Part shown: one piece after another, positions 1 through 64,000 of the stretch | Position numbering within the stretch: the stretch's first letter is position 1 | Layout: the number at the start of each line of letters is the position of its first letter | Origin: Escherichia coli O127:H6 str. E2348/69 | Lineage (GTDB): Bacteria > Pseudomonadota > Gammaproteobacteria > Enterobacterales > Enterobacteriaceae | Direction: 5' to 3' (one strand) | NCBI RefSeq assembly: GCF_000026545.1 | Contig: NC_011601.1 | DNA: 64,000 nucleotides | Notes under the pieces: model-generated | Database searches by the model: none | What the model saw: the letters and a program-made list of their open reading frames with translations, nothing else | Told to the model about the DNA's origin: nothing | Made by a program: the position numbers and the translations under genes

Positions 1-236
<236 letters not shown>

Positions 237-306
237 TTACGCATAAATAAATATGAAATTATAATCACAAAATATGCATAAAAAATCACTGAATGGCAAT
301 CAGAAA

Positions 307-870
307 TCAGCGATGCAGAAAATTAGCCAGCAGTTGATGTCCTTGTTCGCTAAGAATACTTTCTGGATGGAACTGCACACCTTCCAGATCCCACTGGCGA
401 TGGCGAATCCCCATAATCTCGCGGGTTTCGCTCCAGGCCGTCACTTCAAAGCACTCCGGTAATGAGTCAGGTTCCACCACCAGCGAATGGTAGCGTGTCA
501 CGGTGAGTGGATTTGCCAGCCCCTTAAATACGCCCACACTATTATGTGTAATCGGCGAGGTTTTGCCGTGCATGACCTTTGCGGCGCGCACAACTTTGCC
601 GCCAAATGCCTGCGCCATTGCCTGATGACCGAGGCAGACGCCAAGAATCGGCAAGCGTCCGGCATAGTGACGAATAACGTCAAGGGAGATCCCGGCTTCA
701 TCTGGCGTACAGGGGCCGGGTGAGATGGCAATTTTTTGTGGTTTAAGGGCGTCGATATCCGCCAACGTCAACGCATCGTTGCGCTTAACCAACACATCCG
801 CCCCCAGTTCACAAAAGTACTGGTAGAGGTTCCAGGTAAAAGAATCGTAGTTATCAATAAGCAGGATCAT
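307..870 (-). CDS. pabA: Aminodeoxychorismate synthase glutamine amidotransferase subunit (PabA), 187 aa
   Basis: ORF 307..870 (-), 187 aa, begins [19 protein letters not shown] and contains the class-I amidotransferase GVCLGHQ catalytic-Cys motif; length matches PabA. Confidence 0.95.
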
Positions 871-901
871 GGCGGCTCCGGTACGAAAGAACCGCGCTAT
901 T

Positions 902-1504
902 TTACTCAGATTCCCCGGCTTCGCTTACCACTTTGCTAAATATCATCTGCAGCGCGGTGAGATCCCCCATTGCCCCATTCTGATTTGCCTGATTCCAGGC
1001 CTCTTTTTCGATACCCTGCCAGCTCAGTTGATATCCGGCATGAATCGCCAGTTGCTCGAAGAAGATCCGCTGTGCCAAACCACTTCCCACACGGAAGGGA
1101 TGCAGCACGTTGATTTCACAATAGTAATGCGCCAACCGCTCGACGAATTTATCTTTCTCAAGGCTAGTCAGATACTTCTCTTCCTCCAAATCCTGCATCA
1201 GGGCATTGCCCTCTTTTTCGAGATAGGCAAAGTGGCAGAACGGCGTATCTCCCTGATAAATATCGACTTCGCGCAGTTGCCCCGCCCAGTCGAAAATATC
1301 CTGATACAACTGGCGATGAAGAGTACGCAAATGCGGTAAACCGCGCACCAGCGGACCAAGCTCAATGGTCGCAGCACGCAGCGCCGTCATTTCGTAAGCG
1401 ACCTGTTCCAGCCGCTGCTGCTGGCGGATGTTGAGCTTGTTACGCATGATATCGAGACCAGGATAAAGATACGGATCGCGCCCTTCGCCGAATTTATCGC
1501 TCAT
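902..1504 (-). CDS. fic: Fic-family protein (cell filamentation protein Fic), 200 aa
   Basis: ORF 902..1504 (-), 200 aa, begins [26 protein letters not shown]; Fic-domain His motif region present ([12 protein letters not shown]); pabA-fic-yhfG synteny. Confidence 0.93.
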
Positions 1505-1661
1505 AGTGCCTCCTCAGCGCTTCAAGACGCGCTAAAGCCTCTGCGGCAGTAAGAGTGACTAAAGGCATCTCGACGCCTTCAAGACGGCGACTGGCCTGGA
1601 AATTACGATTACGCTGAAGCTCCCAGAGACGGGACTTTTGCTTATCGGTGAGTTTCTTCAC
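1494..1661 (-). CDS. yhfG: Small Fic-associated protein YhfG (putative antitoxin-like partner of Fic), 55 aa, GTG start
   Basis: Minus-strand reading from GTG at 1659-1661 gives [55 protein letters not shown], ending TAA at 1494-1496, which overlaps the fic ATG (1502-1504). A GGAGG ribosome-binding site lies just upstream. Not in the ORF track because it is under 60 aa. Confidence 0.8.
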
Positions 1662-1734
1662 TTGATGCCTCCCTGAACGTGTCCATTTGCCACAAGTATA
1701 AGCGGCAAATCTGGGTTACGCCGGGAGAGCAGAA

Positions 1735-1757
1735 GCGCGGGCAAGATTGCCCGCGCG
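1735..1757 (-). terminator. Possible hairpin terminator downstream of ppiA
   Basis: GC-rich inverted repeat gcgggc...gcccgc between the ppiA stop (1766) and yhfG; the downstream U-tract on the minus strand is weak. Confidence 0.35.
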
Positions 1758-1765
1758 AGAAATCA

Positions 1766-2347
<582 letters not shown>

Positions 2348-2608
2348 TTAACAAACAGAGCAGAAAAAAAGCAAGTGAAGAGATTCTAAATAGCCTTCAA
2401 GAACAAGGCCATCCCTTTACCTAATTTTACGTATCTGAAATATATGTAACCTGAGGATAACTTTTTATTCCGTGATCAAAATCACCTCTTAAAATGCAAT
2501 TTAGCAACCGATTGCAATAAAACATTTAATCAGATCACAAAATCGCCTAAAATCGCCCGCTCGCGGCATAGCCCGCTATGCCATTTTATTTTTGAACGCA
2601 GGCCAATC

Positions 2609-3790
2609 ATGACTAACAGCAATCGCATCAAGCTCACATGGATTAGCTTTCTTTCCTACGCACTGACCGGTGCGTTGGTTATTGTCACCGGGATGGTGAT
2701 GGGAAATATCGCCGATTATTTCAATCTGCCTGTTTCCAGCATGAGTAACACCTTCACCTTCCTCAATGCCGGCATTTTAATCTCTATCTTCCTCAACGCC
2801 TGGCTGATGGAAATCGTCCCGTTGAAAACGCAGTTACGTTTTGGCTTTCTCCTGATGGTGCTGGCGGTTGCCGGTTTGATGTTCAGCCACAGCCTGGCGC
2901 TGTTCTCGGCGGCGATGTTCATTCTCGGGGTGGTCAGCGGCATCACCATGTCGATTGGTACATTCCTGGTAACACAAATGTATGAAGGACGTCAGCGCGG
3001 TTCACGCCTGTTATTTACCGACTCCTTCTTCAGTATGGCCGGGATGATTTTCCCAATGATCGCCGCGTTTCTGCTGGCACGTAGCATTGAGTGGTACTGG
3101 GTTTATGCCTGCATCGGGCTGGTGTATGTTGCTATTTTTATTCTGACCTTCGGCTGTGAATTCCCGGCACTGGGCAAACATGCGCCAAAAACAGATGCTC
3201 CGGTAGAGAAAGAAAAGTGGGGGATCGGCGTACTGTTTCTCTCTGTTGCGGCGCTGTGCTACATCCTCGGTCAGTTAGGTTTTATCTCCTGGGTGCCAGA
3301 ATATGCCAAAGGTCTGGGTATGAGCCTGAATGACGCTGGCACGCTGGTAAGTAACTTCTGGATGTCGTACATGGTCGGCATGTGGGCGTTCAGCTTTATT
3401 CTTCGCTTCTTTGATTTGCAGCGCATTCTGACCGTACTGGCTGGTCTGGCTGCGATTCTGATGTACGTCTTTAACACCGGAACACCGGCACATATGGCGT
3501 GGTCAATTCTCGCCCTGGGCTTCTTCTCCAGCGCGATCTATACCACCATCATCACCCTGGGTTCACAGCAGACCAAAGTACCGTCGCCAAAACTGGTTAA
3601 CTTTGTCCTGACCTGCGGGACCATCGGTACTATGTTGACCTTTGTGGTTACCGGCCCGATTGTTGAACATAGTGGTCCGCAGGCGGCGCTGCTGACGGCA
3701 AACGGTCTGTACGCTGTCGTCTTTGTGATGTGCTTCCTGTTAGGTTTCGTCAGCCGTCACCGTCAGCATAACACCCTGACCTCTCATTAA
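2609..3790 (+). CDS. tsgA: MFS-family inner-membrane transporter TsgA, 393 aa
   Basis: ORF 2609..3790 (+), 393 aa, multi-pass hydrophobic protein; divergent from ppiA and upstream of nirB as in E. coli. Confidence 0.9.
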
Positions 3791-3950
3791 TTGTTCATGC
3801 CGGGCGGCACTATCGTCGTCCGGCCTTTTCCTCTCTTACTCTGCTACGTACATCTATTTATATAAATCCGTTCAATTTGTCTGTTTTTTGCACAAACATG
3901 AAATGTCAGACAATTCCGTGACTTAAGAAAATTTATACAAATCAGCAACA

Positions 3951-3966
3951 TACCCCTTAAGGAGTA
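3951..3966 (+). promoter_or_regulatory. NarL/NarP 7-2-7 heptamer pair in the nirB promoter (about -69.5)
   Basis: Sequence TACCCCTTAAGGAGTA is an inverted heptamer pair (TACCCCT / AGGAGTA); its centre lies 28 bp upstream of the centre of the FNR box, the spacing expected for the nirB promoter. Confidence 0.7.
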
Positions 3967-3979
3967 TATAAAGGTGAAT

Positions 3980-3993
3980 TTGATTTACATCAA
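3980..3993 (+). promoter_or_regulatory. FNR binding site (TTGAT-N4-ATCAA) of the nirB promoter, about -41.5
   Basis: Perfect TTGATttacATCAA at 3980-3993; a TAAGGT -10-like hexamer about 28 bp downstream; nirB ATG at 4052. Confidence 0.85.
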
Positions 3994-4051
3994 TAAGCGG
4001 GGTTGCTGAATCGTTAAGGTAGGCGGTAATAGAAAAGAAATCGAGGCAAAA

Positions 4052-6595
4052 ATGAGCAAAGTCAGACTCGCAATTATCGGTAACGGTATGGTCGGCCATC
4101 GCTTTATCGAAGATCTTCTTGATAAATCTGATGCGGCCAACTTTGATATTACCGTTTTCTGTGAAGAACCGCGCATCGCTTATGACCGCGTACACCTCTC
4201 GTCTTACTTCTCTCACCACACCGCCGAAGAGCTGTCGCTGGTGCGCGAAGGCTTCTACGAGAAACACGGCATCAAAGTTCTGGTCGGCGAACGCGCTATC
4301 ACCATCAACCGTCAGGAGAAGGTGATTCACTCCAGCGCCGGACGTACCGTTTTTTATGACAAGCTGATCATGGCGACCGGTTCCTACCCGTGGATCCCGC
4401 CAATTAAAGGTTCTGATACTCAGGACTGCTTTGTCTATCGCACCATTGAAGACCTCAACGCCATTGAATCCTGCGCTCGTCGCAGCAAGCGCGGTGCCGT
4501 TGTTGGTGGCGGCCTGTTAGGTCTGGAAGCTGCTGGCGCGCTGAAAAACTTAGGCATTGAAACCCACGTTATCGAATTTGCCCCTATGCTGATGGCGGAA
4601 CAGCTTGATCAGATGGGCGGCGAGCAGCTGCGTCGCAAAATCGAAAGTATGGGCGTGCGCGTTCACACCAGCAAAAACACTCTTGAGATTGTGCAGGAAG
4701 GTGTTGAAGCGCGTAAAACCATGCGTTTTGCCGACGGCAGCGAACTGGAAGTCGACTTTATCGTCTTCTCTACCGGTATCCGTCCGCGCGATAAGCTGGC
4801 AACCCAGTGTGGTCTGGACGTTGCTCCGCGTGGGGGTATCGTCATAAATGATTCCTGCCAGACTTCCGATCCGGATATCTACGCCATCGGTGAATGCGCA
4901 AGCTGGAACAACCGTGTATTTGGTCTGGTAGCACCAGGCTACAAAATGGCGCAGGTCGCCGTTGACCATATTCTTGGTAGCGAAAACGCCTTTGAAGGTG
5001 CAGACCTTAGCGCCAAGCTGAAACTGCTGGGCGTAGACGTAGGCGGTATTGGTGATGCGCACGGTCGCACGCCTGGCGCACGTAGCTACGTTTACCTCGA
5101 CGAAAGCAAAGAGATCTACAAACGCCTGATTGTCAGCGAAGACAACAAGACGCTGCTCGGTGCGGTACTGGTGGGCGATACCAGCGACTACGGCAACCTG
5201 CTGCAACTGGTGCTGAACGCTATCGAACTGCCGGAAAACCCGGATTCTCTGATTCTGCCAGCGCACTCGGGTAGCGGTAAGCCGTCTATCGGTGTTGATA
5301 AACTGCCGGACAGTGCGCAAATCTGCTCCTGCTTCGACGTCACCAAAGGCGATCTGATTGCTGCTATCAACAAAGGCTGCCACACCGTTGCGGCGCTGAA
5401 AGCCGAAACCAAAGCGGGTACTGGCTGCGGTGGCTGTATCCCGCTGGTCACTCAGGTACTGAACGCGGAACTGGCGAAACAGGGCATCGAAGTTAACAAC
5501 AACCTGTGCGAACACTTTGCTTATTCGCGTCAGGAACTGTTCCATTTGATCCGCGTTGAAGGCATTAAAACCTTCGAAGAACTGCTGGCGAAACACGGCA
5601 AAGGTTACGGTTGTGAAGTTTGTAAACCGACCGTCGGTTCGCTGCTGGCCTCCTGCTGGAACGAATACATTCTGAAGCCGGAACATACTCCGCTGCAGGA
5701 TTCTAACGACAACTTCCTCGCGAACATCCAGAAAGACGGCACCTACTCGGTGATCCCGCGTTCTCCGGGCGGTGAAATCACCCCGGAAGGGCTGATGGCA
5801 GTGGGTCGTATCGCGCGTGAATTTAATCTCTACACCAAAATCACCGGCTCTCAGCGCCTGGCGATGTTTGGCGCACAGAAAGACGATCTGCCAGAGATCT
5901 GGCGTCAACTGATTGAAGCCGGCTTCGAAACCGGTCATGCCTATGCGAAAGCACTGCGTATGGCGAAAACCTGCGTGGGTAGCACCTGGTGCCGCTATGG
6001 CGTTGGCGACAGCGTCGGCCTCGGCGTGGAACTGGAAAATCGCTACAAAGGCATCCGTACGCCGCACAAAATGAAGTTCGGTGTCTCCGGCTGTACCCGT
6101 GAATGTTCAGAAGCTCAGGGTAAAGACGTGGGTATTATCGCCACTGAAAAAGGCTGGAACCTGTATGTTTGCGGTAACGGCGGCATGAAACCGCGTCATG
6201 CGGATCTGCTGGCAGCGGATATCGATCGCGAAACGCTGATTAAATATCTTGACCGCTTCATGATGTTCTACATCCGTACTGCCGACAAACTGACGCGTAC
6301 CGCGCCGTGGTTAGAAAACCTCGAAGGTGGCATCGATTACCTGAAAGCGGTGATCATTGACGACAAACTGGGGCTGAACGCACATCTGGAAGAAGAGATG
6401 GCGCGCCTGCGTGAAGCGGTAGTATGTGAGTGGACTGAGACGGTCAATACACCGTCCGCGCAGACTCGCTTCAAACACTTCATCAACAGCGACAAGCGTG
6501 ACCCGAACGTGCAGATGGTGCCAGAGCGCGAACAGCACCGTCCGGCAACGCCGTATGAACGTATCCCGGTAACTCTGGTGGAGGACAACGCATGA
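4052..6595 (+). CDS. nirB: NADH-dependent nitrite reductase large subunit NirB, 847 aa
   Basis: ORF 4052..6595 (+), 847 aa; N-terminal FAD/NAD Rossmann motif (LAIIGNGMVGHRF), siroheme/Fe-S Cys clusters near the C-terminus; stop overlaps the nirD start. Confidence 0.96.
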   Translation: MSKVRLAIIGNGMVGHRFIEDLLDKSDAANFDITVFCEEPRIAYDRVHLSSYFSHHTAEELSLVREGFYEKHGIKVLVGERAITINRQEKVIHSSAGRTVFYDKLIMATGSYPWIPPIKGSDTQDCFVYRTIEDLNAIESCARRSKRGAVVGGGLLGLEAAGALKNLGIETHVIEFAPMLMAEQLDQMGGEQLRRKIESMGVRVHTSKNTLEIVQEGVEARKTMRFADGSELEVDFIVFSTGIRPRDKLATQCGLDVAPRGGIVINDSCQTSDPDIYAIGECASWNNRVFGLVAPGYKMAQVAVDHILGSENAFEGADLSAKLKLLGVDVGGIGDAHGRTPGARSYVYLDESKEIYKRLIVSEDNKTLLGAVLVGDTSDYGNLLQLVLNAIELPENPDSLILPAHSGSGKPSIGVDKLPDSAQICSCFDVTKGDLIAAINKGCHTVAALKAETKAGTGCGGCIPLVTQVLNAELAKQGIEVNNNLCEHFAYSRQELFHLIRVEGIKTFEELLAKHGKGYGCEVCKPTVGSLLASCWNEYILKPEHTPLQDSNDNFLANIQKDGTYSVIPRSPGGEITPEGLMAVGRIAREFNLYTKITGSQRLAMFGAQKDDLPEIWRQLIEAGFETGHAYAKALRMAKTCVGSTWCRYGVGDSVGLGVELENRYKGIRTPHKMKFGVSGCTRECSEAQGKDVGIIATEKGWNLYVCGNGGMKPRHADLLAADIDRETLIKYLDRFMMFYIRTADKLTRTAPWLENLEGGIDYLKAVIIDDKLGLNAHLEEEMARLREAVVCEWTETVNTPSAQTRFKHFINSDKRDPNVQMVPEREQHRPATPYERIPVTLVEDNA

Positions 6596-6918
6596 GCCAG
6601 TGGAAAGACATCTGCAAAATCGATGACATCCTGCCTGAAACCGGCGTCTGCGCGCTGTTAGGTGACGAACAAGTAGCAATTTTCCGCCCGTATCACAGCG
6701 ATCAGGTGTTTGCGATCAGCAACATCGACCCGTTCTTCGAGTCCAGCGTGCTGTCACGCGGGTTGATTGCGGAACACCAGGGCGAGCTGTGGGTCGCCAG
6801 CCCGCTGAAAAAGCAGCGTTTTCGCTTAAGCGACGGCTTGTGCATGGAAGACGAACAGTTTTCCGTCAAGCATTACGACGCGCGAGTGAAAGACGGCGTG
6901 GTACAGCTGCGCGGTTAA
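6592..6918 (+). CDS. nirD: Nitrite reductase small subunit NirD, 108 aa
   Basis: ORF 6592..6918 (+), 108 aa (MSQWKDICKIDDILPETGVCALLGDEQVAIFRP...); ATGA start/stop overlap with nirB. Confidence 0.95.
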   Translation: MSQWKDICKIDDILPETGVCALLGDEQVAIFRPYHSDQVFAISNIDPFFESSVLSRGLIAEHQGELWVASPLKKQRFRLSDGLCMEDEQFSVKHYDARVKDGVVQLRG

Positions 6919-6927
6919 TATTTTAAC

Positions 6928-6953
6928 GGGAGGCGCAATGCCTCCCCTTTTTG
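6928..6953 (+). terminator. Hairpin plus T-tract immediately after nirD (intra-operon terminator/attenuator)
   Basis: gggaggc-gcaat-gcctccc (7-bp GC-rich stem) followed by cttttt, 10 bp after the nirD stop. Confidence 0.6.
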
Positions 6954-7043
6954 CATGGTCCTGTAATAACCTTCGGCATATTGCAGGACATTTTTTAAAC
7001 TTTTTGTTTTATTTTTTGTTTTTATTTTTTAAAGGATAATCAA

Positions 7044-7850
7044 ATGTTTACAGACACTATTACTAAGTGTGCGGCTAACGCTGCGCGCATTGCACGCCTG
7101 TCGGCAAATAACCCGCTCGGCTTTTGGGTCAGCTCCGCGATGGCGGGCGCGTATGTGGGTCTTGGGATCATCCTGATTTTCACGCTCGGTAATTTGCTCG
7201 ACCCGTCCGTACGTCCTCTGGTGATGGGCGCGACCTTTGGTATCGCCTTAACGCTGGTCATTATTGCTGGTTCTGAATTGTTCACCGGACACACCATGTT
7301 CCTCACCTTTGGGGTGAAAGCGGGCACCATCAGCCACGGGCAAATGTGGGCAATCCTGCCGCAAACCTGGCTGGGTAACCTGGTCGGTTCCGTCTTCGTT
7401 GCCATGCTTTATAGCTGGGGCGGCGGTAGCCTGCTGCCGGTCGATACCAGCATCGTTCACTCCGTTGCGCTGGCTAAAACCACTGCACCGGCAATGGTAC
7501 TGTTCTTCAAAGGTGCATTGTGTAACTGGCTGGTTTGTCTGGCTATCTGGATGGCGCTGCGCACTGAAGGGGCGGCGAAATTTATCGCTATCTGGTGGTG
7601 TTTGCTGGCATTTATCGCGTCCGGCTACGAGCACTCCATCGCTAACATGACGCTGTTCGCACTCTCCTGGTTCGGCAACCACAGCGAAGCCTACACGCTG
7701 GCGGGCATTGGTCATAACCTGCTGTGGGTGACGCTGGGTAATACTTTATCGGGTGCCGTATTCATGGGATTGGGTTATTGGTATGCTACGCCGAAAGCGA
7801 ATCGTCCGGTTGCGGACAAATTTAATCAAACTGAAACGGCTGCCGGTTAA
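7044..7850 (+). CDS. nirC: Nitrite transporter NirC (formate/nitrite transporter family), 268 aa
   Basis: ORF 7044..7850 (+), 268 aa, FNT-family membrane protein (MFTDTITKCAANAARIARLSANNPLGFW...). Confidence 0.95.
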   Translation: MFTDTITKCAANAARIARLSANNPLGFWVSSAMAGAYVGLGIILIFTLGNLLDPSVRPLVMGATFGIALTLVIIAGSELFTGHTMFLTFGVKAGTISHGQMWAILPQTWLGNLVGSVFVAMLYSWGGGSLLPVDTSIVHSVALAKTTAPAMVLFFKGALCNWLVCLAIWMALRTEGAAKFIAIWWCLLAFIASGYEHSIANMTLFALSWFGNHSEAYTLAGIGHNLLWVTLGNTLSGAVFMGLGYWYATPKANRPVADKFNQTETAAG

Positions 7851-7868
7851 TTACTAAGGGGTTTTTAC

Positions 7869-9242
7869 GTGGATCATTTGCCTATATTTTGCCAATTACG
7901 CGATCGCGACTGTCTGATTGTCGGCGGTGGTGATGTCGCGGAACGCAAAGCAAGGTTGCTGTTAGACGCAGGCGCTCGCTTAACGGTGAATGCATTAGCG
8001 TTTATTCCACAGTTCACCGCATGGGCAGATGCAGGCATGTTAACCCTCGTCGAAGGGCCATTTGATGAAAGCCTTCTCGACACCTGCTGGCTGGCGATTG
8101 CAGCGACAGATGATGACGCGCTTAACCAGCGCGTCAGCGAAGCCGCTGAAGCTCGTCGCATCTTCTGTAACGTGGTCGATGCGCCGAAAGCCGCCAGCTT
8201 TATTATGCCGTCGATTATTGACCGCTCGCCGCTCATGGTAGCGGTCTCCTCTGGCGGCACCTCTCCGGTTCTGGCGCGCCTGTTGCGCGAAAAACTCGAA
8301 TCACTGCTGCCGTTACATCTGGGCCAGGTAGCGAAATACGCCGGGCAATTACGCGGGCGAGTGAAACAACAGTTCGCCACGATGGGTGAGCGTCGCCGTT
8401 TCTGGGAGAAATTATTCGTTAACGACCGCCTGGCGCAGTCGCTGGCCAACAACGATCAGAAAGCCATTACTGAAACCACCGAACAGTTAATCAACGAACC
8501 GCTCGACCATCGCGGTGAAGTGGTGCTGGTTGGTGCAGGTCCGGGCGATGCCGGGCTGCTGACACTGAAAGGTCTGCAACAAATTCAGCAGGCAGATGTG
8601 GTGGTCTACGACCGTCTGGTTTCTGACGATATTATGAATCTGGTACGCCGCGATGCTGATCGCGTTTTCGTCGGCAAACGCGCGGGATACCACTGCGTAC
8701 CGCAGGAAGAGATTAACCAGATCCTGCTGCGGGAAGCGCAAAAAGGTAAACGCGTGGTGCGTCTGAAAGGCGGCGATCCGTTTATTTTCGGGCGTGGCGG
8801 AGAAGAGCTGGAAACACTGTGCAACGCGGGTATTCCATTCTCGGTGGTTCCGGGTATTACCGCAGCTTCTGGTTGCTCTGCCTATTCGGGTATTCCGCTC
8901 ACGCATCGCGATTATGCCCAGAGCGTACGCTTAATTACTGGACACTTAAAAACCGGTGGCGAGCTGGACTGGGAAAACCTGGCGGCAGAAAAACAGACGC
9001 TGGTGTTTTATATGGGGCTGAATCAGGCTGCAACTATTCAGCAAAAGCTGATTGAATACGGTATGCCTGGTGAAATGCCGGTGGCAATTGTCGAAAACGG
9101 AACGGCAGTCACGCAGCGCGTGATTGACGGTACGCTCACGCAGCTGGGCGAACTGGCGCAGCAAATGAACAGTCCATCGCTAATTATTATTGGTCGGGTT
9201 GTTGGCCTGCGCGATAAATTGAACTGGTTCTCTAACCATTAA
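7869..9242 (+). CDS. cysG: Siroheme synthase CysG (uroporphyrinogen-III methyltransferase / precorrin-2 dehydrogenase / ferrochelatase), 457 aa, GTG start
   Basis: ORF 7869..9242 (+), 457 aa; N-terminal NAD-binding [18 protein letters not shown]-terminal methyltransferase domain ([18 protein letters not shown]). Confidence 0.95.
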
Positions 9243-9251
9243 TTTAACCAG

Positions 9252-9274
9252 GGCCAGAGAAGTCTGGCCTTTTT
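9252..9274 (+). terminator. Rho-independent terminator after cysG
   Basis: ggccaga-gaag-tctggcc hairpin followed by ttttt, 10 nt after the cysG stop. Confidence 0.75.
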
Positions 9275-9493
9275 CGTTTACAACTCTCTTTATATATTCA
9301 GCAGATAAAAACATAACCCCTTAATAAATATTGTCTGCTAATGGGTTATATTCACCGTTACAGCGACTTACAAAATTAAATCAATCGCTCACTGACGCTA
9401 ATTGAATATTCCTGTATCGTTCTTAATGAGCAGTCTGCTTATATTCATATAATCAATGAATATTAATTAATATATAATACATAGGGAATGTAA

Positions 9494-9661
9494 ATGAACA
9501 AATTTATTAAAGTTGCACTGGTAGGCGCAGTACTGGCTACGTTAACTGCATGTACTGGTCATATTGAAAACCGTGATAAGAACTGCTCTTACGACTACCT
9601 GCTGCACCCGGCAATTTCTATTTCTAAAATCATTGGCAGTTGCGGTCCGACTGCACAGTAA
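9494..9661 (+). CDS. yhfL: Small lipoprotein YhfL, 55 aa
   Basis: ATG at 9494; translation MNKFIKVALVGAVLATLTACTGHIENRDKNCSYDYLLHPAISISKIIGSCGPTAQ with a lipobox (LTAC); below the ORF-track size cutoff. Confidence 0.8.
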   Translation: MNKFIKVALVGAVLATLTACTGHIENRDKNCSYDYLLHPAISISKIIGSCGPTAQ

Positions 9662-9702
9662 GTCTCTGACAGAAATCGGCTAACGCCGGTTTAATTGCCT
9701 GA

Positions 9703-9740
9703 CGCCCTCGGAGTTATCCGAGGGCGTATTTATTTCTGCA
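9703..9740 (+). terminator. Rho-independent terminator after yhfL (at the yhfL/yhfS convergent junction)
   Basis: acgccctcgg-agttat-ccgagggcgt (10-bp stem) followed by atttatttct. Confidence 0.7.
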
Positions 9741-9767
9741 TTCTTTTCGAAAACATCATGCACAAGA

Positions 9768-10853
9768 TTAAATACTGGCAATACTCTCACGCAAAATCCG
9801 CAGCACCGTCTCTTCACCGCTGCGATTCGGGTTAATGCGAATCGCGCAATGTTCGAGTTGTGGATTCGCCTGACGAAACGTTCCGGAAAGTCGATAAAAG
9901 AGCGGCGGGATTTCATATTTCGACTCTGCACCAACCGGGTAAGGCAAGGCACCGAGTTTCTGCGCCTCTTCCAGCACTCTGGCGGCAATCGGCTGATGAA
10001 ACTCCACAATCAATACCTTCGACTGTGCATTGGCAATGACGGCGCTTTTCACTTCAGACACCGCGCCGCCGTTAAGCAAAGCCAGCAACCGTTCAGATAC
10101 TCCCGCCTGCACCGCATGCATCACCGGCGCAAACACCAGCCCACGCAAGACTTCCAGCGCCTGTGCACCCTGAATCTGGCTGCCGCCGGAATAGAGCGTG
10201 GCGCGAATCCGGCTAATAACATCGGCATCGCCTACCACCACACCAACGCCCTCTGGCCCAAACAGCTTGAAGCAGGAGAATGTCGACACATTCGCCCCGC
10301 ATTCGCAGCCGATTCGCGCTACCTTCATCACCGCATAGTTGTCATCGGTTAACGCTGGAACACCTGCCGCGCGCAACGTTGCCAGCACGTCTGCCAGCAC
10401 ATAGCGGTCCTGCGGCTGCTGGCGCGTATGCTGCACCAGCGCGGCATCAGGTTGTTGCTCGTCAACAACCTGCTTCAGTGCCGACAGATCATTGAAATCA
10501 GCCGTAATGAGCGTTAGCCCCATCTGCTCAATAATAACCCGTGTCGTCGGGTAAACAGGCGCGTCATGCACCAGAAGACGCTGCCCCGATTTGAGCAAAG
10601 CCGCCAGTGCCGCACGGATCGCGCCAGTACCCGCGCCCTGTACCAGCGCCGCGGCCTGTGCGTGAAACGCGTCAGCCAGCACCTGTTCCACACGCTGGGT
10701 AATGCGGGGCTGATTTAGCCCCGGCGTTAAGCCCAAATCACCGCAGGTAAGAAACTCGCAGCCAGGAAAATGACGGCAAATCGTGTCCACCAGCGCAAAC
10801 TGCTTTTGCTGCGCCTCAATAAGCGTCAGGCTTTGCAGAGGAAACGTCTTCAT
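9768..10853 (-). CDS. yhfS: YhfS, putative PLP-dependent enzyme of unknown function, 361 aa
   Basis: ORF 9768..10853 (-), 361 aa; recognised as E. coli YhfS by sequence and by synteny with yhfT..yhfZ; function not established. Confidence 0.85.
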   Translation of the reverse strand: MKTFPLQSLTLIEAQQKQFALVDTICRHFPGCEFLTCGDLGLTPGLNQPRITQRVEQVLADAFHAQAAALVQGAGTGAIRAALAALLKSGQRLLVHDAPVYPTTRVIIEQMGLTLITADFNDLSALKQVVDEQQPDAALVQHTRQQPQDRYVLADVLATLRAAGVPALTDDNYAVMKVARIGCECGANVSTFSCFKLFGPEGVGVVVGDADVISRIRATLYSGGSQIQGAQALEVLRGLVFAPVMHAVQAGVSERLLALLNGGAVSEVKSAVIANAQSKVLIVEFHQPIAARVLEEAQKLGALPYPVGAESKYEIPPLFYRLSGTFRQANPQLEHCAIRINPNRSGEETVLRILRESIASI

Positions 10854-10864
10854 AGGTGCCTTCC

Positions 10865-12169
10865 TTAAGCCGGAACGAACAGGCCAAGCCAGTAAAGAAC
10901 ATTCAGCAGGATGCCGGTGATCATTACTGCTACGACCGGTGCCGCCATTTTCTGTACCGGACGGCCCAGGGATTCGTTGAGGAAGTAAATGGCAACCGCG
11001 ATAGAGAATCCGGTATAGCCCGCCATTTTGATTGCTGCAAAGATCGAACCGACCAGCAACGCCACTTCCATCAGCATATTCATGGCGTTACGGATGTTAT
11101 CCGACGCATTACGTACCGACGGGTAGCGCCCCAACCATTTGCCGATCGAACGAAGCAGCAAGACTTCCGCCGAAATAACCACTGCGCCTAATACCGCTGC
11201 AACCATCAGATTCGGCGAGAGATAGCCCACCGCATAAACAAAGGTAAAGCCCGCAACTGCATACACGCCGGTGGCTAACGCGGTGGTGGCAATCAACGGC
11301 ACAAAACCCAGCCCGCGCATAAATTCTGCCAGTGCCGCCTGGTTGATTAGTGTTTGTGATTGTTCCGGCGTTACGCCTGCGGAGTACGCTTTCTCCAGTG
11401 TGAAGATCGACACTTCACTACCGGCGAAAATCTTCATGCTGGCAACGGCAGCAATCAATGCACCCACGATGGCGATATACGGTAAGTTTTTGATAATCCG
11501 TGATGTACGCTCTTCAAACACCGACATACCGCTGGCATCGATATCATTTTCATCACGATGGCGCAGGTCATGAGTTATTGCGATCCCCAGCAGCATCACC
11601 ATGCCAATAAAGATTTCGATGGATTCAGGGTTAAGATGTGGGAAATAGCGCACTACCACCACACGAGTCATCAGTACCACCACGGCGGCGATCAGACTTT
11701 GCTTCCAGCCAAACTGGTAGAAAATCGCCACCAACGGGAACAGTGCAAAAGCTGAAACCACCGGCGAGCTTAATTCCCCCAGGCTACCTAATACATCCAC
11801 CGGTAGCGCGGTCAGCAGCTGGTTTACTGGCAACAGACAGGTGAGGATCAATATTCCCCAGATAGCACCAAGACCAAACGCCATCAGGCTGTTTATCGCC
11901 AGTACGCCGAGGATATCGGTAGGAAGAAAGAGTAACCATGCGTTGAGCAGCCCGGTTTTCAGGGTAAAAGAGATCCCCACCGAGGCCACAAAACCAATGC
12001 TCAGACCAAAAGCGATACTCCCCGCCTCGCGACGGTTCATATAGCCTTCAATCAGTTGCGGCAGGATCGGGCGGATACCGTCATGAAAAACGGCCGCCGA
12101 GCGATGCGCCAGAAGCGATGTCATACCCGTCAGGCACGCCACCACGATAATCTGAATATACAGATCCAT
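10865..12169 (-). CDS. yhfT: YhfT, polytopic inner-membrane protein (putative transporter), 434 aa
   Basis: ORF 10865..12169 (-), 434 aa, highly hydrophobic with many predicted transmembrane segments. Confidence 0.85.
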   Translation of the reverse strand: MDLYIQIIVVACLTGMTSLLAHRSAAVFHDGIRPILPQLIEGYMNRREAGSIAFGLSIGFVASVGISFTLKTGLLNAWLLFLPTDILGVLAINSLMAFGLGAIWGILILTCLLPVNQLLTALPVDVLGSLGELSSPVVSAFALFPLVAIFYQFGWKQSLIAAVVVLMTRVVVVRYFPHLNPESIEIFIGMVMLLGIAITHDLRHRDENDIDASGMSVFEERTSRIIKNLPYIAIVGALIAAVASMKIFAGSEVSIFTLEKAYSAGVTPEQSQTLINQAALAEFMRGLGFVPLIATTALATGVYAVAGFTFVYAVGYLSPNLMVAAVLGAVVISAEVLLLRSIGKWLGRYPSVRNASDNIRNAMNMLMEVALLVGSIFAAIKMAGYTGFSIAVAIYFLNESLGRPVQKMAAPVVAVMITGILLNVLYWLGLFVPA

Positions 12170-12180
12170 AGTCGTGCCTT

Positions 12181-12534
12181 TTATTTCAGATGGTTAATCA
12201 GCATCGGAATCGCGTGTTCAACGTGCTCAACGGAAAGGCCAAACGCCACTTTTCCTTCAGCGATCATTTTGGCGATATGTTCGTCTTTCGCTTTAATGCC
12301 CGGCTTGGCAATGGTGCAACTTTTGTTATAGCCAATCACCGCGATAGCAATCGACAAGGCCGCGCCCGCACCGGTATTACACGCGCCGATGTAGTAATCC
12401 AGTTGCCCGGATTTCACTTTCATTGCCGCTTCCATGTCGTTGTGAATGAAAACTTCAAAACAGCCAGGAGCCGTCGCTTCAATGGTTTTTTTAATCTGCT
12501 CACGCTGTAAGCCTGCAACGCCAATCTTTTTCAT
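12181..12534 (-). CDS. yhfU: YhfU, small conserved protein of unknown function (about 117 aa from the MKKIGVAG start)
   Basis: ORF track gives 12181..12573 (130 aa); the start at 12534 is chosen by gene spacing (stop of php at 12545) and is uncertain. Confidence 0.75.
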   Translation of the reverse strand: MKKIGVAGLQREQIKKTIEATAPGCFEVFIHNDMEAAMKVKSGQLDYYIGACNTGAGAALSIAIAVIGYNKSCTIAKPGIKAKDEHIAKMIAEGKVAFGLSVEHVEHAIPMLINHLK

Positions 12535-12544
12535 GAGTCTGTCC

Positions 12545-13423
12545 TTATTGGAAAAATTGAGAGGGATTTTCACGTAACATCACATCCACATCGGCCTGAC
12601 TGAATCCTGACTGGCGCAATTGCGGAATAAAAGTGGTCAATAAAAAGTCATAGCCATAACCACCGTTGGCTTTTAAATGAGAGCGCCGCGTAATATCCAT
12701 CGACAGCATGACGCGATTCAGCACCCCACGGTCACGTAGCGCATGGAGCATCGCAATGCGCTTTTCGTCCGGGTAGTAACTGTTCTTGCCGATGGTGTCG
12801 AACTGCACATACGCGCCGAGATCGATCATCTTCAAAATGTTGTCGAGATTGTCTTTCAGATCGCAGTGGCCGACGGTGACGCGCGAAAGATCAACTCCGT
12901 GGGCTTGCAACAGAGCCAGTTGCTCCAGCCCCATCGTGCTGAACGACGTATGCGTGGAGATCGGGCGTCCGGTCTGGTTATGTGCCAGCGCGGCGGCAAT
13001 AAACACCTTCTCTTCCAGCGACGTAATCTTCCCTTCGCTGGAGCCGATCTCCGCGATAATTCCGGCTTTCAGGTCAGTGCCATCGATACCCTGCTCAATT
13101 TCATCGACCATCTCCTGCGCCAGTTCCTGCACGCTGCGGGTCGCCACATGTTCCGGGAAAAACGCGTCCTGGTAATAACCGGTACAGGCCACCACGTTGA
13201 TCCCGGTTTCGCGCATTACATCGAGCATAAATTGCGCATTGCGCCCCATGTAACGGTTGGTCATCTCAATCACATTACGCACGCCCCGGGCCATCAGGTC
13301 GTTCATCTCCTGGCAAATGAACGCATACTGATCAAGGCGGCAGTCCACGTTGTTTTTAAAGCCGGAAAGATCAATATGCAGATGCTCATGGGCGAGCGTG
13401 TAGCCCGTCGGATCAAAACTCAT
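12545..13423 (-). CDS. php: Phosphotriesterase homology protein Php (amidohydrolase-superfamily binuclear metal hydrolase), 292 aa
   Basis: ORF 12545..13423 (-), 292 aa; N-terminal HxH metal-ligand motif ([11 protein letters not shown]) typical of the amidohydrolase/PTE fold. Confidence 0.9.
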
Positions 13424-14646
13424 AGGGTGTCTCCTGCAAACCGGAAGGAGGAAAGAAAAGAGCGACCATTTTGTGGCGGTGGCGCACGGAAAAATTCACA
13501 CACGGTAGCCCCCACATCAGAAAGCGTGGTGCGCACACCGAGCTGCGTAGCGACCAGTCCTTGCTGATAAACCAGCACTGGCACCACTTCGCGGGTATGG
13601 TGGCTGTGACCAATGGTCGGATCGTTACCGTGATCCGCCATCACGACCAGGCAATCATCTGGCTGCATCGCCTCAACAAGCCGGGCAAGGTTACGGTCAA
13701 CGACCTGCAAACGTTCGGCATAACGTGCGACGTCTTCTGCATGACCAGCGAGGTCGGTTTCCTGGATATTGGTACAAATAAACGCCGTCGGATAGGTGTT
13801 AAATTCGTTGAGGGTGATATCCATAATCCGCTGGCTATCCACCAGGTTTTGCCAGCTCACGCCATAAGGATTGCTGACGATATCTGCCACCTTACCCACC
13901 AGCACGGTTGGCACGCCCGCTTCATACAGTTTTTGCGGCACCTGCACTTTTTCATCGACACCGTAGCCCATATGTACGACCTGGAAACCGTTGTCATAGG
14001 CGCCAGAACGCGGCGCATTGATGCCAATAAAGCGCCCTTCTTTGCTTTCTGCGGCATCGAGGATGCGCTGGCTGTCGGTTAACAGGCCACCAAATGTAAT
14101 GACCCGACCGACCTGTACCTGCTCACGCACGATACGACCCATTTTGATTGCGTCGTCAAAAGAGATCACAGAGAGATTGGCGGTGATGTTATAGACCTGG
14201 CCTAAATCCGCCTCGAGATTATCGCCAATCGCAACCGCCTGATTGACCCACAGAAATTGCAGATCATCGCCACGACGCTCAACCTGCCAGCCAGCGGAAA
14301 CTAATGCCTGCTCAACACGGTCAATCACATCACGAAAGGGCATCCGCAGCGGCGGTAATGGGCGCGTACCTAAAATCTCCTGATGCCCCATAAAGGTATC
14401 GCCACCTTCATGTTGCAGCTCTGCCACGCCCCAGGTTGCGGAGTCTGACGGCTGCATATCGCCAGGCGCATAACCCAATGCGTTGATTAGCCCCAGCGTC
14501 TCCAGCGTTGGTAGCTGCAAATGCGGCAACTGGCTCAGGATATGACCACAGGTATTCGCCCCGGCATCCTGCGGACGCACCAACGTGACATCTTTCATTG
14601 CCCCTACGCCAAAGCTATCAATCACTAACACCACAAATCGCGCCAT
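13420..14646 (-). CDS. yhfW: YhfW, phosphopentomutase-like / alkaline-phosphatase-superfamily metalloenzyme, 408 aa
   Basis: ORF 13420..14646 (-), 408 aa; stop overlaps the php start (translational coupling). Confidence 0.85.
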
Positions 14647-15810
14647 TTACGCCTCCAGAGGGTTGCCGAGGCTGTCATAACGACCAACTATTTCTGGTTC
14701 GCCATGGTGAATACCGGACACCAGCACCACATCGCTACGGGTGATAAAAATCTGCGTGCGAAAACAGAGCACCACTGCACTACTTACCGGATGCTCGCCT
14801 GCCAGCGGCAGGGTGTAGTCGATACTGCTGTCATCAACGGCGTTGAGATATGTTTCAGTAATTCTTTGATTTTCTGGCGTAAACACCAGCGCATGTTGCG
14901 CGTGACCACGACGGTAGTAACCGCCGCCGTAGCAGTAGCTGTCGCCACGGAAATGATGGGAGATTTCACTTAACCAGAGCATCGCGATACGTTCAGGCTG
15001 ATCGCCCTGTTGATTTGCCGGAATAGTACCCGTCAGCGCATGACCGGGTTCGGTATGAGTCACACCGTATTCCGCCAGCAATGGCAGCGACGTGCAGCTG
15101 GTCGCTGAAGGCGCGTTCAGTTGCTCAATCGCAATACCAGATTTCGCCAGTTGATCCCGTGCTTGTACCAGCGTGTGAAGATTCGGTGTCGGCAAAACTT
15201 TCCCGGCAGCCTCATCCCAAAGCAGGCAAGGGAAATGGGTAAGTCCCGCCAAATGTAGCCCCGGCAGATTCTGGATTTCAGCAACCACCTCGTGCAGCGA
15301 ATGCTGTACAAAACCGCTCTCCTGCCCCGGATAAAGAAAATCATCGTCGCTATAAACTTTGAGCAGCACAGACTGCACACGTCCGGTCTTCACCGCTGCC
15401 GCAGAAATTTCCCGCGCTTTGTCGAGGGTAAACACAGTGATGACGTCGGTTCCCTGTTCAACGGCGTCAGAAACCTGATGACAAGGGATTTGTACCAGAT
15501 GCCCCTGATGCGCTACCGGCAAACCGGCGCGGCGCATGACTCGCGCCTCTTTGTAATCCACCGCCACAATGCCGCTGTAGCCCAGAGCCAGCAGTTTTTC
15601 TGCCAGCCACGGATTACGACCGAATTGTTTGGTCATCAGATACAGTTCAATGCCGTAAAGCCGCGCCGTCTCAATCAGCCGCTTGCCGTTTTCCAGAACT
15701 TGATCCACGTCGATCACCCAACTGTCCGGGGCGATCTTGCCCTGCTGCCACAAACTTAGTGCGGCGGAAATCAGCGCCGGGTTCTGGCGTTTCAATGCTT
15801 CTACAAACAT
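14647..15810 (-). CDS. yhfX: YhfX, alanine-racemase-fold (PLP-binding TIM barrel) protein of unknown function, 387 aa
   Basis: ORF 14647..15810 (-), 387 aa; abuts the yhfW start. Confidence 0.85.
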   Translation of the reverse strand: MFVEALKRQNPALISAALSLWQQGKIAPDSWVIDVDQVLENGKRLIETARLYGIELYLMTKQFGRNPWLAEKLLALGYSGIVAVDYKEARVMRRAGLPVAHQGHLVQIPCHQVSDAVEQGTDVITVFTLDKAREISAAAVKTGRVQSVLLKVYSDDDFLYPGQESGFVQHSLHEVVAEIQNLPGLHLAGLTHFPCLLWDEAAGKVLPTPNLHTLVQARDQLAKSGIAIEQLNAPSATSCTSLPLLAEYGVTHTEPGHALTGTIPANQQGDQPERIAMLWLSEISHHFRGDSYCYGGGYYRRGHAQHALVFTPENQRITETYLNAVDDSSIDYTLPLAGEHPVSSAVVLCFRTQIFITRSDVVLVSGIHHGEPEIVGRYDSLGNPLEA

Positions 15811-15893
15811 CTTGTTGCCTCGTTTCTGTTCCTTGAATTAAATATTCATTTTTTTGAATATTTAGGTTGTACGACGTGGATTTATCGGGAGCT

Positions 15894-16256
15894 TCAAACC
15901 TCTTCGTTAGCAGCCATCCATAATCCATAAAGGTTGGCCAGCAAATAGCCTTCTTCACACGGGTTAACTTCCAGTGCAAATTCCTTCAACAACACCTGAT
16001 GCAATTGCACAACGGCTTGCCAGTGGCTGGATTGCGCCAGTTCCGCCAGCAATTCATCATCCAGCGGCTCTATTTCTTCACCACGGCGACTGCGCATCAG
16101 TGCACTCGCCATATGTGTCATCGCCATCGTTCCTTGCTCACTGCGCACCGGTAGATGGCACTCTGTTTCCAGTACATTGACGACCTGCATCATGCCTTTG
16201 CAAATGTCCTTATCAATAACGCCTGCATCGCAAAGCAGGTTGAGTCTGGTTTCCAT
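15894..16256 (-). CDS. yhfY: YhfY, small protein of unknown function (about 120 aa from METRLNLL)
   Basis: ORF track 15894..16298 (134 aa); the internal Met start at 16256 is chosen to avoid overlap with the yhfZ stop at 16273; start uncertain. Confidence 0.7.
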   Translation of the reverse strand: METRLNLLCDAGVIDKDICKGMMQVVNVLETECHLPVRSEQGTMAMTHMASALMRSRRGEEIEPLDDELLAELAQSSHWQAVVQLHQVLLKEFALEVNPCEEGYLLANLYGLWMAANEEV

Positions 16257-16272
16257 ATCAGATGCCTTTCGT

Positions 16273-17178
16273 TTAATAACTGGGTTCCTGTTCCCCACTG
16301 ACTACTCGCTGTTGATGAGCAAGCAGGGCATGTTTATCAACAACTGCACGCAGCAGTTGTTGCATTGGGTAATCATCGACTCGCGTCAGGACCACGGCTT
16401 CGGTGGCCTGTAAAAATCGCGGATCGTCTGTGAGCGGCGTCGCTTCTAATCCCAGCATGGTCAGTTCGTTTTCCGCCACTACGTTCCAGATAACCGCGTC
16501 AACATCGCCTTTAACAATGCGTTGTAAACTCTCGTGATAAGAGAGATCGACTCGTTCCACATCACTATCGCCAAAAAAGACATCGGTCATGATTTTCTGA
16601 TCCGCCGAACGGTTATCCAGCCCCACGCGCTTCACGTTTGCGGACTCGCCTTTACGGCAAATCAACTGGTGCTCGCCAACGTAGGTATGCGGTCCCAACT
16701 CCAGCGCGAGGCATAATCCTTTTTGCGTGAGATAACTTTCCGCCGCCAGTCGCGAAACCACCGCCATGTCATACACGCCATTAAGTAAACACTCCACGCG
16801 AATATCCGCGCCGCGCATATGCGCATAGTAAAAAGGAATGCCATCAAACTGGGCTTTCAATCCGCTCGCCAGGCCTTCGTACAAACGGGTATAGGGCAAG
16901 GGCATCGCACATACCACGTTGTTGATATCCACATGAGTCAGCAATGCGTTGTTATCCATCTCGACCAGATAACTGCCATTGCGCCCACGGCGTTCAATCC
17001 GTATCGCTCCGCTTGATTCCAGCGTTTTCAACGCGGCCTGCGTCAGGCCAACCGATGAACGGCATTCAGTTGCCAGCTCATCTATGGTTTTCAGTCGATT
17101 ACCGCACTTTTCACCCAACAAATAACGGGCCAGTGTCGTGATAACGACGCCTTCTTTTTTGATAAACGTTCGACGCAT
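16273..17178 (-). CDS. yhfZ: YhfZ, putative DNA-binding transcriptional regulator (N-terminal winged HTH), 301 aa
   Basis: ORF 16273..17178 (-), 301 aa; N-terminus TLARYLLGEKCGNRLKTIDELATECRSSVGLTQAALKTLESSGAIRIERRG resembles a GntR-like winged HTH; first gene of the yhfZ..yhfS same-strand cluster. Confidence 0.85.
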   Translation of the reverse strand: MRRTFIKKEGVVITTLARYLLGEKCGNRLKTIDELATECRSSVGLTQAALKTLESSGAIRIERRGRNGSYLVEMDNNALLTHVDINNVVCAMPLPYTRLYEGLASGLKAQFDGIPFYYAHMRGADIRVECLLNGVYDMAVVSRLAAESYLTQKGLCLALELGPHTYVGEHQLICRKGESANVKRVGLDNRSADQKIMTDVFFGDSDVERVDLSYHESLQRIVKGDVDAVIWNVVAENELTMLGLEATPLTDDPRFLQATEAVVLTRVDDYPMQQLLRAVVDKHALLAHQQRVVSGEQEPSY

Positions 17179-17295
17179 AATATATTTTCAATAAAATGAA
17201 TGTTTATATCTTCAGGAATTTGAAGATAAGGCGCAACAGCGAGATGTGGAAACGGCGAGGCGCTTCACATTTTTTCGGATTATTGCAAATGAGGA

Positions 17296-17322
17296 TAAAA
17301 AAACCGGGTTTCCCCGGTTTTT
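17296..17322 (-). terminator. Rho-independent terminator after trpS (symmetric hairpin flanked by A and T runs)
   Basis: aaaaaaa-ccgggtttccccgg-ttttt; read on the minus strand this is a hairpin followed by a U-run immediately after the trpS stop (17338). Confidence 0.8.
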
Positions 17323-17337
17323 GGCATTAATGTTAAA

Positions 17338-18342
17338 TTACGGCTTCGCCACAAAACCAATCGCTTCGTACACCGCTTTTAGCGTACGGGAAGCGTGTGC
17401 GCTGGCTTTTTCTGCGCCGTCTTTCATCACCTGTTGCAGGAAGGCTTCATCATTGCGGAAACGGTGGTAACGTTCCTGCAATTCAGTCAGCATACCGGAA
17501 ACGGCATCAGCCACTTCACCTTTCAGATGACCATACATCTTGCCTTCGAACTGTTTTTCCAGTTCCGGGATGCTCTGGCCCGTTACCGCAGAAAGGATAT
17601 CCAGCAGGTTGGAAACGCCCGCTTTGTTCTGCACATCGTAGCGAACTACCGGCGGCTCGTCGGAGTCAGTGACCGCGCGTTTGATTTTCTTCACGACCGA
17701 TTTCGGATCTTCCAGCAGGCCGATAACGTTATTGCGGTTATCGTCAGACTTGGACATTTTCTTGGTCGGCTCCAGCAGCGACATTACGCGCGCGCCAGAT
17801 TTCGGAATAAACGGCTCTGGCACCTTAAAGATATCGCCGTACAGCGCGTTGAAACGCTGGGCGATATCGCGGCTCAGTTCCAGGTGCTGTTTCTGGTCTT
17901 CACCCACCGGCACCAGATTAGTTTGATACAGCAGGATGTCCGCAGCCATCAGCACCGGATAGTCAAACAGACCAGCGTTGATGTTCTCGGCATAACGCGC
18001 AGATTTATCTTTAAACTGCGTCATGCGGCTCAGTTCGCCGAAGTAGGTATAGCAGTTCAGTGCCCAGCCTAACTGCGCATGTTCCGGCACGTGGGACTGA
18101 ACAAAAATGGTGCTTTTCTCAGGATCGATACCACAAGCCAGATACAACGCCAGCGTATCCAGCGTCGCTTTACGCAGCTTCTGTGCATCCTGGCGCACGG
18201 TGATCGCGTGTTGGTCAACGATACAGTAAATGCAATGGTAGTCATCCTGCATGTTTACCCACTGACGCAGCGCACCCATGTAGTTACCAATGGTCAATTC
18301 ACCTGAGGGCTGTGCGCCACTAAAAACGATGGGCTTAGTCAT
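17338..18342 (-). CDS. trpS: Tryptophan--tRNA ligase TrpS, 334 aa
   Basis: ORF 17338..18342 (-), 334 aa; class-I aaRS HIGH-type motif (TIGNYMG) and KMSKS motif present. Confidence 0.96.
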
Positions 18343-19093
18343 TTTTCGATTCCTGATTTTCGCTATGCGGAAGCCCTAATGCGGGCAGAAGGTCATTTAT
18401 AGACTGATAAATTACATCAGGCTGGCTGAGATCGATAGCCTCGCCGTAGTTATATCCGTAGGTTAAGCCAACTGATGGGCAACCTGCCGCTTTTGCCGCC
18501 TGAATATCATTGCGTGAGTCGCCGACAAACAGCATCTGTTGTGGGGCAATTCCCATCCGCTCAGCCACCAGTAGCAGCGGGTCCGGGTGCGGTTTTTTAT
18601 TTTGCACATCATCACCACCAATCACCACGCTGAAGTATTTGGCGATATCTAAGACTTCGAGCAGCGGCGCGACGAACGGCGTCGGTTTGTTGGTGACCAA
18701 GCCTAGCGGCAGGCCTTTAGCCTGCAACGCGCCCAACGTATCGGCAACATGCGGGAACAAAAACGTCCCCTCTTCGGCAACCTCGCCATAGTAGCGATCG
18801 AACAGTTTACGCAGAATACGTACCTGTTCTTCTGCCGGAATGTCGTCATCAACGGGCGGTTTACCCATTGTTTTACGCAGAGTCGCACGTTCCTGACGCG
18901 CCCAGGTCAATGCGCGCTCCATCAGAATATCTGCGCCGTTACCAATCCAGGTAATAACGCGTTCTTCACCTGCGACAGGCAACTCCAGCGCATACAGCGC
19001 CATATCTACCGCAGCAGCAAGACCGGGTGCACTGTCAACCAGCGTACCGTCGAGATCAAAAGCGACGCCGCGAATATCTTCAAACTTATTCAT
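18335..19093 (-). CDS. gph: Phosphoglycolate phosphatase Gph (HAD superfamily), 252 aa
   Basis: ORF 18335..19093 (-), 252 aa; HAD motif I ([12 protein letters not shown]); overlaps the trpS start. Confidence 0.95.
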
Positions 19094-19763
19094 GACTTAC
19101 CTTTGCCAGTTCACTGCGCATTTCATCAATGACTTTTTTGTAGTCTGGCTGGTCGAAGATTGCCGAACCAGCAACAAACATATCCGCGCCCGCCGCAGCG
19201 ATTTCGCCAATGTTGTTCACCTTCACGCCACCGTCCACTTCCAGTCGAATGTCAAAGCCAGACTCGTCGATACGACGACGTACTTCGCGCAGTTTATCCA
19301 GTGTTTGAGGAATGAAAGACTGACCGCCGAAACCAGGATTGACGGACATCAGCAGGATCACATCCAGCTTATCCATCACGTAATCCAGATAACTCAGAGG
19401 TGTCGCCGGGTTAAATACCAGACCCGCTTTACAGCCATTTTCTTTAATCAGTTGCAGCGTGCGGTCAACATGCTCGGAGGCTTCTGGATGAAAGGTAATG
19501 ATGCTGGCACCAGCGGCAGCGAAATCAGGCACAATGCGATCGACGGGTTTCACCATCAGATGTACGTCGATAGGGGCGGTAATGCCGTAGTTACGCAAGG
19601 ATTTCAGCACCATTGGCCCAATCGTCAGATTGGGAACATAGTGGTTATCCATGACATCAAAATGCACGACATCAGCGCCAGCTGCCAGGGCTTTTGCGGT
19701 ATCTTCACCCAGGCGGGCAAAATCAGCCGACAGAATTGAGGGGGCAATCAAATACTGTTTCAT
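19086..19763 (-). CDS. rpe: Ribulose-phosphate 3-epimerase Rpe, 225 aa
   Basis: ORF 19086..19763 (-), 225 aa ([22 protein letters not shown]...). Confidence 0.96.
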
Positions 19764-19780
19764 CCGCTTCTCCTTGAGAA

Positions 19781-20617
19781 TTATTTTTTCGCGGGTGAAA
19801 CGACTCCTGGTTTGTACAAAGCCAGCAGTTCGTCCACCTTTTTACGTGTGCCGCCGTTGCTGCTTATACTGCGTCGAACTTTGACGACATGCAATTTTGC
19901 GCGCTGATACCACTCACGCGTTAACATCGTATCGTGATTGGAGATCAGCACTGGAATATGGCGATCAACCAGACCTTCAGCGATCTCCGCCAGATGCGCT
20001 TGTTGTTCAAGCGTAAAACTGTTTGTGTGATAAGCCGTAAAGTTGGCAGTCGCAGACAGCGGCGCATAAGGCGGATCGCAATAGACGACAGATGCATCAT
20101 CTGCGCGCGCCATGCTATCGGCGTAAGACTCACAATAGAAAAAGGCATTCTGCGCTTTTTCAGCGAAGTGATACAACTCTGCTTCCGGGAAATAGGGTTT
20201 TTTGTAGCGGCCAAACGGCACGTTAAACTCACCGCGCAGATTGTAACGACACAGGCCGTTGTAACCGTAGCGGTTCAAATATAAAAACAGTACCGCCCGA
20301 CGGAACGGATCCTGGCTTTTGTTGAACTCTTCGCGGAACTGATAGTAAACCTCGGCGCAATTTGTTTCGGGAACAAACAGCTCGCGTGCGGCCTGTACGT
20401 ACTCATCAGTACGCATCTTCACAATGTTATAGAGACTGATCAGGTCGCTATTGATATCGGCAAGGATATAACGAGAAAAGTCGGTGTTGAGAAACACCGA
20501 CCCGGCACCTACAAAAGGCTCAACCAGACATTCGCCCTTGGGCAAATGCCGTTTAATATCATCAAGCAGGGGATACTTGCCCCCTGCCCACTTCAAAAAA
20601 GCGCGATTTTTCTTCAT
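19781..20617 (-). CDS. dam: DNA adenine methyltransferase Dam (GATC N6-adenine MTase), 278 aa
   Basis: ORF 19781..20617 (-), 278 aa; [19 protein letters not shown]-terminus and DPPY catalytic motif ([10 protein letters not shown]). Confidence 0.96.
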
Positions 20618-20723
20618 GCTGACTAACTAATTACACCTTCTCCGGCTGTGGAGAAAGCTCCGACAGCATCCAGCGCTTCAGGCAACTCCCGCGATGATAA
20701 ACCATTGCGGGAGATAACCTTGA

Positions 20724-31171: not shown

Positions 31172-33307
31172 ATGAGCACCATTGTGATTTTTTTAGCTGC
31201 TTTGCTGGCCTGCTCACTACTTGCGGGATGGCTGATAAAAGTGCGATCCAGACGGCGTCAGCTGCCCTGGACCAACGCCTTCGCGGATGCGCAAACGCGT
31301 AAACTCACATCTGAAGAACGTAGCGCCGTTGAAAATTATCTTGAGAGCCTGACGCAGGTATTACAGGTGCCTGGCCCAACGGGAGCCAGCGCGGCACCGA
31401 TCTCTCTGGCGCTGAATGCCGAAAGCAACAACGTCATGATGCTGACACACGCTATCACGCGTTATGGCATCTCTACCGACGATCCGAATAAATGGCGTTA
31501 CTACCTCGATTCGGTAGAAGTCCACCTGCCGCCTTTCTGGGAACAGTACATCAACGATGAGAATACCGTTGAACTGATTCATACCGATTCGCTGCCGCTG
31601 GTTATTTCACTCAACGGTCATACGCTGCAGGAGTACATGCAGGAAATTCGCGGCTATGCCTTGCAACCTGTTCCGTCAACGCAGGCGTCGATTCGCGGGG
31701 AAGAGAGCGAGCAAATAGAACTGCTCAATATTCGCAAAGAAACGCACGAAGAGTATGCGCTGAGTCGTCCGCGCGGGCTGCGCGAAGCGTTGCTGATTGT
31801 CGCCTCCTTCCTGATGTTCTTTTTCTGCCTGATTACCCCGGATGTCTTTGTTCCGTGGCTGGCAGGCGGCGCGTTACTGCTGCTGGGCGCAGGTCTGTGG
31901 GGGCTATTCGCGCCCCCGGCAAAATCCTCCCTGCGGGAAATTCATTGTCTGCGCGGTACACCCCGTCGTTGGGGATTGTTTGGCGAAAACGATCAGGAAC
32001 AGATCAACAATATTTCACTCGGTATTATCGACCTGGTCTATCCCGCACACTGGCAGCCATACATTGCTCAGGATCTTGGTCAACAAACCGATATCGATAT
32101 CTATCTCGACCGCCACGTAGTGCGTCAGGGGCGATATCTTTCGCTGCATGATGAAGTAAAAAACTTTCCGTTACAGCACTGGCTGCGCAGTACGATTATT
32201 GCTGCGGGCTCGCTATTGGTGCTGTTTATGCTGTTATTCTGGATCCCGCTGGATATGCCACTGAAATTCACCCTCTCGTGGATGAAAGGCGCACAGACCA
32301 TTGAAGCCACTAGCGTAAAACAACTGGCTGACGCTGGCGTGCGGGTTGGCGATACATTGCGTATTAGCGGTACGGGAATGTGTAATATTCGCACTTCCGG
32401 TACCTGGAGCGCGAAAACCAATTCACCTTTTTTACCATTTGACTGCTCGCAGATCATCTGGAACGACGCCCGCTCATTGCCATTACCAGAATCTGAACTG
32501 GTCAACAAAGCGACGGCATTGACCGAAGCAGTTAATCGCCAGCTGCACCCTAAACCGGAAGATGAATCTCGCGTCAGTGCCTCATTACGTTCAGCAATTC
32601 AAAAATCCGGTATGGTATTGCTTGATGATTTTGGCGACATTGTTCTGAAGACAGCAGATCTGTGTTCTGCCAAAGATGACTGTGTGCGACTGAAAAATGC
32701 GCTGGTCAATCTCGGCAACAGTAAAGACTGGGACGCGCTGGTAAAACGCGCCAACGCCGGGAAACTCGATGGCGTGAATGTGTTATTACGCCCGGTGAGT
32801 GCGGAATCGCTGGATAACCTGGTGGCCACCTCTACCGCGCCGTTTATCACGCATGAAACGGCGCGAGCGGCACAATCACTAAACAGTCCGGCCCCCGGCG
32901 GATTCCTGATTGTCAGCGACGAAGGCAGCGATTTTGTTGATCAGCCCTGGCCTTCGGCATCACTTTACGACTATCCGCCGCAAGAACAGTGGAACGCTTT
33001 CCAGAAACTGGCACAAATGCTGATGCATACGCCGTTTAACGCCGAAGGTATCGTCACAAAAATCTTCACTGACGCCAATGGTACGCAGCATATTGGCCTT
33101 CATCCGATCCCGGATCGTTCCGGCCTGTGGCGCTATCTCAGCACCACGCTGCTGCTACTGACGATGCTGGGTAGCGCCATTTATAATGGCGTACAGGCCT
33201 GGCGTCGTTACCAGCGCCATCGTACTCGCATGATGAAGATTCAGGCCTATTATGAAAGCTGCCTGAACCCGCAACTGATCACCCCTTCAGAAAGCCTTAT
33301 CGAATAA
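31172..33307 (+). CDS. igaA: IgaA/YrfF, inner-membrane negative regulator of the Rcs phosphorelay, 711 aa
   Basis: ORF 31172..33307 (+), 711 aa; multi-pass membrane protein with a large periplasmic domain. Confidence 0.93.
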   Translation: MSTIVIFLAALLACSLLAGWLIKVRSRRRQLPWTNAFADAQTRKLTSEERSAVENYLESLTQVLQVPGPTGASAAPISLALNAESNNVMMLTHAITRYGISTDDPNKWRYYLDSVEVHLPPFWEQYINDENTVELIHTDSLPLVISLNGHTLQEYMQEIRGYALQPVPSTQASIRGEESEQIELLNIRKETHEEYALSRPRGLREALLIVASFLMFFFCLITPDVFVPWLAGGALLLLGAGLWGLFAPPAKSSLREIHCLRGTPRRWGLFGENDQEQINNISLGIIDLVYPAHWQPYIAQDLGQQTDIDIYLDRHVVRQGRYLSLHDEVKNFPLQHWLRSTIIAAGSLLVLFMLLFWIPLDMPLKFTLSWMKGAQTIEATSVKQLADAGVRVGDTLRISGTGMCNIRTSGTWSAKTNSPFLPFDCSQIIWNDARSLPLPESELVNKATALTEAVNRQLHPKPEDESRVSASLRSAIQKSGMVLLDDFGDIVLKTADLCSAKDDCVRLKNALVNLGNSKDWDALVKRANAGKLDGVNVLLRPVSAESLDNLVATSTAPFITHETARAAQSLNSPAPGGFLIVSDEGSDFVDQPWPSASLYDYPPQEQWNAFQKLAQMLMHTPFNAEGIVTKIFTDANGTQHIGLHPIPDRSGLWRYLSTTLLLLTMLGSAIYNGVQAWRRYQRHRTRMMKIQAYYESCLNPQLITPSESLIE

Positions 33308-33371
33308 CACGTTTGCGCGGCAGGTTATGCTACCCTGTCGCGCAAATTGCTTCACTCTGGAGATTTCCCTC

Positions 33372-34040
33372 ATGCATATCAACATTGCCTGGCAGGACGT
33401 AGATACCGTTCTGCTGGATATGGACGGCACGTTGCTCGACCTCGCCTTCGATAACTATTTCTGGCAAAAGCTGGTGCCTGAAACATGGGGCGCGAAAAAC
33501 GGAGTTACGCCACAGGAAGCGATGGAATATATGCGCCAGCAATATCACGACGTACAGCATACGCTAAACTGGTACTGTCTTGATTACTGGAGTGAGCAAC
33601 TGGGTCTGGATATCTGTGCGATGACCACCGAGATGGGACCGCGTGCCGTACTGCGTGAAGATACCATTCCGTTTCTTGAGGCACTGAAAGCCAGCGGTAA
33701 GCAGCGAATTTTGCTCACCAATGCGCATCCGCACAACCTGGCGGTAAAACTTGAGCATACCGGTCTGGACGCACACCTTGATTTATTACTTTCCACCCAC
33801 ACATTTGGTTATCCGAAAGAGGATCAGCGGTTATGGCATGCGGTGGCCGAAGCTACGGGTCTTAAAGCTGAAAGAACGCTGTTTATTGATGACAGCGAAG
33901 CGATTCTCGATGCTGCCGCGCAATTTGGTATTCGTTACTGCCTCGGTGTGACTAATCCTGACTCCGGGATTGCCGAGAAACAGTATCAACGCCATCCGTC
34001 ACTGAATGACTACCGCCGCCTGATCCCCTCGCTAATGTGA
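33372..34040 (+). CDS. yrfG: HAD-family nucleotidase YrfG (GMP/IMP phosphatase), 222 aa
   Basis: ORF track 33327..34040; start assigned to MHINIAWQDVDTVLLDMDGTLLD (HAD motif I). Confidence 0.9.
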   Translation: MHINIAWQDVDTVLLDMDGTLLDLAFDNYFWQKLVPETWGAKNGVTPQEAMEYMRQQYHDVQHTLNWYCLDYWSEQLGLDICAMTTEMGPRAVLREDTIPFLEALKASGKQRILLTNAHPHNLAVKLEHTGLDAHLDLLLSTHTFGYPKEDQRLWHAVAEATGLKAERTLFIDDSEAILDAAAQFGIRYCLGVTNPDSGIAEKQYQRHPSLNDYRRLIPSLM

Positions 34041-34050
34041 AGGAGATGCC

Positions 34051-34452
34051 ATGAAAGAAAAACCTGCTGTTGAGGTTCGACTGGATAAATGGCTATGGGC
34101 TGCCCGTTTTTATAAAACCCGCGCGCTGGCCCGTGAAATGATTGAAGGCGGTAAGGTGCATTACAACGGGCAGCGCAGCAAGCCAAGCAAAATCGTCGAG
34201 CTGAATGCCACGCTCACTCTGCGCCAGGGAAATGACGAACGCACGGTGATTGTAAAGGCGATTACTGAACAGCGTCGCCCCGCCAGCGAGGCAGCCTTGC
34301 TGTATGAAGAGACTGCGGAAAGTGTAGAGAAACGCGAAAAAATGGCGCTGGCACGTAAACTTAATGCCTTAACCATGCCGCATCCGGACCGACGCCCGGA
34401 CAAAAAAGAGCGCCGCGACCTGTTACGATTTAAACACGGCGACAGTGAATAA
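34051..34452 (+). CDS. hslR: Heat-shock protein Hsp15 (ribosome-associated, S4-like RNA-binding), 133 aa
   Basis: ORF 34051..34452 (+), 133 aa (MKEKPAVEVRLDKWLWAARFYKTRALAREMIEGGKV...). Confidence 0.95.
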   Translation: MKEKPAVEVRLDKWLWAARFYKTRALAREMIEGGKVHYNGQRSKPSKIVELNATLTLRQGNDERTVIVKAITEQRRPASEAALLYEETAESVEKREKMALARKLNALTMPHPDRRPDKKERRDLLRFKHGDSE

Positions 34453-34476
34453 CTGTCACCTGCAAGAGAGATGATT

Positions 34477-35355
34477 ATGCCGCAACATGACCAATTACAT
34501 CGCTATCTGTTTGAAAACTTTGCCGTTCGCGGCGAACTGGTAACCGTTTCGGAAACCCTGCAACAGATCCTTGAGAATCACGATTATCCGCAGCCCGTTA
34601 AAAACGTGCTGGCAGAACTGCTGGTTGCGACCAGCCTGTTAACCGCTACGTTGAAGTTTGATGGTGATATCACCGTACAGCTGCAAGGCGACGGTCCGAT
34701 GAATCTGGCGGTTATTAACGGTAACAACAACCAGCAGATGCGCGGTGTGGCGCGCGTGCAGGGCGAAATTCCAGAAAATGCCGACCTGAAAACGCTGGTC
34801 GGCAATGGTTACGTGGTGATCACCATCACTCCGAGCGAAGGCGAACGCTATCAGGGCGTGGTTGGTCTGGAAGGTGATACCCTAGCGGCCTGCCTGGAAG
34901 ATTACTTTATGCGTTCTGAACAGCTGCCGACGCGCCTGTTTATTCGCACCGGCGACGTAGACGGCAAACCGGCTGCAGGCGGAATGTTGTTGCAGGTAAT
35001 GCCTGCGCAAAATGCCCAGCAGGACGACTTTGACCACCTGGCAACGCTAACCGAAACCATCAAAACCGAAGAACTGCTGACTTTACCGGCAAACGAAGTG
35101 TTGTGGCGTTTGTATCACGAAGAAGAGGTGACGGTTTACGATCCGCAGGATGTGGAGTTCAAATGCACCTGCTCGCGTGAACGTTGCGCCGATGCGCTGA
35201 AAACGCTGCCTGATGAAGAAGTCGATAGCATCCTGGCGGAAGATGGCGAAATTGACATGCATTGTGATTACTGCGGTAACCACTATCTGTTCAATGCGAT
35301 GGATATTGCCGAGATCCGCAACAACGCGTCTCCGGCAGATCCGCAAGTTCATTAA
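34477..35355 (+). CDS. hslO: Redox-regulated chaperone Hsp33 (HslO), 292 aa
   Basis: ORF track 34471..35355; C-terminal zinc-binding CxC...CxxC (KCTCSRERC ... HCDYCGNHY). Confidence 0.95.
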
Positions 35356-35364
35356 TGAGTATGT

Positions 35365-35391
35365 CCGGCAGAGAGGACTCTGCCGGATTTT
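35365..35391. terminator. Bidirectional hairpin terminator between convergent hslO and yhgE
   Basis: ccggcagag-agga-ctctgccgg (9-bp stem) followed by attttta. Confidence 0.6.
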
Positions 35392-35417
35392 ACGACTAAT
35401 ACACCTGATGCGCTTTG

Positions 35418-37142
35418 TCACTCATTCAGATTCACATCCAGCCTTTCACCATCCACTACAAGATCGCGCCACGCTTTAGGCCTCGTCCCCAGCTTTCCAT
35501 CCTTCGCAGCAGCGAGTAATTTTTCTTTCGTTATTTGGCGCGGAAGTAAACTCATATCAAGCGCGTCCCATTCTTTTCTGGCTGAGTCAAAGCCATAGAC
35601 AATGACTCTGTCATCATTAAAAGCAAACAGGATCCGCTCCGCCTGACCATCACTATTCAGATCTTGCTCGACCAGTACGCAGGCGTCTTTTTCAATACAG
35701 GTCATCACGTTATAGCGATCCTGGATTAAGGCCGACCAGAATGTCGCATCCGGTTTACCAGAACCTGGGGCAATTAACACATTATCGGCTAATACTTTTT
35801 CCGATACCTGTTCCTGAAGATGTTGCTCTCCATCTAACGCCATCAGCAGATCCCGCGCGCGTTTCGGGTCTTTCATATACTCGGCATCGCTTTTCAGCGA
35901 CTCAAGCGCCGCACGTCCATAGCGACCGCTCTGTTCGAGCATGTAGATAGTTACCTGGTCTGGCGTGTTTTTGCCGCTCTGATAACGCGCCATATGACTG
36001 TTCACGCTAATGCGCATACTGTCCAGCACCGGCGAATTAAGAAGCACCAGTATTACCAACACCAATAACGAAACCGCAAGGTTCACTTTGCCCTGAAGAT
36101 CAAGGGGATTTTGCCCTTTACGCCAGACGATACTGACAAAATACCCCAGCGACCATACCAGTAACACCAGCACCGCCAGCACGCCCTGCAAGCGGTCGGC
36201 AGTCCAGCCGTACTGAGCGACCCGCAGCCATAACGCCCAGGCGGCGACGAACACATACAGCGGAGCAACCAGCAAAGCGGTTTTAATCAGGCAACGCAAT
36301 GGCCCCGTCCAGGGAAGTGACGCTTTTTGCGGATCGCGGACAATAGCCATTAAGATCAATTGCAAAAAGGCCAGCGTTAACAGCAACCCAGCGGCGGAGA
36401 TGTGGCGAGAAATCGCGCTCAGGCCCGTAAACGGCAGGGTGATAATAAACATCAGGGTTAGCAATGATACTAACGGCAGCAACCCCGTGGCGATTAACGT
36501 GAACAACTTTTGAATAGAGTCGATTAAACGTGACTGTGTTCGCGCGAGGATCACCGCCAGCGCGGTAGCCAGACCTAACGTGAGATAAATAAACCAGTCG
36601 GTTGCAAAAAAGAGCGTTTTGAAAAACGTGATGCCAACAAGTTTAAACAACTCACTCCACAGTAAAAGCACCAGCCACGTCAGGCCATTGGCGAGAAAAA
36701 TCACCAGTAATATAAGTACGTTATGCCATACAGACTGGTAAAAGTAGCGATAGCGGCTACTGTCATTGCGGATGCGAAGGCTTTGTTGTATCCACGGTAG
36801 CAACAACATTGCCATCAGCAGCAGATAGCAGCCAAAATCCCAAAGCGCCTTTTCAACTCTCCAGGGGGTCATGCCATCAGTTTGCCACTTCAGCCAGCCG
36901 CTCATTCCCAGCGTGGCAATAAACACCAGCGCCAGCCATCCCCAAAGGCGCTTCTGTTTAAAGGAGATCACGGAGAAGAGTAAAACGGATGAAAACGCGA
37001 CGGTCGCAGGCACGCCATAAACAATCCAACTGAGATTTTTTCCGGCAAGCCAGGCGATCAGCAGGTAGCAAACCAACCCCTGAAGTAATCCGGTAGCAAT
37101 CATCCCCCAGCGTGTTGCCGGTGAAAGTTCAACGTTATCCAT
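35418..37142 (-). CDS. yhgE: YhgE, polytopic inner-membrane protein of unknown function, 574 aa
   Basis: ORF 35418..37142 (-), 574 aa; hydrophobic N-terminal two-thirds and a soluble C-terminal domain. Confidence 0.88.
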
Positions 37143-37520
37143 GTTGTTTATCCAGAATCAAAAGGTGGGTTAATTATCGCATCCGGGCAGTAGTATTTTG
37201 CTTTTTTCAGAAAATAATCAAAAAAAGTTAGCGTGGTGAATCGATACTTTACCGATTGAATTTGCATCAATTTCATTCATGAATGCGATTCCACTCACAA
37301 TATTCCCGCCATATAAACCAAGATTTAACCTTTTGAGAACATTTTTCACACCTAAAATGCTATTTCTGCGATAATAGCAACCGTTTCGTGACAGGAATCA
37401 CGGAGTTTTTTGTCAAATATGAATTTCTCCAGATACGTAAATCTATGAGCCTTGTCGCGGTTAACACCCCCAAAAAGACTTTACTATTCAGGCAATACAT
37501 ATTGGCTAAGGAGCAGTGAA

Positions 37521-39143
37521 ATGCGCGTTAACAATGGTTTGACCCCGCAAGAACTCGAGGCTTATGGTATCAGTGACGTACATGATATCGTTTACAACCC
37601 AAGCTACGATCTGCTGTATCAGGAAGAGCTGGACCCGAGCCTGACCGGTTATGAGCGCGGGGTGTTAACTAATCTGGGTGCCGTTGCCGTCGATACCGGG
37701 ATCTTCACCGGTCGTTCACCGAAAGATAAGTATATCGTTCGTGACGATACCACTCGCGATACTTTCTGGTGGGCAGACAAAGGCAAAGGTAAGAACGACA
37801 ACAAACCTCTCTCTCCGGAAACCTGGCAGCATCTGAAAGGCCTGGTGACCAGGCAGCTTTCCGGCAAACGTCTGTTCGTTGTCGACGCCTTCTGTGGTGC
37901 GAACCCGGATACTCGTCTTTCCGTCCGTTTCATCACCGAAGTGGCCTGGCAGGCGCATTTTGTCAAAAACATGTTTATTCGCCCGAGCGATGAAGAGCTG
38001 GCAGGTTTCAAACCAGACTTTATCGTTATGAACGGCGCGAAGTGCACTAACCCGCAGTGGAAAGAACAGGGTCTGAACTCCGAAAACTTCGTGGCGTTTA
38101 ACCTGACCGAGCGCATGCAGCTGATTGGCGGCACCTGGTACGGCGGCGAAATGAAGAAAGGGATGTTCTCGATGATGAACTACCTGCTGCCGCTGAAAGG
38201 TATCGCTTCTATGCACTGCTCCGCCAACGTTGGCGAGAAAGGCGATGTTGCGGTGTTCTTCGGCCTTTCCGGCACCGGTAAAACCACCCTTTCCACCGAC
38301 CCGAAACGCCGCCTGATTGGCGATGACGAGCACGGCTGGGATGATGACGGTGTGTTTAACTTCGAAGGCGGCTGCTACGCGAAAACTATCAAGCTGTCGA
38401 AAGAAGCGGAACCTGAAATCTACAACGCTATCCGTCGCGATGCGCTGCTGGAAAACGTCACCGTGCGTGAAGATGGCACAATCGACTTTGATGATGGTTC
38501 AAAAACCGAGAACACCCGCGTTTCTTATCCGATCTATCACATCGATAACATCGTTAAGCCGGTTTCCAAAGCGGGCCACGCAACGAAAGTTATCTTCCTG
38601 ACCGCCGACGCCTTTGGCGTGCTGCCGCCGGTTTCTCGTCTGACTGCCGATCAAACCCAGTACCACTTCCTCTCTGGCTTCACCGCCAAACTGGCCGGGA
38701 CTGAGCGTGGCATCACCGAACCGACGCCAACCTTCTCCGCCTGCTTCGGCGCGGCGTTCCTGTCGCTGCACCCAACTCAGTACGCAGAAGTGCTGGTAAA
38801 ACGTATGCAGGCGGCGGGTGCGCAGGCGTATCTGGTTAACACCGGCTGGAACGGCACTGGCAAACGTATCTCCATTAAAGATACCCGCGCTATTATCGAC
38901 GCCATCCTCAACGGTTCGCTGGATAACGCAGAAACCTTCACTCTGCCGATGTTTAACCTGGCGATCCCAACCGAACTGCCAGGCGTAGACACGAAGATCC
39001 TCGATCCGCGTAACACCTACGCTTCTCCGGAACAGTGGCAGGAAAAAGCCGAAACGCTGGCGAAACTGTTTATCGACAACTTCGATAAATACACCGACAC
39101 CCCTGCGGGTGCCGCGCTGGTAGCGGCTGGTCCGAAGCTGTAA
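37521..39143 (+). CDS. pckA: Phosphoenolpyruvate carboxykinase (ATP) PckA, 540 aa
   Basis: ORF track 37452..39143; start assigned to [17 protein letters not shown] (ATG 37521, preceded by AAGGAG); kinase-1a motif GLSGTGKTT present. Confidence 0.96.
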
Positions 39144-39162
39144 TCAGCTGATATCTCATTGA

Positions 39163-39193
39163 CCCCTTATCCAAACGGATAAGGGGTTTTTTT
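39163..39193 (+). terminator. Rho-independent terminator after pckA
   Basis: ccccttatcc-aaac-ggataagggg followed by ttttttt. Confidence 0.85.
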
Positions 39194-39252
39194 ATATCTA
39201 ATTAGCTACCAATATGTACACTTATAATTATCAATAGACCGCAGGATGCATT

Positions 39253-39569
39253 ATGTTCACCTTTATTGAACTACAAGGATTTAGCAAACGCCGCCAGTTA
39301 TTGCTACCTGATAAGTAGTTCCGGGCTTTTCAGGAACTACTCATTCAAGATCCCACTGCCGGTGACATTATCGCAGGCACAGGCAGTTTTAGAAAAATTC
39401 GCTGGAACCGTTCTGGAATGGGGAAACGGGGTGCATTCGGATAATTTATTACAACGTAACACGCAATGGCCGAATTTATCTGGCGTTGATTTATCCTAAA
39501 AATGAACAGGATGATTTAACAGAAGAACAAAGAAAGGCATTGAAACTATTGTCCGAGAAGCTGCTTTAA
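39253..39569 (+). pseudogene. Disrupted RelE/ParE-superfamily (HigB-2-like) toxin gene: in-frame TAG at codon 22 plus a -1 frameshift
   Basis: Frame 1 from ATG 39253 reads MFTFIELQGFSKRRQLLLPDK* (TAG at 39316-39318) and resumes FRAFQELLIQDPTAGDIIAGTGSFRKIRWNRSGMGKRGAFG*. A different frame from about 39432 reads CIRIIYYNVTRNGRIYLALIYPKNEQDDLTEEQRKALKLLSEKLL*. Together these resemble a roughly 105-aa HigB-2-type toxin (GTGxxRKxR...GKRGGxRxIYY motifs, recalled from memory). The total span is 317 nt, i.e. 318-1. Confidence 0.6.
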
Positions 39570-39627
39570 TGTTGAAGCTCCACAAATTCCACCATGGCCG
39601 AAATGCCAACGGAGGCATTGAAAACAG

Positions 39628-39924
39628 ATGAAAGATGAATTATTTGCTGATCTTCTTGCCAGCGCAGAAGAAATGGTACGCATCGAAAAGGGTGAAGAAA
39701 CGCCTGAACCAGAGCACGTCCATACTTTTAGCGAAATCGATGTAAAAGCGATCCGTGAAGCAACGGGTTTACGTCAGCAAGATTTTGCTGTCGCCGTAGG
39801 GGTAAGTTATGACCTGGTCAAAAGCTGGGAAACCAAACGCCGTCAGCCTACCGGAGCACCCCGAAAATTGCTCCTGCTTTTGCAAGCGAATCCTTTCATT
39901 ATCAATCAATTGAAAACAATCTAA
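39628..39924 (+). CDS. HTH (XRE-like) antitoxin-type DNA-binding protein, HigA-2-like, 98 aa, apparently intact
   Basis: ORF 39628..39924 (+), 98 aa: MKDELFADLLASAEEMVRIEKGEETPEPEHVHTFSEIDVKAIREATGLRQQDFAVAVGVSYDLVKSWETKRRQPTGAPRKLLLLLQANPFIINQLKTI; GGAGG ribosome-binding site 12 nt upstream; HTH segment LRQQDFAVAVGVSYDLVKSWE; lies directly downstream of the toxin remnant. Confidence 0.7.
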   Translation: MKDELFADLLASAEEMVRIEKGEETPEPEHVHTFSEIDVKAIREATGLRQQDFAVAVGVSYDLVKSWETKRRQPTGAPRKLLLLLQANPFIINQLKTI

Positions 39925-39953
39925 AAACGGGAGGCACCTTCACCTCCCGTTTT
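39924..39953. terminator. Bidirectional hairpin terminator shared by the antitoxin gene and convergent envZ
   Basis: aaaacgggagg-caccttca-cctcccgtttt (11-bp stem flanked by A and T runs); the envZ stop is at 39956. Confidence 0.8.
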
Positions 39954-39955
39954 AT

Positions 39956-42024
<2,069 letters not shown>

Positions 42025-42251
42025 TGTTTGTACTCCCAAAGGTTCGCAACAATTTGTAAGCGTGTATTCTTAAAAAAGCTCACGTTCGTCACCAGCTAAA
42101 TCTGGTATGAATTTCAGCCTAAATTGTTACAAAGCATATTAAACAGCAGCTTAAGTATACAATTTATTCGGCGAAACATTATTGATTCTGTTGATATGAT
42201 CACGTTATACCCAATGTGCGCATTATCAAACAGACAAAGGGAATCAACGAG

Positions 42252-42728
42252 ATGAAAACGCCCCTGGTTACCCGGGAAGGGTATGAAAAACTCAAACAAG
42301 AGCTTAATTATCTCTGGCGTGAAGAACGCCCGGAGGTCACAAAGAAAGTGACCTGGGCCGCAAGTCTGGGCGACCGCAGCGAAAATGCTGACTATCAGTA
42401 TAATAAAAAGCGCCTGCGTGAAATCGACCGTCGCGTGCGCTATCTCACTAAATGCATGGAAAATCTCAAAATCGTCGATTACTCCCCGCAGCAGGAAGGC
42501 AAAGTCTTTTTTGGTGCGTGGGTGGAGATTGAAAACGACGATGGTGTGACTCACCGTTTCCGTATTGTCGGCTACGATGAAATTTTTGGCCGTAAAGATT
42601 ACATCTCTATCGATTCCCCGATGGCCCGCGCATTGCTGAAAAAAGAAGTCGGCGATCTGGCGGTGGTGAATACCCCTGCCGGGGAAGCGAGCTGGTATGT
42701 TAATGCTATCGAGTACGTGAAACCGTAA
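42252..42728 (+). CDS. greB: Transcription elongation factor GreB, 158 aa
   Basis: ORF track 42216..42728; start assigned to MKTPLVTREGYEKLKQELNYLW. Confidence 0.95.
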   Translation: MKTPLVTREGYEKLKQELNYLWREERPEVTKKVTWAASLGDRSENADYQYNKKRLREIDRRVRYLTKCMENLKIVDYSPQQEGKVFFGAWVEIENDDGVTHRFRIVGYDEIFGRKDYISIDSPMARALLKKEVGDLAVVNTPAGEASWYVNAIEYVKP

Positions 42729-42824
42729 GGAAGAGTCTTAACCTCCTGCCGATGGCTGGCATTTTTGCCAGCCAGTCCGTATAACTATCCCCTGATTTTT
42801 GATCCGAAAAGATGAACTCAAACC

Positions 42825-45146
42825 ATGATGAATGATTCGTTCTGCCGCATTATTGCGGGTGAAATTCAGGCGCGCCCGGAACAGGTTGACGCTGCCGTTC
42901 GCCTGCTTGACGAAGGGAATACCGTGCCGTTTATCGCACGTTATCGTAAGGAAATCACCGGCGGTCTGGATGACACGCAGCTGCGTAATCTGGAAACGCG
43001 TCTGAGCTATCTGCGCGAGCTGGAAGAGAGACGTCAGGCGATCCTCAAGTCCATTTCCGAGCAAGGCAAACTCACCGATGATCTGGCGAATGCCATCAAC
43101 GCCACCCTAAGCAAAACCGAACTCGAAGACCTCTACCTGCCCTACAAACCTAAACGCCGCACCCGTGGGCAAATCGCCATTGAAGCAGGGCTTGAGCCGT
43201 TGGCCGATCTGCTGTGGAGCGATCCGTCACACACGCCAGAAGTCGCCGCTGCACAATATATTGATGCCGATAAAGGCGTGGCAGATACCAAAGCCGCGCT
43301 GGACGGCGCGCGCTATATCCTGATGGAACGGTTTGCCGAAGATGCCGCGCTGCTGGCGAAAGTGCGTGATTATCTGTGGAAGAACGCGCATTTGGTTTCT
43401 ACGGTGGCGAGCGGTAAAGAAGAGGAAGGGGCGAAATTCCGCGACTATTTCGATCATCACGAACCGCTGTCCACGGTGCCTTCTCACCGCGCGCTGGCGA
43501 TGTTCCGTGGTCGTAACGAAGGCATACTTCAGCTTTCGCTGAATGCCGATCCGCAGTTCGAAGAACCGCCGAAAGAGAGCTATTGCGAGCAAATCATCAT
43601 GGATCACCTTGGCCTGCGCCTGAACAATGCCCCAGCGGATAGCTGGCGCAAAGGTGTGGTGAGCTGGACGTGGCGCATCAAGGTGTTGATGCATCTGGAA
43701 ACTGAACTGATGGGCACCGTGCGCGAACGCGCGGAAGATGAAGCAATCAACGTCTTTGCCCGTAACCTGCATGATCTGCTGATGGCGGCCCCTGCCGGGC
43801 TGCGTGCAACGATGGGCCTCGATCCGGGTCTGCGTACTGGGGTAAAAGTGGCGGTAGTCGATGCAACTGGCAAACTGGTGGCGACCGATACCATTTATCC
43901 GCATACCGGGCAGGCCGCAAAAGCAGCGATGACCGTTGCTGCGCTGTGTGAAAAGCATAATGTTGAACTGGTGGCGATCGGCAACGGTACAGCTTCTCGC
44001 GAAACCGAACGTTTCTATCTCGACGTGCAGAAGCAGTTCCCGAAAGTGACCGCGCAGAAAGTGATCGTCAGCGAAGCTGGCGCGTCGGTTTACTCGGCTT
44101 CCGAGCTGGCAGCACAGGAATTCCCGGATCTCGACGTTTCGCTGCGTGGCGCGGTGTCTATCGCCCGTCGTTTGCAGGATCCGCTGGCGGAGCTGGTGAA
44201 AATCGATCCGAAATCTATCGGCGTAGGTCAGTATCAGCATGACGTCAGCCAGACGCAGCTGGCACGCAAACTGGATGCAGTAGTAGAAGACTGCGTAAAC
44301 GCCGTTGGCGTCGATCTCAACACCGCTTCTGTTCCTCTGTTAACCCGCGTGGCGGGCCTGACGCGCATGATGGCGCAAAACATCGTAGCCTGGCGCGATG
44401 AGAACGGCCAGTTCCAGAACCGTCAGCAACTGTTAAAAGTGAGCCGTCTGGGGCCGAAAGCCTTCGAGCAGTGCGCGGGTTTCTTGCGCATTAACCACGG
44501 TGATAACCCGCTGGACGCTTCTACCGTTCACCCGGAAGCCTATCCGGTGGTGGAACGCATTCTGGCAGCAACACAGCAGGCACTGAAAGATCTGATGGGT
44601 AACAGCAGCAAACTGCGTAACCTGAAAGCATCTGGCTTTACTGATGAGAAATTCGGTGTGCCGACGGTAACCGACATCATCAAAGAGCTGGAAAAACCGG
44701 GTCGCGATCCGCGTCCGGAATTTAAAACCGCTCAGTTTGCCGATGGCGTCGAGACAATGAACGACCTGCAACCGGGTATGATCCTCGAAGGTGCGGTGAC
44801 CAACGTCACCAACTTTGGCGCGTTTGTCGATATTGGCGTGCATCAGGACGGCCTGGTTCACATCTCTTCATTGTCGAACAAGTTTGTGGAAGATCCGCAT
44901 ACCGTGGTGAAAGCGGGCGACATTGTGAAGGTGAAAGTGCTGGAAGTGGATCTTCAGCGTAAACGTATCGCCCTGACCATGCGTCTGGACGAGCAGCCTG
45001 GCGAAACCAACGCCCGTCGCGGCGGCGGTAATGAACGCCCGCAAAACAACCGCCCGGCAGCCAAAACGCGTGGGCGTGAAGCGCAGCCTGCCGGTAACAG
45101 CGCGATGATGGATGCGCTGGCGGCGGCAATGGGCAAAAAACGTTAA
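42825..45146 (+). CDS. tex: Tex (YhgF), S1-domain transcription accessory protein, 773 aa
   Basis: ORF 42825..45146 (+), 773 aa; YqgF/RuvC-like and HhH domains and a C-terminal S1 domain ([21 protein letters not shown]). Confidence 0.94.
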
Positions 45147-45227
45147 ACGCCCGGACTGGCCCCTAAACCTGCGCGATTAGGCGTTCACGCCGCATCTGGC
45201 AACGAACGCCTTGCCTGACATAAAAGT

Positions 45228-45253
45228 GCCGGAGAATATCTCCGGTCTTTTTA
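45228..45253 (+). terminator. Hairpin plus T-run downstream of tex
   Basis: gccggaga-ata-tctccggtc followed by ttttt. Confidence 0.6.
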
Positions 45254-45380
45254 TTCCACAACCAAACTCATAATAGATTCCGTTAATATTTATCACTTCA
45301 TTAACAACTGAAACCTTAATTAAACATTAACCAGCCCTAATAATTCGTCATGCGAATTATATTTTCGCTGCGATATAACC

Positions 45381-45394
45381 TTGAGCCATATCAA
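45381..45394 (+). promoter_or_regulatory. FNR-like site upstream of feoA (TTGAG-N4-ATCAA)
   Basis: ttgagccatatcaa, one mismatch from the TTGAT-N4-ATCAA consensus; feoABC is known to be FNR-activated. Confidence 0.45.
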
Positions 45395-45452
45395 CATTGA
45401 GTCAGATTATTATTCAAACCAACATTCACACACATTTTAAGTATTGCTGATA

Positions 45453-45473
45453 GAAACCATTCTCATTATCATT
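45453..45473 (+). promoter_or_regulatory. Fur-box-like sequence in the feoA promoter region
   Basis: gaaaccattctcattatcatt contains the TCATTATC core of the Fur consensus (GATAATGATAATCATTATC); about 110 bp upstream of the feoA ATG. Confidence 0.45.
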
Positions 45474-45583
45474 GTACTGTTGATTATTTAATCTCTCCTT
45501 CGTTGGCAAATCATCTGGTCTCATGTCGCTGTCAAACGCCCCATGAGGTAGTTATCCAGTTAATGAGAAACAAGTAGGCACCT

Positions 45584-45811
45584 ATGCAATATACTCCAGA
45601 TACTGCGTGGAAAATTACTGGCTTTTCCCGTGAAATCAGCCCGGCATATCGCCAAAAACTGCTTTCTCTTGGCATGTTACCTGGCTCCTCTTTTAATGTG
45701 GTGCGCGTCGCTCCACTCGGCGACCCCATTCATATCGAAACCCGTCGTGTGAGCCTGGTATTACGCAAAAAAGATCTGGCCTTATTAGAAGTGGAAGCGG
45801 TTTCCTGTTAA
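45584..45811 (+). CDS. feoA: Ferrous iron transport protein A, 75 aa
   Basis: ORF 45584..45811 (+), 75 aa ([41 protein letters not shown]...). Confidence 0.95.
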
Positions 45812-45827
45812 TACGGTGATAACAACA

Positions 45828-48149
45828 ATGAAAAAATTAACCATTGGCTTAATTGGTAATCCAAATTCTGGCAAGACAACGTTATTTAACCAGCTCACTG
45901 GCTCACGTCAGCGTGTAGGTAACTGGGCTGGCGTTACCGTCGAACGTAAAGAAGGGCAATTCTCCACCACCGATCATCAGGTCACGCTGGTGGACCTGCC
46001 CGGCACCTATTCTCTGACCACCATCTCATCGCAGACCTCGCTCGATGAGCAAATCGCCTGTCACTACATTTTGAGTGGCGACGCAGACCTGCTGATTAAC
46101 GTGGTGGATGCGTCTAACCTTGAGCGTAACCTGTACCTGACGCTGCAACTGTTGGAACTCGGCATTCCATGCATCGTGGCGCTGAACATGCTCGACATTG
46201 CCGAGAAGCAAAATATTCGCATTGAAATTGATGCGCTGTCGGCGCGTCTTGGCTGCCCGGTGATCCCGCTGGTTTCAACCCGTGGTCGCGGTATTGAAGC
46301 GCTCAAGCTGGCGATTGATCGCTATAAAGCTAACGAGAATGTGGAACTGGTGCATTACGCTCAGCCGCTGCTCAACGAAGCAGATTCACTGGCAAAAGTG
46401 ATGCGTTCCGACATCTCGCTGAAACAACGTCGCTGGCTGGGCCTGCAAATGCTGGAAGGCGATATCTACAGCCGCGCCTACGCCGGTGAAGCGTCGCAGC
46501 ATCTGGATGCCGCCCTCGCCCGTCTGCGTAATGAGATGGACGATCCGGCGCTGCACATTGCCGATGCTCGTTACCAGTGCATTGCCGCCATCTGTGATGT
46601 GGTAAGCAACACCCTGACGGCAGAACCCAGCCGTTTCACCACTGCGATAGATAAAATCGTGCTCAACCGTTTCCTCGGTCTGCCGATTTTCCTCTTTGTG
46701 ATGTACCTGATGTTCTTGCTGGCTATCAACATCGGCGGGGCGTTACAGCCGCTGTTTGACGTCGGCTCCGTAGCACTCTTTGTGCATGGTATTCAGTGGA
46801 TTGGCTACACGCTCCACTTCCCGGACTGGCTGACTATCTTCCTCGCCCAAGGCCTGGGCGGCGGTATTAACACCGTGCTGCCACTGGTGCCGCAGATCGG
46901 CATGATGTACCTGTTCCTCTCCTTCCTTGAGGACTCCGGCTATATGGCGCGTGCGGCGTTTGTGATGGACCGTCTGATGCAGGCGCTGGGCTTGCCGGGG
47001 AAATCCTTTGTACCGCTGATCGTTGGTTTCGGTTGTAACGTACCGTCGGTAATGGGCGCACGTACGCTTGATGCACCGCGTGAACGTCTGATGACCATCA
47101 TGATGGCACCGTTTATGTCCTGCGGCGCGCGTCTGGCTATCTTCGCAGTATTTGCGGCTGCCTTCTTCGGGCAGAACGGTGCGCTGGCGGTCTTCTCGCT
47201 GTATATGCTCGGTATTGTGATGGCGGTGCTGACTGGCCTGATGCTCAAGTACACCATCATGCGCGGTGAAGCGACGCCGTTTGTCATGGAGCTGCCGGTC
47301 TACCATGTACCACACGTTAAAAGCCTGATTATCCAGACCTGGCAGCGTCTGAAAGGCTTCGTTCTGCGTGCTGGTAAAGTGATTATCATCGTCAGCATTT
47401 TCCTGAGTGCTTTCAACAGCTTCTCTCTGAGCGGGAAAATCGTCGATAACATCAACGACTCGGCGCTGGCGTCCGTCAGCCGGGTGATCACCCCGGTCTT
47501 CAAGCCAATTGGCGTGCATGAAGATAACTGGCAGGCAACGGTTGGCCTGTTTACAGGTGCCATGGCGAAAGAAGTGGTAGTGGGTACGCTCAACACCCTC
47601 TACACCGCAGAAAATATTCAGGACGAAGAGTTCAATCCGGCAGAGTTTAACCTCGGTGAAGAGCTGTTCAGTGCGATAGATGAAACCTGGCAGAGCCTGA
47701 AAGACACCTTCAGCCTTAGCGTACTGATGAACCCCATTGAAGCCAGCAAAGGCGACGGCGAAATGGGTACCGGGGCGATGGGCGTGATGGATCAGAAATT
47801 CGGTAGCGCAGCAGCAGCTTACAGCTACCTGATTTTCGTCCTGCTGTATGTACCATGTATCTCGGTGATGGGAGCCATCGCCCGTGAATCAAGCCGTGGC
47901 TGGATGGGCTTCTCCATCCTGTGGGGGCTGAATATCGCTTACTCGCTGGCAACATTGTTCTATCAGGTCGCCAGCTACAGTCAGCACCCAACTTACAGCC
48001 TGGTGTGCATTCTGGCGGTTATCCTGTTTAACATCGTGGTTATCGGTCTGCTGCGCCGCGCGCGTAGCCGGGTGGATATCGAACTGCTGGCAACCCGCAA
48101 GTCGGTAAGCAGTTGCTGCGCAGCCAGCACCACCGGTGATTGCCATTAA
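45828..48149 (+). CDS. feoB: Ferrous iron transporter FeoB (N-terminal GTPase plus membrane permease), 773 aa
   Basis: ORF track 45816..48149; start assigned to [25 protein letters not shown] (G1 motif). Confidence 0.96.
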
Positions 48150-48385
48150 TGGCTTCACTTATTCAGGTGCGTGATTTGCTGGCGTTACGGAGCCGTATGG
48201 AAGCGGCCCAGATAAGCCAGACATTGAACACTCCGCAGCCAATGATTAACGCCATGCTGCAACAGTTGGAAAGCATGGGCAAAGCCGTGCGGATTCAGGA
48301 AGAACCTGACGGCTGCCTCTCTGGCAGTTGTAAAAGCTGCCCGGAAGGCAAAGCCTGTCTGCGCGAGTGGTGGGCGCTGCGTTAA
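48149..48385 (+). CDS. feoC: FeoC (winged-helix, Cys-rich), 78 aa
   Basis: ORF track 48140..48385; [14 protein letters not shown] start overlapping the feoB stop; C-terminal CxxGxCKxCPxGxAC cluster. Confidence 0.9.
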
Positions 48386-48406
48386 CCATACTCCATCGCC
48401 TGTTTT

Positions 48407-48442
48407 GAAAAGCCCGGTATGCGTTTGCATCCGGGCTTTTTT
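48407..48442 (+). terminator. Rho-independent terminator after feoC
   Basis: aaaagcccgg-tatgcgtttgcat-ccgggctttttt. Confidence 0.8.
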
Positions 48443-48587
48443 GCGTGCGGCTTTCCATAAAAATGCAATTCTTGCAGTACAACGTAAGTTCCTCTGAAAG
48501 CATCTCGCAGGGATGAAAACTCGCTAATGCACAGGTGTGGAGTGGCGCGTAGAGTCACGGCATTCAAACAACAGGTGAAGGAACGCC

Positions 48588-49469
48588 ATGAGCAAAAAGC
48601 AGAGTTCCACCCCACATGATGCACTGTTCAAACTCTTTTTACGCCAACCGGACACGGCACGCGATTTTCTTGCGTTCCATTTACCGGCACCTATTCACGC
48701 GCTCTGTGATATGAAAACCCTCAAGCTGGAGTCGAGCAGCTTTATTGATGATGATCTGCGTGAAAGCTATTCCGACGTGCTGTGGTCGGTGAAAACGGAA
48801 CAAGGACCGGGATATATCTATTGTCTGATTGAACATCAAAGCACCTCAAACAAACTGATCGCATTTCGCATGATGCGTTACGCTATTGCCGCAATGCAAA
48901 ATCACCTGGATGCCGGATACAAAACGTTGCCGATGGTGGTGCCATTGTTGTTTTACCACGGCATTGAAAGCCCCTATCCCTATTCACTGTGTTGGCTGGA
49001 TTGTTTCGCCGATCCCAAACTGGCAAGGCAGCTTTATGCCTCTGCATTTCCGCTGATTGATGTCACTGTCATGCCTGATGATGAAATCATGCAGCACCGG
49101 CGCATGGCGCTGCTGGAGCTAATTCAAAAACATATACGTCAACGCGACCTGATGGGGCTGGTAGAGCAAATGGCCTGCTTATTAAGTAGTGGATACGCTA
49201 ATGACAGACAAATCAAAGGGCTGTTTAATTACATACTACAAACCGGCGATGCGGTACGTTTTAACGATTTTATCGACGGCGTTGCCGAACGTTCACCGAA
49301 ACACAAGGAGAGTTTAATGACTATTGCGGAAAGATTGCGGCAAGAAGGGTTTCAGAAAGGTATACGAGCTATCGCCAAAACCATGCTGGATGCCGGAGTC
49401 CCTCTTGAGGACGTTCTGCGATTTACCAGCCTGACGGTTGAAGACCTTGCTGAAATAAATCATCAATAA
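48588..49469 (+). CDS. yhgA: Rpn-family recombination-promoting nuclease / 'putative transposase' YhgA (RpnA), 293 aa
   Basis: ORF 48588..49469 (+), 293 aa ([28 protein letters not shown]...), typical Rpn/YhgA N-terminus; no terminal inverted repeats seen around it. Confidence 0.88.
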
Positions 49470-49486
49470 CGTAAAGGATGGTTTTA

Positions 49487-49660
49487 ATGACAGATGCAGA
49501 AAGAGAATATCTTATTAGTTACCTGATTGGTTATTTATTGGGTCGACGCCTGGAAGCCCTGGATATCGCCAAAAGAATGCTGTAATCCGGAGTCCCTCTT
49601 GCAGACATCATGCGCTTTACCGGGGTGTCAGAAGAAGAGTTGGCTGCGGCGAGCCAGTAA
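49487..49660 (+). pseudogene. Small Rpn-C-terminal-domain-like ORF interrupted by an in-frame TAA (32 codons + stop + 24 codons)
   Basis: ATG 49487 gives MTDAEREYLISYLIGYLLGRRLEALDIAKRML, then TAA (49583-85), then in frame SGVPLADIMRFTGVSEEELAAASQ*. The second part parallels the YhgA C-terminus [25 protein letters not shown] and shares the 15-mer ccggagtccctcttg (49393-49407 and 49587-49601). Confidence 0.45.
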
Positions 49661-49688
49661 AGTTCTGTCTCGCCATTTCAAAAGCCAC

Positions 49689-50477
<789 letters not shown>

Positions 50478-50478
50478 T

Positions 50479-51180
<702 letters not shown>

Positions 51181-51238
51181 AGCCTCGATGATGGGCGTAT
51201 TATAACCAACTAAAATAGTCAACTATTAGGCCATTACT

Positions 51239-51814
51239 ATGATCCGTATTTCCGATGCTGCACAAGCGCACTTTGCCAAACTGCTGGCAAATCAGGAAGA
51301 AGGGACACAAATCCGCGTATTTGTGATTAACCCTGGCACGCCTAACGCTGAATGTGGTGTTTCTTATTGCCCGCCGGACGCTGTGGAAGCCACCGACACC
51401 GCCCTGAAATTTGACCTGCTGACCGCGTATGTTGATGAGTTAAGCGCTCCTTACCTGGAAGATGCAGAGATCGATTTTGTTACCGACCAGTTGGGTTCGC
51501 AGCTGACGCTGAAAGCGCCTAACGCCAAAATGCGTAAAGTGGCTGACGATGCGCCGCTGATGGAGCGCGTGGAGTATATGCTGCAATCACAGATCAACCC
51601 ACAGCTTGCTGGTCACGGTGGTCGCGTTTCGCTGATGGAAATCACCGAAGACGGTTACGCCATTTTGCAATTTGGCGGCGGCTGTAACGGTTGTTCCATG
51701 GTCGATGTAACGCTGAAAGAGGGGATCGAGAAGCAGTTGCTGAACGAATTCCCGGAGCTGAAAGGTGTACGCGATCTCACCGAACACCAACGCGGCGAGC
51801 ACTCTTACTACTAA
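51239..51814 (+). CDS. nfuA: Fe-S cluster carrier protein NfuA, 191 aa
   Basis: ORF 51239..51814 (+), 191 aa; C-terminal Nfu CxxC motif (GGGCNGCSM). Confidence 0.95.
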
Positions 51815-52001
51815 GTTCTCTCCTCTTTTGTCGATTGCCCGATGTGACGCTAAAGCGTCTTATCGGGCCTGTACGTTGCACGAGAGTCTGACATTAGCGC
51901 AGAATTACCTCAGCAAATCCAATCTCTTCGTTTCCCCACGATAATATGACCAACCTCTCATAATTTAAATTTACCCCGCTCTGGTGATTCTCAAGCACGT
52001 A

Positions 52002-52017
52002 ATGTTACCCGTATCAT
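52002..52017 (+). promoter_or_regulatory. GntR operator-like site 1 in the gntT regulatory region
   Basis: atgttacccgtatcat resembles the GntR operator (ATGTTACCCGTATCAT-type); assignment from memory of gntT regulation. Confidence 0.5.
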
Positions 52018-52142
52018 TCCCATGGGCACCAAACACACTCATAACATCTGACTACACTAACTCGTTTTAGGGGTCATCAGCCGTGGTGCCGTAACATCTC
52101 TGTTCCCAGTTGGGACAACCAGGATTTTCCGTCAGAAACCTG

Positions 52143-52158
52143 ACGTTACCCATAACAA
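52143..52158 (+). promoter_or_regulatory. GntR operator-like site 2 in the gntT regulatory region
   Basis: acgttacccataacaa, second copy of the GTTACCC core, about 20 nt upstream of the gntT ATG. Confidence 0.45.
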
Positions 52159-52177
52159 ATTAAAGGCCAGGTAAATC

Positions 52178-53494
52178 ATGCCATTAGTCATTGTTGCTAT
52201 CGGTGTAATCTTGTTATTACTCCTGATGATCCGCTTCAAAATGAACGGTTTCATCGCTCTCGTCCTCGTGGCGCTTGCTGTTGGATTAATGCAAGGAATG
52301 CCGCTGGATAAAGTTATTGGCTCCATCAAAGCCGGTGTCGGCGGAACGCTCGGTAGCCTTGCCCTGATCATGGGTTTTGGCGCAATGCTGGGCAAAATGC
52401 TGGCAGACTGCGGTGGCGCACAACGTATCGCCACCACGCTGATTGCTAAATTTGGTAAAAAACACATCCAGTGGGCGGTGGTACTGACCGGTTTTACCGT
52501 TGGTTTTGCCCTGTTCTATGAAGTGGGTTTCGTGCTGATGCTGCCGCTGGTGTTTACCATCGCGGCTTCCGCGAATATTCCACTGCTGTATGTTGGTGTA
52601 CCAATGGCGGCTGCACTGTCTGTGACCCACGGCTTCCTGCCACCGCATCCGGGTCCGACTGCGATTGCCACCATTTTCAATGCCGATATGGGTAAAACCC
52701 TGCTGTACGGTACTATTCTGGCAATCCCGACCGTTATTCTCGCCGGTCCGGTTTACGCTCGCGTGCTGAAAGGTATCGATAAGCCAATCCCGGAAGGTCT
52801 GTACAGCGCGAAAACCTTCAGCGAAGAAGAGATGCCAAGCTTTGGCGTCAGCGTCTGGACTTCTCTGGTGCCGGTTGTGCTGATGGCGATGCGTGCAATT
52901 GCCGAAATGATCCTGCCGAAAGGTCACGCTTTCCTGCCGGTGGCGGAGTTCCTCGGTGACCCGGTAATGGCAACGCTGATTGCCGTGCTGATTGCTATGT
53001 TCACCTTTGGTCTGAACCGTGGTCGTTCAATGGATCAGATTAACGACACGCTGGTTTCTTCCATCAAAATCATCGCGATGATGCTGTTGATCATCGGTGG
53101 TGGCGGTGCGTTCAAGCAGGTGCTGGTAGACAGCGGCGTGGACAAATACATTGCTTCCATGATGCACGAAACCAACATTTCTCCGCTGCTGATGGCCTGG
53201 TCGATTGCCGCCGTACTGCGTATCGCGCTGGGTTCCGCAACCGTTGCGGCAATCACTGCGGGGGGTATCGCGGCACCACTAATTGCAACGACGGGTGTTA
53301 GCCCGGAACTGATGGTTATTGCGGTTGGTTCCGGTAGTGTGATTTTCTCTCACGTGAACGATCCGGGCTTCTGGCTGTTCAAAGAGTACTTTAACCTGAC
53401 TATCGGCGAGACCATCAAGTCCTGGTCGATGCTGGAAACCATTATCTCGGTGTGCGGTCTGGTAGGCTGTCTGCTGCTGAATATGGTGATTTGA
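52178..53494 (+). CDS. gntT: High-affinity gluconate:H+ symporter GntT, 438 aa
   Basis: ORF 52178..53494 (+), 438 aa; GntP-family permease (MPLVIVAIGVILLLLLMIRFKMNGF...). Confidence 0.95.
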   Translation: MPLVIVAIGVILLLLLMIRFKMNGFIALVLVALAVGLMQGMPLDKVIGSIKAGVGGTLGSLALIMGFGAMLGKMLADCGGAQRIATTLIAKFGKKHIQWAVVLTGFTVGFALFYEVGFVLMLPLVFTIAASANIPLLYVGVPMAAALSVTHGFLPPHPGPTAIATIFNADMGKTLLYGTILAIPTVILAGPVYARVLKGIDKPIPEGLYSAKTFSEEEMPSFGVSVWTSLVPVVLMAMRAIAEMILPKGHAFLPVAEFLGDPVMATLIAVLIAMFTFGLNRGRSMDQINDTLVSSIKIIAMMLLIIGGGGAFKQVLVDSGVDKYIASMMHETNISPLLMAWSIAAVLRIALGSATVAAITAGGIAAPLIATTGVSPELMVIAVGSGSVIFSHVNDPGFWLFKEYFNLTIGETIKSWSMLETIISVCGLVGCLLLNMVI

Positions 53495-53506
53495 TAATAC
53501 TGATAG

Positions 53507-53593
53507 CCGGATGCGGCGTGAACGCCTTATCCGGCCTACGATTCGGCATTAATTAGTAGGCCGGATAAGACGCGTCAAGCGTCGCATCCGGCA
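53507..53593. repeat. BIME: two inverted REP elements between convergent gntT and malQ
   Basis: gccggatgcggcgtgaacgccttatccggcctac (53507-53540) and taggccggataagacgcgtcaagcgtcgcatccggca (53558-53593) in opposite orientation. Confidence 0.85.
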
Positions 53594-53604
53594 TCAACCG
53601 CACT

Positions 53605-55689
53605 CTACTTCTTCTTCGCTGCCGCTCTGCGCCGTCTGTCCAAATCCTTCAGCAACTTGTTCACGCCATCATCGGCAAACATCGTCTCAAGCGTTGCGGA
53701 AAGCTTGCGTCGCCAGTTTTTGTACTGGTAGCTGGTGCCAGGAATATTTACCGGTTCGGCCATATCCAGCCAGTCTTCTGGCTGAAGCCCTAACAGAGCA
53801 CTGTTACTATCAGCGATATAACGTTGCAAACCACGATTAAGCATCGGCGTCATCGACATTAACGATGCCTTATGCCCCGCACGTTTTGGCAGGCAACCAT
53901 GTTTATGCAGTGCATCCAGCAACCCTTGCTTCGCCAGTTCGCGATCCTGATACAGACCGCGCAATACCACTTCATCCGGGTACAGCCCCAGCGTTTTACC
54001 CAGTGTTAAATCCCCGCTCTCCCAGTAGCCACGCAGTGTAGGCAGGTCGTGTGTCGCCGCAACCGCCATCGACTGCTCCGGATACGCTTTCGGCGCGCGG
54101 AATGTCTTCTCGTGGTCGCTTTCGAAATAGAGCACTTTGTAGGAGTACACACCGCTGCTGCGCAGTTTACCGACAATCTCTACCGGTACAGTGCCGAGGT
54201 CTTCACCAATCACCATGCAGCGATGGCGCTTACTTTCGAGTGCCAGAATCGAGAGCAGATCATCTACCGGATAGTGAACATACGCGCCCTGATCTGCCGT
54301 CTCGCCATACGGTATCCACCACAAACGCAGCATCGACATCACGTGATCAATTCGTAATGCGCCGCAGTTTTGCATATTGGCACGCAACAGCTCGATAAAC
54401 GGTTCATAGGCACGCGCGGTGATGATATGCGGGTCCATTGGCGGCAATCCCCAGTTCTGCCCCAACGGGCCGAGGATATCCGGCGGCGCGCCAACCGACG
54501 CTTTCAGGCAATACAGTTCACGGTCGCACCAGGTTTCTGCCCCACCTTCTGCTACACCAACGGCCAGATCACGATACAAGCCAATCGGCATTTCATAGCC
54601 CTGGCTTATCTCCCAGCAGGCGGCAAACTGGCTGTAAGCCAGCCACTGCAACCAGAGATAAAAATCGACGTCATCACGATGTTCTTCGCAGAACTGGCGC
54701 ACTTCTGGTGAATCCACGTTCTGATACATCTCTGGCCATGCTGGCCAGCCCCAGCGCATTTCGTCCTCTTTCACTTGCTGGGCATGTAGCGCATCAAAGG
54801 CTGCCTGCCAGAACAGGCTGTCGCCCTGCTCTGCAACAAACTGGCGAAACGCGGTCATCTGCTCATCATCACGTTGCGCGAAACCTTTCCACGCCATTCG
54901 TAATGCTGTCATTTTTAGGGTGGTAACCGTGGAGTAATCAACCCAGTCGGCATCCCGCGCCTGTTGCAGCGTCTGTTGCGTGGTCGGCAACTTCCACCAG
55001 GCCAGAGCCTCTTCGCTAAGATGGAAATCTTCAACGGCGTTAACGTCGATATAAATCACATTCAGCCAACGGCGAGAAGACGGGCTATACGGGCTGGCAC
55101 TTTCCGGATTTGCCGGATAGAGCGCATGAATCGGGTTCAGACCGATGAACGACCCGCCACGTTTTGCCACATCCACCAGCATCGCTTTGAGATCGCCAAA
55201 ATCCCCAATACCCCAGTTTTTTTCCGATCGCAGCGTATAAAGCTGAACGCAGGCACCCCACAGCTTTTGTTTGTTCAGCAACGCCTGCGGTTCGTAACAG
55301 CGTTTCGGGGCGACAATCACCCGGCAATGCGCGCGCTGGTCGTCCTGGGTGAGTATCAGCGTGTGATAACCTTCCGGCAGCTTCGTCGGTAGATTGAACG
55401 CTTTGCCCCCCGTTACATGGCCTTTGTACTGCGTTCCTTCTTCGGTGGTCAGCAGCCAGCTATATTCGCCGCTGCCCTCCACCACCATCGGCATTTTTTT
55501 GCCGCTGGTATAAACCATGACATTCGGGACTGGTGTTACCGCCACTTTCGTGGCGGTACGTTGATGCATCGCGTCAAGCAAACGCCGTTTGGTTTCGGCG
55601 CTAATCGACTGCGGTTTACCGTGGGCATTGATGTAATTGGGGCTAATCCCCGCCGCCAGCGCGGCATTATCCAGACGTTTGCTTTCCAT
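53605..55689 (-). CDS. malQ: 4-alpha-glucanotransferase (amylomaltase) MalQ, 694 aa
   Basis: ORF 53605..55689 (-), 694 aa. Confidence 0.96.
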   Translation of the reverse strand: MESKRLDNAALAAGISPNYINAHGKPQSISAETKRRLLDAMHQRTATKVAVTPVPNVMVYTSGKKMPMVVEGSGEYSWLLTTEEGTQYKGHVTGGKAFNLPTKLPEGYHTLILTQDDQRAHCRVIVAPKRCYEPQALLNKQKLWGACVQLYTLRSEKNWGIGDFGDLKAMLVDVAKRGGSFIGLNPIHALYPANPESASPYSPSSRRWLNVIYIDVNAVEDFHLSEEALAWWKLPTTQQTLQQARDADWVDYSTVTTLKMTALRMAWKGFAQRDDEQMTAFRQFVAEQGDSLFWQAAFDALHAQQVKEDEMRWGWPAWPEMYQNVDSPEVRQFCEEHRDDVDFYLWLQWLAYSQFAACWEISQGYEMPIGLYRDLAVGVAEGGAETWCDRELYCLKASVGAPPDILGPLGQNWGLPPMDPHIITARAYEPFIELLRANMQNCGALRIDHVMSMLRLWWIPYGETADQGAYVHYPVDDLLSILALESKRHRCMVIGEDLGTVPVEIVGKLRSSGVYSYKVLYFESDHEKTFRAPKAYPEQSMAVAATHDLPTLRGYWESGDLTLGKTLGLYPDEVVLRGLYQDRELAKQGLLDALHKHGCLPKRAGHKASLMSMTPMLNRGLQRYIADSNSALLGLQPEDWLDMAEPVNIPGTSYQYKNWRRKLSATLETMFADDGVNKLLKDLDRRRRAAAKKK

Positions 55690-55698
55690 CGAGCTTCC

Positions 55699-58116
<2,418 letters not shown>

Positions 58117-58161
58117 TCAACACAACGTTATCGCTAGTTTGCCAGGCTCGATGTTGACCTT

Positions 58162-58206
58162 CCTCATCCTGCGGGGGATTAGGCAGGGAGGAGTTGCGGG
58201 GATGAG
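58162..58206 (-). promoter_or_regulatory. MalT boxes of the malPQ promoter
   Basis: cctcatcc (reverse complement GGATGAGG, 58162-58169) and ggggatgagc (58197-58206) match the MalT box consensus GGGGA(T/G)GAGG; located 70-115 bp upstream of the malP ATG on the minus strand. Confidence 0.65.
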
Positions 58207-58707
58207 CAAGGAAATGTGATCTCGACCACTTAAAGCTAGTGCAAACCACAGGATTAGCAGCAAATCAATGCTATACAGCGCAGAAAATCTGTATCTAAGT
58301 GCAAAAAATGGCCGTTGCGTATTTTCAAAAAGCGGAAGGTAACTCTATAAATTAAGTAAAGGGGTGAAACAGTTTCATAAGTAAAATATCAAGTGTGCTC
58401 CATCTCATTCTTAATAGATTTATTAAGATCATCTTTTTAGATGGCACTTTCATCAGAAATGAAGAAGAAACCCTTGCTTAAATGAAACTGATGAACATAA
58501 GGAAAATACCGTACAACCCAGTATTCACGCTGGATCAGCGTCGTTTTAGGTGAGTTGTTAATAAACATTTGGAATTGTGACACAGTGCAAATTCAGACAC
58601 ATAAAAAAACGTCATCGCTTGCATTAGAAAGGTTTCTGGCCGACCTTATAACCATTAATTACGAAGCGCAAAAAAATAATATTTCCTCATTTTCCACAGT
58701 GAAGTGA

Positions 58708-61419
<2,712 letters not shown>

Positions 61420-61423
61420 GTTT

Positions 61424-61449
61424 AGCCGGATAATGCATTGGATCCGGCT
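61424..61449. terminator. Hairpin between convergent malT and rtcA
   Basis: agccggat-aatgcattgg-atccggct (8-bp stem), 5 nt after the malT stop. Confidence 0.5.
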
Positions 61450-61461
61450 TACATCTTTATA

Positions 61462-62481
<1,020 letters not shown>

Positions 62482-63708
62482 TTATCCTTTTACGCACACC
62501 ACCTGACGCAGGGTATAGATAACTTCCACCAGATCGCTTTGTGCCGCCATCACCGCATCAATATCTTTATACGCCATCGGGATTTCGTCGATCACTTCGG
62601 CATCTTTACGGCATTCCACATGCGCGGTGGCACGAATTTGATCTTCCACGCTGAACAGTTTTTTCGCTTTAGTACGGCTCATTACCCGCCCGGCACCGTG
62701 GCTGCACGAACAGAACGACTCTTCATTTCCCAGCCCACGGACAATAAAGCTTTTCGCCCCCATCGAACCGGGAATAATTCCATATTGACCAGCACGCGCA
62801 GACACCGCGCCTTTACGCGTCACATAGATCTCTTCGCTAAAGTGCTGTTCTTTTTGCACATAGTTGTGGTGACAGTTGATCTCTTCCATCGCCAGCGTTT
62901 GTGGCTGTCTTACCGTTTTCTGCGTAACGCTCTGCAACGCCGTTACCACGTTTTCCATCATCGCATCGCGGTTAAGGCTGGCAAAAAGCTGCGCCCAGGC
63001 CACCGCTTTCAGGTAATCGTCAAAATATTCCGTACCTTCCATAAAGTACGCCAGGTCACGCGATGGCAACGTTTCAAGTGTTTCCTGCATCTCTTTTTGC
63101 GCCAGATCGATAAAGTAAGTCCCGATGGCATTACCAATTCCGCGTGAACCGGAGTGCAGCATAATCCACACCTGATCCGACTCATCAAGGCAAATTTCAA
63201 TAAAGTGGTTACCCGTTCCCAGCGTTCCCAGGTGTTTATAGTTATTGGTATTAAGGAAACGCGGATATTTTTGCGTTAACCACTGATAACCGGCTTCAAG
63301 CTCAGCCCATTTCGCATCGACGTTAACAGGCGGTTTTTCCCATGCGCCTTTATCACGTTTACAACGGCCTGTGGTACGCCCATGCGGCACGGCAGCTTCA
63401 ATCGCCTGACGCAGCTCCGCCAGGTTTTCAGGCAGGTCAGCCGCCGTTAACGCGGTACGCAGCGCGTTCATTCCACAACCGATATCTACCCCCACCGCCG
63501 CCGGAATAATCGCTCCTTTGGTTGGGATCACGCTACCAATGGTGGAACCTTTACCCAGATGTACATCAGGCATTACCGCAATATGTTTGAAAATAAACGG
63601 CATCTTCGCCGTATTTATCAGTTGCTGACGCGCATCGTCTTCTACCGGTACGCCTTTGGTCCACATTTTTACCGGGACATTTTCAGTGGTCAGTAATTCG
63701 TAATTCAT
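62482..63708 (-). CDS. rtcB: RNA-splicing ligase RtcB, 408 aa
   Basis: ORF 62482..63708 (-), 408 aa (MNYELLTTENVPVKMWTKGVPVEDDARQQL...). Confidence 0.95.
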   Translation of the reverse strand: MNYELLTTENVPVKMWTKGVPVEDDARQQLINTAKMPFIFKHIAVMPDVHLGKGSTIGSVIPTKGAIIPAAVGVDIGCGMNALRTALTAADLPENLAELRQAIEAAVPHGRTTGRCKRDKGAWEKPPVNVDAKWAELEAGYQWLTQKYPRFLNTNNYKHLGTLGTGNHFIEICLDESDQVWIMLHSGSRGIGNAIGTYFIDLAQKEMQETLETLPSRDLAYFMEGTEYFDDYLKAVAWAQLFASLNRDAMMENVVTALQSVTQKTVRQPQTLAMEEINCHHNYVQKEQHFSEEIYVTRKGAVSARAGQYGIIPGSMGAKSFIVRGLGNEESFCSCSHGAGRVMSRTKAKKLFSVEDQIRATAHVECRKDAEVIDEIPMAYKDIDAVMAAQSDLVEVIYTLRQVVCVKG

Positions 63709-63744
63709 TTTATTTTTCTCTTTTCGTTGTTTGCTGTCCAGATA

Positions 63745-63761
63745 ATTGCAACCGTCGTGCC
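63745..63761 (-). promoter_or_regulatory. Sigma-54 (-24/-12) promoter of rtcBA
   Basis: The minus strand reads TGGCACgacggTTGCA, a perfect match to TGGCAC-N5-TTGCA, 37-53 nt upstream of the rtcB ATG. Confidence 0.85.
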
Positions 63762-63896
63762 AGAAAATTAAATGAGTAGATTAATTTTTTAATTCATTGT
63801 TTTTAAATAGATAAAATCTTTACGTCCGTAAACGGAGATTTCCCACAAAGCCAATTTTCCGATAATGAAATATCGTCTTTTATAAGGATATCTAAG

Positions 63897-64000
63897 ATGC
63901 GTAAAACAGTGGCTTTTGGCTTTGTCGGCACCGTACTGGATTATGCCGGGCGCGGCAGTCAGCGATGGTCGAAATGGCGTCCGTCACTCTGTCTATGCCA
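63897..64000 (+). CDS. rtcR: Sigma-54-dependent activator RtcR, N-terminal fragment (continues beyond window end)
   Basis: ATG 63897 gives MRKTVAFGFVGTVLDYAGRGSQRWSKWRPSL...; divergent from rtcBA. Confidence 0.85.
   Translation, partial: MRKTVAFGFVGTVLDYAGRGSQRWSKWRPSLCLC

Follow-up and report, generated by a model that had tools for sequence, protein, structure and literature searches.

The DNA analysed here is a 64,000-nucleotide window of Escherichia coli O127:H6 str. E2348/69 (contig NC_011601.1) in which tex (yhgF) is followed by feoA on the plus strand. The open reading frame list and the E2348/69 record place the tex stop codon TAA at 45144-45146 and the feoA coding sequence at 45584-45811; the tex open reading frame (42825-45146) is annotated in that record as a Tex family protein. 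The spacer between the tex end at 45146 and the feoA start at 45584 therefore occupies positions 45147-45583 and measures 437 bp, one more than the 436 bp of the original prediction, and is 95% identical to the K-12 spacer. A 32-residue open reading frame on the minus strand (45426-45524) is one of several short frames in the spacer that overlap the promoter/Fur block; these were set aside because the conservation of that block is already accounted for by its regulatory sites.

The region is the standard, already well-studied E. coli tex-feoA spacer and has two functional halves. A decayed BIME, the tex terminator and a feoABC promoter controlled by Fur, FNR and ArcA together explain the whole of it, with a probability that we put at about 0.93. 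Determined here were the sequence matches with their position weight matrix (PWM) ranks, the copy number of the repeat, the orthology of the sites to those mapped in K-12 and the conservation between genera; binding and regulation are taken from the literature on K-12. We infer that they would be the same in this strain, in which the sites match those of K-12 exactly or with single-base differences. Published work on the K-12 feoABC promoter region includes Kammler et al. 1993, Chen et al. 2007, Myers et al. 2013, Park et al. 2013, Beauchene et al. 2015, Beauchene et al. 2017 and Gerken et al. 2020.

A repeat remnant and a terminator downstream of tex

Immediately after tex the DNA is GC-rich, with a GC content of 0.61 at 45140-45219 compared to 0.29-0.34 further downstream, and contains the short palindrome ggcgttcacgcc at 45180-45191. 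Both properties had been noticed in the original prediction, which left the segment unassigned rather than assigning it wrongly. The repeat match, the copy number and a decay series across species identify it as a degenerate REP/BIME remnant on the minus strand (45147-45211). REP elements are imperfect palindromes of about 35 nt and a BIME consists of two inverted REPs with a linker, typically located in 3' untranslated regions; their roles include mRNA stabilisation and the binding of gyrase, IHF or Pol I. In the window a Y-type REP core at 45175-45200 reads GCCAGATGCGGCGTGAACGCCTAATC on the minus strand, with damage to its outer stem, and an adjacent inverted repeat, AGGCGTTC/GAACGCCT, is found at 45179-45186 and 45204-45211. 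A 22-nt stretch of the core has one mismatch to a canonical BIME (Y-REP) at 53506-53592 of the same window. When a 40-nt core (45166-45205) was searched against a 28-Gb database at E <= 10, it was found in at least 40 places per genome in 5336 records, and the K-12 version behaved likewise. The K-12 RefSeq record carries no repeat features anywhere, the canonical BIME included.

The window copy shares with REP/BIME elements the core GATGCGGCGTGAACGCC, the head GCCAGATGCG, a high copy number and an extragenic location, here downstream of the tex stop (45146) and ahead of the tex terminator (45228). It differs from them in being truncated: the tail half (…CTTATCnGGCCTAC) is gone, the outer stem is incomplete, and the partner REP has been deleted along with most of the linker, so the BIME architecture of paired inverted REPs is absent and a single partial REP is present. 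The GC-rich segment is one inverted Y-type REP with a partly deleted outer stem, together with the tail of a lost partner REP. In E. albertii and E. whittamii the orthologous position holds a full two-REP BIME, the K-12 allele is intermediate, having lost the left REP, and the window strain has lost a further 19 bp relative to K-12. By rough figures, a short allele like that of the window is present in about 3,500 of 5,425 complete E. coli genomes and the K-12-like form in roughly 1,700-2,200, so the short allele seems to be the more frequent of the two in the species.

In GC content the segment is similar to the neighbouring tex coding region (0.60-0.68), as would be seen with a relic of tex coding sequence, left by a formerly longer gene or by a recent stop, in place of a repeat. 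However, the Tex stop falls at the same codon in all 46 loci for which the tex end was found. The C-terminus is AAMGKKR followed by the stop in 40 of these, covering most genera sampled, and the remaining six have either KKK at the end or a single substitution. Furthermore, the Y-REP core is restricted to Escherichia, the segment is unconserved outside this genus and its core is a multi-copy repeat, and we regard a coding relic as having a negligible chance of being correct. As to the function of the REP remnant, a stabilising role for this copy is doubtful, since the outer stem has two mismatches and in the minimum-energy fold the AGGCGTTC/GAACGCCT repeat takes the place of the canonical REP hairpin. 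By analogy with known REPs, the structure in the tex 3' UTR would present at most a weak barrier to 3'-to-5' exonucleases, and in this strain the copy may be an inert relic.

The REP remnant is followed on the plus strand by an intrinsic terminator (45220-45256), detected by a terminator scan, by RNA folding and as an inverted repeat, at which tex transcription would end. The scan gives a stem at 45228-45246 with 8 bp, 5 of them GC pairs, and a 3-nt loop, followed by CTTTTTATT. The T-run begins at 45248 and continues to 45256, which bears out the terminator-like hairpin that had been proposed at 45228-45253. The hairpin is present in both the minimum-energy and the centroid folds. An A-tract/T-tract inverted repeat surrounds it (45220-45254), and the upstream A-tract gives the terminator a bidirectional look.

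This look, along with two weak Rfam matches, would fit a small RNA made up of the GC-rich segment and the terminator, either derived from the tex 3' UTR and naRNA4-like or antisense, related to Salmonella STnc390 and ending at a bidirectional terminator. The matches score 22.2 bits for naRNA4 on the plus strand and 23.5 bits for STnc390 on the minus strand (45214-45280), but the respective gathering scores of 59.5 and 50 are both far above these values. naRNA4 is a REP-derived family, and its partial match is confined to the generic REP stem-loop with two mismatched outer-stem pairs; we therefore rejected it as a gene and used it as evidence of REP identity. The STnc390 match was likewise rejected, being in essence a generic terminator hairpin whose stem shows no sequence identity. 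In the orthologous Salmonella, Citrobacter and E. albertii loci every Rfam family stayed below its gathering score, and the promoter scan found a promoter-like site on neither strand. A small RNA thus has only a slight chance of accounting for this half of the spacer, and the REP remnant followed by the tex terminator is the preferred reading.

ArcA, NagC-like and FNR sites

ArcA boxes are direct repeats of TGTTAA-like elements 11 bp apart. The box TTGTTAATGAAGTGATAA on the minus strand at 45290-45307 scores 16.9 bits with a PWM built from 114 published boxes, which is rank 2 in the 64 kb and close to the training median of 16.6, and the ArcA/OmpR block is conserved in the cross-species alignment. 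The published set of 128 boxes includes its K-12 ortholog, which coincides with an ArcA ChIP peak (Park 2013 Tables S1/S3/S4). The box is overlapped by an OmpR motif, ttATCAcTTCATTAACA (45290-45306), and in K-12 a fragment carrying the corresponding motif was bound by OmpR in EMSA (Gerken 2020). The next block, GAAACCTTAATTAAACATTAACC (45310-45333, minus strand), contains an inverted repeat, and its columns are 80-100% conserved across 25 species. Two weaker ArcA matches, one of 12.1 bits (rank 14) and one of 12.5 bits (rank 8), both exceed the training minimum of 10.1 and suggest that it may hold additional ArcA direct repeats.

An RstA/OmpR-like motif, CCAACATTCACACACA, is located further downstream on the plus strand (45419-45434), with a partly conserved ACATTC...CACA core. 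In the study of Gerken 2020 a smaller fragment with a single predicted motif gave no OmpR shift, and from the fragment layout we infer that this was the motif at 45419-45434.

Between the ArcA and FNR sites, a strong palindrome with perfect 8-bp arms, AATAATTCG-TCATG-CGAATTATA (45339-45361), is a predicted NagC-type operator. A PWM built from 10 published operators (23-bp AT-rich palindromes scoring 17.2-24.7 bits) gives it 20.1 bits, the best score in the window by 5.7 bits. It is more symmetric than the K-12 ortholog, which scores 19.0 bits and for which there is a FITBAR prediction at 3537939.

The FNR site TTGAGCCATATCAA lies at 45381-45394, exactly where TTGAG-N4-ATCAA had been pointed out in the original prediction, and matches 9 of the 10 core bases of the consensus TTGAT-N4-ATCAA. 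The pattern TTGAK-N4-ATCAA occurs twice in the 64 kb, compared to 0.26 occurrences expected by chance. A scan with a PWM derived from 62 ChIP-supported sites, a check proposed along with the original prediction, gave 15.3 bits for this site, near the training median of 15.6 and second in the 64 kb to a perfect palindrome, TTGATTTACATCAA, at 3980-3993 with the same sequence as the nirB site in the K-12 list. The site is orthologous, with one spacer substitution, to K-12 TTGAGCCACATCAA (U00096.2 3537982), which is under an FNR ChIP-seq peak with a deconvolved position of 3537996 (Myers 2013 Table S6). The site is conserved across the Enterobacteriaceae, and TTGNN-N4-NTCAA is found 182-208 nt upstream of the feoA ATG in 39 of 43 long-leader loci (TTGAG in 30 and TTGC- in 9); in the other four, of Cedecea type, the best FNR-like site is about 380 nt upstream.

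Core promoter, transcription start and Fur clusters

The feoA start was taken from published ArcA offsets. In Park 2013 Table S6 the ArcA site 3537888-3537908 is given as -191 to -171 from the feoA start, from which the start comes out at 3538079 (U00096.2), 106 nt ahead of the ATG. With the K-12-to-window coordinate conversion verified, this corresponds to position 45478 on the plus strand, an indirect placement accurate to around 1-2 nt. The FNR site is then centred at about -90.5, a location that would suit either distal class I activation or antagonism of the Fur cluster next to it. A class II FNR promoter, starting at about 45429, was rejected upon inspection as it would lack a usable -10 hexamer at the spacing needed.

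Based on the published start, we assigned TTGCTG (45444-45449) as the -35 and TATCAT (45467-45472) as the -10 hexamer, with a 17-nt spacer; a sigma-70 promoter of this form would start transcription at about 45478. A generic sigma-70 scan found no promoter, the hexamers being below the threshold of the scanner with a -35 that matches at 3 of 6 positions. Such a weak -35 is expected of an activator-dependent promoter.

The core promoter coincides with a proximal Fur cluster (45444-45476 together, plus strand), supported by conservation, published Fur sites and a consensus scan. Fur boxes are described by a 19-bp consensus, GATAATGATAATCATTATC, or as arrays of GATAAT hexamers. Three overlapping 19-mers in 6-nt phase, at 45446-45464, 45452-45470 and 45458-45476, match the consensus at 12-13 of 19 positions. 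For the local AT-rich composition the best match (13/19) has P = 0.22, which is within chance, and the number of Fur-like sites with at least 11/19 is mildly enriched (P = 0.03). On sequence alone the proximal element is thus marginal, and its reality rests on the published K-12 data and on its near-invariance across genera. The promoter/Fur block is near-invariant in 25 species and is the most conserved block of the spacer. The information-theory sites of Chen 2007 at 3538059 (10.9 bits) and 3538065 (13.4 bits) correspond to window positions 45458 and 45464, and in K-12 Fur ChIP-exo has located binding upstream of feoABC and a feoA-lacZ fusion is Fur-dependent. The Fur-box-like element suggested at around 45453-45473 therefore overlaps the published Fur cluster and the hexamers (about 45446-45476), and the Fur scan that was to check it, run here against the consensus, gave it a marginal match.

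A second, upstream Fur cluster at 45393-45423 consists of three 11/19 matches, again in 6-nt phase, and includes the centre, at 45405, of a 10.5-bit site at 3538006 (Chen 2007). Both Fur clusters and the -35 and -10 hexamers are identical in sequence to K-12.

With a best Fur score that is within chance and an FNR site that is unusually distal, these elements could be seen as chance matches in an AT-rich promoter, with feoA mainly under the control of other factors. Several lines of evidence contradict this: the K-12 FNR site coincides with a ChIP-seq peak and is altered in the window copy in its spacer only, the position of the FNR site is conserved across many genera, no part of the tex-feoA spacer is more conserved than the Fur/promoter block, and Fur ChIP-exo and reporter data exist for K-12. 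We accordingly give chance matches very little credence, and favour a feoABC promoter under the control of Fur, FNR and ArcA.

In this promoter Fe2+-Fur would repress via the overlapping sites across the -35 and -10 hexamers (45446-45476) and via the upstream cluster (around 45393-45423), and anaerobic activation would come from further upstream, through FNR (45381-45394) and ArcA (45290-45307, possibly extending to 45333). In published work FNR and ArcA both partly counteract Fur. The iron- and oxygen-regulated expression of feo that had been proposed is established in the K-12 literature through the control of feoABC by Fur, FNR and ArcA. Collectively, every assignment in the earlier regulatory map holds, and the map was incomplete: it lacked the ArcA/OmpR sites (45290-45307), the NagC-like palindrome (45339-45361), the upstream Fur cluster (around 45405), the core promoter with its start (about 45478) and the feoA leader.

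The feoA leader and comparison with other feoABC promoters

The derived start gives feoA a 5' leader of 106 nt (45478-45583, plus strand) with a Shine-Dalgarno-like AAGTAGG at 45572-45578; ACAAGTAGG is conserved in nearly all genera. Local folding and RNAalifold covariation point to a stem-loop at 45519-45548, in which UCUCAUG (45519-45525) pairs with CAUGAGG (45542-45548), and a possible outer stem is formed by CUGG (45515-45518) and CCAG (45556-45559). The local fold has z = -2.5, and three of the seven pairs found by RNAalifold show compensatory changes. Pairing is retained in 95.7% of cells, compared to 33-69% when the partners are slid, and the covariation score was reached by none of 500 shuffles. 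Compensatory changes keep the stem in the group of Escherichia, Citrobacter, Salmonella and Pluralibacter, with one mismatch in Salmonella, and in Klebsiella, Kluyvera and Cedecea the same leader position is taken by hairpins of unrelated sequence. Folded as a whole, the leader does no better than shuffles (z = +0.79), and RNAalifold gave no structure on a sequence-based alignment of 23 leaders; the local stem alone survives.

The stem lies around 35 nt ahead of the ATG and leaves the ribosome-binding site uncovered. A role after initiation, for example in setting mRNA stability or as a docking site for an RNA or protein that regulates feoABC, is a tentative and rather unlikely suggestion drawn from the sequence; as a lesser alternative, the inverted repeat could serve as a DNA operator, perhaps one bound by FeoC. 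Our searches of the accessible literature found no description of this stem-loop.

The FNR, ArcA, OmpR-motif and NagC-like sites of K-12 are at the same offsets from the feoA ATG as in the window. Comparing K-12 with the window, there are single-base differences in the FNR spacer (C to T), the RstA-like motif (G to A) and the ArcA/OmpR motif (T to C, or A to G on the minus strand), and two bases differ just upstream of the transcription start. In Salmonella the FNR site, the Fur/-10 block and an ArcA-type block are also at the same offsets, whereas the RstA box is better (TACATTCCGTCACA compared to AACATTCACACACA in the window) and other REP-like tails follow tex instead of the Escherichia Y-REP. 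According to papers citing Jeon et al. 2008, the Salmonella enterica feoA promoter is activated by RstA. Yersinia pestis resembles E. coli in having a Fur-regulated feoABC with predicted FNR and ArcA motifs; however, its promoter region has no detectable DNA similarity to that of E. coli, contains two promoters and is repressed by Fur only under microaerobic conditions, and FNR and ArcA have no effect (PMC5519574). The cross-genus loci, which were retrieved by a feoA pattern, include none from Yersinia.

Beyond annotation these results have little significance. The segment that had been left unassigned is a decaying REP/BIME copy, and the remainder is the textbook feoABC promoter under Fur, FNR and ArcA control. 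They transfer the published K-12 sites at base resolution onto an EPEC-type genome, and they describe a three-step decay of a BIME across Escherichia, from E. albertii and E. whittamii through K-12 to the window strain. The conserved stem-loop in the feoA leader is possibly the sole new item among features that are otherwise already known, and provides a testable lead.

The tex-feoA spacer and its decayed repeat

The 521 bases around the spacer match E. coli E2348/69 (O127:H6) at 100% identity, and as a query they hit complete E. coli genomes in 5,425 of 5,426 cases, with yhgF (Tex family protein) and feoA on either side every time. With the tex ORF ending at 45146 and feoA, followed by feoB, starting at 45584, the spacer (45147-45583) lies where originally predicted, its length being 437 bp rather than the 436 bp given. 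The K-12 spacer is 456 bp long with 95% identity, and it is right after the tex stop that the lengths diverge and substitutions are densest.

At 45140-45219 the GC content is 0.61, compared with about 0.30 in the remaining spacer, and the palindrome ggcgttcacgcc is located at 45180-45191. The original prediction had left this GC-rich segment unassigned; it is a remnant of a REP/BIME, a BIME being two inverted REP repeats with a linker. The minus strand carries a REP core at 45175-45200 (GCCAGATGCGGCGTGAACGCCTAATC), and the 17-mer GATGCGGCGTGAACGCC is found again, exact, at 53510-53526 inside a textbook BIME. The 40-nt core (45166-45205) occurs at a median of at least 40 places per E. coli genome (at least 40 in 5,336 records), as does the K-12 version. 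In Rfam the best plus-strand match was naRNA4, a REP-derived family, with the alignment limited to the REP hairpin of the model, GGCCGGauAAGGCGUUUACGCCGCauCCGGCAAcG; in the window copy two of the outer pairs are broken. Because the canonical hairpin is damaged, the predicted fold instead pairs the neighbouring inverted repeat AGGCGTTC/GAACGCCT (45179-86 and 45204-11). The window holds two other REP/BIME elements, one at about 30182-30263 and the canonical inverted REP pair at 53506-53592, whose REPs each have a ...CTTATCCGGCCTAC end with a short linker between; judging by K-12 gene order and collinearity, the latter should sit between gntT and malQ.

We then compared orthologous loci from species representatives (feoA loci L005, L059, L050 and L001). 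In E. albertii and E. whittamii the BIME is still complete, immediately 3' of the tex stop, with a ~34-nt linker joining the left REP to a right Y-REP (Y-type REP). In K-12 and Escherichia sp. MOD1-EC7003 the left REP is gone except for a GGCCTACG tail, and in the window allele 19 bp more are gone, among them one half of the Y-REP outer stem, CGTAGGGCA. These forms trace a three-step decay of the BIME after tex across Escherichia. By rough coverage counts, the window's 81-nt segment (short allele) is covered to 80% or more in ~3,547 of 5,425 genomes; the K-12-like allele is found, again roughly, in about 1,700 genomes if 99% identity or more is required and in 2,240 if 80% coverage or more is, the upper figure taking in some other BIME loci matching at <80% identity. 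Of the two, the short allele thus appears to be more common in E. coli complete genomes.

A coding relic is excluded as the origin of the segment, because all 46 loci with a located tex end share the position of the last codon, 40 of them also the terminal residues ...AAMGKKR*, and the Y-REP core at this site is, among the loci compared, confined to Escherichia. An sRNA gene is likewise unsupported: the naRNA4 and STnc390 matches fall far under their gathering scores, and Rfam gave zero sRNA family matches in the orthologous Salmonella loci.

The terminator hairpin anticipated downstream is in place, a terminator scan returning GCCGGAGAATATCTCCGGT followed by CTTTTTATT at 45228-45246. With its flanking A/T tracts it forms an inverted repeat with 16-nt arms (45220-45254), and it is the dominant structure in the fold predicted for the tex 3' end. 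The order at this end is stop codon, decayed REP and intrinsic terminator. REPs in general protect 3' ends from exonucleases, and the remnant might still do so for tex.

FNR and Fur-like sites and the putative core promoter

The predicted FNR-like site, TTGAGCCATATCAA, is present at 45381-45394, and TTGAK-N4-ATCAA occurs at 2 places in 64 kb against 0.26 expected. Scanning with a PWM built from the other 62 ChIP-supported sites gave it 15.3 bits, rank 2 of the 64 kb. K-12 positions were transferred using a U00096.2 to NC_000913.3 conversion of +1978, checked with two published site sequences; downstream of the indel, window position = 45584 - (3538185 - U00096.2 position). The K-12 site TTGAGCCACATCAA at 3537982 (14.6 bits) lies under a ChIP-seq peak (Myers 2013) whose deconvolved position, 3537996, corresponds to window 45395, and the K-12 and window sites differ by one spacer base. 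Elsewhere in the window, rank 1 is a perfect palindrome, TTGATTTACATCAA (3980-3993), and rank 3 is GTGATCAAAATCAC (2472-2485); these have the same sequences as the K-12-listed nirB promoter and ppiA/tsgA sites, respectively.

Comparison with the mapped feoA start was made through the published ArcA offsets, which give 3538079, or window 45478, 106 nt 5' of the ATG. This is consistent with a putative core promoter of TTGCTG (45444-49), a 17-nt spacer and TATCAT (45467-72). A start at 45478 would centre the FNR site at about -90.5 and place the proximal Fur array over the -35/-10 hexamers.

The Fur-like element was correctly located, its sequence match being weak: the best score, 13/19, is reached in 22% of composition-matched controls. 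A consensus scan found three overlapping 19-mers at 45446, 45452 and 45458, in 6-nt phase and with 12-13/19 matched, and the count of sites at ≥11/19 is mildly enriched (P = 0.03). On sequence alone it is the weakest of the four items predicted. Chen 2007 gives two K-12 Fur clusters, which take in the Fur boxes of Kammler 1993: one at 3538006 (10.5 bits), mapping to 45405, and one at 3538059/3538065 (10.9 and 13.4 bits), mapping to 45458 and 45464. In both clusters the window and K-12 have the same sequence. Published K-12 data also include a Fur ChIP-exo signal upstream of feoABC and a feoA-lacZ fusion whose expression depends on Fur.

Chance occurrence of the FNR and Fur motifs is contradicted by the ChIP data and by conservation across genera. 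A degenerate feoA pattern yielded 58 loci from species representatives of Enterobacteriaceae, with the tex end located upstream in 46. In 39 of 43 long-leader loci, spanning Escherichia, Salmonella, Citrobacter, Kluyvera, Pluralibacter, Klebsiella and Enterobacter, TTGNN-N4-NTCAA is found 182-208 nt 5' of the ATG. The left half-site is TTGAG in 30 of these 39; the other nine, from Klebsiella, several Kluyvera and three unnamed lineages, have TTGC- there, and their PWM scores go down to 6-10 bits. Three short-leader loci have an FNR-type site 131-133 nt upstream. For four loci from Cedecea and related genera (L015, L028, L029 and L054) the best FNR-type site is a perfect TTGATnTAAATCAA ~380 nt upstream instead of ~200 nt, and their leader has an additional conserved insert, CAGAGCCCAGCTCTAAGTAGG; their promoter architecture is unlike that of E. 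coli. The most conserved block, 45444-45474 (ATTGnTGATAGAAACCATTCTCATTATCATTG), holds the -35, proximal Fur array and -10 and is near-invariant in 25 species. Further conserved blocks are the FNR half-sites and 45290-45331, the ArcA/OmpR region.

ArcA, OmpR and NagC-like sites upstream

The K-12 ArcA box TTGTTAATGAAATGATAA (3537888-3537908, -191 to -171) lies under a ChIP peak (Park 2013). An ArcA PWM from the other 114 published boxes scores the window box (45290-45307, minus strand) at 16.9 bits, rank 2; the strongest match is AAGTTACATAAATGTAAA at 30929-30946 (minus strand, 19.4 bits). A strongly conserved block at 45310-45333 (GAAACCTTAATTAAACATTAACC) adjoins the published box and reaches beyond its 21 bp. 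It contains two more ArcA-PWM matches (12.1 and 12.5 bits) and forms an 11-nt inverted repeat, GTTAATATTTA/TAAACATTAAC, with 45282-45292; it may represent extra ArcA repeats or the site of another factor.

OmpR shifted a larger feo promoter fragment, with ttATCAtttcattAACA at -294 to -278, whereas a smaller fragment with one of the two predicted motifs gave no shift (Gerken 2020). Transferred from the K-12 map, ttATCAtttcattAACA lies at 45290-45306 and the other predicted motif at 45419-45434. A NagC-like site predicted by FITBAR at 3537939 corresponds to a near-perfect palindrome at 45339-45361 (AATAATTCG-TCATG-CGAATTATA), whose symmetry is better than in K-12. Scored against a PWM of ten published operators, this predicted site reaches 20.1 bits, the best in the 64-kb window and inside the training range; no NagC binding data for it turned up in the literature consulted.

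The feoA leader and feoABC regulation

The 106-nt feoA leader contains a conserved local stem pairing UCUCAUG (45519-25) with CAUGAGG (45542-48), and a possible outer stem, CUGG/CCAG, occurs in the same stem-loop region (45515-45559). RNAalifold on Escherichia, Citrobacter, Salmonella and Pluralibacter gave seven pairs, three with compensatory changes that come from few lineage splits. Within this group 95.7% of cells are paired, against 33-69% when the partners are slid, and 0/500 shuffles matched the covariation score. With a consensus energy of -4.25 kcal/mol the stem is a weak one; over 27 species the mean z-score of the central leader is -1.33, and the fold of the leader taken whole does not stand out. 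Hairpins at the equivalent position in Klebsiella, Kluyvera and Cedecea are unrelated in sequence, and the stem region is missing altogether from the short-leader loci (Escherichia sp. ESNIH1, Lelliottia sp. WAP21 and Huaxiibacter chinensis). A phrase search of the literature consulted gave no paper with a title or abstract on such an element in the feoA leader of E. coli or relatives. The first 30 nt, 45479-45508 (GTTGATTATTTAATCTCTCCTTCGTTGGC), are conserved in sequence in most genera, which could reflect Fur contacts past the start site (GATTAT-like hexamers) or a role at the RNA level.

Sequence, orthology, copy number and conservation come from our analysis, and binding and regulation from the K-12 papers; given the near-identity of the sites, we infer that K-12 regulation extends to E2348/69. 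The feoABC promoter would be a sigma-70 promoter with a weak -35, repressed by Fe2+-Fur bound near -73 as well as across the core promoter. Anaerobic activation would come from upstream, through FNR at about -90.5 and ArcA at about -180, and published work has these two partly counteracting Fur; OmpR and possibly NagC would provide extra inputs. Overall the original observation holds up but is ordinary and already explained, namely a REP remnant and a terminator followed by the well-characterised Fur/FNR/ArcA-regulated feoABC promoter.

What the first reader, a model, noticed from the sequence alone, without database searches (positions are those of the whole stretch)
49470..49665. Rpn C-terminal-like mini-ORF with an in-frame ochre stop and a duplicated 15-mer immediately downstream of yhgA (rpnA)
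Downstream of yhgA a short ORF (ATG 49487) encodes 32 residues, hits TAA (49583-85), then continues in frame for 24 codons whose translation (SGVPLADIMRFTGVSEEELAAASQ) mirrors the YhgA C-terminus ([25 protein letters not shown]). The DNA 15-mer ccggagtccctcttg occurs at both 49393 and 49587. This looks like a partial tandem duplication of the rpnA 3' end, now interrupted by a stop. It could be a decaying fragment or a small gene encoding only the Rpn C-terminal module.
Basis: seen in the sequence. Interest (0 to 1): 0.4.

Follow-up and report, generated by a model that had tools for sequence, protein, structure and literature searches.

The report
Broken spare antitoxin gene after rpnA
Just downstream of the rpnA toxin-antitoxin nuclease gene, this E. 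coli strain carries a second, stand-alone copy of the gene's small antitoxin module, cut short by one stop codon; this is an ordinary, decaying member of a gene type already described for other rpn genes.

Summary
The window is E. coli E2348/69. Window 49474-49660 is a tandem duplicate of the rpnA internal small-protein unit (ribosome-binding site, start codon, C-terminal domain). The two copies share 83 nt at 75% identity (z=26 against shuffles).

The downstream copy is a stand-alone "RpnSs"-type gene. Zhong et al. 2023 described this kind downstream of rpnC and rpnE (ypaA); their main text does not mention one for rpnA. Intact 57-aa orthologues (Pfam HTH_Rpn_C) sit at the same place in E. 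ruysiae and E. whittamii, with CAA (Gln) where E2348/69 has TAA.

In E. coli, 853 of 5,426 complete genomes have the two-copy layout, and 852 of those carry the TAA. None has CAA, TAT or GAA. Further lesions occur in some strains: start-codon loss, Y16*, L25P, and G35* in 25 genomes.

The stop falls at the end of predicted helix 1, so at most a 32-aa helix-only peptide can be made.

K-12's single rpnA 3' end is orthologous to the downstream copy. Together with an O145 chimera, this suggests the two copies collapsed into one more than once.

Verdict: a pseudogenised rpnA-linked RpnSs gene. It is a new member of a known kind and of low interest.

The parts
48588..49469 (+). rpnA (yhgA), 293 aa, encoding the full-length RpnA(L) nuclease toxin
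   Evidence: ORF. NCBIfam NF007361 RpnA equivalog at 676 bits (cut-off 583) and Pfam Transposase_31. RefSeq annotation WP_000039064.1.
49305..49469 (+). In-gene RpnA(S) unit: ribosome-binding site AAGGAG 49305-49310, internal start ATG 49317 (codon M244), 50-aa C-terminal domain, stop 49467-49469
   Evidence: Coordinates checked. M244 is the internal translation start mutated in Zhong et al. 2023 (PMC10400941). A 12-nt (4-aa) indel polymorphism lies between 49369 and 49370 relative to UTI89, 536 and E. ruysiae.
49474..49489 (+). Ribosome-binding site (AAGGA 49474-49478), 8-nt spacer and ATG (49487) of the downstream copy, duplicated from the in-gene RBS and internal start
   Evidence: Repeat D3 covers the ATG, its first codons and part of the spacer. 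Sequence. The site begins 4 nt after the rpnA stop, so co-transcription with rpnA/rpnA(S) is inferred.
49487..49582 (+). The 32 codons of the downstream copy (rpnA-Ss) that remain translatable: MTDAEREYLISYLIGYLLGRRLEALDIAKRML, equal to predicted helix 1 only
   Evidence: AlphaFold2 of the stop-restored protein gives helix 3-33 at pLDDT 90.8. Deposited in GenBank only as 'hypothetical protein', on more than 1000 contigs.
49505..49564 (+). Four-residue repeat region of helix 1 (EYLI SYLI GYLL GRRL EALD): five units, against three in K-12 RpnA(S) and in E2348/69 in-gene RpnA(S), and four in UTI89
   Evidence: Protein alignment and sequence. The repeat concept comes from PMC10400941. The periodicity was read by eye; Tandem Repeats Finder did not report it.
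49583..49585 (+). Ochre TAA at codon 33; CAA (Gln) in E. ruysiae and E. whittamii, GAA (Glu) at the orthologous K-12 rpnA position
   Evidence: T at this position in 852 of 853 two-copy complete E. coli genomes. No CAA, TAT or GAA variants found.
49586..49660 (+). Untranslated in-frame tail (24 codons plus TAA) encoding helices 2 and 3 of the HTH_Rpn_C domain; orthologous to the 3' end of K-12 rpnA
   Evidence: Almost identical to K-12 across this tail in the alignment. Aligns to PDB 7TH0 RpnA(S) residues 11-49, E=1.1e-13. Predicted helices 38-45 and 49-56.
49689..50459 (-). bioH, the convergent downstream neighbour that fixes the right-hand boundary of the locus

Best explanation
Window 49474-49660 is a pseudogenised "rpnA-Ss": a second, stand-alone copy of the RpnS antitoxin module of the rpnA toxin-antitoxin (antiphage) gene.

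Origin (inferred): a tandem duplication of the unit that runs from the ribosome-binding site through the internal start codon and C-terminal three-helix domain to the stop. The copy sits 4 nt after the rpnA stop, so it would be transcribed with rpnA and rpnA(S). This is the same layout as rpnE-ypaA in K-12.

State in relatives (shown): the copy is an intact 57-aa HTH_Rpn_C gene in E. ruysiae and E. whittamii.

State in E. coli (shown): in the lineages that keep two copies (mostly B2-type strains such as E2348/69, UTI89 and 536), a single C-to-T change turned CAA into TAA at codon 33. That position is the end of helix 1. Helices 2 and 3 are removed and at most a 32-aa helix-1 peptide is left.

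Current status (inferred): the remnant is drifting and probably has no antitoxin function.

Other alleles (inferred): single-copy rpnA alleles, including K-12's, are best read as collapses of the two copies into one. That is why K-12's RpnA C-terminus matches the downstream copy.
For: **Duplication**
- 83 nt at 75% identity, z=26. The ATG and first codons are duplicated too, each preceded by an AAGGA(G) ribosome-binding site. BLASTP E=8e-10.

**Family**
- The restored peptide hits the RpnA(S) crystal structure 7TH0 at E=1.1e-13 and the RpnA equivalog C-terminus.
- AlphaFold2 gives three helices at pLDDT 90.8, with codon 33 at the end of helix 1.

**Intact orthologues at the same rpnA|Ss|bioH position, with CAA**
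- E. ruysiae and cryptic-clade genomes and E. whittamii, all carrying a precomputed PF27070 HTH_Rpn_C hit.

**Stop codon fixed in E. coli**
- 853 of 5,426 complete genomes have the copy.
- 827 have the T by exact-word logic, and 25 more have TAA plus GGA>TGA at codon 35.
- No CAA, TAT or GAA variants.
- 15 of 15 sampled loci carry TAA.

**Drift**
- Among the 15 loci, codons 1-32 carry 6 nonsynonymous changes and 1 synonymous. The nonsynonymous set includes M1K start loss, Y16* and L25P.
- E2348/69 against E. ruysiae: the rpnA N-terminal domain has 29 synonymous and 0 nonsynonymous differences; Ss has 1 synonymous and 5 nonsynonymous.
- RefSeq's PGAP pipeline leaves the copy unannotated in nearly all listed genomes, and calls it a pseudogene with an internal stop in the one sampled genome where it is annotated.

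**Known precedent**
- RpnSs genes lie downstream of rpnC and rpnE, and are lost by deletion or by fusion (PMC10400941).
- K-12 rpnE-ypaA has the same stop/RBS/ATG layout.

**Collapse alleles**
- K-12, O145:NM with the junction ...[20 protein letters not shown], and a two-copy allele with a K-12-like middle segment (L015).
Against: - The ribosome-binding site, ATG and 32-codon frame are intact in 14 of 15 sampled genomes, so a helix-1 peptide is probably still translated. Helix 1 is the dimerisation interface in RpnA(S), so residual activity cannot be excluded.
- The two-copy E. coli lineages may simply be too young for neutral decay to be informative. The 6:1 ratio does not differ significantly from the neutral expectation, and it does not formally exclude weak constraint.
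- Divergence of the Ss segment from E. ruysiae (about 3.5%) is lower than the feoC-rpnA intergenic region (12-15%). This could mean DNA-level constraint or recent exchange between species.
- The ancestral state is unresolved. E. whittamii carries both the K-12-like single-copy allele and the two-copy allele.
- There are no expression data for this strain.
Confidence: 0.75

Rival explanations
1. The 32-aa ORF is a functional micro-protein. It would be a helix-1-only fragment that pairs with the long first helix of RpnA(L) or RpnA(S) and tunes the toxin/antitoxin balance, for example as an anti-antitoxin or a decoy.
For: - The ribosome-binding site (AAGGA, 8-nt spacer) and ATG are retained, and the ORF starts 17 nt after the rpnA stop with no terminator between them.
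- The truncation falls exactly at the end of predicted helix 1.
- Helix 1 is the dimer interface and specificity determinant in RpnA(S) (PMC10400941).
- The TAA is fixed in 852 of 853 genomes, and no revertants were found among complete genomes.
Against: - Independent strains carry start-codon loss, a second nonsense codon and a helix-breaking L25P. The ratio is 6 nonsynonymous to 1 synonymous.
- Helix 1 of Ss has five 4-aa units with a very different sequence (EYLISYLIGYLL...), against three or four units in the in-gene RpnA(S). One extra repeat was enough to abolish pairing in RpnC.
- No expression data are available.
Confidence: 0.12
2. The remnant acts at the DNA level, as a silent donor cassette. 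Recombination or gene conversion between the downstream copy and the in-gene copy would switch or diversify the RpnA C-terminus, and so the toxin-antitoxin specificity. This would be analogous to orphan C-terminal modules of polymorphic toxin loci.
For: - Several chimeric alleles exist that join in-gene-type 5' sequence to Ss-type 3' sequence at different junctions: K-12, O145:NM, and P0013/L049.
- Ss itself is a mosaic: GRRLEALDIA is shared with another RpnS type in L049.
- Of the sampled loci, only E2348/69's in-gene copy has CCT, matching Ss exactly over the 15-mer.
- Zhong et al. note loss of rpnSs by fusion and speculate that RpnL promotes such recombination.
Against: - The chimeras show that recombination happens, not that the remnant is maintained for that purpose.
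- Every collapse deletes the cassette, so the switch can only be used once.
- No evidence was found of repeated gene conversion within two-copy genomes.
- Some chimeras come from single metagenome contigs.
Confidence: 0.1
3. The TAA is read through or suppressed, so a full-length 57-aa RpnSs antitoxin is still made.
For: The 24 codons after the stop remain in frame and largely intact in most strains.
Against: - The stop context is UAA-U, which from general knowledge is the most efficient terminator context in E. coli.
- 25 genomes have a second stop (TGA) two codons further on.
- The tail also carries P37H, I41T and M42L substitutions.
- No recoding signal or stable structure was found.
Confidence: 0.02

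Closest known systems
ypaA (RpnE-Ss) downstream of rpnE in E. coli K-12, and RpnC-Ss in some strains (Zhong et al. 2023, PMC10400941)
   Same: - A stand-alone second copy of the RpnS module lies immediately after the parent rpn gene.
- The ribosome-binding site and ATG are duplicated directly after the stop codon: K-12 has CATTAAAAGGAGAGATTAATG, and here the sequence is CAATAACGTAAAGGATGGTTTTAATG.
- The copy differs from the in-gene copy in its number of four-residue repeats in helix 1.
   Different: - It is linked to rpnA; the paper's main text names only rpnC and rpnE.
- In E. coli it is truncated by an ochre codon after helix 1, whereas YpaA is a full 61-aa protein shown to be expressed.
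- Its repeat units are hydrophobic (x-Y-L-I/L) rather than mostly charged.
RpnA(S), the intragenic antitoxin of rpnA (PDB 7TH0)
   Same: - Homologous sequence: residues 19-57 of the restored peptide align to residues 11-49 of 7TH0, E=1.1e-13.
- The same three-helix architecture is predicted.
- The tail is orthologous to the K-12 RpnA(S) C-terminus.
   Different: - It is encoded outside rpnA rather than within it.
- Helix 1 is two 4-aa units longer and very different in sequence.
- Helices 2 and 3 cannot be translated here.
Orphan C-terminal or immunity modules downstream of polymorphic toxin genes (Rhs, CdiA); an analogy drawn from general knowledge
   Same: A displaced or duplicated C-terminal module sits just downstream of the main gene, and recombination with it generates alleles with a different C-terminus.
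   Different: There is no sequence or family relationship. Here the module is an antitoxin domain shared by toxin and antitoxin, and the copy is tiny (about 190 bp). Membership was not tested and is not claimed.

Membership tests
RpnS / RpnSs small antitoxin (HTH_Rpn_C, PF27070) | Sequence homology to an Rpn C-terminal (RpnS) domain | tested here: met
   PDB 7TH0 RpnA(S) at E=1.1e-13. RpnA equivalog positions 254-292 at E=2.9e-12. BLASTP to E2348/69 RpnA 262-288 at E=8e-10. Intact orthologues carry precomputed PF27070 hits. The local Pfam copy lacks PF27070, so the model itself could not be run.
RpnS / RpnSs small antitoxin (HTH_Rpn_C, PF27070) | Complete three-helix bundle encoded by one open reading frame | tested here: not met
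   The restored sequence folds as helices 3-33, 38-45 and 49-56. TAA at codon 33 (49583-49585) removes helices 2 and 3. The stop is present in 852 of 853 two-copy E. coli genomes.
RpnS / RpnSs small antitoxin (HTH_Rpn_C, PF27070) | Own ribosome-binding site and start codon homologous to the internal translation start of the parent rpn gene | tested here: met
   AAGGA 49474-49478, 8-nt spacer, ATG 49487. Repeat D3 (49313-49334 against 49483-49504, 82%) covers the ATG, first codons and part of the spacer, and each ATG is preceded by an AAGGA(G) site.
RpnS / RpnSs small antitoxin (HTH_Rpn_C, PF27070) | Located immediately downstream of the cognate rpn gene (the RpnSs arrangement) | tested here: met
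   The start codon is 17 nt after the rpnA stop. The position between rpnA and bioH is the same in E. ruysiae and E. whittamii. The layout matches rpnE-ypaA.
RpnS / RpnSs small antitoxin (HTH_Rpn_C, PF27070) | Variable number of four-residue repeats within helix 1 | tested here: met
   Five units in Ss, three in K-12 and E2348/69 in-gene RpnA(S), four in UTI89. Within Ss itself no length variation was seen among the 853 genomes.
RpnS / RpnSs small antitoxin (HTH_Rpn_C, PF27070) | The protein is expressed and neutralises the cognate RpnL toxin | not testable with these tools
   This needs tagging or ribosome profiling plus toxicity and SOS assays, as in PMC10400941.

The most novel reading that the evidence does not exclude
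The ochre mutation was not a loss of function. It would have created a new, lineage-specific 32-aa helix-1-only peptide, fixed in two-copy (B2-type) E. coli. The peptide would dock on the dimerisation helix of RpnA(L) or RpnA(S) and retune when the nuclease toxin is released, as a micro-protein anti-antitoxin. The untranslated tail would double as a recombination donor for C-terminal switching.
Probability: 0.08. Interest if true: 0.6.

Novelty: new member of a known kind. Interest (0 to 1): 0.25.

Why it matters
- **Annotation.** This explains an unannotated or "hypothetical protein" stretch between rpnA and bioH in about 16% of complete E. coli genomes.
- **Extension of a known gene type.** The RpnSs arrangement, known for rpnC and rpnE, also applies to rpnA. 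Intact versions exist in E. ruysiae and E. whittamii and could be tested experimentally.
- **Evolutionary footnote.** The well-studied K-12 RpnA(S) C-terminus (crystal structure 7TH0) corresponds to the downstream duplicate, not to the in-gene copy of two-copy strains. This is consistent with repeated duplication, collapse and mosaicism at this antiphage locus.
- **Overall.** It does not change how Rpn systems are understood.

Tried and rejected
- **RNA structure.** An inverted repeat (49454-49474 / 49519-49539) might have formed a regulatory hairpin around the Ss start. The RNA fold of 49440-49560 is no better than shuffles (z=+0.93). Rejected.
- **Rfam.** Only one sub-threshold match turned up, in the feoC-rpnA spacer, and nothing in the feature.
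- **Promoter and terminator scan.** No promoter-like site, and no terminator between rpnA and Ss. Uninformative.
- **Tandem Repeats Finder.** It did not detect the diverged 12-nt units.
- **Local Pfam.** The copy lacks PF27070, so it gave only noise for the small peptides.
- **Cross-species scan of genome contigs.** It returned only E. whittamii plus distant Bacteroidales, Clostridia and Verrucomicrobia Rpn-like hits. It missed E. coli, E. ruysiae, E. albertii and E. fergusonii, so the ancestral state could not be polarised.
- **Foreign origin of the in-gene C-terminus.** I looked for a source in another rpn paralogue or a plasmid. A sensitive blastn search hit only rpnA loci. Not supported at DNA level.
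- **dN/dS for L012/L013.** The rpnA N-terminal comparison is invalid because of an unaligned 12-nt length difference. Ignored.
- **Paper supplements.** None are held for PMC10400941, so I could not check whether an rpnA-Ss appears in its supplementary figures.

Full report
**Identity of the window and check of the observation**

The window matches E. coli E2348/69 (NZ_CP059840.2) at 100% identity over the queried 401 bases. The gene order is feoB-feoC-rpnA-bioH(-)-gntX.

rpnA occupies 48588-49469: NCBIfam RpnA equivalog at 676 bits, and Pfam Transposase_31.

- ATG at 49487, 32 codons, TAA at 49583-49585, then 24 more in-frame codons and TAA at 49658-49660.
- The 15-mer CCGGAGTCCCTCTTG at 49393 and 49587 only; shuffles gave a mean of 0.05 matches.

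The similarity is much larger than the 15-mer.
- An ungapped 83-nt repeat (49370-49452 against 49564-49646) is 75% identical. It scores 41 against 8.7 +/- 1.2 for shuffles (z=26).
- A second repeat (49313-49334 against 49483-49504, 82%) covers the ATG, the first codons and part of the spacer before it. Each ATG is preceded by an AAGGA(G) ribosome-binding site.
- At protein level the stop-restored peptide matches RpnA residues 262-288 at 59% identity, E=8e-10.

**What the duplicated unit is**

Zhong et al. 2023 (PMC10400941) showed three things.
- rpn genes are gene-within-gene toxin-antitoxin and antiphage systems. The full-length RpnL nuclease is toxic.
- A small RpnS protein, translated from an internal start (M244 in RpnA), is the antitoxin.
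- RpnS is a three-helix bundle whose long first helix forms the dimer interface. That helix carries a variable number of four-residue repeats that set pairing specificity.

In this window the internal start is ATG 49317 (codon 244), preceded by AAGGAG at 49305-49310. The downstream feature duplicates exactly this unit:
- AAGGA at 49474-49478, an 8-nt spacer, and ATG at 49487;
- a helix-1 region with five four-residue units (EYLI SYLI GYLL GRRL EALD);
- then ...IAKRML-stop-SGVPLADIMRFTGVSEEELAAASQ.

With the stop restored, residues 19-57 align to the RpnA(S) crystal structure 7TH0 at E=1.1e-13. AlphaFold2 predicts helices 3-33, 38-45 and 49-56 at pLDDT 90.8.

The ochre codon therefore sits at the end of helix 1. 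Only a helix-1 peptide of 32 aa can be made.

**It is a real small gene elsewhere**

A protein search found intact 57-aa versions (P0001-P0010), all with precomputed Pfam PF27070 HTH_Rpn_C hits.

Their contigs show the same rpnA | 57-aa gene | bioH arrangement in E. ruysiae and cryptic-clade "E. coli" genomes (L009-L014, L018-L019) and in E. whittamii (L047, L048).

In all of these codon 33 is CAA (Gln). The E. coli TAA is therefore one C-to-T transition away.

The same paper describes stand-alone "RpnSs" copies downstream of rpnC and rpnE (ypaA), and shows that YpaA is expressed. Its main text mentions none for rpnA. I retrieved K-12 rpnE-ypaA, and it has the same layout: stop codon, then AAGGAGAG, then ATG.

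**Population picture in E. coli**

- 853 of 5,426 complete genomes carry the downstream copy, at 95% identity or more and with no length variation in the 123-nt probe. They include E2348/69, UTI89, 536, ST95 and APEC strains, and ATCC 11775.
- A 41-mer centred on the stop can only seed a megablast hit if the central T is present. It hit 827 genomes.
- The variant with an additional GGA>TGA at codon 35 hit 25 more. That gives TAA in 852 of 853.
- Probes with CAA, TAT or GAA hit nothing.
- All 15 loci I downloaded have TAA.
- Codons 1-32 in those 15 loci show six nonsynonymous polymorphisms (M1K start loss, A4V, S11I, Y16*, G19D, L25P) and one synonymous. The tail shows G35*, P37H, I41T, M42L and V47L against four synonymous changes.
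- Between E2348/69 and E. ruysiae, the rpnA N-terminal domain has 29 synonymous and 0 nonsynonymous differences. Ss has 1 synonymous and 5 nonsynonymous.
- RefSeq's PGAP pipeline leaves the region unannotated in nearly all listed genomes, and calls it a pseudogene with an internal stop in the one sampled genome where it is annotated. GenBank submitters list the 32-aa ORF as "hypothetical protein" on more than 1000 contigs.

Together this is the signature of a disabled gene drifting. The sample is small, and the two-copy lineages may be too young for decay to be informative, so weak constraint cannot be excluded.

**Relationship to K-12 and other alleles**

K-12 lacks about 194 bp here. Its rpnA matches the E2348/69 in-gene copy up to ...CGGCAGGAGGGG, then continues with sequence orthologous to the downstream copy. 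K-12's CTT GAA TCC corresponds to CTG TAA TCC here, and the two are almost identical through the stop and into the bioH spacer.

All single-copy E. coli I sampled, and the E. whittamii reference genome, share the RpnA(S) form [30 protein letters not shown]....

Three further alleles bear on how this arose.
- An O145:NM genome has a different single-copy chimera...[20 protein letters not shown].
- A metagenome contig (L015) has two copies, with an intact Ss carrying the K-12-like middle segment. Its junction shares only GGGG with the K-12 junction. That is too short for an assembly chimera, and it fits a microhomology deletion giving rise to the K-12 allele (inference).
- E. whittamii-like contigs carry yet another RpnS type (HRQG VQQG VQQG RRLEALDIAQ...) followed by a second copy.

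The in-gene copy itself varies by a 12-nt (four-residue) indel between E2348/69 and UTI89, 536 or E. ruysiae.

So the rpnA 3' end is a hotspot of duplication, collapse and mosaicism. This fits the paper's remark that rpnSs genes are lost by deletion or by fusion with the rpn N-terminal region.

Which state is ancestral is not settled. E. whittamii has both layouts, and my cross-species scan recovered no other Escherichia species.

**Mechanistic conclusion**

- Shown: the duplication, the family assignment, intact orthologues, a fixed ochre codon, further lesions, and chimeric alleles.
- Inferred: origin by tandem duplication; co-transcription with rpnA and rpnA(S), since the gap is 17 nt with no terminator; loss of antitoxin function; and single-copy alleles as collapses.
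- Most likely (about 0.75): a pseudogenised rpnA-Ss.
- Rivals: a functional helix-1 micro-protein (about 0.12), a DNA-level donor cassette (about 0.10), and read-through (about 0.02).

**Negative results**

- No significant RNA structure.
- No Rfam family in the feature.
- No promoter-like sites.
- Tandem Repeats Finder did not see the diverged 12-nt units.
- A sensitive blastn of the in-gene C-terminal segment hit only rpnA loci, so there is no evidence that it was imported from another paralogue or a plasmid.

**Novelty and score**

The kind (RpnSs) is published. The rpnA-linked member, its pseudogenisation in E. coli and its intact form in sister species appear not to be described in the paper's main text. 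I could not check the supplements.

It is a new member of a known kind and of low interest (0.25).

Noticed in passing
L020 703-1833; L047 51-1181; L049 1-153 (E. whittamii and related contigs): In E. whittamii an IS200/IS605-family tnpB (OrfB_IS605, 376 aa) has replaced the nuclease part of rpnA. Only the RpnS unit or units remain upstream of bioH, as orphan antitoxin copies without their toxin. Three different RpnS configurations sit behind the same insertion.
   Followed up: partly
L052 554-818 (E. coli O145:NM FWSEC0002, between rpnA and bioH): An AbrB/MazE-family antitoxin and a PemK/MazF-family toxin pair is inserted between a chimeric single-copy rpnA and bioH. A second toxin-antitoxin system has therefore landed at the same spot.
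   Followed up: no
L037 and L038 993-1367 (E. coli strains 21221 and 2/0; similar rows H11-H15): In a group of human isolates rpnA lacks its N-terminus and is annotated as a partial pseudogene ('Rpn/YhgA-type helix-turn-helix domain-containing protein'), while the K-12-type RpnA(S) coding part is retained.
   Followed up: no
window 49369/49370: The E2348/69 in-gene RpnA(S) is one four-residue unit (12 nt) shorter than in UTI89, 536 and E. ruysiae (IRA-IAK against IRTNALNIAK). Only 16 complete genomes match window 49300-49700 at 99% or more. Since repeat number sets RpnL/RpnS pairing specificity, this is a strain-specific antitoxin allele.
   Followed up: partly
window 48407-48540: A weak, sub-threshold Rfam match (Bp2_287, 25.6 bits against a gathering score of 70, E=0.004) lies in the feoC-rpnA spacer. 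It overlaps what looks like the feoC intrinsic terminator (aaaagcccgg...ccgggctttttt, about 48409-48444). Probably chance.
   Followed up: no
window 48988-49626 compared with L009 (E. ruysiae): Divergence from E. ruysiae is lower across the 3' half of rpnA and the Ss copy (about 1-4%) than in flanking bioH (5-9%) or the feoC-rpnA spacer (12-15%). This may indicate a more recent exchange of this segment between species, or some constraint.
   Followed up: partly
L017 1501-1674 (metagenome scaffold, ERZ28626391): A single metagenome contig has TAT (Tyr) instead of TAA at codon 33 in an otherwise E. coli-type Ss carrying the G19D variant. It is either an apparent revertant to an intact 57-aa ORF or a sequencing error. 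No complete genome has this variant.
   Followed up: partly

Follow-up and report, generated by a model that had tools for sequence, protein, structure and literature searches.

The spacer upstream of gntT in enteropathogenic Escherichia coli E2348/69 raises the question of whether the two short repeats that it carries are operators of the gluconate repressor GntR, and whether gluconate-inducible control of the gene is intact. From their sequence, the repeats can be regarded with high confidence as the already-characterised GntR operators of gntT, and the locus as an ordinary, intact sugar switch of a kind already known. The window, meaning the whole stretch of 64,000 nucleotides (64 kb) that was analysed, was found to be 100% identical to E. 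coli E2348/69 across 11,847 bp, and positions 51815-52177 correspond exactly to the intergenic spacer between nfuA and gntT. The ORF following the spacer scored 931 bits with the NCBIfam equivalog model NF011560 (cutoff 744), which identifies it as gntT, and it carries this annotation in genomes matching the window; malQ and malP are located downstream of it on the minus strand. The GntT and NfuA proteins of the window are those of K-12 (dN of 0 for both genes). The spacer is framed by the following features:

51239-51814, plus strand: nfuA, the upstream neighbour of the spacer, identified by its NCBIfam model
51837-51868, plus strand: REP-type hairpin directly 3' of the nfuA stop codon, GCCCGATGTGACGCT / AGCGTCTTATCGGGC
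52178-53494, plus strand: gntT, the regulated gene, encoding the high-affinity gluconate transporter; 438-amino-acid ORF with its ATG at 52178

The single REP-type hairpin is an inverted repeat with 15-nt arms (87% complementary) and matched the REP-derived Rfam family naRNA4 below threshold, at 36.7 bits where the gathering score is 59.5. It is likely to form the 3' end, or a stabiliser, of the nfuA transcript and to stand outside gntT control.

The initial annotation had recorded two 16-bp elements about 140 bp apart upstream of gntT and had likened them to GntR operators. Both were found exactly as written, their starts separated by 141 bp:

52002-52017, plus strand: GntR operator O1, ATGTTACCCGTATCAT, with 1 mismatch to the consensus
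52143-52158, plus strand: GntR operator O2, ACGTTACCCATAACAA, with 3 mismatches to the consensus, ending 19 nt before the gntT ATG

The published GntR operator consensus is ATGTTACCCGTAACAT (PMC10450161). The 7-mer GTTACCC is by itself weak evidence for operators, with nine copies in the 64 kb against 3.9 expected, and nine or more copies in 4 of 100 shuffles. A scan with the full motif was far more selective, as O1 and O2 are the sole sites within three mismatches of ATGTTACCCGTAACAT in the 64-kb window, where three matches (counting the palindromic reverse of O1) compare with 0.30 expected. When the scan was extended by 50 kb in the source genome, the only additional GntR sites were an overlapping pair before gntK. 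The last six bases of O1, TATCAT (52012-52017), constitute the -10 hexamer of the promoter. In a cell-free study, a 16-bp E. coli GntR operator conferred repression by GntR that was relieved by gluconate, and the TATCAT of that operator doubled as the -10 (10.1101/2023.01.10.523462). O1 is letter for letter the operator used in that assay (10.1101/2023.01.10.523462), which, together with the matches to the consensus, bears out the earlier likening of the elements to GntR operators. Every property checked for an operator was present, namely a match to the consensus, a location in the promoter or leader, a tested sequence (in the case of O1), conservation among orthologues, and a cognate gntR in E2348/69.

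The leader contains further half-site-like repeats, ACTCATAACA at 52037 and TAACATCT at 52042 and 52092, which were considered as operators and rejected with 6-7 mismatches per 16 bp to the consensus. The exact 8-mer TAACATCT occurs twice in the leader (52042-52049 and 52092-52099, 50 nt apart), and its second copy lies within CCGTAACAT, which matches the right half of the GntR consensus perfectly but has no left half. This second copy is not kept in K-12 and, because it is not conserved there, is probably due to chance.

It is possible to ask whether the two sites act chiefly through the paralogue IdnR (GntH) instead of GntR. GntH is reported to control the GntR-regulated GntI genes negatively and GntR to recognise IdnR sites (PMC4052901), which indicates that the two proteins share operators. 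At the MG1655 gntT promoter, however, GntR gave more than 5-fold repression once gntR was restored, so that knockout or restoration of gntR alone shifts this promoter by more than 5-fold (PMC13386637). A main role for IdnR is accordingly regarded as very unlikely, and GntR is retained as the repressor acting at O1 and O2.

The remaining elements of the promoter were located as follows:

51945-51960, plus strand: CRP-like site TATGAccaaccTCTCA, with 2 mismatches to TGTGA-N6-TCACA
51988-51993, plus strand: -35 hexamer TTCTCA from a promoter scan, with an 18-bp spacer to the -10 TATCAT
52024, plus strand: inferred transcription start, 7 nt after the -10 hexamer
52162-52177, plus strand: ribosome-binding region AAAGGCCAGGTAAATC, abutting the ATG of the 438-amino-acid ORF

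Control of gntT by cAMP-CRP is named in the title of the original K-12 study (Peekhaus & Conway 1998). The CRP-like site reads TATGA-N6-TCTCA, and its centre would fall at -71.5 if +1 is 52024; class I CRP-dependent promoters have such sites centred near -61.5, -71.5 or -82.5. Across 32 Enterobacteriaceae sequences its TGA...TC.CA bases vary hardly or not at all. The block GGTGATTCTCA around the -35 is conserved across genera, and the ribosome-binding region is almost invariant across them. With +1 set at 52024, O2 starts at +120 and would occupy about +120 to +135 inside the transcribed leader. We take O2 to be the documented downstream operator of gntT at about +120; the 1998 abstract of Peekhaus and Conway reportedly places one operator over the -10, the other at +120 and CRP at -71, and the sequence fits these positions. 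No intrinsic terminator was detected in a scan of 51700-52300, and premature intrinsic termination in the leader is therefore not supported.

The gene for the repressor lies outside the window. It is intact in E2348/69, 32 kb from gntT and adjoining gntK-gntU, and encodes a full-length GntR of 331 amino acids (equivalog score of 776 bits against a cutoff of 433). Since gntR is full-length in the source genome, the earlier suggestion that gluconate-inducible control is intact is a fair reading. Both operators, the -35 and -10 hexamers, the CRP-like site and the ribosome-binding region of the window are also identical to those of MG1655, and this agreement with K-12 likewise points to a switch that would still respond to gluconate.

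The identity of these blocks can be judged against the divergence of the spacer around them. The spacer is present in 5424 of 5426 complete E. coli genomes and falls into two alleles, with 919 of 5425 records at least 95% identical to the window and 4506 at 80-90%. The alignment of the window with K-12 has 57 substitutions over 359 bases and, in addition, 4 gap columns. The comparison with the K-12 gntT promoter, which the initial annotation had proposed as a check, showed both 16-mers to be identical and to have the same 141-bp spacing; the 32 operator bases carry no substitution where about 5 would be expected. A single substitution was found in the block at ~51929-51994, where the CRP-like site, the -35 and a stretch rich in A and T are located, and a single one between O2 and the ATG. 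The others cluster in the leader and 5' of the CRP-like site. The Jukes-Cantor divergence of the spacer is 0.178, compared with a dS of 0.186 for nfuA and 0.088 for gntT. As the spacer drifts at about the neutral rate, the comparison of the window with K-12 amounts to a natural footprint, and the presence of two deep alleles within one species makes this a clean footprint of every functional block in the promoter.

Selection or a swapped promoter was considered as the cause of the 16% spacer divergence and was set aside as unnecessary, the divergence being equal to the synonymous divergence of nfuA. Neutral drift in an old haplotype could explain the divergence. Of the positions that distinguish the window from K-12, E. 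albertii has the window base at 41 and the K-12 base at 7, so that the common K-12-type spacer looks derived. These observations bear on a further reading, in which the operators are intact and regulation nevertheless differs quantitatively from K-12, given a minority, ancestral-looking spacer that is about 16% different. The minority spacer alters the leader RNA and the DNA between the two operators, and such a difference would be in keeping with the clustering of substitutions in the leader and 5' of the CRP-like site, with the split between 919 and 4506 records and with the E. albertii counts. Against this, every functional block that can be recognised is unchanged, the leader retains its closing helix (described below), and the spacer has diverged at the neutral rate of neighbouring nfuA, so no selection need be invoked. 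A quantitative difference is considered unlikely.

Other differences in the vicinity were also observed. The gntT coding allele (52178-53494) is nearly private, being matched at 99% or more in 3 of 5425 records, with the others at about 97.6-98%. As the spacer allele occurs in hundreds of genomes, this implies a recombination breakpoint near the start of gntT. A patch of malQ (53800-54200) has 87-94% identity to K-12, compared with 96-100% in the surrounding genes, and is probably another recombination tract. Further away in the window, positions 39145-39923 form an insertion of roughly 780 bp relative to K-12 between pck and envZ. It holds a 98-amino-acid helix-turn-helix ORF (39628-39924; Pfam HTH_31 and HTH_3) and an upstream ORF from 39254 that stops after 21 codons, the out-of-frame continuation of which looks like a decayed toxin gene. 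The insertion is possibly a degraded toxin-antitoxin cassette.

Conservation beyond E. coli was followed in 80 loci, each from a different species, obtained in a search for GntT, and comparisons were limited to those whose upstream sequence was long enough. All 32 Enterobacteriaceae sequences have an unchanged O1, located 168-182 nt before the ATG; the genera concerned are Escherichia, Salmonella, Citrobacter, Enterobacter, Lelliottia and Klebsiella, together with Kluyvera, Kosakonia, Pluralibacter, Phytobacter, Trabulsiella and others. The O2 core CGTTACCCATAACA is invariant in 31 of the 32, and overall the two operators are essentially invariant across about 30 Enterobacteriaceae genera or species. 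Among the Enterobacteriaceae orthologues sampled, the start of O2 is always 34-35 nt from the ATG. The earlier statement that O2 lies within about 20 nt of the start codon is correct (19 nt), although its description as unusually close does not hold, the same distance being found in K-12 and in all sampled Enterobacteriaceae.

In one Pseudocitrobacter metagenome-assembled genome (L025), O2, about 35 nt upstream of gntT, has lost 1 bp from its right half (ACGTTACCCAT-ATAAAT). No other Enterobacteriaceae locus sampled has a damaged O2, and the deletion could be an assembly error.

This conservation bears directly on whether the two sites resemble operators only by chance, or are decayed remnants, and play no part in regulation in E2348/69. 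The weak enrichment of the GTTACCC core (9 against 3.9 expected) is the kind of signal that chance could produce. Full 16-mers, on the other hand, occur only here in the window against 0.3 expected; not one of the 57 spacer substitutions affects them, about 30 genera or species share them without change, and O1 is a functionally tested operator. Conservation effectively refutes such a reading, as judged from aligned sequences, and it is so improbable that it need hardly be considered further.

In Erwiniaceae, Yersiniaceae, Pectobacteriaceae and Budviciaceae a different, tandem layout was found, in which two gntT operators have their starts 14 bp apart and overlap into a 30-bp palindrome, for example ATGTTACCGGTATCATGATACCGGTAACAA. 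The genera with this layout include Pantoea, Erwinia, Mixta, Yersinia, Serratia, Rahnella, Dickeya, Brenneria, Sodalis and Pragia. No operator was found near the ATG in the tandem-layout gntT loci (L028-L079); the tandem pair lies about 162-133 nt before the ATG in L038 and about 141-112 nt before it in L033. The split form with separate O1 and O2 appears to be confined to Enterobacteriaceae among the loci compared. Overlapping GntR sites have been described as functional at gntKU and as common for GntR in gamma-proteobacteria (PMC4052901).

The mechanism proposed for the window begins with a sigma-70 promoter (-35 TTCTCA, -10 TATCAT) that would be aided by cAMP-CRP bound about 71 bp upstream. 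The LacI-family repressor GntR would shut this promoter through two imperfect palindromes, O1 and O2. GntR on O1 would sit over the -10, excluding RNA polymerase and blocking the open complex, a step that is proposed because O1 covers the -10 in its geometry and because of the cell-free result. O2, about 120 bp downstream and just before the ribosome-binding site, would strengthen repression either by cooperating with O1 in a DNA loop or by blocking the elongating polymerase. Gluconate bound to GntR would then cause both operators to be released. The sequences themselves show the identity with validated operators, their extreme conservation, an intact promoter with its CRP-like site and an intact gntR in the source genome; we infer the binding of GntR in E2348/69, as we do the start at 52024 and the mode in which O2 contributes.

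A repression loop is the usual model for an operator at a promoter accompanied by an auxiliary operator downstream. Peekhaus and Conway are said to have described, in 1998, cooperative binding in K-12 and a need for both operators for full repression. The O1-O2 spacings found among orthologues are 133, 136, 139, 140, 141, 143, 144, 147 and 65 bp, which span every phase of a 10.5-bp turn, and helical phase is therefore not conserved. The alignment of GntR with LacI covers LacI residues 4-316, and with only about 14 residues beyond the aligned region GntR would lack a LacI-type C-terminal tetramerisation helix. A rigid loop between O1 and O2 is not favoured, given a spacing that is not phase-conserved and a repressor without this helix. 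It is possible that O2 acts as an elongation roadblock or through a flexible, GalR-like contact. An O2 that is locked to the start codon, with O1 at a distance that is out of helical phase, calls into question a strict looping model for GntR.

The position of O2 inside the leader also led us to consider the RNA. With +1 at 52024, the gntT leader comprises 52024-52177 (154 nt), and three elements of predicted secondary structure were distinguished in it:

52025-52090, plus strand: leader 5' domain, with a 7-bp closing helix of GGCACCA (52025-52031) and UGGUGCC (52084-52090)
52101-52117, plus strand: small leader hairpin, UGUUCC ... GGGACA, from the minimum free energy (MFE) fold
52130-52145, plus strand: leader hairpin, CGUCAG-AAAC-CUGACG, from the MFE fold, its 3' arm overlapping the first three O2 bases

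The fold of the whole leader is no more stable than those of shuffled sequences (z = -0.85), and global stability thus offers no argument for leader structure. Evidence for the closing helix comes from comparison, as it was recovered by RNAalifold on 29 orthologous leaders and, by pair counting, 88% of cells are paired and 6 of its 7 pairs have changed on both sides. One of its pairs is C-G in the window and U-G in K-12, so that the helix is kept in both alleles. Single-sequence MFE folds closed the domain with at least 5 terminal pairs in 29 of 29 orthologues, compared with 16% of dinucleotide shuffles. Taken together, the three tested leader helices have 78% of cells paired, compared with at most 47% in slid-partner controls. 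Within the otherwise variable interior of the 5' domain, AUAACA, C..CUA and AUCAG are conserved motifs. RNAalifold returned no structure for a MAFFT alignment of the 5' domain alone, a result explained by misalignment of the distant rows. The small hairpin at 52101-52117 is moderately supported as a predicted element (84% paired, with changes on both sides in 3 of 6 pairs). For the hairpin at 52130-52145 the comparative signal is weak; its GTCA...TGAC arms recur in most genera in a shifting register, with 58% paired in a fixed register, and it may or may not form.

An Rfam scan of 51000-53000 (E <= 1) returned no leader family and gave only the sub-threshold naRNA4 match on the REP hairpin. 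A covariance model recovered its 18 training sequences with 3 weak extra matches and 1 weak match on the opposite strand. The domain was detected at Escherichia, Citrobacter, Salmonella, Enterobacter, Lelliottia and Kosakonia-type loci. The model found nothing in the tandem-operator loci of Erwiniaceae, Yersiniaceae and Pectobacteriaceae, and the modelled 5' domain would be either lineage-restricted or too diverged for detection outside Enterobacteriaceae.

In Escherichia sp. ESNIH1 and Pseudescherichia vulneris (L054 and L055, 100 nt upstream of gntT), O1 and O2 are kept 65 bp apart and most or all of the leader-domain segment is missing, which makes this Pseudescherichia-type locus a natural deletion variant.

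It could be argued that O2 is conserved mainly for a role in the mRNA leader, as an A/U-rich single strand and hairpin arm by the ribosome-binding site, with possible effects on translation, stability or small-RNA docking. Its rigid 34-35 nt to the ATG, where the distance to O1 varies (133-147 bp, and 65 bp in one lineage), is what such a role would lead one to expect, and so are the near-invariance of the block from TGACG through the start codon and the inclusion of the first three O2 bases in the 3' arm of a predicted hairpin. As nothing varies between TGACG and the start codon, this block shows no covariation. O2 is, however, a recognisable GntR palindrome, one of two such sites in the 64 kb, and in the original gntT operator work mutagenesis reportedly showed that both sites matter. 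RNA and DNA roles are also not exclusive of each other. A leader role as the main reason for the conservation of O2 is considered quite unlikely, and O2 is read here as an operator.

The conserved helix that closes the 5' end of the gntT leader is undescribed. It pairs +2 to +8 with +61 to +67, closing a domain of roughly 67 nt, and would leave about one unpaired 5' nucleotide if +1 is 52024. Where decay depends on the 5' end, a single unpaired 5' nucleotide would protect the mRNA. That the covarying leader domain is an undescribed cis-acting RNA tied to the split-operator layout is put forward tentatively, as an idea that we regard as doubtful. Its role would be in gntT mRNA stability or translation, or in the docking of a small RNA or protein. 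If true, gntT, whose product is a transporter known to be under selection in the gut, would have a further, post-transcriptional level of control. Loss-of-function mutants of gntT have been repeatedly selected in E. coli Nissle in mice, which makes fine control of gntT expression biologically relevant.

With regard to known systems, 5'-terminal stem-loops stabilise enterobacterial mRNAs, the ompA leader being an example. The gntT leader resembles this type in leaving about one unpaired 5' nucleotide (with +1 at 52024), and differs from it in that the predicted structure would be a long-range closing helix round a variable interior and not a simple hairpin. The lac O1-O2/O3 and gal OE-OI loops are similar to gntT in combining a LacI-family protein, an operator at the promoter and an auxiliary operator downstream of the start. 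They are unlike it in that GntR lacks the LacI C-terminal tetramerisation segment and the distance between the gntT operators is not phase-conserved; looping at gntT is plausible but not supported.

The E. coli gntKU promoter has the same repressor and the same 16-bp motif as gntT, arranged as overlapping tandem operators that in the source genome are ATGTTACCGATAACAG and CAGTTACCCGTAACAT, with starts 13 bp apart. At Enterobacteriaceae gntT, in contrast, the sites are split by about 140 bp and one of them is inside the leader.

The closest comparison is the gntT region of K-12 itself (Porco et al. 1997; Peekhaus & Conway 1998), which has the same gene with nfuA upstream and malQ downstream, and in which the operators, their 141-bp spacing, the -35 and -10, the CRP-like site and the ribosome-binding region are those of the window. 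The substitutions and gap columns that set the two apart fall in non-functional spacer, of which the window carries a minority E. coli allele. All of the features flagged at gntT have already been described for K-12 and are carried unchanged by E2348/69, and the finding confirms an intact textbook sugar switch in one enteropathogenic E. coli strain, its value being one of annotation and not of discovery.

Follow-up and report, generated by a model that had tools for sequence, protein, structure and literature searches.

Two classes of BIME have been described in Escherichia coli. BIME-1 combines a Y and a Z1 REP unit with an L linker that bears an IHF site (PMC3333891), and BIME-2 consists of two to 12 alternating Y and Z2 units in inverse orientation, separated by short variable linkers (PMC3333891; PMC1187871). 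A comparable architecture is found in the REPINs of Pseudomonas fluorescens (Bertels and Rainey 2011, PMC3116915), where inverted REPs together with their spacer form one long hairpin. In E. coli K-12, REP254 (3547888–3547974, 87 bp) lies between malQ and gntT and REP251 (3525479–3525576) between nudE and mrcA, according to the supplement of bioRxiv 10.64898/2026.03.23.713779. The K-12 REP numbers given for loci in the window are taken from this preprint supplement; the annotation of NC_000913.3 contains no repeat_region features. The two loci discussed below are already known through these REP numbers in K-12, and the cataloguing of E. coli REP/BIME elements goes back decades.

The window analysed here is a stretch of 64,000 nt from E. 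coli O127:H6 strain E2348/69 (NC_011601.1). Its sequence is identical to the reverse strand of the E2348/69 record NZ_CP059840.2, whose annotation supplied the gene map. Both its gntT/malQ and its mrcA/nudE gap contain a genuine REP/BIME element at convergent gene ends, as the initial annotation had proposed, and the extents of the K-12 orthologues REP254 and REP251 are those of the E2348/69 elements. We are highly confident that both are members of the E. coli REP/BIME family that have been inherited vertically in place. For class assignment, the twelve-unit Y/Z2 array REP325 of K-12 and the BIME-1 copies at asnB-nagD, gyrB-yidB and mgtA-ridA served as references, the names Y and Z1/Z2 being derived from the unit that is common to both BIME classes and not from a published consensus figure.

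According to the record annotation, gntT (52178–53494, + strand, stop codon 53492–53494) and malQ (53605–55689, − strand, stop codon 53605–53607) converge on a gap of exactly 110 nt (53495–53604). This gap contains a minimal BIME-2 made up of one Y unit, one Z2 unit and a 16-nt linker, a single pair compared with the 12 units of model BIME-2s such as REP325. The first unit, GCCGGATGCGGCGTGAACGCCTTATCCGGCCTAC (53506–53539, + strand), is identical at 34 of 34 positions to the Y unit of the K-12 BIME-1s and is called Y because its type occurs in both BIME classes. Its CTAC foot (53536–53539) is followed by the linker GATTCGGCATTAATTA (53540–53555) and then by GCCGGATGCGACGCTTGACGCGTCTTATCCGGCCTAC (53556–53592, − strand; GTAG on the + strand at 53556–53559), which matches the Z2 unit of REP325 at 34 of 37 positions and has a G...C in its stem in place of T...A. 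The units are inverted and joined tail-to-tail (CTAC-16 nt-GTAG), and the foot tetranucleotides are intact in both. The inverted REP pair that had been noted here is thus confirmed: each unit matches the REP pattern with zero mismatches, against an expectation of 0.00 matches from shuffles of the window, and the local alignment scores to the reference units are 34 for Y and 30 for Z2, compared with best scores of 15–18 in 40 shuffled windows. With the gntT/malQ sequence as query, the median number of matching places per genome is at least 35; this figure underestimates the true number and identifies a multi-copy family. A scan of the whole window at the Rfam gathering thresholds returned no match and no curated family covering these repeats.

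The E2348/69 copy shares with REP254 the flanking genes, the 87-bp extent, the Y-linker-Z2 order and the distances to both stop codons, and the two are about 96% identical over 211 nt. They differ at two of the 16 linker bases. At two further positions the E2348/69 copy is nearer to the reference units than REP254, having GAAC instead of GACC in the Y loop and GCGTCGC instead of GCATCGC in the Z2 head. Over a larger segment at this locus, 53200–53900 (701 nt), E2348/69 shares only about 95% identity with most E. coli, including K-12, and 99% is reached by only 13 records. So deep a divergence is unusual within the species and suggests that the 3' end of malQ belongs to a haplotype that is either old or imported.

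All four REP units at the two sites are predicted to fold as stem-bubble-stem hairpins. At gntT/malQ the Y unit folds with −11.4 kcal/mol (as DNA) and the Z2 unit with −12.7 kcal/mol (z −5.6), and the whole two-unit element (53501–53596) forms one long REPIN-like hairpin with −63.8 kcal/mol on the + strand (z −9.4) and −63.2 kcal/mol on the − strand (z −8.4). The Y hairpin starts 11 nt past the gntT stop codon and the Z2 head lies 12 nt from that of malQ; at both sites the hairpins begin 11–13 nt past a stop codon, with the exception of the one facing mrcA. Hairpins located between convergent genes would also be expected of bidirectional intrinsic (Rho-independent) terminators that merely resemble REPs. 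In Citrobacter amalonaticus this position between gntT and malQ is indeed occupied by a classical bidirectional terminator, and REPs are present in 78 of the 306 bidirectional terminators reported (bioRxiv 10.64898/2026.03.23.713779). The gntT/malQ hairpins, however, are flanked by a U tract on neither side, a terminator scan of 53300–53800 found no intrinsic terminator, and the sequences are exact REP units that are repeated tens of times per genome. Furthermore, the supplement of the same preprint lists + strand Rho-binding peaks, taken from a published in vitro screen, that overlap REP251 and REP254 and, by a reading of its table columns, a bicyclomycin-sensitive read-through transcript at REP254 that runs antisense into malQ. 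We consider it extremely improbable that these hairpins are terminators with a chance likeness to REPs, and treat them as REP units.

The second element lies between mrcA (27574–30126, + strand, stop codon 30124–30126) and nudE (30292–30852, − strand, stop codon 30292–30294), whose names had been given correctly judging by the record annotation. On sequence grounds it is a decayed, single-copy BIME-1 (RIB/RIP) of the form Y-L-Z1, recognizable by the remainder of its units and by its BIME-1 context. The Y-type unit (30182–30214, + strand) has lost one nucleotide and measures 33 nt; it matches the reference Y at 31 of 34 positions and ends in CAAC (30211–30214) instead of CTAC. An L linker of 35 nt (30215–30249) separates it from a Z1-type unit (30250–30278, − strand) that matches at 24 of 29 positions, has the foot GTAA (30250–30253) instead of GTAG and ends with its head 13 nt from the nudE stop codon. 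A conserved BIME-1 flanking motif (TTGCTGACAAAGTGC..TTGTT.AT, 30156–30181) precedes the Y unit outside the palindromic units and can be aligned with its counterparts next to the BIME-1s of asnB-nagD and mgtA-ridA; the motif expected on the right-hand side is missing, since the end of nudE lies 13 nt away. The initial annotation had described a single canonical REP at 30181–30212. A REP is indeed present there, but it is not single, being accompanied by the inverted Z1 unit, and it is not canonical, the GTAG/CTAC feet being lost from both units, as they are in K-12, which has TAAC and ATAA at these positions. With both feet mutated, the element should no longer be recognized by the REP-associated transposase.

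Although worn in comparison with the gntT/malQ pair, both mrcA/nudE units rise above the shuffles, so that a scan for REP profiles recovers REPs at both sites. The Y unit scores 27 against a maximum of 18 in 40 shuffled windows and its hairpin has −9.6 kcal/mol; the Z1 unit, which surfaced in a relaxed scan, scores 19 against a shuffle maximum of 15 and its hairpin has −7.9 kcal/mol (z −4.5). The decayed units are too diverged to seed repeat matches genome-wide. The L linker used as the sole query gives a median of six places per E. coli genome, and the places examined lie downstream of asnB-nagD, gyrB-yidB and mgtA-ridA, each flanked by Y and Z1. The layout common to the BIME-1 alignment consists of the left flanking motif, Y, a linker with the core AAAWTCAATANATTGCA and Z1. 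The mrcA/nudE element shares it, including the 35-nt length of the linker, with REP251 and these three copies, and differs from other BIME-1s in its decayed units and mutated feet.

Within the linker, the IHF-like core ATTCAATAAATTG (30227–30239) agrees with the IHF consensus WATCAANNNNTTR at eight of nine specified bases, and the 35-nt linker aligns with those of four other BIME-1 copies in which the core AAAWTCAATANATTGCA is conserved. Matches to the consensus with one mismatch are barely enriched in the whole window (65 found, 48 expected) and are non-discriminating; the argument for IHF therefore rests on the homology of the L linker and not on the motif alone. No match to the consensus with up to one mismatch was found in the gntT/malQ gap. 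The statement in the initial annotation that these repeats bind IHF and gyrase consequently merges two classes: an IHF-type site is present only in the mrcA/nudE L linker, and gyrase is reported for BIME-2 (PMC3333891; PMC6379681).

Just past the mrcA stop codon and outside the BIME, a terminator-like hairpin followed by a T run is present at 30129–30152 (+ strand; inverted repeat AAAAAGGCACC/GGCGCCTTTTT), which the terminator scan did not call. Its stem contains a mismatch in E2348/69 (GGCACC..GGCGCC), whereas the K-12 stem is clean (GGCGC-TTCG-GCGCC), and the intrinsic terminator of mrcA may therefore be weaker in E2348/69.

Other REP-like sequences occur in the window. A single degenerate Z2-like REP that the initial annotation does not mention lies in the nfuA-gntT gap (51837–51875, + strand), 22 nt past nfuA, and corresponds to K-12 REP253; it matches at 30 of 39 positions, scores 22 against a shuffle maximum of 17 and has a hairpin of −12.9 kcal/mol. 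The yhgF-feoA gap (45170–45200, − strand) holds the counterpart of REP252, a truncated Y-type remnant that has lost its tail arm and folds no better than shuffles, followed by a classical intrinsic terminator at about 45217–45250. Past tsgA, at the position of REP248, a short G+C-rich hairpin followed by a T run (TGCCGGGCGGCACTATCGTCGTCCGGCCTTTTCC, 3797–3835, + strand) looks like a REP-like intrinsic terminator. In the 42-nt convergent gap between malT and rtcA, the palindrome GCCGGATAATGCATTGGATCCGGCTTAC (61425–61452) has REP-like arms, but resembles Y and Z units no more than expected by chance; either a decayed REP or a mere terminator stem is possible. Apart from repeats, E2348/69 has a small strain-specific toxin-antitoxin insertion between envZ and pckA (about 39253–39924), consisting of a NadS-family gene and a frameshifted RelE/ParE toxin pseudogene, where envZ and pck are adjacent in K-12; hofP (about 25319–25722) is annotated as a frameshifted pseudogene.

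Next, both sites were compared across 5,426 complete E. coli genomes. The mrcA/nudE region is found in one piece in 5,422 of these and its BIME-1 is effectively fixed. The gntT/malQ site varies between strains and occurs in three states. About 2,325 genomes carry the two-unit BIME, with two linker haplotypes: 898 genomes are identical to the window and 1,428 are of the K-12 type with two SNPs. In 3,056 genomes, including O157 and BL21, 66 bp are missing and a perfect palindrome of 21 nt remains (GCCGGATGC-ATC-GCATCCGGC). The Y unit stands alone in 35 genomes, through a 45-bp deletion between CGGCAT direct repeats. All three allele types keep a strong hairpin (−63.8, −26.9 and −20.4 kcal/mol), whose distance from each of the two stop codons is unchanged. 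Since the REP interior at this place is missing from more than half of the E. coli genomes, the full BIME is dispensable. The idea that such repeats mark where rearrangements are tolerated found no support beyond these small local deletions.

Polymorphism among strains, together with a long hairpin of the REPIN type and intact GTAG/CTAC feet, is also what would be seen if the gntT/malQ pair were a currently mobile REPIN moved by RAYT/TnpA-REP, the strain differences then being excision or insertion events. TnpA-REP cleaves and recombines BIMEs in vitro (PMC3333891) and REPIN excision has been seen in Pseudomonas (PMC3116915). The rayT gene was located in K-12 and is reported to be absent from some B2 strains (PMC3333891). 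The linker argues otherwise. With its REP feet it occupies one place per genome in 2,325 genomes and a second copy in none of them; being confined to this locus, it gives no sign of a recent copy elsewhere. Recent duplication, as in the REPINs of P. fluorescens, would leave a near-identical doublet with its spacer at another site, and in these 2,325 genomes such a doublet was found nowhere else. The P. fluorescens elements share with gntT/malQ the existence of alleles that lack most of the doublet, but they belong to another sequence family, and the remnant at gntT/malQ is a symmetric palindrome with a 9-bp stem compared with their asymmetric footprint. Moreover, the allele of the 35 genomes is a plain deletion between direct repeats. 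Diverged orthologues of the element are shared by E. coli, E. albertii-like genomes and a third Escherichia lineage, so that it is old and vertically inherited. Current mobility is thus very unlikely in our judgement, and the endpoints of the collapse described below speak against it as well.

The short palindrome is made of two REP heads and must therefore derive from REPs. Among the relevant taxa, a species-wide pattern scan returned only E. albertii and one Enterobacter MAG. The E. albertii contig, about 90–92% identical to E. coli (a normal divergence), carries the 21-nt palindrome with the loop GCC, and this copy raised the doubt that the short allele might not be derived. That reading was set aside, as further Escherichia loci favour deletion. 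Judged by the DNA identity of gntT, contigs that share one GntT protein separate into several lineages: E. albertii-like genomes show the short form in some cases and a 101-nt decayed orthologue of Y-linker-Z2 in others, a third Escherichia lineage carries the long form, and contig L045, about 95% identical to E. coli, has the short palindrome with an ATC loop. In the gntT/malQ gap of the Enterobacter MAG a different palindromic repeat is found, and that of C. rodentium contains Citrobacter-type REPs.

The three bases adjoining the deletion are specific to the lineage and agree between the long and short alleles of one lineage, being GCC in E. albertii-like genomes, ATC in K-12-type E. coli and GTC in B2 strains and the third lineage. 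It follows that the BIME is ancestral and that it collapsed at least twice with the same endpoints. No short allele that combines B2-type flanks with a GTC loop was found when searched for. The collapse to GCCGGATGC-NNN-GCATCCGGC corresponds to a deletion of 66 bp in E. coli and of 57 bp in E. albertii-like genomes. The endpoints share a microhomology of only 2 nt and are not both at CT, the reported cleavage dinucleotide of TnpA-REP; at most one of them, in the Z2 loop on the bottom strand, can be placed at CT. A hairpin-driven deletion would be the likelier cause of the collapse.

The present analysis shows the sequence identity, class, structure, orthology and population variation of the two elements; for E2348/69 we infer protein-binding and RNA effects at both sites from the literature. 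The gntT/malQ element is likely to be transcribed in both convergent mRNAs, so that each would carry a very stable 3' hairpin 11–12 nt past its stop codon. REPs can act as partial Rho-dependent terminators and as decay blocks, and their presence between convergent genes is associated with higher expression of the two (bioRxiv 10.64898/2026.03.23.713779); by analogy, the gntT/malQ hairpin may block 3'-to-5' exonucleases and may pause RNA polymerase ahead of Rho-dependent termination. REPs that lie within 15 nt of a stop codon reportedly reduce translation (PMC12306157), and the hairpin could possibly impede terminating ribosomes. Terminal REPs, on the other hand, do not lengthen mRNA half-lives genome-wide (bioRxiv 10.64898/2026.03.23.713779), and the mRNA stabilization that had been attributed to these repeats holds only in a context-dependent sense. 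As DNA, the gntT/malQ Y unit would be of the kind cleaved by gyrase, whose cleavage is enriched in BIME-2 and mainly in Y units (PMC6379681); the part of the supplements of that paper available to us names neither gntT nor malQ. The conserved linker at mrcA/nudE is probably of the IHF-binding type.

The anatomy of the mrcA/nudE element is thereby corrected and the functions known from the literature are divided between the two sites, while gntT/malQ becomes a three-state strain marker whose alleles have been counted in 5,426 genomes. Only the parallel collapse of the doublet might be of specialist interest. Tentatively, and as a possibility that we do not favour, its identical endpoints could be the trace of a specific pathway, directed by structure, in which REP doublets are cut back to a minimal hairpin. 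In that case, selection at gntT/malQ would keep the hairpin and not the REP sequence. Having taken place in two species, the collapse represents a small natural experiment, which suggests that what is retained at the 3' end is a hairpin and not the full pair.

Follow-up and report, generated by a model that had tools for sequence, protein, structure and literature searches.

Does the region between the divergent genes rtcB and rtcR of enteropathogenic Escherichia coli E2348/69 carry a true sigma-54 promoter, does that promoter serve a complete RNA-repair operon, and which upstream sequences might connect it with the activator RtcR? These questions were addressed in the window, a stretch of 64,000 nucleotides in which positions 63709-63896 correspond exactly to the 188-bp rtcB-rtcR intergenic region. 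The DNA shows 100% identity to strain E2348/69 (EPEC O127:H6), whose annotated genes at this locus are malT, rtcA, rtcB, rtcR and glpR. The element in question is almost certainly the known sigma-54-dependent promoter rtcBp of the rtcBA RNA-repair operon, here in E2348/69. This promoter is already known and represents ordinary textbook biology; the modest novelty of the present analysis is limited to a motif proposed as enhancer and to the overlap that it may have with signals for rtcR expression.

Alignment of 14 enterobacterial sequences divides the intergenic region into three constrained blocks separated by variable sequence: one adjoining the rtcR start, one at the -24/-12 element and one at the ribosome-binding region of rtcB. 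When 63300-64000 was compared with Rfam under a permissive E-value, no RNA family was returned, and a search for intergenic repeats detected only short A/T-rich repeats, the palindromes described below having been spotted by eye. The promoter and the sequences flanking it comprise the following features:

63747-63762, minus strand: sigma-54 -24/-12 core promoter of rtcBA (rtcBp), TGGCACGACGGTTGCA, recognised by its consensus match and its identity with K-12
63761-63760 and 63749-63748, minus strand: GG doublet and GC doublet, in canonical spacing with exactly 10 bp between them
63736, minus strand: predicted transcription start (+1 = C63736, with A63737-C63736 as -1/+1), 19 bp downstream of the motif centre at 63755
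63709-63735, minus strand: 5' untranslated leader of rtcB as read from the sequence, 28 nt when +1 is counted
63722-63717, minus strand: Shine-Dalgarno-like sequence AAGAGA within the rtcB leader
63708-63706, minus strand: rtcB ATG
63897-63899, plus strand: rtcR ATG

On the minus strand, the core occurs in the context ...TTTTC TGGCACGACGGTTGCA ATTATC... and agrees with TGGCACG-N4-TTGCW at all 12 specified positions. A first-pass annotation of this DNA had quoted the motif correctly on the minus strand, but the coordinates given there (63745-63761) were 1-2 bp off the true ones. It had also described the motif as a perfect -24/-12 element and proposed a scan for RpoN sites, and the scan upheld this description. 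When both strands of the 64 kb window were searched with TGGCACGNNNNTTGCW, rtcBp was the sole match with zero mismatches, where 0.05 such sites per window are expected by chance and at least one was found in 4 of 100 shuffles. With one mismatch allowed, six matches were obtained compared with 3.5 +/- 2.1 expected, which places the other five sites at chance level; none of the five is among the published sigma-54 ChIP-seq sites. "Perfect" in this context denotes a match to the classical consensus and not promoter strength.

The motif is oriented toward rtcB, as the earlier placement of the element for this gene had implied. The start point in E2348/69 is predicted from the rule of PMC4591121, in which +1 is set at a fixed 19 bp from the motif centre, and lies 28 nt from the rtcB ATG, a distance equal to that of the K-12 entry. 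The dinucleotide A63737-C63736 also agrees with the ApC primer used at -1/+1 of native PrtcBA (Kotta-Loizou et al. 2022). Further downstream, the block CAACGrAAA...GrGA of the rtcB leader is conserved over the 14 enterobacterial sequences.

Evidence for the activity of this promoter comes from published work on its counterparts. The window 17-mer CTGGCACGACGGTTGCA is identical to the rtcB promoter of E. coli K-12, reported as site OS35, which lies upstream of b3421 (rtcB) in minus-strand orientation (Bonocora et al. 2015; PMC4591121, Table 1). OS35 has a ChIP-seq fold-above-threshold (FAT) value of 17 and a mid-range PSSM score of 11.16; its predicted start is separated by 28 bp from the start of the gene, and it bears the flag "C", meaning experimentally confirmed in EcoCyc (PMC4591121). 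Transcription of rtcBA by the RtcR-activated sigma-54 polymerase is attributed to Genschik et al. 1998 by the papers that cite that study for RtcR/sigma-54 control (Kotta-Loizou et al. 2022; Engl et al. 2016; Hughes et al. 2020). In the same three papers, the N-terminal CARF domain of RtcR is described as inhibitory, and RtcR deprived of this domain as constitutively active. Published candidates for the RtcR signal include tRNA fragments ending in 2',3'-cyclic phosphate, as well as contacts with RtcA and RtcB. For the Salmonella homologue, TGGCACGCTGGTTGCAAT, both sigma-54 binding and sigma-54-dependent expression were documented (71-fold by microarray, together with reporter assays). The reading of the locus as subject to RtcR-activated expression, already put forward in the first-pass annotation, is thus supported by the identical K-12 ChIP-seq site and by published work; for E2348/69, occupancy by sigma-54 and control through RtcR and sigma-54 are predicted from what the literature documents in K-12 and Salmonella. 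The native K-12 promoter was called very weak in vitro by Kotta-Loizou et al. 2022, who for this reason swapped in the nifH core. Given this weakness and the mid-range K-12 PSSM score, a perfect consensus match should not be equated with a strong promoter.

Besides the 17-mer, K-12 rtcBp shares with its E2348/69 counterpart the 28-nt distance, the divergent rtcR, the IHF-like site and the candidate enhancer. The two strains differ in that their 188-bp intergenic regions are ca. 94% and not 100% identical, that the SNPs at 63740 and 63712 are private to E2348/69, and that the encoded proteins diverge by 1.7-3.6%. The rsr-yrlBA-rtcBA promoter of Salmonella Typhimurium (STM3521) has the same -24/-12 core, a divergent rtcR and a sigma-54 dependence demonstrated in Salmonella, but its spacer is different, and under its control rsr (Ro60) and Y RNAs precede rtcBA, whereas the E. 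coli promoter drives only rtcBA. As in Salmonella, the RtcR-controlled promoter of Intestinirhabdus and Superficieibacter drives a Ro60/Rsr-like gene followed by YrlA Y-RNA-like arrays (360-674 in locus L007 and 343-716 in locus L025). In Accumulibacter and one Pseudomonas, tRNA-like genes occur ca. 120-350 nt downstream of the promoter (1781-1853 in L009; 2065-2210 in L010), one of them with an abnormal anticodon loop.

The promoter is highly conserved within the species and recurs well beyond it. Among the 4850 E. coli genomes having the locus, 4054 carry an identical promoter 31-mer and another 792 differ by one SNP. In four genomes of this second class that were inspected, the same SNP was found in the upstream flank outside the core, changing TTTAATTTT to TTTGATTTT. 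A core mutation had been considered as an explanation for the 792-genome class and was rejected on these four of four cases. Rare core variants do occur in E. coli, with TGGTACG in TUM2330 and TGGCGCG in AF16. The -24/-12 core is unchanged in 13 of the 14 aligned enterobacterial sequences and is conserved in Intestinirhabdus and Superficieibacter. The comparison was extended to 25 RtcR loci of other species, covering Escherichia, Intestinirhabdus, Superficieibacter, Iodobacter, Accumulibacter, Pseudomonas, Verrucomicrobia and Desulfobacterota; one locus had too little upstream sequence and was left out of the motif test. A divergent -24/-12 motif was present 127-176 bp from the rtcR start in ca. 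20 of the 24 testable loci, and the loci bearing it were drawn from Beta- and Gammaproteobacteria, Verrucomicrobia and Desulfobacterota.

Whether the operon behind this promoter is complete was assessed on the genes themselves:

62482-63708, minus strand: rtcB, RNA 3'-phosphate/2',3'-cyclic phosphate ligase, 408 aa, intact by ORF, Pfam and annotation
61462-62478, minus strand: rtcA, RNA 3'-terminal phosphate cyclase, 338 aa, intact by ORF, Pfam and annotation
63897-64000, plus strand: 5' end of rtcR, first 34 codons (MRKTVAFGFVGTVLDY...), the gene running past the window end

RtcB matches PF01139 over positions 1-426 of 426 (E 2.9e-133), is 98.3% identical to K-12 RtcB and retains the catalytic His337. 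The start of rtcA lies a few bases past the rtcB stop codon, and its product has full-length matches to PF01137 and PF05189, 96.4% identity to K-12 RtcA and the catalytic His308. In the source genome, RtcR measures 532 aa and carries a GAFTGA motif in addition to the RtcR/CARF domain (PF06956) and the sigma-54 interaction domain (PF00158); Pfam gave no separate detection of its C-terminal DNA-binding domain. The Rtc locus is complete in E2348/69, with rtcB, rtcA and rtcR all intact, and rpoN is also annotated as intact in the same genome. The first-pass annotation had deduced completeness from the promoter motif. Its statement that the locus is complete stands by these separate gene checks; the motif alone does not prove it, and rtcR is cut after 34 codons in the window. 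At the other end of the operon, rtcA and malT are convergent and separated by a gap of only 42 bp (61420-61461). A consensus terminator scan of this gap found none, and the sole terminator-like match nearby is at 61361-61347, on the minus strand within malT.

Completeness is a real distinction, as roughly a tenth of complete E. coli genomes lack the locus through deletion and others have a frameshifted rtcR. A 3.25 kb deletion extending from inside rtcA to inside rtcR occurs in ca. 575 of 5426 complete genomes (ca. 10%); rtcB and the promoter region are lost entirely, rtcA and rtcR in part. Two annotated gene fragments remain after this deletion, as illustrated by E. coli S1-IND-01-B (L029, 2064-2850, corresponding to window positions from ca. 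61900 to beyond 64000). In SF-468 (L039) and AF20 (L041), rtcR is annotated as a frameshifted pseudogene and the promoter core is intact, while in LB858871 (L003) an IS1-mediated rearrangement splits rtcB. The rtc genes of E2348/69 have 93.7-96.0% DNA identity to K-12 (L002), compared with 98.9% for the neighbouring glpG, and at least 99% identity across the rtc locus was found only in E2348/69-derived records. The rtc region looks unusually polymorphic within the species.

Against this background, several other accounts of the promoter and of its operon were weighed. That the rtcBp motif arose as a chance match might be argued from the one-mismatch matches, which stand at chance level in the window (6 versus 3.5 expected), but this account is vanishingly improbable. 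A perfect match is expected only 0.05 times per window, and the one observed has the intergenic location, the strand and the distance that an rtcB promoter requires; in K-12, sigma-54 binds the identical sequence, which is on record as experimentally confirmed; and the motif is conserved beside rtcR across phyla and nearly invariant in ca. 4850 E. coli genomes. On the strength of the published occupancy data and this conservation, we consider a chance motif excluded. Another account would accept the promoter and hold that the system it serves is decaying or non-functional in E2348/69, a condition shared by a considerable minority of E. coli. The 3.25 kb deletion, the frameshifted rtcR of SF-468 and AF20 and the single IS1 rearrangement provide precedents, and the E2348/69 allele is unusually divergent from that of most E. 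coli. We nevertheless regard this as highly unlikely: three full-length genes with complete Pfam domains retain their catalytic and GAFTGA residues, the promoter core, candidate enhancer and IHF-like site are as in K-12, and rpoN is intact, so that a decayed locus is excluded for E2348/69 by its intact genes.

Little more can be said for additional, RtcR-independent transcription of rtcB from a strain-specific sigma-70 promoter, TGGACA-17-AAAAAT (63740-63712, minus strand), which we also hold to be very improbable. This site matches the consensus at 9 of 12 positions, and T63740 and T63712, the two SNPs that create it, are private to E2348/69 among 14 aligned sequences. When the intergenic region was scanned for sigma-70 elements and terminators, however, this single sigma-70-like site was returned, at chance level and with nothing else, shuffled sequences giving 1.0 +/- 1.1 such matches; its -10 hexamer AAAAAT is poor, and the implied start, ca. 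63705, would be within or beyond the rtcB ATG. Such a start would yield no translatable rtcB message, and the site was judged non-functional.

For the sequences upstream of rtcBp, PMC9650030 mentions an "rtc IHF binding site" and a "UAS" without giving a sequence, and a literature search combining RtcR with IHF or UAS returned nothing further and no UAS sequence in the accessible papers; no RtcR enhancer sequence was found published in the papers that could be searched. The first-pass annotation had suggested a search of 63780-63890 for IHF and RtcR sites, and candidates of both kinds emerged:

63790-63802, minus strand: IHF-like site AAACAATGAATTA, a 12/13 match to WATCAANNNNTTR centred at -60, proposed from the consensus and from its position across loci
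63860-63875: candidate RtcR enhancer core, the palindrome CGATA-ATGAAA-TATCG (CGATA-N6-TATCG), with its centre at ca. -131, proposed from conservation and phasing
63881-63892: distal degenerate half-sites TATA (63881-63884) and GATATC (63887-63892), in 10-bp register with the palindrome

Iodobacter, Accumulibacter and three Pseudomonas loci have perfect matches to the IHF consensus on the same strand with their centres at -61/-62, and Superficieibacter has one, again on the same strand, at -50, each with a chance probability of at most 0.003. The E. coli site has a probability of 0.029 at the given position and strand; its significance depends on position and strand only, given that an IHF-like site with no more than one mismatch arises somewhere in the spacer in 31% of cases by chance (0.31). 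We thus infer a candidate IHF site at 63790-63802 whose position is conserved across loci.

The upstream block that is conserved best is marked by the tetranucleotides GATA and TATC. In the 14 enterobacterial sequences, ATTATCG is invariant and GATA nearly so, while the adjoining spacer diverges; the distal half-sites overlap the rtcR ribosome-binding site AGGA (63885-63888), in a block conserved in Escherichia. Pseudomonas, Accumulibacter, Iodobacter and Verrucomicrobia have GATA-N6-TATC or TATC-N6-GATA at the corresponding position; in the Desulfobacterota loci the pattern is indistinct. Across loci, 16 GATA/TATC pairs were counted at -130 to -165, compared with 2.9 +/- 1.8 in shuffles, statistics that are optimistic because the shuffle test was run on the very loci in which the pattern had been noticed by eye. 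When 4-mers were counted without bias in 15 non-redundant loci, GATA/TATC was the most enriched abundant 4-mer of the -180 to -113 zone (35 versus 9 in the larger spacer), and the spacings between its copies peak at 10, 20 and 30 bp. On the basis of this cross-locus enrichment and 10-bp phasing, the GATA/TATC half-sites at 63860-63892 are proposed as the candidate RtcR enhancer. The broader proposal, according to which the RtcR enhancer is a 10-bp-phased GATA/TATC array shared from Gamma- and Betaproteobacteria to Verrucomicrobia and, in E. coli, overlapping the rtcR ribosome-binding site and a possible -10 element, is advanced tentatively, as a possibility that we consider rather doubtful as a whole. 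The possible -10 element is GATAAT (63861-63866), a 5/6 match to the sigma-70 -10 element within the palindrome proposed to bind RtcR; a good -35 element to go with it was not found. The presence of GATAAT within the palindrome and of the AGGA Shine-Dalgarno sequence among the half-sites suggests possible autoregulation of rtcR.

The same spacer offers a different palindrome, TCCGT-AA-ACGGA (63825-63836, centre ca. -95), which could be the RtcR enhancer in place of the GATA/TATC array. Its 5-bp arms are perfect in E2348/69, and it is conserved in Escherichia species. It is nonetheless imperfect in K-12 (TCCGG/ACGGA), absent in Intestinirhabdus and Superficieibacter, where RtcR is 81-83% identical, and without counterpart in more distant loci. 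Conservation confined to Escherichia and imperfection in K-12 make it an unlikely enhancer, well behind the GATA/TATC array in our estimation.

With the GATA/TATC half-sites as the enhancer, the control region is proposed to operate as follows. Sigma-54 RNA polymerase would bind the -24 GG and -12 GC elements of the core (63747-63762, minus strand) as a closed complex that does not open by itself. The divergently encoded RtcR, a CARF sensor joined to an AAA+ domain with GAFTGA and a C-terminal DNA-binding domain, would bind the upstream enhancer, placed on the half-sites at 63860-63892, ca. 130 bp upstream of +1 and over 100 bp further upstream than the -24/-12 element. Bending of the DNA by an IHF-type site with its centre at -60 (63790-63802) would bring RtcR to the polymerase, and ATP hydrolysis by RtcR, acting through the GAFTGA motif of its AAA+ domain, would open the promoter. 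Transcription of rtcB and rtcA together would then begin at ca. C63736, 28 nt before the rtcB ATG. The CARF domain would hold RtcR off until an RNA-damage signal relieves the inhibition. The proposed layout resembles that of IHF-assisted, enhancer-dependent sigma-54 promoters such as nifH, glnHp2 and pspA, with the activator bound at a distance of over 100 bp upstream, a site of the IHF type close to -60, a -24/-12 element and an AAA+ GAFTGA activator. It differs from them in the sensor of RtcR, which is a CARF-type fold for RNA-damage signals and not a two-component receiver or small-molecule domain.

For the RNA-repair operon of EPEC E2348/69, this analysis confirms a characterised sigma-54 control region and intact genes, and its new content is small. 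One modest new lead comes from the candidate RtcR binding motif together with the IHF site, whose position is conserved; both could guide work on how RNA-damage signals are converted into transcription. Should the overlap of the array with the rtcR expression signals prove true, enhancer-bound RtcR would activate rtcBA while limiting its own synthesis.
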